From Craspedostauros australis (taxonomy: Eukaryota), in NCBI GenBank assembly GCA_030167865.1, contig JALAGF010004429.1, positions 62,001-126,000 of the forward strand: a stretch of DNA of 64,000 nucleotides, read 5' to 3'. Below the pieces are notes generated by a model. The model was not told the origin of the DNA. It saw only the letters and a list, made by a program, of their open reading frames with translations, and did not search any database. Each line of letters begins with the position of its first letter. The stretch's first letter is position 1. Of the stretch, positions 1 to 64,000 are shown in pieces. The translations under genes were made by a program, and so were the position numbers.

Positions 1-160
1 GATGGGTGGAACAGTCGCCATCTTCGTATGACGGCGTGAACGAACTCGTGTGTAAACGCACATCACATCTCAAACAAGAACAAGAGAGCAAACGGTGCTC
101 GTGTCATCTGCTACACTCTACTCGATGACACTCTTGATGACTTCAAGAACATTATCGAAG

Positions 161-1555
161 ATGGCAATCACTCCGATTGCACTGAGATTGACGGTGGCAT
201 TGGCATTGACCTTGGCATTCGTGTCGACGATATCAACTTCGGCATTCACTGCGGATGCCTTCATCATCCCCTCGCACAAGTCCAAGCATGCAACGACGAC
301 GACGACGACGACGACGACGACAGCATTGAACGCCGGTCGAATCCAGCCACCGTCGACCGCAGGCGGCATTACATCCAACCTCATCTCACAGCTCGCCGTC
401 ATCGCTCTCAAGCTCCGTCTGAAGGACCAAACGCAGGTCGAGTGCGATGTCACCATGGACCCGGTCCAGTTCCTGCGCGGCAATGTTGGCCCTGTCACCG
501 TCAAGGGCCGTGGTTGGCGCAGCAGCTTGAATCTTACGTGTCGGGCCATCGAGGCGACGGTGGAAACCTGCGAATTGGATTTCGGGCGCATCCTTGCCAA
601 GCAAAAGATCGTGCTCACGAAAGAAGGTACATACTTGCACATGCTGCGACAACCTGTCCTCAACAGAGTGCTTGAGTTTGACGTCGATGGATGAGTGGGA
701 GTGTTCTATCGACTCCATTGCAGAGTGCCCGTGCTACTCTCCTATGATGCTACCCTGCAATTACACCAGCGTCCAAACGAATGGAAGCTGCGATGGAGTG
801 ATTGGATGATCACAAAAGGGCATGGAGTTGTCCAATCATGCAGATCAGTTGGTTGTTTTCATCGTTGATGGTGGCCGTGTTGTAGCAAGAGAGGGGATTG
901 CACAATGTACTACTCGACTCCATTATTCTATATAGTATTTTACACCACTGGCAAACAATGCCAAGAGTTGAGTGTTGCAACCCCAAGTAGGTCATTCAAT
1001 TGCATGTGATCTCACACGTTGCCAACTCAACGCCGTCAAATATGCACACCTCTTCTCACATCGTACACAGCCAACGGCAAGGCGCTCATCGCGATGACCG
1101 GGACAGATTTTGGGAATTTCATCACGCACCCGCTGCTTCGGCCACCCCGGGCATCAGGAAAGGGACAGCTGGTGTTCCTCAAGGACGGAGCCTTCGTCGA
1201 TGCGCAGCGTAACGCCATTCGTTTCTTTGGTGACTATGAAGGACAGAAATGGAAATTCAGCTTGCAACGTGGCACGACGCCTGGCAACGCCGTGGTCCAA
1301 GCAGAATTGCAGGAGGATGCGGCGTCGTCAGCCACAACATCTGTGGCAGAAACTAGACCTGAGGATGTCATGGTGTTGACATCGGAACTGAGCGAATTGG
1401 TCGCCACATTTTTCAATCAAATGGAATTTGAACTGGATGGGACGTTCTTGAAGTTCGATGACCTCATGATAACATCGAAGGGGCAAGAACCAAGCGTCAT
1501 GCTGGCGCTGAAGATTCGCGTCGTCAAGTTTCCTTCAGCTGGGATTGAGTTTTAG
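161..1555 (+). CDS. Probable plastid-targeted protein, DUF2993/LmeA-like; 2 exons (161-626, 1071-1555), ~316 aa
   Basis: ATG at 161; hydrophobic signal peptide ending SAF/ADAF, then a Thr-rich transit-like stretch. Donor AG|gtac at 627 and acceptor cacag at 1070 join in frame (K-E-A-N-G-K). 'FLRGNVGPVTVKGRGW' and 'DFGNFITHP' resemble DUF2993-type proteins (by eye). Confidence 0.7.
293..322 (+). repeat. (ACG)9 trinucleotide repeat plus ACA, encoding poly-Thr in the transit peptide
   Basis: Directly visible tandem ACG run. Confidence 0.9.
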
Positions 1556-2072
1556 AGAGAGAGAAAGTAGACAACGCTATTACCACACAATTCCGACGAG
1601 CACTTATTCTTACACGTAAGGCCAGAGAAGATGAGCGGGGAGACGTTTGTTAAGTGAAACAGTGGTGCACTGAAAGGTTATTTTGAGTGCCGGAAAGGAG
1701 GTTGGAATCTTTTTGTGGGAGGAGATCGTGCGTAGCAATGGAATATGCCCGTCGCCTGTTTCCATGTCGATGCGTCCACATTCCGGCACCACTGATCGTG
1801 GGTGATCATCATCGTCATCATCAAAGTGCAAACAAATCTTTGTCGCCGCGTACGGATGCCCTCCATCAGTTCACTGTTCATTCCATACCGGCCAAGCCAC
1901 AGCGTTCCATGGTCAAGTCAACTTCAAAGCAATGGTCTACCCAAACATCTTCAAACTCGTTGATCAGACCGCACGCTTCGTCGAGATCGGATCTCTGTGA
2001 CCGCCACGACAAGCCTCACCTCCATCATGTCTCTCGTTCCTCCTATTTGCTACTGCGCAAGTAGAGAGCATC

Positions 2073-3107
2073 CTATTTGCCCAAAGCCTTGCCCTTTCTT
2101 TTCTGCCTTGACTTGAGCGCCTTGTTGACCGATTCCTTGCCGGCCTTCTTGCTGGCATCGGGATCCAACCGCTGGACCATGAAGTCCGGTGCATTCAACC
2201 AGTCCTCGCCGCCGGTCTTGGGCCAGATGGTCTTGTGGAAGAAGTAGAAGTGACCCGACAGCATACCGAGCACATGCGGCAGGCCCGCGGACAAGTTTCC
2301 GGCCTGCAGCACGTCCGTCGCCATCAATGCCAGCGGCAGCAAGTAGTAGTGGATTTTGAAAATCAGCCAATTGACCTCCATCTTGGGTGTGATGCGGCTG
2401 AGCACGTGCAGCATGGAGGTGACCATGGAGGATGCGAAGAACGGCATGCCGAACATCATGCTGAGGACGGTGAGTAGGCTGACCTGCGTCAGGAGGAAGA
2501 CGAGGAATTGCGCCGGTCCGTAGAGGCGTTCCAGGTTGGAACCGTGCTCGTAGAGGTAGTAGCCGCTCAGCAGCCATGAGATGCTGGGCTTGCCGAGGAA
2601 GGACGCGGCCGTAACGATTCTCCAGACCTCCATACCGTAAATGATCCTCATTGGATCCAGTGCCATGACAGACTGCGCCATCTCCTCTCCGAGCGCTATT
2701 CCAACCACTGTGACAATGCCGACCATGATGACGTATCCTTTCGTGATTGGCTGCATCTTCTGCAAGAAGTCAAGCGAGGAGGATTCTTTCTTTTTGGAGT
2801 CGTCGTCCTTCTTCGATCCAGTCACTTTTCTCTTGCCAGTTGCAGTCTTCTTGCCTTTTGCCGAAGATGCCTTCTTGCTGCCAAGGCTGGCTAGGGATGC
2901 GGATCGCGATTTTGACTTGGACTTTCGCTTGGCACCGCCACGCAAGGCCAACAGGGCCTCCAAAGACTGGCTTGTTTCTCTGGGAACGAATGTCATTGGG
3001 GCAGCAGCGACTGCGCTCGTGCTCGCACCAGCGGATCGCGCATCCGCAATGCTCGCTGCGCATGCCAACGTCAACACGCCGGCCGTGTTCTTCGAGATGA
3101 GCTTCAT
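2073..3107 (-). CDS. Derlin (Der1 family) with N-terminal signal peptide; likely symbiont-type (SELMA) Derlin; ~344 aa
   Basis: Derlin motifs 'EVWRIVTAASFLG', 'YLYEHGSNLE' and 'HVLGMLSGHFYFF', preceded by a signal peptide (MKLISK...IADA), an LRGG motif and a Lys-rich linker; single exon. Confidence 0.85.
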   Translation of the reverse strand: MKLISKNTAGVLTLACAASIADARSAGASTSAVAAAPMTFVPRETSQSLEALLALRGGAKRKSKSKSRSASLASLGSKKASSAKGKKTATGKRKVTGSKKDDDSKKKESSSLDFLQKMQPITKGYVIMVGIVTVVGIALGEEMAQSVMALDPMRIIYGMEVWRIVTAASFLGKPSISWLLSGYYLYEHGSNLERLYGPAQFLVFLLTQVSLLTVLSMMFGMPFFASSMVTSMLHVLSRITPKMEVNWLIFKIHYYLLPLALMATDVLQAGNLSAGLPHVLGMLSGHFYFFHKTIWPKTGGEDWLNAPDFMVQRLDPDASKKAGKESVNKALKSRQKRKGKALGK

Positions 3108-3140
3108 GATCAGTCGATTATGTTGTCGTAATTGCTCGTA

Positions 3141-3172
3141 TGATGTGATGTGATGTGATGCGATGTGATGTG
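3141..3172. repeat. (TGATG)n pentanucleotide microsatellite upstream of the Derlin gene
   Basis: tgatgtgatgtgatgtgatgcgatgtgatgtg. Confidence 0.8.
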
Positions 3173-3777
3173 GTATTGGTGTGTACGTATTGCTTCTCAA
3201 ATGGATGCCTCTTCCACACGGAAAGGGGAAAGACGATGGGATAATGGAATGGAGGATGCTGCAGCAGAGTAATGGGTTTGTTTGCAGCGTGGAGCATTCG
3301 TATTGCCTCCCTGATTGTGTGGATGTGCGACGGCGTGGCGATTGTTGCGGCTTTGGGGAGACCTGTCGTGATGGCCACCAGAAACGTACTCGATTCGAGT
3401 TCGTGGTCGTTTTCGTGTGTCTTGCTGTGGATGCGCATTTTTGTGTGTTGGTGAAGATGAAGTGAAGTAAGAGGTTCCACCTGGCATGAATGACTCACTC
3501 GACCACCTACGTGACGTCACAGAGATGCACACAAGAAAAGGATTCGGATCGGTTTGGTTTTCATCTGGATTCGCCCTCTGCCATCATCGAAAACAGCTCA
3601 CCAAATCGAACGAAGGAGAAGTCGCGATGACTGTTGCTTTCCTCTGTCTCTGTTTGTGTGGTTTGTGTGGTTGGGTGCTGAATGGATCCGATCAATTCTT
3701 CCTACCATAGGTGCATGCACTGTAACATCACAAAATACAAATCACACCTTGCACAGCTCGAACTCCAGCACTCCACC

Positions 3778-4915
3778 ATGATGTTCCTCCGAATTGCAAC
3801 CATCCTGTCGGTCATGGCTGCGGCCGATGCCTTCACAGTCGCCGTGTTCGGTGCCTCTGGATTGACTGCCTCCGAATGTGTCTACCAGGCCGTGCAGGAG
3901 GGAGACAACGTCGTTGGATTGACAAGGTGAGAATCATGGGTGGGTCCCAATGTATCATAGAATACCAGGTTTCCTTCCTACCTCTGTCTGTTGCAACGAG
4001 TGCTTGAAATGGCTTCATATGGGAGCACCATTGCTCCATGACCTCCTGTGGAAGATAGATGCGATGTCGCTCTTGAGAGAGCATGGTGTTGTACCGCCTG
4101 GCCTGGCATGGTATGATTCGGTGGGGCAAATGAAGTCGTCCCTTTCGCCCAAAGATCAGCCACTGCCAATTTGTTCGATGATTGGCATTCCCATCGTCGC
4201 ACCGCAAAGATCAAACACTCACGCAATCCAACGCCCCACCCATGCACGATTAACGTACTTACATGTACCCACGCAACATGAGCTCTGCAGAAACCCATCC
4301 AATCTCGTCGTGCCAGCTGGATCCGGTGGCGCCAAGGCCGGAGAGCCATTCGAGGCACCCACATTGACCATGATCGGGGGGGATGTCACCAAAAAGTCCG
4401 ATGTGGAGAAGGTCTTCCAGGCAGGTAAGATCGACGGTGTCATCGTCGCGCTTGGTGGAAAGACGAAGGATGTCGGTGAGACCATGCTCACGGATGGTAC
4501 CAACAACATCATCGAATGCATGAAGGAGAACGATGTCAAGCGCTTGGCGGTCGTCACCTCCATCGGTGCCGGCGATTCTGAGAACCAGGCACCCTTCTTC
4601 TTCAAGGTCCTCATGTGGACCGCCATGAAGAAGATCTTCACCGACAAGAACAACCAGGAGGCAGCCGTCGCCAGCAGCGGGCTGGATTACTGCATCGTGC
4701 GTCCAGGAGGACTGACCGTGGAGCCACCAACCGGCATCGTCAACGTCATTGATGGTGAGGCCGGTAGCATCACACGTGCCGATGTCGCTCAATTTTGTTT
4801 GGATGCCGTTCGTGTGGACGACTTCCCATACATCGGCAAGGCACCATGCATCAGCAGCGTTGGTGGAACTTCCTGGAAGAAGGACCGATCGGGGGCTGCC
4901 AGAGGCGAGATGTAA
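3778..4915 (+). CDS. NAD(P)H-binding atypical SDR, flavin reductase/biliverdin reductase B-like; 2 exons (3778-3926, 4291-4915), ~257 aa
   Basis: Rossmann start 'VAVFGASGLTA', then 'GDVT', 'VKRLAVVTSIGAGDS', 'GLDYCIVRPGGL', 'ITRADVAQF'. Donor AG|gtgag at 3927 and acceptor tgcag at 4290 give in-frame L-T-R-N-P. Confidence 0.85.
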
Positions 4916-5321
4916 GAGCCCAGCACGCTGAGTGCGCGAGCTTTCTCGCTCTCTAGAGTACATGCGCAACCACAATTACTCTGCTAAGCACAGCATTGAC
5001 AGCGTAGAAATGTACAAGCGCATACGGTTGGCAGTGGATAGCAACGAGTTTGGCGATTGCAAGATCTCACTTCCAAATTGCTGGACGGCAAGCGCCCACA
5101 GCAACTGACCTACTCTGCGCCTGAACATGTTGCACGCAATGCGTGTTGCAATCATTGGCAATCTATTACCTTATATGAAAGAGCACAGTTCTGCTTGCGA
5201 CCGTGCTTAAACCGATCGTTGCATAACATCTTCAAGAGCAACGTTGCATGTCCTCAATGAGTATTAGAATGCCACAGATCCTCTCTACAAATTCGTCACC
5301 ACCATGAAGCACGTACGATAC

Positions 5322-7154
5322 CTACTTCAGAGCAATCACATCGATCGCGAACTTCACGGTCCTTGGTCGGACCCACGACTTTTTGTTGGACCACAACAGA
5401 GTGCATGCGTTGTCATAGTTGAATGCGCCTTCCGTTTCACCGCCTGCGCCGGACTTGACCACCCTGTCCTTGACCAGAAAGTCTGCCTTCTTCTGCTCCG
5501 CCGCCGTGCTGCACTTGCCCTTCAGTATGTTGAAATCGATCGTGAGCTCTGCCGGCGTGAAGTCGAACTTCCACCGCAGCACGACGAATCGGATGTCCAC
5601 GGACTGGGCATGCTCACCGAGCTCGACGATGATGTTGCCCATATCTCCGGCACCAATGACCAACGAACCGCTCTTCTTGAATAGTATGTTCTCCGTCTCG
5701 TTGGCGTTGGATCTGTTCTGGTTCTTTCGGAGCTTGTTCTCCAACATAGTGACCTTCTCCTGCATGAGCCTCTTGGACTCCGCACTGGCAAGCGCCCATT
5801 CCTTCAAGGCCTGCACCTGCGCCTCCAGCTGAATGATCTTCTCGCGATCCGTCTTGGAGGAGTTGGCGGCCTCCGCGCCTCTGGCTGCTCTGACATTCGC
5901 CTTGGCATTTGCCTTCGTGACCAAATCGATCTCCATCTGCATCTCCTCCAGCGAGGCAACCTTGTCATGCAAGGCCCTCGTCGCCTGCTCGGCCTCCATC
6001 TGCGCGAGCTTGATCTCCATTTGGTACCTCGAGATGTCCTTGCGTGCATCATCGCGCTCGGCGTGGCTCGTCTTGACGCTGGCCTCCAGCTGGATGCACC
6101 GTGCCGACAGGGTGGAGTTCAACGATTCCAGCTTGTCAATTCGCTCCTTCGATTCTCCAAGTTCCTGCATGAGCATGGAATCGAGGGCCGACGTCGCCGG
6201 TTGCTGCAGCGGTGCCTCCAATGATGACTTCGACGTCTCCGTTGTTGGAGCCGTATCCTCGCCGCCGGTCTGTCCAACGCTGAGCAGCGCCTTGTCGAAG
6301 TTCGTTTGGAAGTCCATGAGCAAATCCACTGCAGGGGCGTCATCGTTTGATTTGGTTGTTTTGAATAGATGCAGTATGGTTTCATGTTATGACATATGCA
6401 AAGAGAAGTCAACACAAAGCATGGGTTAGTATGGTACTGCGTCACTGATTTGATCATCAACCGAACGCAATTGTCGAGGATGACAACGCCGTCAAGCAGC
6501 AGCACAGCCATGAAAGGTAACAGTGATCCTGCGATCCATGTAGATGCCATACATGCCGTGATGTTGCAACACAAAAGCGGCGCACTCACTGTGTGTGGGC
6601 CGACTCTGAATCTTGTCGAGCCGTTGCGTCAGCTTCTCGATCTCCTTGATCGCCTGATGCAAACGCTTCTGGGTGGCTTCGAGATCGATCTTGGATTCAC
6701 GCTGCGCCTGCGCCGAACGGCCCAGCAGGGACTTGAGCTTGTCCACCTTGGCCTTCAACGCGGCATGTTCTTTCAAAATCGCGCGGCATGCGCGGATGTC
6801 CGTCTCGTTGATCCTGCCATCCTTGACGGCCTTGGTCAGTTCCTTGCCGGCGTCCGCATTCGTATGGGAGAGCCGCGATTCTGTTTTGACGGCTGCCGGG
6901 ATAACTGGCTTTTCTGCGGGAGGCGCCTTTGGTTTTGGTTTGGGAGGCGCTGATGTTGCAGGCTTGGTCACCCCTTCGCTCGTTCCGGTTGCAGCCGGCT
7001 GGGCGCTGCTTGGGCTTGCCGTCTTCTTCTCGGCTGTGGCGGTCCCCGCACTCGCGCCCGATGCAGGTGTGGAGGCAGCAGGTCGCACCGCGGCCGCTGT
7101 TCCGGTTGTCGGCGGCGACTTTGGCTTGCTGCTGTTCGATGTCTCTTCAGTCAT
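5322..7154 (-). CDS. Coiled-coil protein with C-terminal GOLD-like domain; 2 exons (7154-6590, 6328-5322), ~523 aa
   Basis: Long E/K/L/A heptad-rich region; C-terminal 'VLRWKFDF...IDFNI...CTLLWSNKKSWVRPRTVKFAIDV' matches the GOLD pattern. gtgag donor and tgcag acceptor give in-frame T-H-M-D-L. Confidence 0.75.
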
Positions 7155-8327
7155 TCTGCGTTCCTCTTTCGCAATTCCGCAATCAGAAATCTGATCTCAA
7201 TTCACTCCAGAATTTCCTCTTTTGCTGCTCTGCCTTGGGCACCAGTATGATCGATGCTTGTGCTTGTGCAAATGGAACAGAGTATAATAGATCGTACGGG
7301 TACGCGAGCGAATCCCATGAACTCATTTGAGTATCAAGGAGGTGTCGAGAGAAGAGAGACCAGGACGAACAGAGAAACGAACAGATCCGAACACCACCAC
7401 CAACAACACCAACAACACCAACAGCAACAAGACCAGCAACGCAAGATCGCTGCCATGGTCAACGGTCACAGATTCATCCAAAATTTGGTGTGCTCTGTGT
7501 TGTTTGTTCTTTGTTTCTTATAATGCCCCATAATTGTAGTATATTGTATTGGATACAATATTGACTAGATCGACCACTGAAATTGAATATATTGTTCTGA
7601 TAGTATACATTTTCGATCTTGGAAAGACTGGGGCTGCAACACCCAACCAAAAAACGTCATCCAGAAAACACGGGTCGACCAACTCAGGGAAGACGCACAC
7701 GCCACTTTTTTGGGTGATGATGAAGAAACGGAGTTCCGCAGCTGCTGATGCGGCCGATGTCGCTACCCGTGGCAGAATCAGAGAGGGTTCTGTGGCGGTC
7801 TGCATCATCCACGATGGTTCTGTCCGGTTCCTGACGAGGCTGCTTGCAGTCGTAGAGTGATTGTATTCTGAGCACAGGCATCGTTCTGCAGTGCAGCTCG
7901 TCAACACTCACAAATTGAGCTTCCTGTCCTTGGAGATGTCTGAGTCGTCAGGGAAGCGAAAGAAGAAATCGACCACAGAAGCTCCTGCGAGTGACTCATC
8001 CATCATCACCAACTGCAAGGGCCAGCAACACGATTGGCATCATCATCGACGCAACAACATCAACGACAACAACAACAGCTACAGCTACAAAGCGACACAA
8101 TTCCAACCAGGCCATCACCAACTCAACCCAATTCAGTGACGACGTGGAAGACGGAGAAGGACAAAGCTCAGAGCCCATCACAAACAAAGCACTGTTGTCC
8201 TACTTTCACAACAATCGCATCCGTCATCGTCATAAACAGAATAACCAGACGACAGTCAGCAATACCCAAGTGAAGTCGAGACAAGCCAACTCAACCAACA
8301 ACTCGACCATACCAAGCACAGACAAAG

Positions 8328-10595
8328 ATGACAATGAAGAGAGGACGATCGATGCTCAGTGTGCTTGCCCTGCTGGCAAGTCTGCACTGCGTGGAATGCA
8401 GCAGCCAACCGAAATCCAGACGAATGGGAATCCAACAGACAGCGAAGACACCATCAATCGGCGAAGTGAAGATGTACAGATTCGACAAAAAGAGCTCCAA
8501 CTCCACAGTGCCGAATGATACGAAACCGGAAACGACGCACAGGATACGGAATGCGGCCGGCAACGACAGCAGGAATGGAAAGAGTCAAACCGACAATGAA
8601 TCGCCACCATTTGCGTTTCCGTCGTTCAACAGAGAATCATCCCAGAGAGGTATTGGAGGCGAGGGTAGCGCAGCATCTGCAGCACCGACTGCCGCGCCGT
8701 CAACGGCAAACAACGAGAATTACAACAGAGGCGGCCAATTCGGATTGCTGAGACAGCACCAGCAGCACAACCAATCGCAGCCATCGCGAACGCAGCATTC
8801 GTCTGCCATCGACAGCAGCAGGATCGCGGAAATGAACAGCAGCCTCTTCAAGCTGCTGCTGCCGATGATGGCAACATTTGCCATCAACCCGCTGGTCTCC
8901 GCTCTGGATCTCTTCTGGGTCAACCGCCTTGGTGATGCGTTGGCGGTGGCGGGACAGGCAGCAGCCAACCAGGTGTATTCCTCCAGCTTCTGGATCTTCT
9001 CCTTTCTGCCCGCCGTCACCGCGACGATCGTCTCCAAGCGCCACGCCAGCGGAGACACGGAGGGCACGCAGGAAGCGATCTGCCAGGCCTTGGTCATAAG
9101 CTCGATGATTGCCGTCAGTGGTTCCATGTTCATGTTCTTCAACCCGGAGAAGGCGCTTGGTTCCATCCTCAAGGGTGAGTCATTGATCGTTCGCTTTCTT
9201 CCGCCATTCCTTTCTGTGTCATTTTGTCGCGTCATCCGTTTTCCTTTGCGGCATCTTTCTATTTGCCTTTTGCGCTATCATGCACCAATCCCATCTATGC
9301 AAACAGAACACTAGCATCACAACCTCACAGAGTATCCGAAACTGACTCACTCACCCACTCATCTGCCCTCTTGTGGAAAACACGCATGTATATTATGAAC
9401 CACACCCCAACCGACGGCAATGGTGACGACCACAATGTTTATTACAATGAAAACGAAAATGACCCTGGCAACTATTATACGTTACAACCTCTCGCTCAAT
9501 CCAGTCGGAGCACCGGCCTTGACGGTGGCGAGACCGTACCTGAGAATCCGAGCTTTCTCCTTCCTCCCCATGATGATCAGCTTCGTTGGATTTTCGGCAC
9601 TGCGCGGCATTATGGACATCAAGAGCGGCGTCAAGATCGCTGTGTGCGCCAACACCTTCACGCTGCTCCTTGACCCACTGCTCATCCACGTGGCCGGTTT
9701 CGGAGTGAAGGGTGCCGCCATGGCGACCCTCACAGCCGAAGTCGCCAGCGCCTCCGCCTACCTCTTCATCCTGCTCAGACGGAAGCTCATCACATGGTCC
9801 AAACTTTGGCGATTGCCCTCCATCTCCTCCATGGCGCCTGTCCTGAAGGGCGGCATGGCCCTGCAAATCCGCAGCGTCGCGTTCAACATCTCCTTCCTCA
9901 TGGTGGCGCGCGTCATCCAGTCGATCGACGACACCGGCATCTCGGCCGCTGCCCACGCCATCATCATGCAAACGACGCAGCTCGGGGGCATCACGCTGGG
10001 TGCACTCAGCATGGTCGCGCAGACCATCGTGCCGAACGTCATGGTGGAACGCTACGATGAACAGCAAAAGAAGCACGTGGGCGGCACCGCCTACGCAAAG
10101 GCCGCCGTGCGCAACCTGATGCGCTGGGGATTGATCTTCGGTGTCGGCGTGGGCGTGCTGCAACTGATCCTGCTGCCGGGCATCATGAAGAGCAGCCCGT
10201 TGCCGGAAGTCCGCGCCGCCGCCAAGTTGCCGGCCACCGTCTCCAGCTGTCTCCAGGTGCTCAATGGCCTGGTCATGGTCGGCGAAGGCATCATGATCGG
10301 GACGGGGAGCTTCGTGCATCTCGCCATCAACATTATCATCGCCACGTTGAGCTTCATTGCGTCGCTGCAATTCCTGCCAGAGCGCTTTGGCTTGCTCGGC
10401 GTCACGATGGGACTTGGCATCTTCACCTTCTGCCGTCTCATCGGTGTGTTGGCGCATCAGATGTACCACGGTCCTTTGGCCATACGGTCGCCAACTCCAT
10501 CGCCTCGATCAGAATCGGGAATGACAGACGCAAGAACGACATCGTCTCCGCGGAACGGAATGTTCGGCCTCATTAAAAATAATGGAAGTTCATAA
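8328..10595 (+). CDS. MATE family efflux transporter (DinF-like) with long N-terminal extension; 2 exons (8328-9174, 9505-10595), ~645 aa
   Basis: MATE motifs 'INPLVSALDLFWVNRLG', 'ARPYLRIRAF', 'FGVKGAAMATLTAE', 'AAAHAI'; many TM helices. G|gtgag donor and ccag acceptor are in frame. Confidence 0.9.
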
Positions 10596-11110
10596 ATCCT
10601 TCATGTACCACCTCGTGTGATGCAATCCTGCTTGCTATCCTACGGCACGTGCATGCATCAGTTTGAATTGAATGAAAGCACTTTACTCCGCGTGCATGGA
10701 GTAGTCTGAGGCGGAGTGGAATGCATCACGATGCATCGTTGAATGTGGAAGATCGATAGGCTATTAGATTTGATCGTGACTGGTATCCATACAAGTCACG
10801 AAGAGAAGTGGAAAATGGCGAAGAAAAATCACGCCTTGTTGTTTGTGCGTGGAGAAACGTTGTGACCGACAAGAACAAGAACGAAGGCTGTCGCAACAAA
10901 GACGCAAGGAAGAAACCGCCGCCTTTGTTGCAGTTCATGAATGACATGATCAAGAGAGAGACCCGCCTCCTCGCTGTTCACATCACCATTGTGACTGCTG
11001 CCTCATCCACTACTCCACACAACATACCTACACACAAGTACACACAAGTGTTATACATACATACACATACATCGTCGGACGACAGACGAAGATCAAGATA
11101 ACGAGCAAAC

Positions 11111-12875
11111 ATGCCGCAACGACGTGCCGTGGCTGGCTCCCAGAAGGATGCCGAGGAGATGGTGCCATTCAGCGAGACACTGGAGACCGGGAACGCACCA
11201 GGCAGACCACGGCCTTCCGCTCCTCCTTCCGCAAGTTCCGCTGGAGGTGCGTCGACGGGGGTCTCGTTGGAGGAACGGTACAACAGCGAAACCCTCAACG
11301 CCAAGCAGCAGAACTGGATGGACGGACCCTTCGCCTCTTCCATGCAGGATGAGTCGTGGAAGTCGGAGTACGCCAAGTTCCGCGCCGACCCCTACCGCCA
11401 GTGCATGGATTCCACGCGAACGGACGCAGGCCCCTGCGATTGCTGCTCCGTGGTGTGCTGCGGCATAATCGGTGCGGAACGAGTTGGTCACATGGCCGTA
11501 CTCAAGCAGTCCATGGAGGTTGTGGAGGAGGTCGTGGACAATGGAGATGGGAGCGAACCATCCGTGCGACGATACAAGCGCCCCAAATTGGACATCGTTA
11601 TCGGGCCGGTGAGTTGCATCGTTCGATCGGAGCATTGCTGTGTTGGAGAACGCAATAGAGTACTGTCCTTTACTCCCCTCTGCTCTGCTACTCTCTGCCA
11701 ATATCTATTCACATCGGCATGTCGCGATCATGAACTGACTCTTCAACTTTGTGCACATTCATTCCTTCGTCCCTTCGTTCCTCCTGTGCTTCACTCAATC
11801 GCAACTACATCTGCAAACAATGCTAACGTACAAACGTATTATACGAATCTGGTACACACCCGCATGTGACTGCACCTCTCACCTGACACTTCATGCCTAT
11901 GCCCCATGAACGTACGCACTGCACTGCGCTGCTCTACTGGACTCTGTCATGCCCCACATGCCAACCGAATGCAACTCTATATCGCAGTACTGGCCCATGC
12001 TGCTCTGCATTACGTATCCGTTAATCCTGGGTGTCTCCGGCCTTGCCTTGGTCACCGTTATTCCCAAGACGAACCCATTCGTTCAGCTGCTTTGGGGGTG
12101 CACCACGTTGGGACTGATCTACGCTCTGGCCATGACGGCATTCAGAGACCCAGGCATTTTGCCGCGATACGTGGAACTTCCACCGCACAGCAATGACCAA
12201 TGGAGATGGAGCGACCGTACCTATTCCTTCAAGCCAAGGGGCGCGTACTACGACCCGGATACTGGAGTTATCGTCGAGGAGTTTGATCACACGTAAGTTG
12301 CACAAGCTGCCTTTGATATGAGCGCGTGCATGCATGGTCTGGTTATCATCGTTCCTGTGCCTACTTGTGTGCCCATGCTCTCCAAATAGAACTCGCACTT
12401 TGGATCGAAGTTGCACGCTGGGATATCATGTGCCTGAAAGGTAATTGAAGCAATCCAATGGCTGAGCATCGTGGAGACGTTGCTTGTCTCGCAATGATGC
12501 ATTTTGTTGCACACATACATCGATGGATGCATGGACTCCACGACAATGTGAAAGAAAATACACACATGAATGCACCGCATCTGATCTGCTTGATGTTATC
12601 CGATTCGACTGCTTTACCGGCTCTCACGTTTTCTGCCAATTGGATTGGCTGATACATGGGTCGTTCGACTCTCTGGTTGTCCGATGTTTGACATCAATCG
12701 CTGACGGTGCCAACAAACTGATTATCGCACTCCCGCGATGCGTAGTTGTCCATGGACAGGAACAGCCATCGGGAAGAAGAACATGCCGGCATTCAAATGT
12801 TTCGTTGGTCTGGTTTTCTTCTGCCTCATGTTCAACATCATTCTGCTGACTGGCGGTCTGCGAAATTGGGAGTAA
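11111..12875 (+). CDS. DHHC-family palmitoyltransferase-like protein with DHTC motif; 3 exons (11111-11608, 11988-12292, 12746-12875), ~310 aa
   Basis: Two TM helices, 'RDPGILPR', then 'EEFDHT|CPWTGTAIGKKN' across a phase-2 intron (gtaag...cgtag), one further TM, and TAA at 12873-12875. Confidence 0.85.
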
Positions 12876-13989
12876 ACCAGTTCTTCTGGTCCATCATGCG
12901 GCAACGTAAGAGTACTTCGGCATGGGCCTATCGCCGTTCCACTATGACGAAACGACGACATATCCACAATCAATCTCACCCCAAAACGCCGACACTCCTG
13001 CAAAACTGCACGGCACGCAACCGCACGGCACACTTCATGGACGCTCGGCTCACGCGTACATATGTAATAAACATACATGCACAAACGCAGGTGTCCATGG
13101 ACGGGTGGGCCAATCGGACGCCACAACAAGCGATGGTTCTTCTACTTCCTTTGCTTCTTCTACAGCACCCTGCTCGCAGACACCATCTTGCTGTCGCAGT
13201 ATTATATCCACGGTCGTTATGAGGTGGCAGAACTGTAGGCTGTGAATGTATCCCCGTACGGCGATGCAAATCAATGCTATCGCGTCGAGGGAGTCGAATG
13301 TTGAGAGCATGAATGCTCTCTTGCTACACAGGGACGCCTTGTTCGAGGATGAATTCAACCTGACATCATACGCACAACATTCCACCCACACACTGTCGGC
13401 GAATGGAGAGGAATAGCTGATACTTCTGTAATCCACTCTCTGTATTCTCGGATTCAGGCACCCAGTTGGAAACAGCAGCCACTTGTTCTGGTGCTCTTCG
13501 AGTCATGAAGATCACTCCTTTTGGCCCAAGACGAGTCGCGCAGCTCGTAGGCTACAGGCAAGTGCAGGTGCGTTACTTTTGCCGGAGCATTTCCAATCGT
13601 GGATATATAGGGAGTCCCGATTTGGAATCCAGTCTTGTTTTTGTCTCGTCATCATGGTCATCGTGTGGCACGCGTTGTGCTGCCACCAATGACTTGTTTC
13701 TGTTCTGTCCGTTGCGAAGCGTGGACGCAAACCACGAAAGGTTTCCACGATGTTCGTGACGATCCTTGTGCGCTCGTGTGTGGCACAACAGTGGTAGTCT
13801 TTCTCAGACCGCCGCCACCAACATCCTCATCCGTTGATGTTGTCGGAACCATTTGTCGAGCACTATTCCATTCGTCAACAGCCGACAATCCATCGTCGCA
13901 GCCGGGCAAGGACGTGACATCATTGAAATCGGATACATTGCGCAAACGCACCGAGACCCTCCGAGAGAACGAGAGACGCAGGCATCATC

Positions 13990-15215
13990 ATGCATCTGAA
14001 GATATTTCTTGCGCTGGCCGTGCTGCGGATGGCCGCGGCCGCCAACATCCGACGCAGCGATGGCCGCCAGTTGCAGCTGGGGGGTGCACTGGATACACCC
14101 ACGGCGGCGCCAACGGAGGATGTGGCTCCAACGCCAGCGCCCACGGAAGAGGGTGACGATGAAACTGCGGAACCGACTGCGATGCCGACCGAAGACGCGG
14201 ATGAAGGATTGGGATCGGCATCGGGATTGACCGTGGGCGCTGTGCCAACCGGTGCACCAACAGTGGAGGACGTCGGCGATGATACTACTTCTGAACCAAC
14301 TGCGGAGGTTGATGGAACAGGAGAATCACCAACACCAAGCCCATCCGTGATCAGCATTGAATCTATCGAGCCAACGGAGTCGAAGCAAGCGGCAACCAAT
14401 CCAGCATCTGACACTGAATCGCCCACCGCAGCTCCATCTTTGCAACCCACAAGGAAGAAGACGCCCCCCACGCAGAGCCCAACTCCCCGTCCAACCCACA
14501 AAATGAAGACGCACCGACCAACAACATCGCCTACCCGCGACATTTACATTCCACCGGATGTGGATCCGATCAAGGATGAAGACGAGGATTCAGACTCTGC
14601 GGACAACTGGAACGACGACAAAACAGCCAACAACAGCGACTACGAAACGTTGGCGGAGATGGAGAAGGATCGCAACGTCCTGATAGCCTTGGCCATCGTG
14701 TTCGGGGTTGGAATCATCCTCGCCCTCGCCACCGCCCATCAGATGCTGGAGAATCCAGATGGTTGCTGCGCAAGGTACGTGCTACGTATCAACGTGTACC
14801 GCATTTGCATGTATGCGTACTACTACACTCCATGCGACTGTGCGCGAATGTGCATAGACTGTTCGACTGCGAAAACAAATACACTACCATGGCGTTGTTC
14901 CGGTCTTTGCCCGTGTTGGTTTGTGTCTCGTTTCCAAACTCGGTAAGTTCGATTCTCACAACGCATTCATCCATTTCTCGACCTCTTCCCATCATTCCCA
15001 ACCAACAACAACTCGCTGGATCGCAAACGCTGACCATGCATCGACATGCAATCTCACAACACAGTATCTGCCGCATCTTCGTGGCATGCTTCTGTGCAAT
15101 CTTGAGATGCGTCTGCTTCCCATGCAGAACGATCTGTGGCTGCACGGGGTCCAGCAATCGTCAAACGCACGAACTGGTGGATAATACCTTCACCAATGAT
15201 TTGGAACTCACGTGA
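13990..15215 (+). CDS. Type I membrane mucin-like (Pro/Thr/acidic) surface protein with Cys-rich cytoplasmic tail; 2 exons (13990-14774, 15065-15215), ~311 aa
   Basis: Signal peptide, RQL site, TPAPT/TSEPT/TPSPS repeats, TM 'VLIALAIVFGVGIILALATA', tail 'GCCA|SICRIFVACFCAILRCVCFPCRTICGC' joined in frame by gtac...acag. Confidence 0.8.
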
Positions 15216-15414
15216 GCGATGTCATAAAATGCAAGCATAAGAAATAGCAAGGCCATGGTACAGGTATGGAGGGAGCTCTCTCTTGATGCTAGTGAACAAG
15301 CTAATTACTATTCGACTCCACATATCTTTTGCTATGTTATGTGTGAAAGAACAGCACAAGGTAACAGATCAGCACAACTTGAGAGAGAAAGAGAGAGAGA
15401 GTATTCTACGTGCT

Positions 15415-17250
15415 CTATACTCGCCGCCTTCGTGACAGCAGCATCAATCCGATCGAACTCACTGTCATGACGGCGATCGTGGCGTTCCTCGCTGTGAAGG
15501 TCGAACGGAACAGATCCAAAAAGGCAGAGAAGTAGGATGTTGTGGCAACCACGCCAAACGAATGACGTGCCTGTTGCGCCCGCGCCTTGTCCTTGCTCAC
15601 GTCCCAAAAGAACTGTTCCTCGGCCGCGATCAACTTGCTCAGCAATCGTTCTTGCGCGATTGCATCCATTGCGTCTCCCGTTCCGTTGCCATCACTGTGA
15701 CCCTCCGCATCGCTGTCGCCTTCTCCAGTCTGCATGCTCGCGTTGTACCATTTGAAGAAGCGTGCGAAGTAGCGCCGCGATATGGCTTGGCATCGGGCAT
15801 CACGCAGAGCGATGCTTTGCATCTTCATGTAGATACTCTCGTCCAGGTCGTAGTGTGGGCTCAAGACGACGGCCATGTCGCAGTGGTTACACATTCGAGG
15901 TTCCTCATCGGACTTCACACATGCAAAGCAAGCGGCGGCATTCTCACCGCATAAGCTACTGCGATCACCTGACTTGTGTTTGCTTCCGCTAGGTACGACG
16001 ACATCGCCGCACCCACAACTCCGGATCATCGCGCCAACCACGACGTCGGAACAGACAGGGCAGATGTATTCGGCTGGCAGGATGTCCGCCATGTCATCCA
16101 TGCCGACGCGATCTGCTTCTGACGATGGCCGTCCGCCGCTCGATTGGATGCGGAACTCATCATCGTTCGCCAGTGCTTTGGCGATCATGGACGCCTGTTC
16201 ATGGAGCTGCCTCCAGTCCGACTCCGTGAGATTCGAGTACCAGTTCTCACTCGGTCGGCTCTGGCTAAGCAGCCGCTCAGCGACATTCACGAATGCTTCT
16301 CTCGTATGCATGCTCGATGAAACTTCTGCCGCTGCTGATGTCGATTCTGTCGTATAGAGATTTCTCGTTTGCGTTTGGGCACGAGTGGATCCAGTGTTTG
16401 CAGAGTGGTCATTCCCTGTGCTACCACCGACGTCTCGATTGGAGTTTGACGAATTGTTGTTCTTGGTCTTCTTCGAGCGTTTCTTTTTGGGGGCAAAGTA
16501 GCGAACTCGTGGCAAAGTTTGGCTGGGCAGAGTCGCAATGGAATCCAGGTTCGTGTGCTGCAGCTCTACCCGACTGCCTTCCTCTTCATGTGATGGTTGG
16601 GGTGCTGGGACTGGCGCTGGATTTTCCGCAGACATGGGCATGGAAGCCGAAGCTGACGTCGATATCGATGATATTGTTGGCCACGACATTGCCACATCTG
16701 GTCCTTGCTGATCTCCGTCCAACGACAGGGTGGACGAAGAGGAACAAGATTGCCCATCTTCCACGATAGTGATCTCGCTGGATTCCAACGTCTCAACGCT
16801 TGGACAAGTCACTTGATGAAACGACGCAGGCGTTGCACCATGTCCATGGTTGGAATCTGCATCACCTTCAGACTCGGCCTCACCGTCGAATTGAGCGTGA
16901 GCATGAGCATGAGCATTAACATTCGCATCGACTTCAGTAAAGGCTGAGGCTTGGAGAGTGGATTCGAATGCCTCGATGAACTGGCGGTTGGTCGAAGAAG
17001 AGAGATCGCTGCTTCCGAAGAAAAGATCGCTGCTCGCCTCGCTTCCACCAGTCCCTTCAGCACGACTCAGTGTGGACGAATCCGCTGCTGCAGATGGGTC
17101 AGGTGCATGGGCCATGCTTGCGACGTAGCTGATGTCCTGTTCACGTTCGCGCTCTTGCGCTTCTTCATGATCGCTACTGGTTGAGAGAGTATCCGACACC
17201 TCACCGAACAACGACGACTCCATGCCAGCTGCTGCATTCACAGTCTTCAT
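15415..17250 (-). CDS. Low-complexity protein with RING-like Cys cluster and C-terminal hydrophobic tail anchor; ~611 aa
   Basis: Long ORF; 'YICPVCSDVVVGAMIRSCGC...CFAC...CNHC'; ends 'TIAVMTVSSIGLMLLSRRRRV'. First ATG is at 17250. Confidence 0.7.
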   Translation of the reverse strand: MKTVNAAAGMESSLFGEVSDTLSTSSDHEEAQEREREQDISYVASMAHAPDPSAAADSSTLSRAEGTGGSEASSDLFFGSSDLSSSTNRQFIEAFESTLQASAFTEVDANVNAHAHAHAQFDGEAESEGDADSNHGHGATPASFHQVTCPSVETLESSEITIVEDGQSCSSSSTLSLDGDQQGPDVAMSWPTISSISTSASASMPMSAENPAPVPAPQPSHEEEGSRVELQHTNLDSIATLPSQTLPRVRYFAPKKKRSKKTKNNNSSNSNRDVGGSTGNDHSANTGSTRAQTQTRNLYTTESTSAAAEVSSSMHTREAFVNVAERLLSQSRPSENWYSNLTESDWRQLHEQASMIAKALANDDEFRIQSSGGRPSSEADRVGMDDMADILPAEYICPVCSDVVVGAMIRSCGCGDVVVPSGSKHKSGDRSSLCGENAAACFACVKSDEEPRMCNHCDMAVVLSPHYDLDESIYMKMQSIALRDARCQAISRRYFARFFKWYNASMQTGEGDSDAEGHSDGNGTGDAMDAIAQERLLSKLIAAEEQFFWDVSKDKARAQQARHSFGVVATTSYFSAFLDLFRSTFTARNATIAVMTVSSIGLMLLSRRRRV

Positions 17251-18289
17251 CCCTGTCGCTGTTGGGGCAAAAGTGGTATGCTTCCCAAGCTCTCTTTTCT
17301 TCTCCTTTCGCGTTCTGCTCCGTATCCTTGTTCTTGTTCTTGCAATGGCCGGTTGAGCAATCAACCGGGTTAGTTTTCACACTGGCGCGGTGCTGGTGCG
17401 TATCTTGATGTGTCCAGATTGGTGGGTTGTTGTGATGTTTGCAGCAAGATGAAGAGAACTGGTTCTGCATTTCTGTGCAGAACAACACGAGAAGGCGTTC
17501 GTTCCTGTGCAATCACACACCTCTTTGACGTCAAGATTCTTTCGTTGTGTTTCGTTCGACTTAGGTCTTGCGTAATTTATTTCGAATTTCCACCAACTCC
17601 TACTTTGACGTTGAAATAAATTCAGTTGGTATTTTGCAAAGAGCTAACTTCATCACGACCAACCCAAACGAGCCAATCTCTGATTCCCTCACCCAGCGAC
17701 AAGATCAAAAGAGCGGTATCATCGACCACTACGTGCACATGCTGCAAGTACTCTTATGACTTTCATCCTCGAGAATGAAGATCCAACGCAGGGACTGGTC
17801 CTTCTGCGCGGCGTGGCTTTGATGGATACGGCACTGGGACAATTCCAATGGATGGAGTTGATCGTACCATACACTCTGCGCCGCTCGGCAATGAAGCAGT
17901 TCTTCGGCTGCGCAAACGAAAACGCGCAATCGTGTGCGCAATCGTAGGTGTGCACCGTCCCTGTTCATGAAACCAGCAGAGATGCAAACTGTGGGCCTGA
18001 ACGATGCAGGATTCTTTCCTTTCGCTCTTGGATCGGCAATGCACGGGCAGCGAGGATCGTGGAAAGATCAAGGCAACGCGGTTCTCTATTGGCACAGAGC
18101 CATCATCATCCCTGCTCACAAACTCCTCTCTTCCTCTCACAAAATACAAAAACCCCAACAGATCAATCAACCGCATTTCACCAACAGCCACCAACCAGCA
18201 ATACTACCAGCAATACTACCACCAACACCACCAACAACACCAACGACAACAACAACAACAAAATCCCAATCACATCAAACTCAGCTAAC

Positions 18290-19868
18290 ATGAACTACTC
18301 CAACAACGTCGTCTCTTCACTCGCACTCTTGGCAACAACCGTCGCTATCCTCACTATCTCACCGTCTCAGCAGCCGCGTCTATTCGCTTCGGCAACAGAA
18401 TCGCGTCTTCGCGGTGCGAGCAGGCGTCATCCCATCGCCAATCAGAACAATGGCAAGCGATTCCTCCATCACCACCACCATCATGGTGCCACAAGCAAGA
18501 GTTCCAAAGGCGGAGCAAGCGATACGGTGAGTCAAGAAAAGCATTCAGAGATTGGAGTCATCAAACTGTGCACAACAGCCTCCCAGAGAGGGCACCTGCA
18601 GGTGAACTTACTTTCATCATACATGCTGATCAAAACGCTGATGACGATGGCATGAGAATTCTGACTCACACTTATTCGGTTCAATCATGCAATGCTCTTC
18701 ATCATGTCAATGTTATCTCTGTTTTCTTCAGGCCGGGCAGCAGACCCAATCGGAGGCAGCTTCGCCCACTGACGTGGATGCAAAGTCAGTCACGTACTCC
18801 GATAGCATCAACATCGCCGTCGCAAGTTCGGCGACCACCAACTGCATGGACTTCGACGGACTCTGTGATGTGTACTTCGACCTCTTCATCGCAGGCACCG
18901 CTGGTCCCACACACGGCAACAACACGGCCAACAACGAAACCGTCGGAAGCAATGTCACTGAGTTTTCGCTGGTGTATGCAGAAGCTGCTGCCACATTGGC
19001 ATGCGGGTTTGCACGCAGAGCTTCCAGCGCAGCCACTGCAAATATCCATGCTCACGCAGACTTCAACATCACCCAGCATGGCGATGAGATCCGCCATATC
19101 CATCTCGACACTTCGTTGGACTTTGCACTGGCAACCATCACTGTTGGCGAGGTTGCCACCGCCAGCATCGCTGATTCCGAAAGCGTGGCATTCGCCTACG
19201 CATACCAGGATATCGACGACTTTTGTAGCACTTTGCACAACTCCACCAATCATACGCAGGAGGAGCTGGACATGTTCGATGCCACATGCAACGAACAAAT
19301 TCAGCTGGCCGAGAGCTACGGCATGGCTTCCGCAGAATCCTACGCTTCCTCCATCTCTCGCGCCCTGCAGGCCGTGTCGCATGACTCGAGCATCGAGGTC
19401 ATGGGACAGGACATCGAGTACTTCCGCGCATCCCTCGTCGTTGGCGCCAGCTCGTTCGGGCACAGCCAAAGTGTGTCCGCCACCGAAACATTCACTGCTG
19501 CATACGCAAGTGCCGTTTCTGCTTCGACATCCGTGGCGGAATCTTGCCAAGAGTGGTACAGCGCCCACTGCTTCGAAGGACAGAGCAATACCAACAGCAC
19601 TGATGCAAATGCAACCGACGTCGAAGGCCTTCACATCGTGTGCGAGGTTGCTGTGGACGAATTTTGCACTAACGTGTACTCCATGATCGCGGCAGAGAGC
19701 CTTGCTCTGTCCAATGCCTTCGGAGCGTCGGCCGCCACCTCCGTTGCCGCAGCAGAGCTGACGTTTGGATTGGAGGTGAATTTCGTGAAGGGTGACAACG
19801 AGACCATGAAGATCAATCTTGCGGACGATGGCATGAGCCCTGTCAATGTGATTGCCGGTTGCTTGTAG
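18290..19868 (+). CDS. Secreted acidic Ala/Ser-rich glycoprotein with propeptide, His6 and KSSK motif; 2 exons (18290-18526, 18732-19868), ~457 aa
   Basis: Signal peptide, 'RLRG...KRFLHHHHHHGATSKSSKGG'; phase-0 intron gtgag...ttcag; many N-x-S/T sequons; no TM. Confidence 0.8.
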
Positions 19869-19994
19869 AAGCAGATTGATGCGATGCAATGCAATGCAAA
19901 CATCTCACGACTGAAATGCCGGAGAGATAGAGAGGCAGATAGATAGACGATGATATAGAGATATCCACTGGATAGACATACAGATACAGGACAC

Positions 19995-20340
19995 ATGTTG
20001 CGTTGGAGCGCATTGTATTGAATGCTGTCGAGTAGCCACCGGTAGTGAACGAAGATGGTATCGCCGGTTGCTTTCTTCAAGGAGGGGGCAAAGTCGGAAC
20101 GACGCGATCCATTGACTGTCTGTCAGTTTGTTCTGTTCCTTTGTATTCTTGATGTTGTCTGTCTGTTTGGACTATCCGTTGTGTCCGTTAAAATGTTGCT
20201 CGAGATATCAAACGGTCTAACACGTTTGATGAAGTATAGGTATACACCTTCGAAAATGCCAAGTCCAGCGATGGCCAACCAATCTCCTTTGTGATCAGAG
20301 GAGGTCGAACATGCCTGACACACAAAGGCCCAAGATCACA
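19995..20340 (-). pseudogene. Possible decayed BRCT-domain gene fragment
   Basis: In one frame, 'GIFEGVYLYF' (BRCT strand-1-like) is followed about 70 residues later by 'IFVHYRWLLDSI' (BRCT W-x-x-D helix-like), with a TGA at 20123-20125 between them. Confidence 0.35.
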
Positions 20341-21308
20341 CATCATATCTGTACGCAACCACAGCACCACATCCGATAGTGAGGAGCCCACGATCGTGGA
20401 CGAACTTTGATTGAGCATGATGAGGATCGTGTGGCTCGTACCGCTCGAATGCAGCATGATCCGTCTCACGCATAGTCGTACTCTGCGCATCGTCGAATGT
20501 CAATCCAAGACAATTCCTCTTGCTAAATATTTACACAGCGTGTTGTTACAATTGTGAGATCGTTGATCTTCTTGAAGCCCTGCAGACAATCGGCAGCCGA
20601 CGATACAGTACAAGGTACAGCATCACAGAGCAACTGGTTGAGTCCAAAGTGCAACTTCGACTGCCCCTCTTGACATGAAGTGGCGACCTGCTTCCCCTCT
20701 CTCAATCCTTTCTCAACCATGAGCCAAATAGATCGAAGGGTGCAAGCATTGTCCAATCGAATACTAGATTGCGTTGTCACACCCTTGCACTTCCTTGCAT
20801 CCCAGTACATTCCGTCGTCTCGTTTCGTCTCAGCTCTTCCCAGCCTGACTAGAGTTGGTTAACAACGTTGACTCGAGGTGTGCTGCATCATGTTGGATCA
20901 TGAGAATAACACTGACTCATATAATAGTACTCTACTCTTGAGTACGGTGCGCGCTTATCGGACGCTCGTTGGTCATACCCCTGTGCAGTTTTGCAATCGG
21001 AAGCAGAACTGCAATCGAGTGGTTTGTGGGATGAAAATAGCAGAGGACGGTACCAATACGGAAGATGTGAGAGGACGCGGTGTCGTGGACGTTGCAGTTG
21101 GCCATGAAGTGGAGAGAATGGAGGCATAAGTCGATCAATCGTGAGTGAATGTGTGGGAGTTGTTGGCTCAACGATAGGGAGGTTTCGGCTTATGCAGAGT
21201 GCGCATTCGTCGATGTCCAACAGATCATGGTTCCATGTCGTGGGCCCACCAAATCACATCATTACGGTCCCGGATTCAAGTGCGGATCGAAATCCCATCA
21301 CAACTCAC

Positions 21309-22253
21309 CTGACAGACTGAACATCTCGCGGGGCAGAGCCTTCGAGGATCATCAAAGTCATCACCCATGGGGCATCTGAGGTAGCCCTGGCTGAAGAGCT
21401 GCTCGGTCTGCACGCATCTGCACCCTGTGAGGTCTGACGACGATTGACATGTGTCGGCCAAATCCCGGAGCCAGACGTTGCTGTAAGCATTGCAGTTGGA
21501 CAGATCGAAGAGATCGTTGCTGCCATCACCTCCGGTGCTGCTCTTGTTGGTCTTGGAACCGCCAGCCCAACTATTGTCTGCTGTCGATTTAATGGATTTA
21601 GCTTCGTCCACCCCCGTGCTCTTGGTACCCTTCGATGCCCATGATTTCGGGGTGGTGTTGATGGAGCTGATCTCGATGCCCTTCGATAATGCGCCTTCCC
21701 TTGAATGCTTGGGCTCCTTGGTTGATTTGGGTGCTTTGGTCTTGTAGGACTTCAACCGTCTTGTGGTGCCAGTTGCCGATGAATCTTCCTTGCTGCCTCT
21801 CGCCTCCTCACCTTGGACCTGTCGCTTGCCTTCATGTTGGTGTTGGTGCTGGTGCTGGCCATGTTGTGCTGGATGCAGCAGTTCATACTGTTGCAGCAGG
21901 TGCGATATCTCTGTGTTGAGCTCTGCCTGTTGCATGAACAAAGGCACTGCAGGTGTGTGTTTGCCTCGGACCAGATGCGTCTGCTGCTGCTTCTGCTTCT
22001 GCTGCTGACGATGATGATGTCCGCGATCACGTTCGTTCTCGGCAGCCACATCCAAGGCCTCTCCTCGAGGCAAGACCACCTCGAGCATGTTGCCTGGTCT
22101 CTCATCAGGTCTGGCGTCTGTATTGATCCGCTTCGAATGAAACGAACGGGGCTCCAAAGCAAGCAGTATCACGAGGAGCACCGAAGACAAACACCATCGT
22201 GAAGGTAGCAGCCGCGTTTGCAGGTGGCAAGAGGTGGGTCTTCGTCTCATCAT
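21309..22253 (-). CDS. First exon of a secreted or membrane RXL/KXXK protein with Cys-rich domain; 3' exon unresolved
   Basis: Hydrophobic leader, Q/H-rich propeptide, 'RRL' then KSYK/KAPK/KSTK/KEPK/KGTK/KSIK/KTNK, Cys domain ending 'CPARCSVCQ' at a gtgag donor (21308). Confidence 0.65.
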
Positions 22254-23876
22254 CTTGGTGGGTTCAGTTTGTGACTTGTGATTTTACCGTGCCAGAGTAT
22301 GGTCGCCGTCGCTATCGCCGTCGCTGTTACTGTCGCTGTCACTAGTGCTCTATCACTATCACTGATGCGGTTGCAGATTTCAGATTACAGATCGTAGTAT
22401 GGTGATTGTCGAAGCGCCGCAAGGATGCTCCTGTTGTTTGGTCGATCTTCTGCTGCTTCGCTTGGGTCTTTGGCTATGACAATACCTCCTTGGTGATGCC
22501 GCTGCAAGTAACGTTACTGATCCTCGTCCTGGTGTGAGTGTTGCTGTTGCTGTTGGTGCTTCTGGACTGCTGCTGTCTGATGTCTCTTCTGCACAGGGAT
22601 TGCCATTCTGATGCCCTCTTTCTGCCTCTCAGCGGCTTGGTGCGGATCGACCACAACACGAAGAGGAAGAATCGTCGAAGCCATGCGCATGTGGGGTTCT
22701 GTGACGAAAGCACACCAAAAATAGCAGAGACACAGAGAGAGAGAGAAAGAGAACGAGGAGATCGTGTGTGACACAGAGCACCAATTTGGCGCCGATTGCC
22801 CGTTCAATCAGACGCAATTCAAGCGGGGCTCAATTTTAAACCTGGAACAATTCGGCCAACAAGACCTCGATCCGGAGAGCGACAAGCGCGTCCCAGAATA
22901 ATTGTGCACGATTGATTAATGACCACATACCCGTAATAACGTTTTCAGAAGCAAGCCGAGGGTCACAATCACGCAATAATCACAACGGAAAGCAATTGAA
23001 CTGAGTTACATACGAATGCACATGAAACTCGACATGCACATAAACGCAAGTCGGATGCAAGACCCACGCTGCACCCGGGATCCAACAACCATCACAAAAC
23101 ATGGACGATGATTGATGTGTTTCGCTGTCGCTGTTGCCTTCAGCAGCCATGACGCCACTGGCAGCCCATGGGACGCTGCTTCACCAACACCGACACCGAT
23201 ACTCCATTGGAATGGTGATGCACGCACATGAACATGAGACACGAGGTATTCCCATCCTATCGTGCGTGTTTCCTTAGCTTCCGGATGCTCAGTTGTTCCG
23301 CCACGATGCACGACCAAATTTGATAACCCCGCGAAAGTGACAATTAAAGCCAAGAACACGTGAAGCGTCAATAGCTTCGCCCCATTCCCTCCTTTTGTTG
23401 TTCGTGAACTATGTAGCCCCATGCGTGTGTGTGTGTTAGAGTTGTCGTAGTCGCATCCATCTCTGTGTGTGCTATGGCGTCCTGCCGTGCTACATGTTTG
23501 GAGAGCACCCCGCTCCATCTTTCTCTATGTATCTTCAGTACGGATGGAGGTATCGTGTTTGTATCCACGAATTCAATTGGTGAGCAGGGTGGGATGCCAA
23601 TGATTCAAAAACCCGCGAGAGCGTCACATAACATTGATCCATTATACCACGTCGAAAAGTTTGCGATGATCTGCAAGTGCTTGTTGCCATCACCATTCTC
23701 GTTTGGTTGAGTCGGACTCTGGCAATGGCGGCGATGTCAAGACGAGTTGTGCCGCAGCTGCCACGGCGATGGCGACGACGATGAAAGTTGTACAAATGCT
23801 GTCCTGCCTGAACAGGAATCCAAATTGCTCTACAGTCGAGATCTGACGTTTCCTCGGGCTTGGACTGTTCCACGCC

Positions 23877-23891
23877 TGCGTCCCAGTGAGA
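23877..23891 (+). repeat. Target-site duplication, left copy (TGCGTCCCAGTGAGA)
   Basis: Identical to 32238-32252; flanking bases differ on both sides. Confidence 0.92.
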
Positions 23892-24043
23892 TAAATAAAT
23901 AAATAACTCAATGATTAGTCGGTCTTATGGTGCGACTGCGTCGGCGACGCTTTTCTCCGCCTCCTTTCAACTCCATGTGTGAAACCTGGAGGGGGTACGG
24001 ATTCTGAGGTAGTTGTGCTTGTCGTTTGATGCGTGTTGCGTAC

Positions 24044-27000
24044 TCATGCAGCGGGATCGGGCGAGCGGTAGAAGCGGAAACCTCTACCGGAGTTGACGGT
24101 CATCCATTTGCGCAAAGGGCCTGCGGCGATGGGGACGTGCAGGAGCCGTGAGGCCTGCTTCATCCACAGCGCAACGCTGGCTGCGTCGGCGTCTCTCCCG
24201 GGATAAGATTGCTGGGTTCGTCTATGCGTGGGATTGGCGTTTTGAAGCATGTCGGCCAGGTCGCTAGACCTGTCTCTCATAGCTTCCATCATCTCCTGCT
24301 CCGCAGACTTGTCGTTGTTGAACATGTCGTGGTTGCGGAGACGCCATTGTTCCCATGCAATGCGCCAAATGCGCCGGACCAGCTCAGCTCCCCACACTAG
24401 GGGCGATCGTCGTGATCCTTGACTCTCCAAATGTGCTTCCTGTAGCTCTATCCACTTGGACCCGATCAGCCCGCGCGCGAGCGAATTGCTGCCAATTGCA
24501 CGCTGTTGTTCGATCGCTTCTTTCTGCTTGCCGTGAGTGTTGGAGGGCTGGAGATGCACTGTGCTGGCGAATTGACTGGTCAGCATGGCCACAATTTCTT
24601 TTGCCACCTGTGGACTTGTTGGGTACTTCATCATCCAGATCCGAATGCCTGTGATATGTTTGGCCGTTGCTGCCGCGCGATGTTCAGCCGGGCACTCCCA
24701 CACGTGCAAGAATGTCTCCTCGGCGTCGCAACTCGGGCACTGACTTGATTGCCGGTGACCCCATTGCTTCATTCTGCGTCCCACAGCCGCTCCCCCCGTC
24801 ACCAATTTGAATGTTAGAGTGGCTTTCGGGTGGTCCAGGCTTCGAACGGCTTTGCCGACTGCTTTCCAGCTGATTCCTGCCGCGTTCTTCATCACCTTCC
24901 TCCGTCGCATCACTTCGAAGGCTTCGTTGGCCAGACCTTCCTCTGCTATGTGCGCGTAGCACACAGAGGTTATCTTCATACACCTGCGAAGGTGTACTTC
25001 CTTGCCTTCAATGACGCCGTCGTAGGGTAAGAATTCTCCGGCTGTCCTCCGTTGAGCACCGGCTAGCCTGTCGGCTTCCACGTTCATTTTCGCCCAGTCA
25101 TCAAGCTCCTGCCATGGTTTTCCGTCGTCCTGATGTCCTTTCACATGCTGACCTGTAACCCTCACCGGGAGCTGCTTCATCTTGCTTCGCGTCGCTCTCA
25201 TGAGGTCCGCATCTGTGGATCGAGGTGATAGGTGCCAATCCTCGTCCAGCGCCTTGAGCGCTCCGGTGCTGTCGCAACCAATTGTGACGTGACCGGACTC
25301 CACTTTCTGCGAGGTGCAGATACTTTGGATGGCCACCATGAGGCTGTACAGACCGGACAATTCGGCTCGATGTGATTGCATTGTGTCACTGCTTCAAGGC
25401 GTCAGGCATGTCACCCATAGCTTGGTTGTTTCGCCTTGATGGCTGCCTGTGATGACTGCGCCTGCGGCTCCTTTGTTATTCGCCACTGACCCGTCGCTGC
25501 AGGCCACCATTGTGCCGGCTCGTAGAGCTTCACCCAAGACCTTTGCTTCGCCCAAGATTTCCCACCTCTCAATCGCCCACGCGGAGCCCTCAGGGAGTTG
25601 CTGGATCACTTCGTGGAGAGTTGCGGTGTGTGGTCGGGGCTCCGGGCGTATGCCCTGCGAACTTCCGGATATCACCATGTTGTTTCCATTGAAGTACCCA
25701 TCCACTGGGTCCGTGCCTGGCATCGTCGTTCCTGTCGTTGCAGCATACTCCTTTCGTCGTCCTCGTCTGGGGATCCGTCTATTGTATACGTCTGCGCGTT
25801 GTAGGTATGTCACTCTGTCTGTGCTAGGGTCTCTCATACATTGGGGAACCTGCGATGTGTATCCTTGCCAACGGCCGAGCCGTGGGACGATCGGTCGCGT
25901 CGTTCCTCGGGATGCCGGGAAGCAGCGGCTGATGGCTTGCTCCCACGCTTTCCACTGCCTGGTGGTTGGTTCGCCGACTGGGGGCCATTGTATCCGGCTT
26001 TGACGGAACGGTGCTGGCCCTGGAGAGACAGAGGTTGGCAGTATGGCGTTTCCTTCCACGTTCGCTATGTCCGATACCCATAGCACTTGCTTCGCAATCC
26101 TGCAATGGTTGACCATTTGCAACGTTGCTTGGGGCAGGCCGAGGGGCAGTATATGCTCCATGATGAAGGTGTCGCCTTCCCTTGGGGTCGCCAGATCCGA
26201 GTGCTCGAAGTGCATCGTGAGGCCCAGGTTGTTGAGTTCCGCCCAGACTGATTGCATCCAAGACTCATTGATGACTCCTTTCCATTGGTCCTGCGGCCTG
26301 GTGAAGACTTGGTCCATTCCCGCCTGTAGTTCTAGGATGCTCATTGCGTTACACATCAGTTTGCCCGTGATCGTGTCGCCCTTCCAATGTTTGATGATTT
26401 CTTCAATGTGTCGTGTGGCTTGAGTGTAGTAGATGTGCGGAATGCCGAGTCCCAGATGTCGTCGCGGTCCGAACGCTAGTGCGCGGGAGACGTTTCTTTG
26501 CACTCCCATGGCCGGCAGCGCTGCTTGGAGCATTGGACGCATGATATTGCTAGCAGCCGTCTTGGTGAAAGTAGCACTGGCCAGCGGGTATTCCAGGGTC
26601 TTCATGATAGTGGCATGTAGCGCCACCTTGGCTTGCCCTTGGAGCAACCCTCCCCGTCTTACTGCATCTGCCCACTTGCGAGCCTTCTGAGTGTACATTT
26701 GCTCGTTGTCTTCTTGGACCCCGTCATGTCGCACCATCACTCCTAACGCTTTGCGCGCTTGGTTGACCGACAGGCGTTGTAGCGCTGATCTGTCTTCGCT
26801 GTCTGGTTGCCTGATGCTGATGTTGCCAGGTACCTCGGTTTCATTCTTGTATTCCCACTCTTTGCCATTCCACTTGAACGCCAACAGGTACCAGTAGCTC
26901 TTTCGCGGTTCCAGTGCTCCTCCTGTTGCTCGGAGCACTCCTTCCCACGTGTCGACCACTTGTTGCACTTCCTGTATGCACCCCGTTGAGTCTGTTGCAT

Positions 27001-29717
27001 CGGCTTGGATGGTGTGAATTATATCAGTATCGTCGACGAATGAGAAGCATACCAATTGAGTTGATTCGCTGGTGATTGGGTGCTGTGATGAGAATCCGTA
27101 GCCTCGATCTGCCATAATTTTCATGAGCGGTGAACTCATCGCCACCCACCCGGCCGGCGAGACTCCAAGGCCTTGAAGAAGCCCTTGTAGTTTGGGCGGC
27201 TTCGTAGGGTATGTGGTGCGAGACAGGCCGTATCCTGTGAGCACATGATGTTGCATTGTTTCCACCGCTGCAATCACACTTGAGCTGACGATCGATGGTA
27301 CTCCGATGCTGCTCATGCTCAGTTGCAGAGGCACGTGCGCCATACGGTCATAGCAACTCTTCGCGTCGTTCGAGCAGACGAAACTCGTGCGTCCCGTGCT
27401 TCTGATGATGTCTCCTGTCAGTCGGTTGTTCAAGCTGACTTCGGCCGCACTTCTGCACTTCCGGCTGCCGTATTGCTCCTCTGGCAGAAACCCGTTCACT
27501 TCGGCGTGGTCCATCATTTCTTTGCCAATCTTCTTCAGATTCATGTTGAAATCACCTTCGACTAGGCTGATGGTACAGAAGTGCTCGACTCTGTAGTTGC
27601 CTTCCTCTTTGAGCAAAGTGATATCAGAGCACCGCAGCCATCGAGCCAGGTTGTACCCCGATCGTAGCGATATCTCGCGCATGGCGGCATCGGTTGCTGC
27701 TGCTTCCTCAATTTTTGCGTTTGCCTTCCACATTCCGAAATGCAAGCCAGAGGGGCCTGACGCGGTGCGTTCTCGGGCTTTGGCCCAGGCTTGTTGATGC
27801 TCCTCTATTGGTATCTCCATGCGGCGTGCGTCCCACTGCGTCGGTTGGCTTGTGTTTTGTAGCTGCGCGAGAAGGTCTTGGGAGTATTGGTCCATGGATG
27901 GCCCGTGTCGTTGTGTTGCCATTGCAACGCCTCCGTGCTTCACACTTTGCTCAAACTCCTCGTTTTGCAGTGGTGTTGCGTATGCTTGCCTGTACTTGAG
28001 TTCGTTGGCCTTCATGCATTGGGCGATAACTTCGCGTTCCTTACTGAATGTTCTTTCTTCGCCATGCTCGTCTTTGGCGATGACCGTGGTTACCCTGCTG
28101 TTGCTGGCTCCGCCTTGTAGTGTCCGCTTTATTGACCGGAACGTTTCTGCTGTCTCTTCTCGGACGATGATCGCGGCAAGTGCTGTGCTGGCGGATGTGT
28201 TGCCAGCTTCCGCCATCTCATCAGCGCGTTGCTCAAGGAAGGTCCTCCTGTGTGCCAGAGCGCTTCGTTTCACTTGCTTCCACTTCTCATGGGCCAGCTT
28301 CCGTTTCTGCTGTATATCGTCTGCGGTGAGGTGCGACGTCGGCTGTCGTACTCCGGCTTGCTTCTTGGCCCGTTCATACCACCTCGCACTCACCCTCTTT
28401 CCCTGCCGTCGCCTCCACGCGATTTCCCAGAACTTCTTCTCCATTGCCGCTTTTTTTGGCGGCCGGTGAATATGGTACTCGTCCCGCGAATATTCGTCTG
28501 GATCCTCGTTCTGCCTGGAGCATGATCTCCTTTCTGTCATTGTCGATTTCTTCTGTCTCCTGAATTAGTGTTTCTGTCATAGTCCCGTCATCCTTGAGCT
28601 GAGACAGTACGTTTGCAGCCCGGTGCCGCAGGTCCGCTTTGGCATATCCGGTCTTGACCGCTTGTTGGTATCTTTTCATTGTGGCTGGCTTGTTCGTTTG
28701 CAGTCGTCTTCCTTCGAATTTCTAGGTCGGTCGGCTTCGCACGCCGAAGATGGCTTCACTGGAGATCTCGATCCATGCTGTACAGTGGTCCCAGCTTCCG
28801 TAGTCGCTGTATCCTGCCCTCTGTACCCCCACGGATTCCGAGACCCATATGCCGTCTATCACTCTTGCTGTTTCTGCGCGCACTTGCGTTGCCACCGGTG
28901 TTTGTTGGGGATGCTTACTGAGTATGGCTTCCTTCATGCCTTGTCGTTCAAGCATCGTCGCCATTTGTGAGTGTGCAACCTGCATGTTGATGTCCCCGCC
29001 CAGTATGATTGTTTCGCCTTGTGTGTGCCATTGCTGTATTTCTGCTTCCAGATCGTCGATGAGGGTGGCTATCGGTGGGGCGGTAATTCCCTGCAGTTCC
29101 AACCAGGCTGATTGCTGGTTTGCAACGGTGCGAGGTCCTTTCCCTGATGTGGTTGGGACGTACACGCTTACAATTCTCACAAAAGCGTCGTCTTTGCCAC
29201 GGAGCACCGTACTTGACCATCGTCCTAGCTGCCTTGGATCTTCTGCTGATCCCTTGTGTCGCCCAGCTGTTTCGTTGGTGATCAGGCATCCCGTGCCTCC
29301 CCATTGTCGTACGGGTCCCATCTTCTCTTGTTTGTTGTACGCCATCGTTTGGCGCCATGAGCTGTATTGGCCTTTGATCCGCGAGTGCCATGAGTGGCGT
29401 TTTGCTAATTTGGACCAGTTCAGCCCGATTTCGGAAAACATTGCCACGTCGAGTTTTAGCTTCTTTGTCCATTCCCACGTGTCTCTGTTTTTCCAGTGTC
29501 CTGTCTCTTCCGGTAGACAGCCCACGTTGAGGGCGCCGATGCGTATAGTATGGCCTCCTTTGTCGCGTGGGTTGTCTCCCCAGTAAGAGACTTGGAGGTT
29601 GTGCTCATTCCGACGCACTTCCTCCCCGAGAGCATCCGTTTGGCTTGCGGAGGTGGGTGTTGATGCTTCCCCTTCCTCCAGCCTTGTGTTAATCAGTTTG
29701 CTGGCCCCCGTCCGTGC
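24044..29717 (-). pseudogene. LINE ORF2 (APE-RT-RNase H-CCHC), ~1890 codons, disrupted
   Basis: APE: 'IGALNVG', 'MFSEIG', 'VSVYVP', 'LGGDIN', 'IDGIW', 'DH'. RT: 'EQYGSRK', 'SNDAKSCYDR', 'LLQGLGVSP', 'FVDDTD', 'KALGV'. RNase H: 'CSDGS', 'RAELSG', 'GCDS', 'HVKGHQD', 'NVEADRLA'. Zn knuckle 'CPSC...HVWEC'. Lesions: TAG 28722-24, extra base in the A7 run 28451-57, TGA 25394-96. Confidence 0.92.
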
Positions 29718-32108
29718 TTAAGCCGGGGGATTTTGAGTTCCCGGGTTCCTCCTCTGCGTGTTTGGCTCTCAGCTCCTCGATGATTCTGTCTTTTTCGATG
29801 AGTTCTTGCCTCTGGTCCTCCACTTTCTTTCTGTTGGCTTCTGCTTGCTGTGCTTCCCTTGCTTGCCGCATGGCTGTCGCCAGCTCGTCCTCTTTGATCT
29901 CGGCGCTGTCGTCTTTGGATTCCTGTATACTGAAGATGGTGGATGCCCTCGATTTGCCGCATTCCGAGCTGAAAGTCTTGAATGATTCGTCCTCGAGTCT
30001 GGGCTTTTTTGCTACCGGGGATCCCGATGGAGAGTTGTCATCGATTTCTTCCATGCCTTCAATCTCTACCGAACCCATGTCTTCATCGACAATGTAGTCA
30101 AGTTCTCCTTCGAATTCGACGTCTTCGTACCCCTGTCCTGTGGCGTCCTTCGCATACCCCGCACTCATCTCCAGGATGTTATCATCAAACCAGTCGTCTG
30201 TGGAGCTGTTGATTTCTGTTCTACACCTGATTGCGATGGAGTTCAGAATGTTCTTGGCTTGGTTGTACCGATCGTCAAAGGCCACTATGCTCAGGGCGTC
30301 TTCATCCCCATCTGCCATGTGGGTCATGCTGATGTCATGGAAATAGGGGTTTCCTTCTGGCGTCCTCTGCTGGTTCAGGAATTCTCGCAGCGTGGTCGAT
30401 TTTGTCTCCGCATCTGGAGTATCGAGCGAGACGTCGCCGTCCAGCCGGAACCTTTTGAGTTGGCGCACGTAGCGCTTGTGTTTGCGTGTCATCTTTCTGA
30501 GTTTCGCTGCTGTGTCCGCTCCAATGGTGGATGTGCCTGGGTTGGGAACAATCGGTAGTTCAACCCCCCTCTGTCAGCGTCCTTCGCGTTGAACACCTTG
30601 CCCAGGGCTTTCGATACCTTTCGGGCGTGGCTGGTGTTGGCGTGCAGGTGCAGCGCAACCCATGGTGTGTTGATCCAGGTGCCGAGGTTCTTGCGGTGCT
30701 CTTCGCGCGTCTCGTCTGAAACCTGACCCAGGAACTTGATTCTTCCCCCCACTTGAAGTTTGGGTTGGATTTGTTGCAGTAGCCGGTTGATCACTCCAAT
30801 CGTTTGCTTTGTGTTTGTGAAGTTTCCGGAGTAGGCGAGGAAGCCAACATCAGTGATGTTTTCTGCATCCTTGAGATCTCAGACGTAGGTGTACTCTCCT
30901 GTCGAGTATCCGCCTTCCATTTCTGCTCGTCAACTGGTGAGCGCGTTCAGGTTTTGGCTGCCCCCCAGCTTCAGTTGCATGTATACATCTGATTGCTTTG
31001 CTGTCGGCTTGGCTCTGCACACGAATTTCTTCATCTCATCCCAGTCGGTGGGGATGGGCTCCTTGTCCGAGATGATTCCTGCTGATTTGTGGCGCTTATA
31101 CCAGGGGTATATGACGAGTTTGGGCTCGATTGTCAGTGCGTGGTCAAACCACAATTCGAACCTGGATTGGAAATCTCTGATCGGTGTGGAGGAGTTCTTC
31201 GGGATGGTTAGCCTGAGGTCGAAGCGTTCGTTGAACTTTCTGCTGGGCGTAGCCATCATCTGGACAGAGGACTGTCTCACCCTGGTCCATGTCCCGTCGT
31301 CGCCGCTTGCGTCTCCTTTTGGGTTTGTCTCATTGACTACTCCATCTGGCTCCTGAACCCTCACTTTGGTTTTTGGAGGTACCTTCACTGTGTGTTGCGT
31401 GAGTGAAGTCTGTTGCGTTCGCTTGACCAAAATGGATTCCAGTTGGATTCTGTCCATGTCGTCACTGTCTGACAATGCTTTCTGTGCCATGATGACGTCG
31501 GAGTATTGGCACCCCATGTGCCGGACTGCTGCTGCCCAAGCCAGTGTGATCTGGTTTCGTGTCATTGACTTGTTGTCAGTGTGAAGCTCCATCTTGAAGC
31601 ATTCCGTTGGATCCGTTTTGGAGAGATCTGCGACCAATTGCTTGATTTTCACGCGTTCTGGTGCATCCTGTGCGACTCTACTTGTACCAAATTTGTTCGT
31701 CCTGCCGTCCATCACCTTTTGGAAGAACTCTGCCAGTTCCTTGGTGCTTGGCATGTGTGCCAAGGCGTTTGAACTGTCCTTGCCTTCCCATGTTGCCTTC
31801 TGGATGTACATCTGTTTGACTCTGTCATGGAGGGACGACGGACCTTCTTCGTAGACTTCGGTGGCTTTGATGGCTTTGGCGTTTGCTGCGACTTGTTTTG
31901 GGAGCTTTTTCCACCGTGTTGTTTCGGGCTCTTGCCACTGGATGGCTATTCTGCCTTGGCTCTCCATCAGTTCTGCTGCCACGATCTTCGGATCAGGCTC
32001 TGGCGGTGGCTTGGGACCTCCTGTTGCTCCTGATGTCATGTTTCGATTCGATGGTTGCTCCGTATCGTTGGTGTTGTGCTTCAAACTTGTGCCGTTTTTC
32101 GTCGCCAT
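29689..32108 (-). pseudogene. LINE ORF1, ~805 codons, disrupted
   Basis: ORF pieces 32108-30930 and 30794-30489 share one frame, broken by TGA at 30930-32 and 30879-81; a frameshift near 30548 leads into 30492-29689. Lies between the 5' TSD and ORF2. Confidence 0.85.
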
Positions 32109-32237
32109 GGTCGATTGTCGGATCTTTTCCCTACTTGAGGAATCAGTAGAATCTGTACTGGTGTCAGTGTTTTTGCTGTTGGATTTTCGCTTTACTAGTG
32201 TTATCGTTTGTTTTTGTTTTCTGGGTTCTCGTCATTA

Positions 32238-32252
32238 TGCGTCCCAGTGAGA
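32238..32252 (+). repeat. Target-site duplication, right copy (TGCGTCCCAGTGAGA)
   Basis: Identical to 23877-23891. Confidence 0.92.
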
Positions 32253-32569
32253 GTATCTTCGAACGTTGCAGAGACTGATGATCCGTTTGCATGCATTGCT
32301 GATGCATCTGCATCTCGTCGATCCATGTGATCACGGGTTTCCCACCATCCATGCAACCAGCCAACATTTCTTATCACAGTCGTAATCGTAGTCGCAATCA
32401 TATGATACACTTTTACTTCGCCCGACCCACGTGTGTATGCCTTGCACCACTCTCGTAGAGTGCTACGTACCCGTCATACATCTCGCGCATCCCCAATGGT
32501 CGTTCCAAGCAAAGACCCGGAGTGACAGAAGCATCATTTCATCAGCATCTTCTTCTTCTCCCAGATCTT

Positions 32570-33622
32570 TTATTCCATTTCCGCCAACTCGGTGTCCTTG
32601 ACGAATGCTGCCTTCCATTTCTTGTAGTGCTCCGTCTTCTTCCAGATGTAGTAGAAATCAATGACCTCCTTGGTGGACTTGGTCTTGATGACTCTGCTCA
32701 CTTCGTGAAAATCCTTGCCGTAATGGAACAGGCATCCCTCAAATAGAGCGATCTCGTGCGGACTCCACATCTCAATGACGCTGGGTCGTCGCACGGGACT
32801 CTGCAAGAACCCCAGCAACGACATGCCCTCTGTCGGGTACTCTCGACGGCTAGGATCGTACCCGTATGCCTTGAATTTCGTGGAAGGATACATCATTGCG
32901 CCAACCATCCCAACGTAGTCTTCCGCGATCTGATGAACTGCGAACGTGCGTGATAATGGCATGGTACGGAATGGCATGGGCAGCAAATGGAGGAAGTGCA
33001 AGGGAAATGTGGTTGCGTTGATGAGTTCTTGGATCTTCTTTGCATATGCAATGCATGCACAACATCATGATATGAATGTGGTCAAGAGAGAGGGAGAGAG
33101 ACGCCATCTAGCCACCTTCAAAGATGAAACCTAGCACATCATTCTTCGCGAGCACACAGCATCAATGTACCTACCACGCCATCTCTGATTCTCTGTTGAC
33201 GGTGCACCTGCTGTCGTCGCTTCGGTCGTAGTTGTATCATCTTTCTGCGACGCAGCCACATCGCCACCATCCTTGGCATCTGATTCAGCAGCAGCGGCGG
33301 CAGGAGCCGTATCACTTTGGGCAACCTCCGTTAAAGACGAAAGCTGTTCGTGTGTCGCGTCACATGCGGTCCCCTCATGAGTTTCTGCCGCTGCTGTTAC
33401 CACCTCTGCTAGTTGAGCGGGCGCTTTCATATCCTGAGACGTCGCTGATGCTGGATCCACTTCTTGTGGCATGCTCGATGCCGGGGCTTCTACCGTCGTC
33501 AACGGCTCCGACTTCTGTCTCTTTGCTTGATCATCGTTGTTCTCGTCAGACGCCGCTCCCCTCTCTCGCTTCGTTGGCCGGTCTGTGCTTGGCGCATTGG
33601 CTGTTGCGTCAACATTCCCCAT
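32570..33622 (-). CDS. SANT/Myb-domain chromatin protein (MIER/MTA/RERE-type SANT); 2 exons (33622-33175, 32937-32570), ~271 aa
   Basis: 'WSPHEIALFEGCLFHYGKDFHEVSRVIKTKSTKEVIDFYYIWKKT'; gtagg donor and gcag acceptor are in frame. Confidence 0.8.
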
Positions 33623-34801
33623 GGCTGTATTTAGGTTGACGAAAGAGAGAAAGAGAGAGAGAAGCGTGACAAGTTTCAGGGTGGTATGGTGTGATTGTCG
33701 TCCGCTCTCCCGCACCATCCAAGTACAATCGCGGTGTTGTGATCCGCGTGAACATCAAGCATCGCCGCCACATGAATGAGCAAGGGTCTTCCTGCGTTGC
33801 GGTGCGTTGTGTTGTCTTGATGTCTCGGTGCGTTTGGTGGGAGGATTTCCCTTTCTCGCCAGGATGAATCCTGTAGATGATCTCAGTCACGAATTTGTGA
33901 TTTGTTTCGAATCCAACGAGTCAAACATGAGTTAACGGTTGAATGCGTTGGGTGTCGCTGGAAGAGAGCGAAACATCAAAGAGACGATCATTCCCGACTG
34001 AAAACTGGAAACAGAATGCGCAGAGAATCCGTGTCAGCAACACAACTCGCACTCTGCTGCAATACCAACATTCACTCCAACAAAGCAACCAAGATCAACA
34101 GTTGAGTTTGCATCCGCGTCGTTGTGGAGTGTCGCGTAAAGAGAGCGACTAGTACTTGCTGAAGGGTGGAGACGCGCCCGACTCATTGTGCATCACCAGC
34201 ATCGATATAGCTGATACTCACACCAACGCCGACACAAGACTGCAGAGAAGCACCAACGAAGCGCAAGTGAAAGAGGCAGACGAAGGAGTGACAAGAACGA
34301 GGGGGAGAGGGAGCTGCAACGAAGCACGAACAGAGAGAGGGTCTGCGTTCCTGTTAAAACTCCGCGCATAGCCGTAGTCGTAGCCGTACCCACACTCGCA
34401 AGCACACCGGAGGGATCTCTGCCGCTCGACCTGCTGGGCTGTGAGCAAAGCACGACATACCACTGGAGCAATTGTTGGAGTACCTCAAGCACTTTTGCTT
34501 GCCACTAGTGCTTCCATTCGCACTTCCGTTCGCAGTGGCTCCAGCAGAGAGATTCTTGACGTTGATCACCAAGTTCGTTCACGAGACATCATCAATCGCC
34601 TCTTGCATCGCAACACAACGCAGCACATTCTTCGCAGCCTTCACAGACTTCACAGTTCTCAGGGACTTCCAGACAAACCAAGAACATCACAAACAGCCGA
34701 AGAAGCGCAGCTAACAACATCCAGAGACAAACGATAATCAAGAGCGCTCATCACCCGCGATACCCCACTGTCCTGCACTCGTATTGGTGCTTGCACAAAG
34801 A

Positions 34802-36571
34802 ATGAATCAAGCTCCCCTGCCAAACACATCACATCAACACCACTCGAACAGCAGGCAGCAGCAGCAACATTTACGCCAGCAACCGCAACATCAATACAAT
34901 CAGAAGCAGCAGCGACAGCAACACCAATCAAGCTTGCAGAAATCACCACCGCCGCCGCCACCACCACCGCCCGCGTACAATCTCGAACGCACCAACGCAG
35001 CACCCATGATGAGCAAGGACAGCGCCGACGAGTCGTTGGATTACAGCTCCAATGTTGATTCAGAATCCTACTACCATGATGGAGGAGGTTCCTCCGTTAC
35101 CGGCACAGCAACGTACACCACCCATCAAAGTGACGCCACCGACACAGTCCAGGAGATGCATCTCGCTCTGCTCTACCTGCTCAGCAACTCCGAAGAATTT
35201 AAGAAAGCCCTGCATGCCCATCCACCCAAGGGTGCAACCACGCTTGCCGAATGGAATGCTGAATACGAGGATGATGACGAATCCGTCATCACCGCCGCCA
35301 CGGTCTCGACGCCGCTTCCGTTTGTTGTCTTTGCCGATGATGCGGAGGTGGTGCTGCCGCAAGCACACACGGCATCGCAACTCTTTGGAATCGAACGCGT
35401 GGAAGGCATCGAGCTAGAGGCGGCTGCTGGAATTCCCGCGCTTTCGCAACTCTTTCTGCGATGGCTTGGTAAGTCGAACCAGATCCTGTGATTGGCCAGT
35501 GCTCAATGAAGATGTGGATGCGAGTACGGTGCCAAATAATGAGTACTGTTCTGTTCGTTGTGTTCTGTTCGTTGTGTTGTGTTGTGTTGTGTTGCATCCT
35601 GCTTGATTGGATCGATTGGCGTATTGAACGACGAGCCACCAACGCGTGCCTTTGTGATCATCGTACGAGTAGCGACTACATCCACTCACTCAGTCCCTTT
35701 TTATCACTCCCAACTTTTTTGCAATGCGTATATTTCTACACAACGCGACGCCATGCCACTCCGTCCCCCGTTATCCGTCGCCCCATTTTGGTTGGCCTCA
35801 CATTGATGTACCGTCACAACAGCGCTGATGCCTGGTGGTGATCACCTGAATATTATCGACCCTCCTGGTCTGACTGTCATGAGGATCGCTGGCGGTAGGT
35901 ATCGCGTGACGGCCGCACATCGTGTGGTCTGGACATGGATGAACGAATTTGCGCCACTGTCGGAAGATGGAGGGATACTGAATTCGGACTCGCCCAACAA
36001 ACCAGATCAGCCGCCGTTGCAAGTCGGAGACTTGGTCAGCATGACGATCGTCGATGTCTTTGAAACTGACGACCAAGGCAAGCTCCTGTCGTACTGCCCA
36101 ACATTCGACAATCGGGCAGTCAACAAGACCAACCAAACGACGGAGACGATCCGCAAATCATCTCACAAATTCCTCTCCTTGCTGGGCCGCGCGCAGAAGG
36201 CCGTTGCGAAGTCGGAGGTGAACAAGGCTGCGTCGGCGCAGATAAAGAAGATGGGCATCATGCAGCACGCCAGAAATGTCGCTGAGAATGTCAAGCACAG
36301 GGTGGACGAAGCGGTGCAAAATTACAGACCCTCCCCGTCACCATCGAGGAAGGGGAACATATCGCATTCGTCGGCGTCGTCGCCGCTCGTGGTGACGGAT
36401 TCGAAAGGTTTTGAAAGGGCGATGACTGCTGCAGAAATGGCAGCAACATCGTCCGCGTCCATACAGCCAGCTGATACAGATTCAGAGCTCGGCCATGCCA
36501 AGCAGAGCAGGCCGGCAGGGTACATCAGCGATGATGACACCGGCGAGCTGGGCTCCATGGCGGAAATATAA
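34802..36571 (+). CDS. Hypothetical protein, Q/P-rich N-terminus and a globular-looking core; 2 exons (34802-35468, 35823-36571), ~471 aa
   Basis: G|gtaag donor and acag acceptor give R-W-L-A-L-M-P-G-G; the core 'VFETDDQGKLLSYCPTFDNRAV' looks protein-like. Confidence 0.75.
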
Positions 36572-37308
36572 TTCAACGCTCTACGTACCTGTTATCGCAC
36601 AGGCGAAGGCAAGGCAAAACAAGGGTTGGAAGCGCGTGCGGGCGCGGACATCAGCATTGGCAATGATACCGACAGTGACACTGGCATCATTCGCAGCGAG
36701 GGGCGGATAGATGCAGGATTGCAAGCACCAATACGATCCTCTCGCCGACCATGCCAAGTACAAGTGTGCCGACTCCATCAGCCTCCAACCAACGTCTCCT
36801 GCCAGCGTCTCCTGCGACTCGTGATGTGACTCTTGCTGCTGGAAAAAAAGAACCGTGGAACTGGTCAATTGTGGATATCAAACAACGGCAGCAGCAACAT
36901 TCCATGGATACTAATAGTACTAGTAACGTGTATTACTCGAATCTACATTCTATCCTACCGCGATGTGATGCGGTCCTCCCGTCTACTTGTGATTTCGACG
37001 AATTGATACGACACTATGCGGCCTACCCCACTACATTTGCCGCGCCACAGCCGTGTTGTCGGGTTCGAACTGAGCGCACTCCGGCGTGGAAGGTTGCGAC
37101 GCAACCAACAACGTGAAAAACATATCATGTGTACGTACGACTCCCGAGCACGCAGTAATCTCTTTGCGGCATTGGGAGAGAATCGGAAAAGTCTCACACG
37201 ATGAGAGAAATTGATTGGCGGCACGGCATGCCATCTCGACCAAACGTAAATGCCAATAAATTCACCGGATCAGAACGATTCGCAGGACGTACTGCTCAAT
37301 AGTTTGCT

Positions 37309-40300
37309 TTATTGCGGGAGGAGATTGCCTCCAGGTGGATTCAAGATGGCCGCCGTGGACGGTGTCTCCGAAACCGGGACGTCGTCTCTGTCCAAGTCGT
37401 CATCGTGCCCGAAAGTGTCATGGCCTCCTTCCACCGATGCCATTGGCGACGATATTGTTCGGGAACCAGTGCTGCCGTCATCCATCATGGCGTCCGCGCT
37501 GCCTGCTTGATCCGTGTTATGGCTGGAGACCTCACAGGGATCGGATACTGGATCGACGGGATCTTGCAACGTGCTGGCGTCAGGGATCGGTTCGAAGATC
37601 ATGTCCTGGCCGACTGGGACATCCTTCCGTCTGTAGTACAGCACGTAAGCAGCGGGCGATACCACCTCATTCTCGCTGATGTCTTTCTTCAGCCTGCTGT
37701 CATCGTAGTGGCACCAGGTACCATCGTCGCTCAAAGTGCATGCCGTGTAATGCCCGCCACCGAGACCGCCGTAGTGATTGCTCACGGCGTAGCAGTCGTA
37801 GACGGGTTCCTCCCCATCATTGTAGCGGGAGAACATCTTCGAGAGATCGAGACCAGTCAACGGAAAGTTGATCAAGGCGTCGATCTTTTTGCGTCGGTGC
37901 GAGTGCGCCGAAAAGTGGAATCGCTTCAGGTGAATGATCAGGATGGGCGGGGCACGGTACAGATGGAACTGTTTCCACGCGCGCACATGCTTCTTGCACT
38001 TGCTGCAGTACCACATCTCCGTATCTTCCAGCTGTTCCATCTGGCAGTACTTTTGGATGCAATCCTCAACGGAGATCGTCTTGTTCCTTTTCGGTGCATT
38101 GGCATCGGCGTCCTTTTCACCTTCCGCGTTGATGCGTTCTGGGTCGATGTCGTCCATTTCGTCTTTGGTATCGAACTCCTCGTGATTGAAACACTCATCG
38201 AATAACTCCGGCGGCCAATCCATGGCGACGTCACCATGATCACGAACCATCTCGCAGACCGTCGCCTTCTCAAGGTCGTTTGTGGGGACTGCAAATGAAC
38301 TGGCGCTTTTGGTCGATTCGTCTTTCTCCGTTGCATCATCCTTGCCGACCATACCAAGCTGCCACGGTGTCGAGTGCGTCATGTGAATTCCTTTCCGACT
38401 GTAGCTAAGTGGCAGCTTTCTCATCACGGTGAGGCTCAGAGAATCGGAGAACAGATCGCCACCACGGTGTCCGTTCATCAGCGAGTTGCTGCTGTCCGCG
38501 GGTATGCCGGTGCCGGTGCCAGGAGCGGCCGCTGCATCGAGCTCCTCCTTGTTGGAAATATGCCGCTCGAAGCGCTTCGATAGCGCCTTTCGCAGCTGGA
38601 ACACCGTCATGTTCGAAGGGACTCGCATCATCAGGGGATGGCAGACGGAACTGTACCTTGACGACATGGCATGCGTATGCGAGGTTTTCTTGATGTTGAT
38701 GTGGATCACCGCTCCATCCTGGTGATTCCCGACTCTATTTTTCTGCGATTCCAGAATGAAACGACGTAGTCGGTTGCAGCATAGCTCCAGCATGGCGACA
38801 TCGCGTCTGCTGTCGACCCTGCAGAATACTTTCGATGTTTCGCATCTCTCCCTCAAGCAATCCAGCTTTTCGTCCAAAAAGTCTGCGTCGTCGCCGTGGG
38901 GAGACAGACTGCTGATGCTGCTCGTGGTGCTTGAGGTGGAGGTGCCACCTTGCCGAGATCGCTTTGGTCGCTTGTTCTCCTCTTCGTACATTTCCACATC
39001 ATTGATGCAGCTGTCAAGGAATCTTCCCAACCGCCGATGGAACATGACTTGGGCTTCCACATTCCTGACTGTTTCATCGAAATGGTTTGTCAGCGTATCC
39101 TTGTCCTGCACATACTTTTCCAGCTCGAATTGCCACTCCTTGGTGAAGGTCATGTTGCGCATGGTCGCAATATCCAGCTTGTACCGTGCCGAACGAGACT
39201 CCTGTTCTTTCCATTTGAGGACCTCGGCGCTCTGCTCTGCTGTCGCTTTCTTGGCAGCCTCTTCCGAAATTCTCCGGATCTCCTCCAACGGTTCAAGCTG
39301 GAAGACGAAGACCGTATCGGTATCTTTGATGGCGTCGATATGGTCTGTCGGTTTCCATGTGCTGTAGATCTCGTTGTGGAAGACGTCCGACGCCATCAAA
39401 TCGTCGATGCTGAGATCCTCAGCGCAAGCGCCAATGCGCACGACTTCTGCTGCAACCATTTTGAGGAGTACCTTCATGGTCGCATTCTTGTTGAGCGTGA
39501 TGGAGAGATCGAACATGCGGCGGTCAGGGTCGAGCGGCACGAACGTTAGGTCGATTGTCATGTTGGTGGTACCCGGAATCGGGACGCCCAGGTACATGAA
39601 GGGGTCGAACGTCGTTGAAACGCGGTTGCATCCCTCCTCGCAGCACTGGACGCGGCTCTTCACTTGGCCCATGAAGTTTTCCAGCACCTTGCTATCCTCG
39701 CGCTTGAGGTGCAAACTCCACGCCTTGGCGGCCGCTTCATCGTCGGATTCATCCTCGCCCTGCTCTGGCTTTTCGATGTACGGCTTCTTCGTCACCTTGT
39801 TGGTGTCTTCGTGAAGCGCATCGAGGAGGTACGTGGCGAGCTCCTGCGAATCGTGCTGGTCATACCCCATGAATTGCTCCGCATGACGTCCGAGTGTCTC
39901 CTTGAAGTTGCGTGGGTACACGGCTCCGCCGCCGTTGGAATTGGAGTAGTCGAAGGACGTTCCCATGACGTTGCGCCGTTTAGATGGCACGCCCCACATG
40001 TTCGATAGCAGCTTCGCAAACTGAATGGCGAGCTCTCCGCCAGTTCCCAACGGGTTGTCACGATTGAGCTCGTTGCGGTACTCGCCCGACAGAAAGTATT
40101 GTCGCAAGGGTTCAGTGTGGGCCAGGCATTGGAGGGAGGAATTCATGAAGCATGTGTTGCCCAGATTGCCCAAACCAGATGCGAAACGCTTTCGCCCGGC
40201 CGATTGAGTTGGGCTCTTCTCCTCGCTGTTTTGGCTCTTCGTGCTCTCCGCGTCCATGTCGTCTCCATTCATTGTGTTCTTTCGTGACGCCACTGCTGCC

Positions 40301-41158
40301 GCAGCAGCCGCAACTGCGTTTGCCGATGTCGAGGGTGGCAGCAAGAGCAGCGGTTCGCCATCAGATGGAGGATTAGCAGGGCCATGGTTGGATTGTTTGA
40401 CGTCGTCGTCGTCGTCATCATCATCTTCGTTGTTGGTATTGCTTGGCTCCCACCGGATTATCTGCGTTGAAACGGGATCAAAATGGTGTTGAAATTGGTG
40501 TTGGAACGGAGTAGAATTGAGCATAGTAGCAGAAGACGGAGACAAGCAGTGCGTAAGTATTCGCATTCGTCGATCGTGGCATGCAAGCTCGATCGTCGGG
40601 CACACGAAAAGCTGACGACGAAACGACATCGTCGCCATATCCGTTGCCGCCATTGTCAGTCCACGCCGCTGTGAACAAAGCAACGGTAAAGCACGAGGAT
40701 GGCAACAGACGTCAAATGCAACTCACTGTGATGTTCAAATCACCACTTTCCGCACCGGTGCTGTCATCGTCAACATTTGCCAGCGCTTCGGCAGCACCTC
40801 GAGTTGAGTCAGAGGACGCGTTCGTGTCGTTCAACATCGTCTCGAACTTGAATCTTCCGGCCTGCGGGATCAGCTCGAAGGTCTTGCCATCGGGATTTGC
40901 TTTGGTATCGTAGAGCCGAACTGCAATATCGACAGAATGTGACGAGAGGAAGTAGCACGGTCTCTCGAAGACATGCTGGCTGCCGCCTTCGTCCGGCTCC
41001 GTGGTGAAGTGTTCATTGATGACCTTCCACGAGTTTTGACCCAAAATGAAGAAGTCCTTTCCGTGGACCAATCCAGGTTTCATAGATGGAGCGAAGGATG
41101 AGTCTGTTTTGGCTTCTGCCGAACCATCTTTGTGTTCGCTGTCATCAACAACATCGTT

Positions 41159-41189
<31 letters not shown>

Positions 41190-42098
41190 TCGTTGTCGTT
41201 GTCGTTGCCGTCACTTTCGCCATTGCTACCAGCAGCAACATCATGTCTCAATTCGTGCGTCGGAATGGTGCCAATTTGTTCGAACCAAGCAGCAGCTGAT
41301 GATGATGCAAGTGCGGAGTCGCTCATGGTTGCACCGGATCTGTCAGTGAGCATCGGGTATGCCTTGACAAACCAGGCGGCTGGGACGCAGTAAAACTTCA
41401 AATCCTTCAGGTCATCATCGCTTTTGGATGACATTGCATTCATGACGTTCCTTGTGTCTTCATCCTGTTATTGGGAAGGTTGCGACGTGGTACGTAGTTG
41501 TGGCGACGCATGGCGATGCATGTCGCAGTGAAGACGGAGCGGCATCGATTGGAATATTGGAGATTGTGGTAAGGAAGAGTTGGAGGAGATAGGTGTGTTT
41601 GTGTGTTAGTTATCATCAAATGGCGGCACTGTTGGCATTCTGCTGCTCTTTCCATGTTGGTAAACACGAGCTCGGGCGCAGCAGCCGGACAAAGGAATGC
41701 CTCCAACCACAGAAGGGACCAAAGGGCGCACTCAGTGAAGCCTCCAATGGAAAACAACATTGACGGCAAGAATAGTATAATGCCATATTCTCCACTACTC
41801 CAGCCATGCTTCGAATGCATCAAGAAGGATGCCCATGATCGTAGAGCTGAGACTGTGCTCAATTGGGAGTGTTCGGTAGTAGAAGCAGCCACGGCATGGC
41901 ATCGCATGCTATCCTTCGTGCACTTACGTTGGCCGCCAGGAATTGTTGGGTGATCTGTCCTGGATAGATGATGTTCGCCTCATCCTGAACGTCCATTTGT
42001 TCGTTGGCATGAGCGTGGCCGTTCATGGTCACGTTGGATGCGGTTCCATTCTCACCGCCGTCCAAGCCGTACTTCTCGGCCGCTTTCTGGTCCACCAT
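37309..42098 (-). CDS. Ubiquitin-specific protease, USP4/11/15-like, with DUSP-like domain; 3 exons (42098-41928, 41464-40727, 40461-37309), ~1353 aa
   Basis: Cys box 'GLGNLGNTCFMNSSLQCL', 'QHDSQE', 'WYCSKCK', 'LIIHLKRF', His box 'NHYGGLGGGHYTA', 'YVLYYRR'; DUSP-like 'VPAAWF...LVHGKDFFIL'. Both introns are phase-0 GT-AG. Confidence 0.9.
41157..41210 (-). repeat. Hexanucleotide repeat encoding (ND)n(NG)n inside the USP gene
   Basis: Tandem ttgtcg/ttgccg units. Confidence 0.8.
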
Positions 42099-43040
42099 GG
42101 TCCTCCTTCGCTTGTTGCGCACGTTCGATGGTGCGCTAATATTTGTGCTTGTGCTTGTGGTATTGTGGAGTGTGATAGTGTCTTCGCTCTGCCTATCCGC
42201 ATTACTCGTGTTACGCTGCTGTGAGGAAGGGATGGTTGCTGATGGATCACAGCTCCAATCGCGGGAGAGGTGGAGTGGGCTGCCTGTTGGGGAGCGTCTG
42301 TGCTCGTCGCAACGCCGACCCGTCGCTCTGTGCCCTTCTTTCGTCTTCGTTGCGGGCTCTTGTTCAGCTATCTCCTGATTCTTGGTTCCTCTCTGTTTCT
42401 TGGTCTCTCTGTGGAGGCCTCCCTCTTTGCCGTGCGTGCCCATGTGCCTCCTGGTGGGAAGATGTTGTCGTTTCGACGGTGACATGTGTGACGAAATCAT
42501 TGGAGGCATCGGTGACTGCTCCAACTGGCATTTTGGTGGCCTTCGCCGTTTCTGAGCGTTTCTTCGTGTTGTGCACGTGAAGCCAATCTTGGTAGTAGCA
42601 CGGCACGAAGGACAGACGCAGCAATGTCCAAACGTGTGTGTCACGAAAGTCTCCACACCAGAACGAGTTATGGTACCATGCTCCACCAAGACTAGAGAGA
42701 TCCAGTGAGAGCTCCAGAGAGCAGTTCATGCAATGGAGAGTACCATGCTCTCTCTCTCCAGAGAGCGTACAGAGGGCGATGGAAATGTTCATAGTGCTGG
42801 TAATTGTTGGAGTTGTGGTTCTTCCATTCAGAGAGAGAGAGAGAGAGAGGCGCACAAAATCTTGTGGAGAGCATGAACCGATTCTATTGCATTCCATATC
42901 CCAAAGGATCTCATACTCGTGTGCACCGACACAGAAATGTATCCAGCTCAAGCGTATGACGCAAGCAGAATGACGAAACGAAACGAAGGAGCGCATTGTA
43001 TCACTCTAGTCTTGGTGGAGCATGATATTTAATTCCTTTC

Positions 43041-44551
43041 CTATTGTTGCTGGTAGCCATTCCCGTACTGTTGTTGTTGCTGCTGCTGCTGCTGTTGGTA
43101 CGATTGGTCTTGGGCGTTCCATCCAACGTTTTGGTAGCTTGTGTCCATACCGTCGTTCATATCCTGCATGTATTGCGATTGGTATTGATTCGGATCCGTC
43201 ATTGCTGGTGACACGGAAGGCTGCGTTCGCGCAGCACCAGCGCTTGGATCTTCGCCTGATGGCGTTGATCCGTACGTTTTATCCATCATGCTTCCAGATG
43301 TCTTCATCACAGCACTTTCCCTGGAGATGGTTCAGAGGAGGATAATGCCGTATTTAAGGGAACGCGCAGCGTAGTGCATATATGCATGGTTGCATGATGT
43401 AGTGTCGAGATGCGGAGATGAGAGGATCGTGGGAAGTTGCATACGTGGTGAGGACGTCGACGGTGGTTAGACAAGCATCGTTGCGATCATGATCATGAAG
43501 CAGAACGATTGCGCACTCCACGGTCTATCGAGAGGCACGACTTTGTACTTCACTCTTCACAATCCACAACAACATTGCGATGAATGAATCAACGACCTCT
43601 CTTGCACTGCTCTGGTGCCTTTCGGATCGCCCCTGGTGAAATGGTGCAAGGTGCAAAGCGCAAGGCAATGCCCGCAACCCATTGATGGCATGAAGCATAA
43701 TCTTACCAATTCAGCCGGGTGCATGCCTGGCATTGGATGAGGAAGAAGACGGAGTGTATGACGTTGGCAATGTAGAGCTCTCGAGGCACATACTTGGATG
43801 GCGCAATCGTCAATCGGAGGAAGTACCAGACGATGAGCAAAGCCTCCAGGAGCTTGTTGAGGTTGAGGATGGCCTTCAATCGCTTCTTGGTCGAGTGCTG
43901 CGGCGATGACAACGAAACTGCGACGCCGACCAAGTTGGAGAGAAAGAGGAAGACCAACGGCACGACCGCGAAGACTCGCAGCTGGCCCTTGAAGACTTGA
44001 TCGGCAATCTCGTAGAAGTGGATGTCGCGCCACATCATGATGAAGAAAATGAGGGCTCGACCACCCTTCCCCAACGACGCCATCAGCTTAAGTCTGCCCT
44101 GCTCGTCACGTGGATTCAGGGTGTCTTCCTGTGTCATGGATTGGCTCTTCTCCATCTGAGCAGTTCGCCATGCCTCCACGCGATCCTGAACAGTGTCTCG
44201 CGGTTCGAAGGTCGTCGTGTCAGGCACCGCAGGTGCTGCGCCCATCGGCGACGAATACCCAGCCTGAGTTTCGTAGTAGTTGATGCCTTCATCGTAGTTG
44301 GGATAATTGTTGGGATCGGTCGATTGTCCTCCACGCATCTCCATCAACGATGATAGCGTCTGCGTCTTGCTGCGGACGCGAGCCGAATCGAACGCACCAA
44401 GCTTGCGCAAGTAACCCGCATCTGCGGATTTGATTTGTGATGTGCTTCTGGCACCAGAGAAAGTGTTTGCTTCAACAGCATCGATGGAATTGGTTATGAT
44501 CGCAAGGATCACCGCCATGGCAATACCTGCCTGTCGCGTAGAACCAGCCAT
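43041..44551 (-). CDS. Signal-peptide, multi-pass membrane hypothetical protein with Q/Y-rich tail; 2 exons (44551-43707, 43320-43041), ~374 aa
   Basis: Signal peptide, MRGG motif, about 4 hydrophobic helices; TG|gtaag donor and ccag|G acceptor give N-W-E-S-A-V-M in frame. Confidence 0.8.
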
Positions 44552-45788
44552 GATCCCTGCTCCCGACGCTTGTCTTGTTGCTTTCCGCGATGTCTCTCTT
44601 GATGCAGTTGACGATGTCCCTGTTGATGTTGCTCGGAACTTGATATGCACCCGATAAACGCTTCCAAGATGTCCTTGTCGTTTATGATGCAGTTGCAAGG
44701 GCATCCAAAGAAGGCACAGCTCTCTTACTCTGCCAATATAGCCGAATTGAAGAGCTGACCAGTGTTCACGCAATGCTTGGTCCTTGACCCTCTTGTCTTG
44801 CTTTGTGGCTGCACTGTGTCGTTCTTTCGCTCAGATCCACGATCGTGTGCTCTCGTTTTCGTTCTCCTTGTGTCTGATCGGATCCAAAAAGAGATGCGAA
44901 TCGAAACACTGCTCTCTCTCTGCAGAATCCTTTCTTGGGCAGATTTTCCAGGTGTCGAAATTCATCAATCACGATTTCCACACTGACGGACGGCAAGACC
45001 ATCGAATTGTATTTGCGTGTCTGCAAGTAAGGGTGTGCCGTGGCCGTTGCAATCAGCAACGCTTCAGTCTCCGGATTCAAACGCGACACATCACGAAACA
45101 ACGCGACACGACACGACACGACACAATTTGGTGTGAAATGAATCAGTGTCTCACGACCACAAAAACAACTCAAATTTCACGTGACAGCCAAAGCGAAGAA
45201 AAGGAGTCGTTGGTTGCGAAGCTTGCGAGGTTGTTCGTCGAGAGCATCACCACACCTCTTCGTTGTTGTTCCTCCTCCTTGTCGCGATTGTTCCTGTCTC
45301 TGTGGCTGCCCTTGTTTTGGTCATCACAACTGCAGCTCTTGTCTTCCAGAGCACAGCCACCGTGGCCTTCCTTGTCTATTGTGCTGTGGCGGAGGATATA
45401 AGCAGTGACATCGACAACGTCGACATCAGCTGTCGCAGCAACAGCAGCACGCCTCCCGCGAGAGACAAGACGGCCTTACCAACAGTGAGCTTGACATCTC
45501 GCATCGACTGTTCTCGGAGAGTGGTTGTCAACGGGCACATCATCCACATACGATTACGATTCCGGGCACGATTACGAACACGAGTACAAGTACGATCGCG
45601 TTGTTGCGACATCGGCAGCCTCTTGGCACAGGCGTTCGATCGAAGACTTCGTGCAGACTTGTAGGCACATACGTATGCACACACACGCACACACACATAC
45701 TAGTACCTACTCTACACAGGCGCACATCAACGAACAGCCACCAAGACTGTGCTGTCTGTGATCCACGTGCGCGAGTGCAAAGACGAGC

Positions 45789-47828
45789 ATGAGCATGGGC
45801 CGAGGCAGTACGGATGCTGGCGTTTCGATTCTGGGACAGCGAAGCCCCCTTTCGGGATTGGGAGATGCTCTGGCGCAGGTTGAGGACACAGTAGCAACAG
45901 CAACAACAGCAGCAGCAGCAACAACAACAGGGATGGCTGCTACCAGAGGCGGCGAAGCCATCAGTCATGATGGACACCGGCAGGGCCAACCACGCTCAAC
46001 CCCCATCGCCATCATCAGAGACGGCAGTGACGCCTTCGACAGTGATCAGGAAGATGAGGATAAACGCAGGGCATACGGTACACGCGGAAACGGGACGAGT
46101 GCGGCTGCTGGTATGGCTACCAGCCCGGCCACAAGGACGGACGACACCGCTGGTATCGGGGGAGACATGGACAACGGCATCGGCAATGGAACTGGTGCGA
46201 TGGGAGGCGTGTGGAGTGGCTCAAGGTCTCTGAGCATGCTCAATGCACCGTATTTGGGATCTATGCGGCAAACAGAGGCCTACATGGCCCACCATGACAT
46301 TCCTCCTATGAGCCTCTCCATCGATGCAACCGACCCTCCCGCGTTCTCAATGCCATCCAACGGTAACCATGGAACCGGTGCCCTCAACGGCAACGGCCAT
46401 GGCAGTCAAAGTGCATCCGCAGGAATTGTAGATGGAGGGCGCAACTCCAGCGTCAGAATAGAGTACGGGTCGCTTGTGGAATCTCATCAGCAAGGACGCT
46501 TCCTTGATGGGCCTGCCAGCTATCGCGATCCATTTTCGGGACAGGTGCGGCGGCTAGAGAAACGGACGCAATTCATCCATGGGTCGCTGCCCGCCGATCG
46601 CACCTCGCTGCACGACCGGATCCAGGAGTCCACCAAACGTATCAAGGACCGCAAACAGAAGAAGCAGGAAAATGTCGCCACGAAAAACAACGACGGCAAA
46701 AGTCAAAACGGGAAGGACCAATCTTCTGGTCTCTCTTCCGGGTTGTCTGCCATGATGAAAGAGGCGAGCAATTCGAATGGCGATGCAACACAAACCAGTA
46801 GCACACAGACAACACCGAGGGCCGGTCCTTCACAACCAGGTATTGCAAGCCAGCACTTCTCGCCGGCACAGTCAAGCCTTGGGATGGCACATAGTACCAC
46901 CTTTGGCCCGACCTACAGCCAAGCAATGCAGAGCATGGATGGCATGCTTTCCACCTCGCTCACGGCGTTCGAAATGCTGCAGGAGGCCAGAAAGAATGAG
47001 ATTACTGCATTCGCACTCCACAACAGCGCAATGTCATTGGCGTCACACTCGCCGTTGGCTGTGCCATCATCATTGTTGCCACCTAACGCGCAGTCTTTGT
47101 TTGGTTCACAGACCACCTTCCAGCCCCTCTCGCGCTCACTATCCGACCCAACGGCACAGATGCGCCCCACGACTGCTCTCATGGCGATGAGCCCAACTCT
47201 GGTACCGTCTGCTGCATCACAAGCTACTGTAGCGAACGCCGCACAGCCCAAAACCGTCGCTGCGACTGCAACGCAGCAGCATCAACAACAACCGCAGACA
47301 ACTTGCAAGACGCAGGATAGCAAGATCGGATCGGTGGCAGCACTCAATTCACGTCACCCTCAGCCACTACCCATGCCACTGCCGCCGCCACGACAACAGC
47401 AAATACAGCAACAGCAGCAGAGCCACGCACCAGCGAATCGCGAGGGAGGCGTCTTTGGCAACATCTACACAAACGATTCGCCCCACAGTCTTGTGCCTTT
47501 GGAATCAATTTCACAGATGACACCACCAGCTCAATTCGACACAATCCCAAGCCAGCCGCAGCCACAGCAGCATCGACGACGCCACCAACCGCACCAACAC
47601 CGGCGACAGCCGCGCACGCAGATGCGACAGCCAACACAGGGTATGACTCCTATCAGCAATCCCCCCAGAAGAGCCTTTGATGTCAGCCCGGATCATCCCG
47701 CTCTTCCAGCAACAACGCGGAGCGGCGATGCTGTGGTTGGACCAGCAGGCAACGATGCCCGACAACGATCATCATTTGGCCACACCGCACCTGACGGAGA
47801 AGAGCACTTCGATTTGGAAATAGAGTGA
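45789..47828 (+). CDS. Intrinsically disordered hypothetical protein, 679 aa
   Basis: 2-kb uninterrupted ORF, S/Q/P/G-rich, with short motifs such as 'APYLGSM', 'YGSLVES', 'SRSLSDP' and terminal 'FDLEIE'; 5' end uncertain. Confidence 0.7.
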   Translation: MSMGRGSTDAGVSILGQRSPLSGLGDALAQVEDTVATATTAAAATTTGMAATRGGEAISHDGHRQGQPRSTPIAIIRDGSDAFDSDQEDEDKRRAYGTRGNGTSAAAGMATSPATRTDDTAGIGGDMDNGIGNGTGAMGGVWSGSRSLSMLNAPYLGSMRQTEAYMAHHDIPPMSLSIDATDPPAFSMPSNGNHGTGALNGNGHGSQSASAGIVDGGRNSSVRIEYGSLVESHQQGRFLDGPASYRDPFSGQVRRLEKRTQFIHGSLPADRTSLHDRIQESTKRIKDRKQKKQENVATKNNDGKSQNGKDQSSGLSSGLSAMMKEASNSNGDATQTSSTQTTPRAGPSQPGIASQHFSPAQSSLGMAHSTTFGPTYSQAMQSMDGMLSTSLTAFEMLQEARKNEITAFALHNSAMSLASHSPLAVPSSLLPPNAQSLFGSQTTFQPLSRSLSDPTAQMRPTTALMAMSPTLVPSAASQATVANAAQPKTVAATATQQHQQQPQTTCKTQDSKIGSVAALNSRHPQPLPMPLPPPRQQQIQQQQQSHAPANREGGVFGNIYTNDSPHSLVPLESISQMTPPAQFDTIPSQPQPQQHRRRHQPHQHRRQPRTQMRQPTQGMTPISNPPRRAFDVSPDHPALPATTRSGDAVVGPAGNDARQRSSFGHTAPDGEEHFDLEIE

Positions 47829-48601
47829 TCAGTGGGATGGACGGGGTTGTCCGGCATGCAACCAAACTAGAGAGACTCGGTGCGATTCCAACCTGCTGGT
47901 TGTGTTCCATTATGCTTCCCTCGGAACAAACAGCTCGTATGTACCATGCACTCGCATCGGTGGCACCATCCCAGCCAATATTCTATTTGCGGCTACAATC
48001 TGCACCTACAATCATCACACTCATACGACTAGAGACACTCCGGGCAGTCAACCATGCTCTAACACCATACAATAGAAACGAAAGCAATCAGATGAACAAT
48101 GCTTTTTTATACATCATGCACCACTGCTGCTGGACGAAAACGCAGGCAGCGGTGACATGTCCATAGCTTCGAAACGACGGATTGATACGTTTGCTTTGAT
48201 TGCCTTGTGTTTGCTCGATTGCCCATGCCCGTCGATCCTCGCTGGAGGCCACGGTGATAATCCATTCTGATTGTACCACAGCTTTCCACAATCTGTGTAC
48301 TTCGGATGGATGGATGGATAGATACGCGACATACTCGTTGCCCATGCCTTGATGTCTGTGGCTTTCTCGTTGGTGGTGAAGAAGGGCGGTGCACAGATCG
48401 CAGTTCGAAACGTGCGTGAAGCGAGCTTCTTGGTACTCGTACCATGCACAGCACTCATATGTTGTGAGAGTAGCCGAGTGATCCCAGCACATGCAACCAT
48501 GTGTACTGCATTCATATCAAAGGCATTGGCATTCGTGTGATGCACGCGTGGGAAGCCGCGTACTTGCCGATAGTTCTCGCGCATCATGAGACGCAGCCTG
48601 A

Positions 48602-50248
48602 TCAGAAGTATGCTTCCGACGGGCGCTGCTCAGGGTACTCCTGCAATGCGGTCTTCCGAGCGCTGTGCTTTCGTGACGATGATGGCGGTAATCGTGACAC
48701 GACAGGTCGCTCCCTCGCCTTTTCAATCTCAATCACCGTCTTGATCACGGATACATCGGCTGCGTCGTTCGTCGCTCTTTTGCTCTCTCTTTCCGCTACG
48801 TTCCGCTCCGCTGCCTTTGCCATGAGCTTGCGGACATCCATCGGCAGCTGGTTTCGTATCCGAGCCTCAGCGATGAGCTTTTGCTGCGCGAGTTCGTGTG
48901 CGGCTCGCAGCGCCATGAGCTTGCTTTCGAATGTCCGTGAGAGTTTATGCAAATCTTGGATAAATTTGTTGTCGTGCGCCAGGTCTGGTTCCACGTCAAG
49001 CGCCGAGATGATTTGGTATCGTCCCGAATTGGGAGTGAAAAAGCCGCCGGATTGATCGTCTTGGACGGATGTGCTGGCATCTCCCACGGGCGATGCTCGA
49101 TCGCTGTCGTGGCCCTTGCTGTGAGAACCGATGGCGACAGTGTTGGAATGGTTGATGTCCACAGGGCTGGCTGTTGACGCAGAACGTGCTCCATCCGATC
49201 CGGATGTTCTGTCCGTTGTCTCCGTTCGCTCCTCCCGCATGTCGTCCCTTTTCTTGGCCTTCTTGAGGCGTTCCATCTTCCGTTTCATACGAGACATCAC
49301 GCGCCGTAGGGCCATGAGACCAGGTTCCTGGTGCCGTTCCGCCAACTTCCTGTATCTTGCATGCAGGTCAGCCGAAGGTGCTTCCGCGGCTTCTGGGTGC
49401 ATTGCACGGAGCGCCATGACCTCCTGCCGCACGAATGGATGTGCGCTGAGCAGCGCTGAATCCTGCCGCTGGTTGGGATCCTTCTGACAACAGCAACGTA
49501 CGAAGTCCAGCATCTCAGGCGACCAGTTGTCAGGATCGGCCAAGGTTGGAGCTGGTTTTGTGGGGATGACGAAGATTGCTCTCATGGGGTTGAGGTTGGA
49601 ATGCGGCGGTACGCCTTCCGCCAGTTCTATCGTTGTGATTCCGAGCGACCAAACATCGGCTCTGCCATCGTAGTGCGATTCTCGGATGACTTCTGGTGCC
49701 ATCCAGTACGGCGATCCAACTACAGTCTTGCGCTTGTTGATCGTGTTGGAGAGCTCAGCGGAAACACCAAAGTCGGCCAGCTTGACATGACCATCTTCCG
49801 TGAGCAGCACGTTTCCGCACTTGATATCTCTGTGACAAACATTGGCAACACCGTGCAGGTACTCCAACCCCAGAACGACGGATGCGCACACCACTCGGAT
49901 GCAGTCCTCCGGCAGCAGGTACCCCTGGCTGGCTTCGAGCAGATCGCTCATGCTGCCGAACTCACAGAACTCCATGACTATCCACATCTCCGCTGACTTC
50001 TGCTTCGTCGGGGGCATGATGTAACACTCGCAGTATCCGACGATGTAGTGCGAGTTGCACCGGCTGAGAATCTCAATCTCCCCCTTTATCTTCTCATCTT
50101 CGTTCGCTGACGAACTACCAATGTTGATAATCTTGACGGCGACTGTGGCGCCCGTCGGTCTGTGCTCTGCCTTGTACACCTCTCCGAAGGAACCTTCTCC
50201 AAGAGGATCTCCGAAGAGCAAGTCTCTCGATCGTTCGATGGATGCTTC
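48602..50248 (-). CDS. STE20-family Ser/Thr kinase, MST1/2 (Hippo/Krs)-like; 5' exon not resolved
   Basis: 'LGEGSFGEV', 'VAVK', 'HRDIKCGN', 'DFG', 'GSPYWMAPE', 'PMRAIFVIPTKPAPTL'; strong acceptor ttctgcag at 50249; C-terminal coiled coil. Confidence 0.9.
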   Translation of the reverse strand, partial: EASIERSRDLLFGDPLGEGSFGEVYKAEHRPTGATVAVKIINIGSSSANEDEKIKGEIEILSRCNSHYIVGYCECYIMPPTKQKSAEMWIVMEFCEFGSMSDLLEASQGYLLPEDCIRVVCASVVLGLEYLHGVANVCHRDIKCGNVLLTEDGHVKLADFGVSAELSNTINKRKTVVGSPYWMAPEVIRESHYDGRADVWSLGITTIELAEGVPPHSNLNPMRAIFVIPTKPAPTLADPDNWSPEMLDFVRCCCQKDPNQRQDSALLSAHPFVRQEVMALRAMHPEAAEAPSADLHARYRKLAERHQEPGLMALRRVMSRMKRKMERLKKAKKRDDMREERTETTDRTSGSDGARSASTASPVDINHSNTVAIGSHSKGHDSDRASPVGDASTSVQDDQSGGFFTPNSGRYQIISALDVEPDLAHDNKFIQDLHKLSRTFESKLMALRAAHELAQQKLIAEARIRNQLPMDVRKLMAKAAERNVAERESKRATNDAADVSVIKTVIEIEKARERPVVSRLPPSSSRKHSARKTALQEYPEQRPSEAYF

Positions 50249-51092
50249 CTGCAGAAGTGTGTTGGGAATGGTGTGTGTGAGAGGAGCCGAAGGAGTATAG
50301 ACGGGAAGGTGCATCGGACCGGTCACATGCACCACATGCACCACAAAGGTTCCGTGTGTGTCAAGGCAGCAGCGTTGTATGTGGTTCCGTGTTCACGATT
50401 CCATTGTGCGACGGTTGAGTTGAACGACAGGAATGAAAGACGACAACAACGACGACGATGATGTGAGAAAGGTGACGATGTAATGTGGTGTAATGTGATA
50501 TGTTGTGTTGCGACATGACGTGACGTGCAGGATGCTCGCAAGTATGGTGGGGTGCCTCGATGGACAAGTAGCTGCCTCGCTTGTTGGCCGCCGGGTTGTT
50601 CGGCTGCGTCCGTTCGCAGATCTCAGCTTCTCCCCCGACTCCAGCAGAGCACGGCGCATCATCGTGCGTCAGGAATCTCCATGAAAGCCCTGACATCGAG
50701 AAAGCGCAAATCTGCGAGCTTGCCGGCATGCGAGCGCTCTTGTGCACTGTGAACGAGGATCAAGCCAGAGGATCCGACGATTGGAGACCCATTGGATGGC
50801 ATACCGTAGATCGCCACACAATGACCTTCCTGCAACGCCCATCCATTTTGATGGGATTGAGCTGCAAACGCATGGAAGCCAGTTGATCAGAAGCAGCATG
50901 CACGATCGATGGCGCGATCACAAACAAGTCATACCCCTCGGCAGCCCACCACCGCGAAGGATGGTTGCAGTCGCAGTTGTAGTTGCAGCACTTACGGACA
51001 TGATGCTGCTGAATGGAACGTCGGAAGAGTGTGTGGAGAATGGCGTCGTGCTCTGCTCTGTGATCGCCGCAGTAGTCGCAGTAGTTGCAGGT

Positions 51093-51140
51093 GACGACTA
51101 CGATGACGACTACGATGACGACTACGATGACGACTACGAG
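51093..51140 (+). repeat. 12-bp minisatellite (GACGACTACGAT)x~4
   Basis: Directly visible tandem array upstream of the kinase. Confidence 0.85.
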
Positions 51141-52199
51141 GACGATGTCGATGATGATAGGGACGAAGTGCTCTATGCTCTCGTGCAGGTCGCACACCAC
51201 CGTCTTCGTCGTCAAATGATCACGTTGCTCCGGTTTTGCGTCGCGGGTTCGGTCGAACAACCAGGGCGGTTAAAGGTCTAATTGGGTCGTTGTGTCTCTC
51301 CGCAGGGTGAATGGTGGACGGTTGGTCGGTTCGTGAGCTCTTTCCGTGTTGAATCGTCGGTACTTGCTGGAGGAATCCGCTCTCGCCCTTTTGTGCGTGT
51401 GCGTTATGTCGTTGGGCGGAGTCGAGCAGACGTTAATGTTGTGTTCACGGAGGGCCAAGTGTGGTTTGGTGCGTGGCTGTGCACAAACAGCGCGCGGCGA
51501 GCGCACATGGAAGTAGGCCACGAGTTGGAAAGCACAGTCACGACAACACAACAACAACAACGACCACAGATGACAACGCGACAACAGACACGCAAAAGAG
51601 CGAAGAAAAAAAGGCAACAAAAGAAGGGCTTCGTAGACAATCAGGTCTTGTTTGTGCGTGACTGGGTTCAAAGCTGAAGAATGATTCATCCGACTGCCAT
51701 CTGTCCAACAAATTGAGTCGTGATTGGGGATCTCCGTCTCCCGAACTCTACAAGTTCTGGCACCGAAACTGCATTTGGTGGTGTGTTGTTGTTGTTGTTG
51801 TTGTTGGTTCCTCCCTTGTCGTTCTTCTCCTTGTTTGTTTTGTCTAATGTTATTTTCATGGATCATGAACTATGGTATGGCGGGGGCTTGCTTGATCTCA
51901 GCCTCATCGCACATCACCGTTGCTGACATCACCATTGATGCAGCGGGGTCGTTCTGGGCTGCACGACCGGGCGGTCATGAACATGTGATGTGCGTCTTTT
52001 TGTGTGCGCCTCTGCGCAAGCTGCCCTATGTCCTTTTCTGCGGGTCCACGATGACCCGACTTGTCACTGGCGGCTTCTTTGCCGCTATCGCCGTTGTCGT
52101 TGTTGTGGCTGCTGTTGAAAATGGCCTCGCCTTGGTCGCAGTTTGAATTTGTGAGTTCTGTGTGTTTGTCGTACTCAAGGCATTGTTCTTCCCAAGTGC

Positions 52200-54314
52200 T
52201 TAGAATGTCACCGAGAGTGGTTCGAAATCGGCAACAGACGCCGGTGATGGCGGCTGCTTCACAGCAAACCAATCGTCGCCGACCCTGCTGTGGCCGCTGC
52301 GGACTGCAGCATCATTCTCCGTGCTGTGTTTGCTGATTGATCTGGCCGATGGTGCCGGCAACGGTGTATCCGTATCTGACTCCATCGCCCCCTGCCCTTG
52401 CGTTGGTGCCGAATCGTGTTGCTGACGTTGGTAGTGTTGTTGTGCGATGGTCGCCCTCTGCTTGCGTCGCAATGATGGCGACACGCGCGGATTGACGCTC
52501 TTCGAACTCATGCATGGCGACGCCGCGGTGGCCCTTGCAAGTGCCAGGGTCTTGGCCCTACCAGGTTTGCTCTGTGCAGGAACTGGCAGCCCTGTCTGCT
52601 GAGGTTCGGGTGTTGCAGGACTATATCCGGTAAACGCCGCGAATGGGTTGGGCACGGCAGAGGCTTCGCCGAAATGGAAGCTTTGAAAGTCAGTCCAACT
52701 GGTTTCCGCCTCCCCCGCTGCGTTCGAGGACTTGGCCGTGGTCGCGCCAATCTCGCCACATTCGTTACTTCCATCAAAGGGTGCAGCGCCAGCGCTCGTG
52801 GTCTTATCATCCATCTGCGAGACATTCGACTTCGTCGTTGTTCCAGTTGAATTGGAAACAACACGACCATCGTCACTTGTGGCCTGTGCCTGTGCCGGTG
52901 CTGTCGCTGCAGCTGCAACTGCCGAGACCGGTTCGGAAAAGGGTTGGAAGAAGTTCGTCGCTGGGGATTGCCATTCCATGTCATCAAACGTGGACTGCAG
53001 ATCGTCAAACTGATCACCGAACGTCGTACTTGGAGCTGCTTCAGCGATGGTCTCCGGCGTCGGCTGCGTGCGAGCAAGTGCCTTGGCGCTTGATGCGGCA
53101 TCAGATGACATGCGCTCATTCATGGTGGATATGTTGGATGCATTTGGTGTTGAAAATCCAGATCCATCCGATGATGGATCATCGATCTTTGATTGGGCGT
53201 TGCGCTCCTCCTCTTCTGCTGTTGGAGGGTCGGCCTTGACGTTTGGTTGTGCCGTCTGGACCAGAGTATCCGTAAGGTCTGGAGCTGCCTTCGATTCCTC
53301 TCTTGGCGTGGAAGCTTGGTCCTTCGTTTCGACGTCCTTGTTGAACAAAGTGTTGCTGTTTGTCGTCGGGCGGTTCTGCTTTGTGAGGACTTGCATGCTG
53401 TTCGCAGTGTTGACCGGCGAGATACCGGCGTGTTTCGTGACACTTTTCAGCACAGAACTGTCCATGAGATTCTTCGATGCCTCCATGATCAGATCATTCA
53501 AGATGAAGTCCGCACCGATCGCTTTCGCATCCTCAACCTCGTCGGTTGCTACAATCGTTGACGCCATTGCCGATACAGCATCGTCGAATCCATTGTTGAC
53601 GCTGGCGCTGATACCGATGCTGGTGTTGCCTCCGTTGACGGCGTCGTCGATCAGGAAATGGGCATTGCCTTTGTCCGATGCCGCAGTTTCGAGGATCGCC
53701 TGGCTGATCTCACGTTCCAGGCTCTCACCTCGGACCCTGTGCTGCCTTTGGCGTCGTCGGAGGCTCTTGGATCTGCATCTGCCGGTGCGAGGTCTTGTAT
53801 TTCGTGCATCCGGGTTTGCCGCGGTGACGAGCAGCTGGATCTGATCAAGTTGCTTGGCTTGTTTGGCGCTGCTCTTGCTTCCGGTTTTGCGGTTGCTTGG
53901 GTTGCCGTCGACGAAGCTCACTGTCGGGCTGCCATTGCGAGTTTTGTCACGGTTCGTGTTCTGCATCGTGGGTGTCATCTGAGATTGATTGGTAGTGTTT
54001 GTGGTCGATACATAACCGCTGTCATGCAGGTTCAGATCGCCTTGCTTGTGTGTCTGCTTTCGTTTCTGCTTCGATGTCAAGGGCTCCTGCAGGTATTGGA
54101 TCGCTTCATCTGGGTCGAGTATCGACGAGGTGACGGACCTGTTATCCATATTGTGAACGCTGTTGCCGTCTCCGTAGTCAGATTGGTGCTGGTGCTGGTG
54201 ATGTACGTTGGTTGTTGCCGCGTCTTCCGGCATGGAGAAGACTGCACGAGTTGCACCCATGGTCGAGTCTCCATCTTGTGGAGTTGGTGATGGGCTCATC
54301 ATTGCTGCGGCCAT
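52200..54314 (-). CDS. Intrinsically disordered hypothetical protein, ~704 aa
   Basis: 2.1-kb uninterrupted ORF, S/T/A/D-rich, with WxxF/NPF-like motifs in the C-terminal half. Confidence 0.7.
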   Translation of the reverse strand: MAAAMMSPSPTPQDGDSTMGATRAVFSMPEDAATTNVHHQHQHQSDYGDGNSVHNMDNRSVTSSILDPDEAIQYLQEPLTSKQKRKQTHKQGDLNLHDSGYVSTTNTTNQSQMTPTMQNTNRDKTRNGSPTVSFVDGNPSNRKTGSKSSAKQAKQLDQIQLLVTAANPDARNTRPRTGRCRSKSLRRRQRQHRVRGESLEREISQAILETAASDKGNAHFLIDDAVNGGNTSIGISASVNNGFDDAVSAMASTIVATDEVEDAKAIGADFILNDLIMEASKNLMDSSVLKSVTKHAGISPVNTANSMQVLTKQNRPTTNSNTLFNKDVETKDQASTPREESKAAPDLTDTLVQTAQPNVKADPPTAEEEERNAQSKIDDPSSDGSGFSTPNASNISTMNERMSSDAASSAKALARTQPTPETIAEAAPSTTFGDQFDDLQSTFDDMEWQSPATNFFQPFSEPVSAVAAAATAPAQAQATSDDGRVVSNSTGTTTKSNVSQMDDKTTSAGAAPFDGSNECGEIGATTAKSSNAAGEAETSWTDFQSFHFGEASAVPNPFAAFTGYSPATPEPQQTGLPVPAQSKPGRAKTLALARATAASPCMSSKSVNPRVSPSLRRKQRATIAQQHYQRQQHDSAPTQGQGAMESDTDTPLPAPSARSISKHSTENDAAVRSGHSRVGDDWFAVKQPPSPASVADFEPLSVTF

Positions 54315-55370
54315 CCTTGCTGCCGGCGTTGTCTCCCGTGCGTCTCCCACGACGAATCGATCACGCGTGAACGCAGAGAACGAGGAGGAGGAGGCTGTTT
54401 TCCGTTGACTCTCTTTGCCGTCTCCCGCGAAGTATCAGGCTTCCAGTCGCCTCTCTTTGATCTGACTCTAGTCGCACCGTTGGAGTGTATAGTATAGTAC
54501 CAATAGTGATGGAGTATGGTGCGTATGGTGTGGGTGGCAGAGCAATGCGTTCGCTGATCTTCGGACCGTTAGTCTCCCAAAGAGACGTTGGATACTGTCT
54601 CGTCTCGTCTCGTCCCGTCCCTTCCCGTCTCCTGTTGTATCGTGTCAACTCTTGAGTCTGGATGCGATGACACAACACTTGCAGAACTATTCAGGTATAG
54701 CAGCGTGGCGGGTACTCAACGAGTGTGTAGTCGTATGGCACCTATCTCCGTCACTGTCTCCTCGTGTCTCCAGCAGGAAGCTGGACGGTTGATGGTCTCT
54801 TTATGCGCGGCATGTTGTGTGACTTCAGTTCTTGCACACTTCCTCCAATACTCATGATTTCCATTCGCCACATTGTTTCGCGCGACAGAGATCGGCATCA
54901 CTTGCATGTGTGTGAAAATGTCATGGCGGCGTTTTTGGCGGCAGGAAATTGTGTGTGAGTTGATACAACAACGGAGAAGAGATGGCGACAGAGACATCGA
55001 GTCACGTGAAGGTCTGAAATTTCTGTCGCTGATGGACAGATGAGGCCATTCGTCATGTCGCATTGCCGATTTCTCAAAATTTTCATCCGAGTTCACGTTT
55101 CGTAGCGCAGCCACTGATGGATATGTATCGGTAACTACACACGCATGATAAATGATTCGGATAAACGGACAGTGGCGCACATCTCTGACGACGGCCAGAT
55201 GAATCAAAGATATTATCCACGACTCCGAAAAGTCTACGTGAGCGTGTCGCCTAGTTCCTAAACGCGTGATGGACGACGAAACAGATGGCGTGTAGAAACA
55301 CGCTCGTACTCTCGAGGAGCATAGTAGTACTTGTATGCAAGTGTCAATGAAGTATCGCCTATCTCTCACC

Positions 55371-56522
55371 TCACACCTTCGGTGCTGGCTGAATATTGAT
55401 GCGAGCCCTCAAATCCGCCAACGGAGTATCGAATTCGTTCTCATAGTACACGTTCATCAGGCCTGTCGTCATTCCGCTGGATTGTTCATGCGCCCAGGGT
55501 AGATACTGATCTGTCAGGATGCGCCGCTCTGCTGCGTTGAGACGTAGAGAACCGACTGTGGATGACAGCGCTGCGATGGGCAAACCTGTTTGGAAGAGCT
55601 CCAGCCATTTCAACCCCAGCTCTCCCAGCACGGTCGGAGGCAAGCCTGTGAGTGCGTGCCAATAATCGTGGCACTGGTGGGTGAGCGGAACGTTGTTTGT
55701 GCGAGTGTGGAAAGGCAAGGCGCGGTACGTTGAGTTGAGTAAAAAGATTGAGTCGAGAGGATATGCTTCATTTCACGGTTCGCACATGACATACACATGC
55801 CGTACGGGCAAACAGTCAACCAGTCGCCATATCCTCACCTGCCTGTACCTGAGCATGACATACGCAAGCTCTTCGTCCTCAACGTAACGAACTTCAGCCC
55901 GTTCATCTGGATCATAATCATGCGACGCAAGGAAGATGCCGTATGCCTGCCCGAAAGTAATGTCATCTGCTTGCATTTTGTTCCCATGCAAATGACCATT
56001 GATGCTTGCTACAACATTGGGATCCTCCGCGAGAATGCGTTTGCCTTCCTGCATGAATTCTTCAACAGGGATGGTGTCTTTGCTGACGATGGGCCGATCG
56101 ATCAATACGCGTTTGCCGTCCGGGTGCGCCATCATCTCGTCACGCAATCGTTTCAACGTAGTGGCACCAGTGACATCGCCCAATGCTGCAACAGCATCGC
56201 CCCTGATGGGATCATTGAACGCCGTCACCGCGGAATGTAGTGCGATGGAGACCCGCCTGGCAATGATTGATGAGACGCTCGTCCCGTTGTCCGGCCGAGG
56301 CTGTCCGTAGAATGGGATGTCCGACGATGGTGGCAGTGTCGCTGACGTTGGCGATGCTACTCCTTCTGCTGTTGTCGAGCTGGAGCTTGCAAGTCTGCGA
56401 GAAGCTGGCACCTCCAAGATGAGATGGTTGGCTTGTGCCTCATTCGTTCTGGCCCCAACGCACACAGGAAGGATGGAACTGCGTTGAGTACTTCGGGCAC
56501 ACCGAAGAACCGTTCGATGCAT
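55371..56522 (-). CDS. COQ4: Ubiquinone biosynthesis protein COQ4, mitochondrial; 2 exons (56522-55839, 55673-55371), ~328 aa
   Basis: Arg-rich presequence; 'DPIRGDAVAALGD', 'TFGQAY', 'YVMLRYRQ|CHDYWHAL...GELGLKWLELFQTGLP', 'NVYYE'. Confidence 0.93.
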
Positions 56523-57107
56523 GATGATCGTGGGTGCGAAACTTGCGCAACTTGCGTAACGTAAGTACAATGCTTGTGATGTTGTATTCACAACCCTGTG
56601 TTTGGATGTGAATGATCACGAGCGATGGTTCGAACGTGGCCTCTCGTGTTGTTGTATTTCCCTCGGCAGAAGGTACCAGCACAAGGACTCTGCCGCAACC
56701 GAACACCAATACGATCATCGCTGGCATCGCCACTGCCTCCATCATTGCCAAACACGTCCCCCACCACTGTTGTGTTGCGGAGAACGCAAACAAAAGAGAA
56801 CAGAAAATCAAAGATCCACGCTTCACCGCGAACGTTGATGTGCATCCGACTCATTCGACCAACGACGCAAACCCAACCAAACGAAACGAGCCACCGCGTT
56901 CCGTCAAGGCTGCTGGACGGACACGCATCTGACTGCTCCAATGATGCCAAATACAAAGTCTTGATAGCCACAAGCATACTATACGTCGGATGCCTGATAC
57001 CCCACCAACGAGGGCGACATCAAGCAACATCAAGCAGCATCGGTTGTGAGGACTGCGTTGAATGCGCCAGCTCGTATACAACCAACCGACCAACCCATTG
57101 CATCAGC

Positions 57108-59765
57108 ATGGAGACAGTGCAAGGTGCTGACAATGAGGGCGGGGAGTACAAGGACGATCACATCGTTAGAAATAGCGATGACAATCAGGACGTTCGTGCC
57201 ACTGTCGGCGTGGACGGTGGAGCAATCAGCGAAAGCATGAGACCTAGCGGTCAAGGAGCAGGCCCGCAAAAGCCGGGGTCGTCATCGCAATTGGACGAGG
57301 CAAGGATCGCGAAGGCTGCGCGGTTTTGGCATCACCCGTCTTTGCGTGACGTGCCCTTGGAGCAGAAGAGGGCCTATCTTCGTCATCAAGGTGTCACGGA
57401 GGCAGAGATTTACAACGCTTGGGATCGCATCGTTGAATCAAGTGTCGATCAAGGCATGGGCACGAACATAGACGGAAGTGGGGTTGCGAACACGCGGTCG
57501 ACGATTGGTGCAGCCAAGCTGGATTCAAACTTGGGCCAAACGCAGGCTCTATCGTCTCAGCGAGAAGGACCTCCCCACGCCAATGCCATCAATGCACCAG
57601 CGCAAGCAACGGCAGCAACGATCACAGCAAATGACGCACGATACGGCAATCTTCCTTCTAGCATGCATCCCAATACATCGCAATTTGGCATACCCAATCA
57701 GGGAGCTCATCCTTACCAACAGTCGTCGTCCCCTTACTCTTACAACCCCTCACTTTACAGCCAGGCGGGAATGAATCATTTCAACGGAGATGATGGCGAC
57801 GATGACTACGCATTGACCTTGACAAAGGGAACGACACTTGTCGCGGTCGGGAGCTTTGTTGGATTGTGCGCCGCTGCATCCGTGCGATGGTTGAATGGAG
57901 GCGACTTCACCATCTTTCCACCTCCTACACGACGTAGCCTCAAAAGTAGCGGTGCAGACCAATCACGACAGCAGCAGCAGCAGCAGCAACGTAAGGACCA
58001 GCAAAGGGTTGGAGATCAGCTTGTATCGGATGACGATAGCAGTGAAGACGGTGATGGTTTTGGTGGAAACGCTATGGACCATCTCAAGCATGAGCAACAA
58101 ACCAACACTGGCGATCGTGACGAAGCAATCGAATTCACAAGTGATACTTCTGGTGCCATCCAACGATCAATCGCAGGAACGATATCGACGCCGGGTGCGC
58201 CAACTGATGCATCTGCCACCATGCTCAGCGAGATGCGCAGCTTGTCCACCGCATTGCAGTCGCATCTCATACTTCAAGAAAGCATTTTGAACAAGCTGAC
58301 AGCCGCCAAGGCATCGGACCTCACCGACAAGTCCATGGACGTCCTCAAATCGATCCCAACAACTTCAAACTCGGATGAAAGCGCCGAAAGCGATGCCTCA
58401 AGCGCTAGCTCGCAGCTTCAATTGCAGCTGCAACTGCAAACCCAGATGAGACTGCAGATGATTTGGGCTGAATTGATTGAAATCAAGACGCAATTGCACC
58501 TTTCATCATCGAAGGCTGCTGCCACATCCGACGCGAATGCCAACAGCACCCTCGACATTGATGACGTTGATGAAAACAACACGAATGGGAATGAACAAGT
58601 TGCTTCGACGCTCACAAAACTCAACAAATGTCTTGCTATGCTCGAGACTTCCGTCACGACATCGCCAATGGACCTGAATCCGAAAGACTCTGCCACGGCA
58701 TTGTTCGCACGCAATGCCCCCTCTTCGAATGGACCAAGCCCTACTATCGCAAATGCGGTATCAACGCCAGCAGCGCCGAACGACGCTGATGCATTGAAAA
58801 CGCCAGCATCTAGGCGGTCTGTCGCTTTCGTGCAAGACAAGGCCTCCGCAGATGTTCCGTCCGGCGATTCTCATGGATCAGCGTCGTCACAATCGTCCGC
58901 GATGGAAGCAGACGGAGATGTCGCGGCTCCGCGATCAATTCCTGATTGCTTTCGCGCAATCGTGAAGGAAAATGAACTGGCTGCCATCAAAGCCGCCTGC
59001 CAATTACTGTACCTGTACATCATCAACTTGTCCGCCAATCCAACCAACTCGAGATACAGAAAAATCTTCACCACCAATGAGAGCTTCCAGAAGGTGAAAG
59101 ACCTGAATGGTGGCACGGATCTTTTGATCGCCATTGGTTTCGAAGCCCACGGAAGCTACTTTTTGTGGCCAAAAGAAGGGAACCACGATGAGTCAACCAA
59201 AACGTTGCTGTCCAGCGTATCCAAAGCATTGAACACTCTGAAATCGCCTACAGCAGCGTCACCAACCGAATCGCGCGATGACATATTGCAGACTGTGTTG
59301 CAACCGATGGCGGCTCTCACAGAAGCTGGGATTGAAATTCACAAGCCGGATCAGCAGCAGGCCAACGGACGGGCGCCCAACACCCGTGGCAGCACCGACG
59401 ATGGTTCCAGGCAGCAAGAGCAGCGGCATCCAAATGCCAATGGCACTCCTGCGCCAGTAATCAATCAGGATCTGGCCTTTCCAGCATACGATCAGACTCC
59501 GCTTGGAACACAGTTGATGTCCCCACCCACCACGAAGAAGCATCCGTACGTACCGCCCTCGGAAAGCCCACAGGTGTCCAGCTGGAGCGGTGCCTACCTC
59601 AACGCTTTGTCGCGTGGCGAAGATGACGCTGCTGCGGGTGATTCAGCAACTAACAATTCTCCCAACAAAAGGGAGCACGATGGAGTGATCCAGGAGATTG
59701 ATGAAGCCGAAGAGGAAGGCGGCGACACAAGCAATGATGAAAAAGAAACTGTTCCATCCAATTGA
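57108..59765 (+). CDS. Pex14 N-terminal domain + TM + coiled coil + PUB domain protein, ~885 aa
   Basis: 'RIAKAARFWHHPSLRDVPLEQKRAYLRHQGVTEAEI' (Pex14_N pattern); hydrophobic 'LVAVGSFVGLCAAASV'; 'LLYLYIINLSANPTNSRYRKIFTTNESF...GGTDLLIAIGF' (PUB pattern). Confidence 0.85.
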   Translation: METVQGADNEGGEYKDDHIVRNSDDNQDVRATVGVDGGAISESMRPSGQGAGPQKPGSSSQLDEARIAKAARFWHHPSLRDVPLEQKRAYLRHQGVTEAEIYNAWDRIVESSVDQGMGTNIDGSGVANTRSTIGAAKLDSNLGQTQALSSQREGPPHANAINAPAQATAATITANDARYGNLPSSMHPNTSQFGIPNQGAHPYQQSSSPYSYNPSLYSQAGMNHFNGDDGDDDYALTLTKGTTLVAVGSFVGLCAAASVRWLNGGDFTIFPPPTRRSLKSSGADQSRQQQQQQQRKDQQRVGDQLVSDDDSSEDGDGFGGNAMDHLKHEQQTNTGDRDEAIEFTSDTSGAIQRSIAGTISTPGAPTDASATMLSEMRSLSTALQSHLILQESILNKLTAAKASDLTDKSMDVLKSIPTTSNSDESAESDASSASSQLQLQLQLQTQMRLQMIWAELIEIKTQLHLSSSKAAATSDANANSTLDIDDVDENNTNGNEQVASTLTKLNKCLAMLETSVTTSPMDLNPKDSATALFARNAPSSNGPSPTIANAVSTPAAPNDADALKTPASRRSVAFVQDKASADVPSGDSHGSASSQSSAMEADGDVAAPRSIPDCFRAIVKENELAAIKAACQLLYLYIINLSANPTNSRYRKIFTTNESFQKVKDLNGGTDLLIAIGFEAHGSYFLWPKEGNHDESTKTLLSSVSKALNTLKSPTAASPTESRDDILQTVLQPMAALTEAGIEIHKPDQQQANGRAPNTRGSTDDGSRQQEQRHPNANGTPAPVINQDLAFPAYDQTPLGTQLMSPPTTKKHPYVPPSESPQVSSWSGAYLNALSRGEDDAAAGDSATNNSPNKREHDGVIQEIDEAEEEGGDTSNDEKETVPSN

Positions 59766-60039
59766 TCGGACCACGTGCTGCGATTGGATCTATGCTCATG
59801 ATCGTCACGTTTCCTTTGCGTCGTTTCACGGAAGTCCTGTATTCTCTTCAACTCAAGTGTGAAGAAGCACGAGTGCAAGCAAGAGATGCTTTGAGTTGCA
59901 TCATAACCAATTCTATTAAAATTATCTTCCCCTTCCAATTTTCATACGCGATCGTGCCATATCCGTACTCATATGTTGCTTGGACCGTCTATGTTCGGCA
60001 ACTCCCACGCCCACGCTACAGCACCCCCTAACTCGAGTG

Positions 60040-62019
60040 CTAGGACCGGAACCTCTTCATCAACCGTTGCCGTGACGAAATGCTGTTGCTACGGGCAACA
60101 GCTTCACATTTCTTGGTCTTCCTGACACTTGCGCTGACAATGTAGTCGTCGCCGTCGCCGTCGCCACCGTCGCCATTGCCTCCCGGACCAGTGCGTGTAT
60201 GTTTCGATTTTGATCGAATGGTGGATTGATCTCGTGGCTGCTTCATCTTTCCACCGGATCCCGGGAGCCATTCGCCATCGTCTGCATCGCGTGCCTCCCC
60301 GACTATCCATCGCGTGTCTTCCCGCTTCTTCTTGGGACGAGGCCTGGCAGCATCTTGAGATGGATCGTGGGCCTTGCGCGCCCCGAGGGATAGGCTTATC
60401 CGAAGCCGTCTGACCTTCGGTTTCGGAGGCGGGTCGTAGTCTGACCGCTGATGTTTTCCAAGACTTGTGTGTTTGTGGATCATGGCGTCGGAATGTTGCG
60501 GTTGATCAGCCTGAGCTTCAATGGCTGCTTGCTGACTTGACAATCCGTCGCCGCCGCTAACCGTCGGGCGTCCCTTGCCAAGCGCGAATTTCAAGCGAAG
60601 CACCGGTGTGCTCTTGGCATCATTGGCGGGCTTCTTTGTGGTTGATGCAGTCGTAGTATTGGGTGTCTTCGTCGTGGGAGATATACCGTGATTCTTAACT
60701 CTGATGTACTCCTCACGCAGATTCTGCAGAAACTCGTCAACGCTTCCGCATTGATTGCTCAGCATCGCATGCTTCGCAGCCCCCTGTACCGATGGCCCGG
60801 TCCCCATATCTGTCTGGAGGGCGTGAACCTTCCACCATTCTTCCAACACGTGCACAAGATCCCCCATCCCCTCAACCTCTCGTTCCGATACTGTGCCGCG
60901 ACGTAGCCTATCCAAGTACATACCCCCAGCATAAAAATGCAGAGTCTGGAAGAATGGAAAGCGGAACTTCTCTTGCACCTTGGTGCGGGCCTCGATGCAA
61001 TGGACCTGCAGCTGCGTGGCAATGTCCATGCCATGAAGGAAGTTGCCTCCCAGGACCAACGAATCATCTGGTGTGTACACGGCATGGATGTAGGCGGCGG
61101 GGATGATGAGGGTCTGACCTGCGTGCAGCGTCAACCTCAGGACCTCCTCCTGGTTCTGCATCATGTCGGGCAAAAACACCTCGGCCTGATCTGGTCGGCA
61201 CAGCCATTCCTCGTAGGTGGCGAGATTCTTCTTGGTGGGCGGAATCAAGCAGAATACCTTCTTGCCCTGCAGGATGTGATACCAGACAGAGGTTCCGCCA
61301 AAGTCGATATGGAAATCCGTGTAGCATCCTCCCGCGGACGTCAGACAGTAGTACTGTACGTTGGGATACACGGATTGGCTGTCACGCTGGTCAAACCCCG
61401 GCCAGGCATGATCGATCCAATCTATCTCGCGCACGAAGCTGGGACTTGCGATCCTCTCCATCAAGGCCGTCTTGGAGAATTCCAACGAAATCTGGTTGAG
61501 AACTCGAGGTTTGTTGGCTGTCATATTCATGCATCTCTGGGCAGCCTTGCGACGCCGACGGCTGCTGCGACCTGTGGGACTGACATCGCTCTGGGAAGAC
61601 TTCGCCATCTCCTGCTGCCGACGGTACATCAGCCGCTCGTTATCCTCGAAGTAATTCACGAGGTCTTCCAACGTCCAGCCTTCCAGTTCCTCCTGATGCT
61701 CCACGTCGATGACATGAACCGGATGATTGTGGCCAATGATGTCGGCAATGTCACGGATCGATACCTCCCGCTTGGACAAGGATTGGATCTTCATCCCGAT
61801 GGATTCTGGCTTGTCCTTGACGAGGATCGGCTTGGTGAGGGTGATGTCTTTGTTGTCGCGCAATCGCTCGGACGTCAAGGTCCTGCCATCCTCCACGATC
61901 TGCACCCAGCTGGATTGCAGAGAATCGGAAGAATCGGGCAAGGTGAGGAACTTGGCGACATGGCGATTGGCATGATTGGGAGCGACGGCGCCGTCTCCTT
62001 TCTCAGCTTGTGCTTCCAT
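60040..62019 (-). CDS. JmjC histone demethylase, KDM2/KDM7 (JHDM1)-like, ~659 aa
   Basis: 'LNQISLEFS', 'YTDFHIDFGGTSVWYH', 'GKKVFCLIPPT', 'IHAVYTP', 'GGNFLH', 'KFRFPFF'; the H-x-D...H Fe triad is intact. Confidence 0.92.
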   Translation of the reverse strand: MEAQAEKGDGAVAPNHANRHVAKFLTLPDSSDSLQSSWVQIVEDGRTLTSERLRDNKDITLTKPILVKDKPESIGMKIQSLSKREVSIRDIADIIGHNHPVHVIDVEHQEELEGWTLEDLVNYFEDNERLMYRRQQEMAKSSQSDVSPTGRSSRRRRKAAQRCMNMTANKPRVLNQISLEFSKTALMERIASPSFVREIDWIDHAWPGFDQRDSQSVYPNVQYYCLTSAGGCYTDFHIDFGGTSVWYHILQGKKVFCLIPPTKKNLATYEEWLCRPDQAEVFLPDMMQNQEEVLRLTLHAGQTLIIPAAYIHAVYTPDDSLVLGGNFLHGMDIATQLQVHCIEARTKVQEKFRFPFFQTLHFYAGGMYLDRLRRGTVSEREVEGMGDLVHVLEEWWKVHALQTDMGTGPSVQGAAKHAMLSNQCGSVDEFLQNLREEYIRVKNHGISPTTKTPNTTTASTTKKPANDAKSTPVLRLKFALGKGRPTVSGGDGLSSQQAAIEAQADQPQHSDAMIHKHTSLGKHQRSDYDPPPKPKVRRLRISLSLGARKAHDPSQDAARPRPKKKREDTRWIVGEARDADDGEWLPGSGGKMKQPRDQSTIRSKSKHTRTGPGGNGDGGDGDGDDYIVSASVRKTKKCEAVARSNSISSRQRLMKRFRS

Positions 62020-62709
62020 GGTTCTGGTCCTCTTTCGTGCAGTTGTGATAATTGTGACCACAAACTGGCGAAAACGAGAAGTTCCGACCAGGGCTCGCGA
62101 GAATACGGGATGTTCGTCGGTGGACAGCAGAGGAGGTTGCGTGCCAGCACACGGTATCGCAGCGAAGACGGATGCGGATGTCGGACTTTCTTTGTGCGTT
62201 GCGGTCGCCGCCGCGCCTGTCGTCGACAGCGAGGCGGAGGGGACTGTTCGTGTTCTGTTTCGTCAGCACCTGTTGTTCCGTGTACGAGAAGGCCGTAGAG
62301 TGCTTGGACGAGTTGGTCGCATGCTCGCCTTCGTCAAATGATTGGACATGGGAGAAAATGAAAACGTGTGTGCCGAAGCTCTGATGGGCGCTTTGTGCCT
62401 CTCTCCTTTTGCCGCTTCCATTCCACGATCCCTCCGTCCGTCCTTCTCCACAAATTCCGACCACCACATCCGCGATTGGGAACACGATCACAACAAGTTT
62501 TGGTGGTGGGGACGTTTCATGCTTGGGACATAAAATTAAAGTTTAAGTTTGTGATTGTTTACTCTTACGTGTGCTTTTTTGCTTTGGTTTGGTGTAGTGC
62601 GGGGTGGTGTGGTTTGGTTTCATCGTCGTCATTGTCATTGTCATCGTCTGCTGCTGGTGATGCAGCTGCCACCTCGATGCAAATGGCCATCTGTGTGCAA
62701 GTGATCCCA

Positions 62710-64000
62710 TCAGAAAGGATTGGTGAATGGGTCGAATTGTTGGTTGGCCGGAGCATTCGCAGCAGCTGGCTGCTGTGGTTGTCGCTGCACCTGGTATTGC
62801 TGTTGCTGCTGCTGTTGCTGCTGCTGTTGGTAGTACACATGCTGCGCTGATGGCGCCGGTGCTGGGGCAGCCTGATACCCACCGACCTGACCGTACGCCT
62901 GTTGCTGTGGTTGCGGCTGTTGAAGTGGCTGCTGCTGCTGTTGTTGGAAGGCGCTGGTGTTTGCTTGCGGCGCAGGCGTTACGGATGAAGCAAAGGGATC
63001 GTGAGCTGCTGGTGTGCCCGCAATTCCAGGAGGCTTGGCGGCGTTGTTGGAGATTGTCATGGTATCGAACAGACCCAGCACATCCTGGGCCGCGCTTGTT
63101 CCATTTGCCGTTGCCGTTGGTGCAGGCGCCGGTTGGCCTGGGGCTGTGAGTGCAAATGGATTCTCCTGGTACTGTTGCTGCTGTTGGTAGCTACCCACGG
63201 CTGCTTGTCCTGGGTATGGGGCGGCAACAGGATTCTGCATCGCTGTGAACTGGGCGACCGCGTTTGCTGGATTGGCAGGTGCTGGCGCCACTTGACCCCT
63301 GGCATTTGGGTGGAAGGCTGCGTGAATGGCCTTGAAGGAATGGGATGGACGAATTCGTGAATCCTTGATGTACTGTGGTTGGAGAAGGAGACGGTTGTGC
63401 CGTACGACAATGGCGATATCAACAAAACCAGCAGCATGGAGCATGGTGAGATACTGAGCAGAAAGCGAGGGTGGTACAAAACAGTTCATACTACCAGACG
63501 CAGTGATGCAATCGCATGAAACAAAGTCGAGGAACTGCCCAATGCCTAACGTTCAATGTCCAACGTCCAACTCTCGACGTGCAATGCACCCGACGCTGCG
63601 CACTTACATGTCCCTGATCAGGCCGTCGGAGCAACCGGCGCTTGTTGAGGCAAAGACGACGAACTGCGAACAGCTTGGCTCGATCCACCAAGAGGTTGTA
63701 CACCTGACTTGCCGCATGCCGGATCTGCGTGCAGATTTGTGATCTCATGTTGTCGTTGTAAAACTTCATGGATCGGATCTTGTCCATGCCGTCGGTCGCC
63801 TCAGCGATGGCTGCCATCGGTCCATGGTAGAGCAGATTCCGAAGAATTTGGAGCGCTTGGTACCCGTGCTTCCAATGCAATCCCTTCGAATCCCTCATGC
63901 GCACCCAGATGACGGACATGACATCGAAGAGGACGGAACTGCATTCGCGGCACTGTTCCACGAGCTGCGCCACTGTCTTGTTGTAGTCACCTTCGAACGT
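62710..64000 (-). CDS. ENTH-domain (epsin-like) protein, 5'-partial; exons >64000-63608 and 63372-62710
   Basis: 'VMSVIWVRM...WKHGYQALQILRNLLYHG' ENTH pattern; Q/P-rich tail with NPF/DPF motifs ending 'FDPFTNPF'; phase-0 gtaag...acag intron. Confidence 0.85.

What the first reader, a model, noticed from the sequence alone, without database searches (positions are those of the whole stretch)
57108..59765. Pex14-like docking domain fused to a p97/Cdc48-binding PUB domain
Seen: one uninterrupted ORF carries a Pex14_N-like motif (~57290-57430), a TM, a coiled coil and a PUB-like domain (~58990-59170). Known: Pex14_N binds Pex5 WxxxF/Y motifs, PUB domains bind the C-terminus of p97/Cdc48, and yeast, animal and plant Pex14 have no PUB domain. 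Inference: this protein may recruit p97 directly to the peroxisomal import site for receptor extraction or quality control, alongside or instead of Pex1/Pex6. I cannot tell how widespread or already described the fusion is in stramenopiles.
Basis: partly seen in the sequence, partly recalled or inferred. Interest (0 to 1): 0.7.

Follow-up and report, generated by a model that had tools for sequence, protein, structure and literature searches.

The report
Diatom-type PEX14 with PUB domain
This gene encodes a peroxisome-import docking protein (PEX14) that carries an extra domain known to grab the Cdc48/p97 unfolding machine; the design was already noted in Toxoplasma, but it also seems to be the PEX14 that diatoms were reported to lack.

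Summary
One stop-free ORF (57108-59765, +, 885 aa) holds a Pex14_N domain (res 64-103), one GxxxG/AxxxA-type hydrophobic helix (241-262), long helices (366-517) and a PUB domain (610-714). This is supported by Pfam, PDB sequence searches and an AlphaFold model (PUB vs PNGase Z 13.1; N-domain vs T. brucei PEX14 Z 8.1).

It is not a one-off fusion. A search of 1.84 billion proteins gave 283 relatives. Of the best 150 plus the query, 84 have both domains. In 18 of 32 metagenome loci both domains lie in one ORF. The only named relative is a "hypothetical protein" of the diatom Thalassiosira profunda.

The architecture is already in print for Toxoplasma gondii and Chromera velia Pex14 (Moog 2017). 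That paper proposed the PUB as a site for Pex1/Pex6. However, three papers (2011, 2018, 2020) state that diatoms lack a detectable Pex14.

The PUB pocket YxxN(x)9Y is kept. The Arg that binds the p97 carboxylate in PNGase is Tyr or Phe throughout the family. The partner (Cdc48, Pex1/Pex6 or another protein) and the peroxisomal location are untested.

Verdict: a real gene, a new member of a known kind, of moderate interest.

The parts
57108..59765 (+). Whole coding region as read here: 885 codons plus the stop at 59763-59765. No intron is needed.
   Evidence: ORF list and translation. All conserved family blocks lie in this one frame. The frame is open upstream to 56625, but residues 1-57 are already unconserved and of low pLDDT. 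The start codon itself is not verified.
57279..57449 (+). Pex14 N-terminal three-helix domain (residues 58-114; Pfam match 64-103).
   Evidence: Pfam 23.5-25.6 bits. PDB phmmer gave 12 of 12 hits to PEX14. The family profile vs PDB gave PEX14 8gi0_F at E 3.4e-9. pLDDT 94-97. Z 8.1 at rmsd 0.9 to 5aon_E. F73 is Phe in 82 of 84, K87 is Lys in 83 of 84, and position 90 is Tyr or Phe in 84 of 84.
57450..57827 (+). Disordered Tyr/Pro/Gln/Asn-rich linker between the N-domain and the membrane helix (residues 115-240).
   Evidence: pLDDT <50. Across the family Tyr is 5.6% (7.3% in the last 40 aa) against 1.1% in other non-domain parts, and is higher in 81 of 84 sequences.
57828..57926 (+). Hydrophobic helix with GxxxG/AxxxA-like pattern (residues 241-262) plus the juxtamembrane motif R-W-L-N-G-G-D-F-x-(L/I)-F-P-P-P (260-273). 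This is the most conserved block of the family.
   Evidence: Hydropathy 1.73. Helix 242-262, pLDDT about 86. G248, A257, W261, N263, G264 and F267 are invariant in 84 of 84. The motif is present in 84 of 84 two-domain relatives.
58203..58658 (+). Three long helices (residues 366-414, 431-477, 491-517): the coiled-coil-like middle.
   Evidence: AlphaFold2 secondary structure, pLDDT about 80-89. Residues 431-523 align with antiparallel helical hairpins of unrelated proteins at Z 7-9. No Pfam family. T406, M410 and L413 are at least 90% conserved.
58935..59249 (+). PUB domain (residues 610-714; Pfam match 626-691).
   Evidence: Pfam 41.3 bits. PDB phmmer: PNGase 2hpl at E 2.5e-4. Family profile: UBXD1 6sap at E 1.4e-8. 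pLDDT 92-97. Z 13.1 to 2hpl_A. Y637 84/84, N640 79/84, Y650 81/84, N657 79/84.
59274..59762 (+). Post-PUB helix (residues 723-739) followed by an acidic, Ser/Ala/Pro-rich disordered tail (740-885).
   Evidence: AlphaFold2. Composition. No Pfam family. The single WxxxY at residue 826 is not conserved (1 of 84).

Best explanation
The ORF encodes this alga's PEX14. It is the membrane docking and translocon subunit for peroxisomal matrix-protein import, in the 'Pex14_N - membrane helix - coiled coil - PUB' form already described for Toxoplasma and Chromera.

Shown here:
- both domains, the helix and the helical middle are present;
- the layout is kept in at least 84 sequence clusters, including a diatom protein;
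- the residues lining the peptide-binding faces of both domains are conserved.

Inferred:
1. The protein sits in the peroxisomal membrane with the N-domain in the lumen and the C-terminal part in the cytosol, as in human PEX14.
2. The N-domain holds the import receptor Pex5 (and/or Pex19) through a short amphipathic aromatic motif.
3. The cytosolic PUB domain captures the C-terminal Leu-Tyr tail of a hexameric AAA+ unfoldase. This would most likely be Cdc48/p97, or alternatively its relatives Pex1/Pex6. The machine that pulls ubiquitinated receptor or damaged import components out of the membrane would then be parked at the import site.

My odds: PEX14-family protein with a genuine PUB 0.9; peroxisomal docking role 0.7; PUB recruits an AAA+ ATPase 0.5.
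For: Domains and folds.

Family-wide architecture:
- 283 relatives at E<=1e-3.
- Among the 150 listed hits, Pfam at E<=0.01 finds PUB in 146, Pex14_N in 68 and both in 65.
- With family-specific HMMs, of the 150 plus the query, 88 have the N-domain, 147 have PUB and 84 have both.
- In 18 of 32 metagenome loci both domains are in one stop-free ORF.
- One relative (P0061) is a 'type:complete' ORF of a transcriptome record and has both domains.

Domain order and spacing match the published T. gondii Pex14: N-domain 22-62, TMD 176-196, C-terminal PUB (PMC5737649 passages).

The N-domain ligand face is kept. F73 and Y90 align with the two Phe of the human chain. Position 94 is Lys or Arg in 76 of 84.

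The PUB pocket motif YxxN(x)9Y plus the carboxylate-binding Asn are kept. Their role is taken from PMC6995525 passages.

The N-terminus is acidic with no signal-peptide-like start, so this is not the periplastidal sPUB (PUB + thioredoxin, PMC3101018 passages).

The TM N-flank is net negative in 77 of 84 and the C-flank is more positive in 64 of 84. This fits the Nin-Cout topology reported for human PEX14 (passage in PMC8172628).
Against: - There are no localisation, expression or binding data. RNA support could not be obtained.
- The Pfam Pex14_N score of the window's own protein is only 0.3 bits over the cut-off.
- Mix et al. 2018 report that diatom Pex5 has no WxxxF/Y motifs (PMC6203080 passages), so the canonical ligand of the N-domain may be missing.
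- The residue equivalent to PNGase Arg55 (UBXD1 Lys198) is Phe654 here, and Tyr (54) or Phe (30) in 84 of 84 relatives. Mutating Arg55 abolishes p97 binding in PNGase.
- Some relatives keep the helix, motif and PUB but have no N-domain within 1-4 kb upstream: 4 loci and three sub-clades totalling 29 rows. The N-domain is therefore dispensable in part of the family.
- I could not search the window's own genome for a second Pex14, Pex5, Cdc48 or Pex1/6.
- That the window is a diatom is inferred, not shown.
Confidence: 0.6

Rival explanations
1. The protein has the same PEX14 identity, but the PUB domain anchors the peroxisomal exportomer Pex1/Pex6 rather than Cdc48. It would do the job of Pex26/Pex15/APEM9.
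For: This was proposed for the T. gondii and C. velia proteins by Moog et al. 2017 (PMC5737649 passage). Pex1 and Pex6 are present in diatoms (Table 1 of PMC6203080). That paper never mentions Pex26, Pex15 or APEM9 (0 occurrences). The family-wide change of the carboxylate-binding Arg/Lys to Tyr/Phe could reflect a tail other than that of Cdc48.
Against: No PUB domain is known to bind Pex1 or Pex6 (my recollection; not searched specifically). The C-termini of the alga's Pex1/Pex6 could not be inspected. The pocket core YxxN(x)9Y is the one that fits the Leu-Tyr tail of p97.
Confidence: 0.2
2. The PUB domain binds an internal PIM motif of a ubiquitin-system enzyme (a deubiquitinase or an E3 adaptor), as HOIP-PUB binds OTULIN and SPATA2. 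It would tune receptor ubiquitination rather than recruit an unfoldase.
For: Some PUB domains bind internal PIMs or other surfaces (PMC6995525 passages). The residue that contacts the free C-terminal carboxylate in PNGase is aromatic in 84 of 84 family members.
Against: Asn657, the other carboxylate contact, is kept in 79 of 84. Lys652, Arg651 and Arg649 keep the pocket rim basic. HOIP itself retains the K/RxxN motif. No candidate partner is known.
Confidence: 0.12
3. The protein is not a peroxin. It would be a Pex14_N-bearing membrane adaptor of another compartment (ER, chloroplast-ER or lipid droplets) that brings Cdc48 there, while diatom peroxisomes really work without Pex14.
For: Diatom Pex5 is reported to lack WxxxF/Y. 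Part of the family lacks the N-domain altogether. The best-conserved block is the juxtamembrane motif, not the N-domain.
Against: Every PDB sequence hit of the N-domain is a PEX14 (12 of 12). All 19 profile hits are PEX14 or PUB. The domain order equals that of accepted Pex14 proteins. The ligand-face residues are under strong conservation. Human PEX14 also binds a non-WxxxF Pex5 motif (title of PDB entry 4bxu).
Confidence: 0.08

Closest known systems
Pex14 of Toxoplasma gondii and Chromera velia (Moog et al. 2017, PMC5737649)
   Same: Pex14_N near the N-terminus, a transmembrane segment about 110-135 residues later, a poorly conserved middle and a C-terminal PUB domain (passages).
   Different: It belongs to another supergroup branch (alveolates, against a stramenopile-type alga here). 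I do not know whether they share the R-W-L-N-G-G-D-F motif, the Tyr/Pro-rich linker or the Arg-to-Tyr/Phe pocket change.
Canonical PEX14 (human, rat, yeast, trypanosome)
   Same: Three-helix N-domain (Z 7-8, rmsd 0.9-2.1; E 3.4e-9 by profile), followed by one weakly hydrophobic helix with small-residue motifs, a coiled coil and an acidic disordered tail.
   Different: These are not described as having a PUB domain (Pfam lists only Pex14_N for PEX14 in Table 2 of PMC8172628). The linker before the helix is much longer and Tyr/Pro-rich. Only the N-domain of the 372-aa PEX14 chain 8gi0_F matched the family profile.
PUB domains of PNGase and UBXD1/UBXN6 (p97 C-terminus binders)
   Same: Fold (Z 13.1 and 10.6-12.0). 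Pocket residues Tyr, Asn, Tyr and the carboxylate Asn are kept.
   Different: The context is a membrane peroxin instead of a soluble glycanase or UBX adaptor. The Arg55/Lys198 position is aromatic.
Diatom sPUB of the periplastidal compartment (Moog et al. 2011, PMC3101018)
   Same: A PUB-domain protein of a diatom, thought to meet a Cdc48 paralogue.
   Different: sPUB has a thioredoxin domain and a targeting presequence. The protein here has neither.

Membership tests
PEX14 (peroxin 14) | Pex14_N three-helix domain near the N-terminus | tested here: met
   Pfam 23.5/25.6 bits vs cut-off 23.2. 12 of 12 PDB hits are PEX14. Profile E 3.4e-9. Z 8.1 at rmsd 0.9.
PEX14 (peroxin 14) | Aromatic and basic residues of the WxxxF/Y-binding face | tested here: met
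   F73 in 82/84, Y/F90 in 84/84 and K/R94 in 76/84 (Gln in the window's protein) align with the Phe, Phe and Lys of the human chain. The role of those human residues is recalled, not tested.
PEX14 (peroxin 14) | Single hydrophobic segment with GxxxG/AxxxA-type motifs after the N-domain, then a coiled coil | tested here: met
   Residues 241-262, with G248-G252 and A255-A258. Helices 366-517. That these motifs define PEX14 is recalled.
PEX14 (peroxin 14) | Peroxisomal membrane location and binding of Pex5/Pex19 | not testable with these tools
   No genome, no partner sequences and no informative RNA or proteome data.
PUB domain (PF09409) | Profile match above the curated cut-off, and the fold | tested here: met
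   41.3 bits vs 34.3. Z 13.1, rmsd 2.0, 99 of 100 residues of 2hpl_A.
PUB domain (PF09409) | PIM pocket YxxN(x)9Y | tested here: met
   Y637, N640 and Y650 are present. In the family they are kept in 84/84, 79/84 and 81/84. The motif is defined in PMC6995525.
PUB domain (PF09409) | [quoted passage not shown] | tested here: not met
   The Asn is kept (N657, 79/84), but the K/R position is F654 (Tyr 54, Phe 30 of 84). This lowers the claim 'binds p97 exactly like PNGase', not the PUB membership.
Pex14-PUB type of Toxoplasma/Chromera | Pex14_N, TMD and C-terminal PUB in one polypeptide | tested here: met
   against the description in PMC5737649. Orthology by sequence or tree was not tested.

The most novel reading that the evidence does not exclude
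This family is the 'missing' PEX14 of diatoms and packs three import functions into one chain. Pex13 is not detectable in these lineages, and no Pex1/Pex6 anchor has been reported. The three functions would be:
- a luminal receptor-binding domain;
- a Tyr/Pro-rich disordered linker next to the membrane that substitutes for the Tyr/Gly-rich conduit of Pex13;
- a cytosolic PUB that tethers the extraction ATPase (Cdc48 or Pex1/Pex6) directly to the pore.

The N-domain-less sub-clades would then mark lineages in which receptor capture has moved elsewhere, after Pex5 lost its WxxxF/Y motifs.
Probability: 0.15. Interest if true: 0.85.

Novelty: new member of a known kind. Interest (0 to 1): 0.5.

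Why it matters
Three papers that I read in passages say that diatoms have no detectable Pex14: PMC3178647 (2011), PMC6203080 (2018) and PMC7549135 (2020, citing earlier work). They discuss how import could work without it.

The family found here includes a protein of the diatom genus Thalassiosira with clear Pex14_N (37.6 bits) and PUB (52.9 bits) matches. It gives a concrete candidate that can be tagged and knocked out in the model diatoms.

The architecture is now seen in both alveolates and a stramenopile-type alga. This raises the question of whether it is old within SAR.

It also offers a natural test of whether Cdc48 or Pex1/Pex6 is physically tethered to the docking protein. The idea is not revolutionary, because the architecture and the AAA-recruitment hypothesis were published in 2017.

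Tried and rejected
- **Word-indexed protein searches.** The whole protein and residues 50-112 found nothing. With alignment A1 the search found only 4 proteins, probably because low-complexity words swamped the candidate lists. These blanks say nothing about novelty.
- **ESM Atlas.** No usable hit for P0001 or P0072.
- **Own genome.** Not held. So there was no search for a second Pex14, or for Pex5, Cdc48 or Pex1/6.
- **Sequencing runs.** One run was listed, with no RNA holder on record. Its contigs cover only 56400-56692 and 59448-60100, not the gene body. This gives no evidence on expression.
- **Names for relatives.** Three cluster look-ups covered 30 proteins. Only one carried an organism (T. 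profunda) and one was a transcriptome record. The rest are unnamed environmental sequences, so the taxonomic spread beyond diatoms is unknown.
- **Foldseek with the 885-residue model.** No match at E<=1e-3. The top rows were nevertheless PUB and PEX14 chains, and VIA-align on them gave clear Z scores.
- **A conserved WxxxF/Y self-ligand in the tail.** Rejected: 1 of 84.
- **Artefactual fusion.** Rejected.
- **Identity with diatom sPUB.** Rejected.
- **Earlier scan notes.** Nothing found.
- **Supplementary files of PMC8172628.** Closed, and its Figure 2 is not held. I therefore cannot say whether that survey scored PEX14 as present in T. pseudonana.
Full report
**1. What is in the sequence**

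The + strand is open from 56625 to 59765. The start codon itself is unverified. Residues 1-57 are acidic, unconserved and of low model confidence. The gap to the divergently transcribed Coq4 gene (start codon at 56522) is 585 bp.

Pfam finds two families and nothing else:
- PUB, residues 626-691, E 1.5e-10, 41.3 bits against a cut-off of 34.3.
- Pex14_N, residues 64-103, E 4.3e-5, 23.5 bits against 23.2. On the first 248 residues alone it scores 25.6 bits.

Because the Pex14_N score is marginal, I tested it three more ways:
- Residues 50-115 against all PDB sequences gave 12 hits at E<=10. All are PEX14 N-domains; the best is human 4bxu at E 1.2e-4.
- A profile of 84 relatives gave 19 PDB hits at E<=0.01. 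All are PEX14 N-domains or PUB domains: PEX14 8gi0_F at 3.4e-9, UBXD1 6sap at 1.4e-8.
- An AlphaFold2 model built on that alignment (mean pLDDT 60.5, because half the chain is disordered) shows a three-helix unit at 58-114 with pLDDT 94-97. It superposes on T. brucei PEX14 (5aon_E) at Z 8.1, rmsd 0.9 over 48 of 48 residues, and on rat PEX14 (3ff5_A) at Z 7.9.

The PUB part (610-714, pLDDT 92-97) superposes on the PNGase PUB domain at Z 13.1, rmsd 2.0, 99 aligned.

Between the two domains lie:
- a disordered linker (115-240);
- the only hydrophobic segment of the protein (241-262);
- a poly-Gln and acidic stretch;
- three long helices (366-414, 431-477, 491-517, pLDDT about 80-89).

**2. It is a family, not an accident**

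phmmer against 1.84 billion cluster representatives found 283 proteins at E<=1e-3, 182 at <=1e-10 and 50 at <=1e-30. The best hit has only 33% identity.

Among the 150 listed hits, Pfam at E<=0.01 finds PUB in 146, Pex14_N in 68 and both in 65:
- P0002-P0079: PUB 77 of 78, Pex14_N 42 of 78.
- P0080-P0151: PUB 69 of 72, Pex14_N 26 of 72.
These are my counts from the tables, and some scores are under the curated cut-offs.

With HMMs built from the family itself, of the 150 plus the query, 88 have the N-domain, 147 have PUB and 84 have both.

An independent look at DNA used a scan of metagenome contigs with the family's most conserved peptide. It returned 32 loci:
- 18 have both domains in the same stop-free ORF.
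- 4 have only the N-domain, close to a contig end.
- 8 have only PUB.
- 2 have neither.

One relative (P0061, 940 aa) comes from a transcriptome record marked 'type:complete' and has both domains. In that organism, at least, one transcript spans both halves.

For the window's own gene no transcript evidence could be had.

**3. Who has it**

Thirty relatives were looked up. Only one carries an organism name. P0072 is KAL9189005.1, 'hypothetical protein' of Thalassiosira profunda, a diatom. Its Pex14_N scores 37.6 bits and its PUB 52.9 bits. All the others are unnamed environmental or 'hypothetical protein' records.

In a FastTree of the 84 two-domain proteins, the window's protein sits in a well-supported group of 37-45 rows. 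This group is distinct from the 19-row group that holds the Thalassiosira protein.

The window itself looks like a gene-dense, intron-poor alga with a complex red plastid. It has long uninterrupted ORFs. It also has a Der1-like protein with a signal-peptide-like start and a Ser/Ala/Lys-rich extension, as expected of the plastid import machinery SELMA.

That the window is a diatom is my inference. It is not shown.

**4. Family anatomy**

The alignment and column counts show four conserved blocks.

(a) N-domain. F73 is Phe in 82 of 84, K87 is Lys in 83, position 90 is Tyr (74) or Phe (10), L91 is Leu in 82, and G95 is Gly in 81. F73 and Y90 align with the two Phe of the human chain. I recall these as the walls of the WxxxF/Y pockets.

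(b) Membrane helix and what follows, consensus G-G-F-L-G...A-A-A-A-x-R-W-L-N-G-G-D-F-x-L-F-P-P-P. G248, A257, W261, N263, G264 and F267 are invariant. This is the best-conserved part of the whole protein, and no function is known for it.

(c) Short motifs in the helical middle (T406, M410, L413).

(d) PUB. Y637 is kept in 84/84, N640 in 79/84, Y650 in 81/84 and N657 in 79/84.

According to the UBXD1-PUB paper (PMC6995525, passages read), YxxN(x)9Y forms the pocket for Tyr805 of p97, and K/RxxN holds the terminal carboxylate. By the alignment, the window's Y637, N640, Y650 and N657 correspond to PNGase Y38, N41, Y51 and N58. PNGase R55 corresponds to F654, and that column is Tyr (54) or Phe (30) in all 84. 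PNGase loses p97 binding when R55 is mutated, whereas the equivalent Lys of UBXD1 does not touch the peptide in its model. Lys652, Arg651 and Arg649 keep the rim basic.

So a PIM-type ligand is likely. Identity with the p97 tail is not assured.

**5. Two further family traits**

The linker before the helix is rich in Tyr (5.6%, and 7.3% in the last 40 residues, against 1.1% elsewhere). It is also rich in Pro, Gln and Asn. Tyr is higher in the linker in 81 of 84 sequences.

Not all relatives have the N-domain. Many 'PUB-only' database proteins simply begin at or just before the helix and are probably truncated gene calls: 47 of 63 carry the juxtamembrane motif. But four metagenome loci with 1-4 kb of upstream DNA show no N-domain even with all filters off (best E 1.2).

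On a tree of the helix-to-PUB part (124 rows), 17 of the 19 proteins with 75 or more residues before the helix but no N-domain fall into three neighbouring sub-clades. These sub-clades hold 29 rows in total, none with an N-domain. The label needs 9 changes on the tree against a shuffled mean of 34. The caveats are FastTree, a midpoint root and metagenomic gene models.

The N-domain therefore seems to have been lost, or a paralogue without it exists, in part of the family.

**6. How it most likely works**

By domain order, spacing and conserved faces this is a PEX14.

Human PEX14 is Nin-Cout (passage in PMC8172628). Here the N-flank of the helix is net negative in 77 of 84, and the C-flank is more positive than the N-flank in 64 of 84. 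This is weakly consistent with the same topology. It would place the PUB domain in the cytosol and the N-domain in the lumen.

The inferred steps are:
- The N-domain holds Pex5 (and/or Pex19).
- The helical middle oligomerises.
- The PUB domain docks the tail of an AAA+ hexamer at the import site, for receptor extraction or quality control.

None of this is shown.

Mix et al. 2018 report that diatom Pex5 has no WxxxF/Y motifs. This argues against the canonical ligand. However, human PEX14 also binds a Pex5 LVxEF motif (title of PDB 4bxu), and the strong conservation of the ligand face argues that something is bound.

**7. Comparison with what is known**

A full-text search for 'Pex14' with 'PUB domain' found nothing. 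'PEX14', 'p97' and 'PUB' as whole words found two papers, and 'Pex14', 'PUB' and 'peroxisome' found 13. Only one of these is relevant.

Moog et al. 2017 (PMC5737649, passages read) state that T. gondii Pex14 has an N-domain at 22-62 and a TMD at 176-196. [quoted passage not shown] The fusion and the AAA-recruitment idea are thus in print.

Not in print, as far as reach, is a Pex14 for diatoms:
- Gonzalez et al. 2011 could not identify Pex13 or Pex14 in P. tricornutum.
- Mix et al. 2018 list Pex14 as 'nd' in P. tricornutum and T. pseudonana, and suggest a more divergent Pex14 or a replacement.
- A 2020 paper repeats the absence.

Whether the 2021 survey PMC8172628 scored PEX14 in T. pseudonana I cannot tell.

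The marginal Pfam score of the window's protein, and the 25-30% identity over a 45-residue domain, explain how similarity searches could miss it.

**8. Verdict**

This is a real gene with real domains and a conserved architecture. It is a new member, in a new lineage, of a kind already described for apicomplexans and chromerids. The added value is that it fills a reported gap in diatom peroxisome biology.

Several traits deserve follow-up: the invariant juxtamembrane motif, the Tyr/Pro-rich linker, the altered PUB pocket, and relatives without the N-domain.

Interest 0.5.

Noticed in passing
L016, L024, L025, L029 (metagenome loci); proteins such as P0060, P0067, P0068, P0071, P0076, P0100, P0118, P0145: Relatives keep the membrane helix, the juxtamembrane motif and PUB but have no Pex14_N domain, even with 1-4 kb of upstream DNA. 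On a tree they form three neighbouring sub-clades (29 rows, none with the N-domain). This is either loss of the N-domain or a paralogue.
   Followed up: partly
window 57450-57827 (residues 115-240) and the same linker in 84 relatives: The disordered linker before the membrane helix is enriched in Tyr (5.6% vs 1.1%) and Pro (11-14% vs 4.4%), with PxY/PPxY-like repeats. Pex13, whose Tyr/Gly-rich domain forms the import conduit (PMC9795577, abstract in the listing), is 'nd' in all the algae of Mix 2018 Table 1. A substitute role is speculation.
   Followed up: partly
window 57885-57926 (residues 260-273): The juxtamembrane motif R-W-L-N-G-G-D-F-x-L-F-P-P-P is the most conserved block of the family (W, N, G and F are invariant in 84 of 84). 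It has no known function.
   Followed up: partly
C-termini of P0046, P0064, P0066, P0070, P0072, P0079, P0089, P0108: Eight of the 84 two-domain relatives end in (D/E/N)-L-N. All eight are in the clade that holds the Thalassiosira protein. This is a possible clade-specific C-terminal motif. The window's protein does not have it.
   Followed up: no
window 2076-3107 (-): A Der1-like protein (PF04511, E 3e-18) whose domain starts at residue 120, after a signal-peptide-like start and a Ser/Ala/Lys-rich extension. It looks like the symbiont-type Der1 of the plastid import machinery of algae with complex red plastids.
   Followed up: partly
window 25397-28540 (-), with the adjacent ORF 24047-25381 (-): A 1048-aa ORF with a reverse-transcriptase domain (PF00078, 30 bits, just over the cut-off). 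It is probably a retroelement. The neighbouring 445-aa ORF has no Pfam match.
   Followed up: no
window 55773-56522 (-): A Coq4 (ubiquinone biosynthesis) gene lies head to head with the PEX14 gene, 585 bp apart. Pfam reports two stretches, and the best covers only profile positions 56-125 of 221. The ORF tail looks non-coding, so an intron or a further exon is likely.
   Followed up: no
window 59448-60100: A contig of the one public run that holds part of the region runs from inside the 3' end of the PEX14 ORF, across the 274-bp gap, into the convergent JmjC/JHD gene (60040-62019, -). If it is RNA, the 3' ends overlap. It may be DNA.
   Followed up: no
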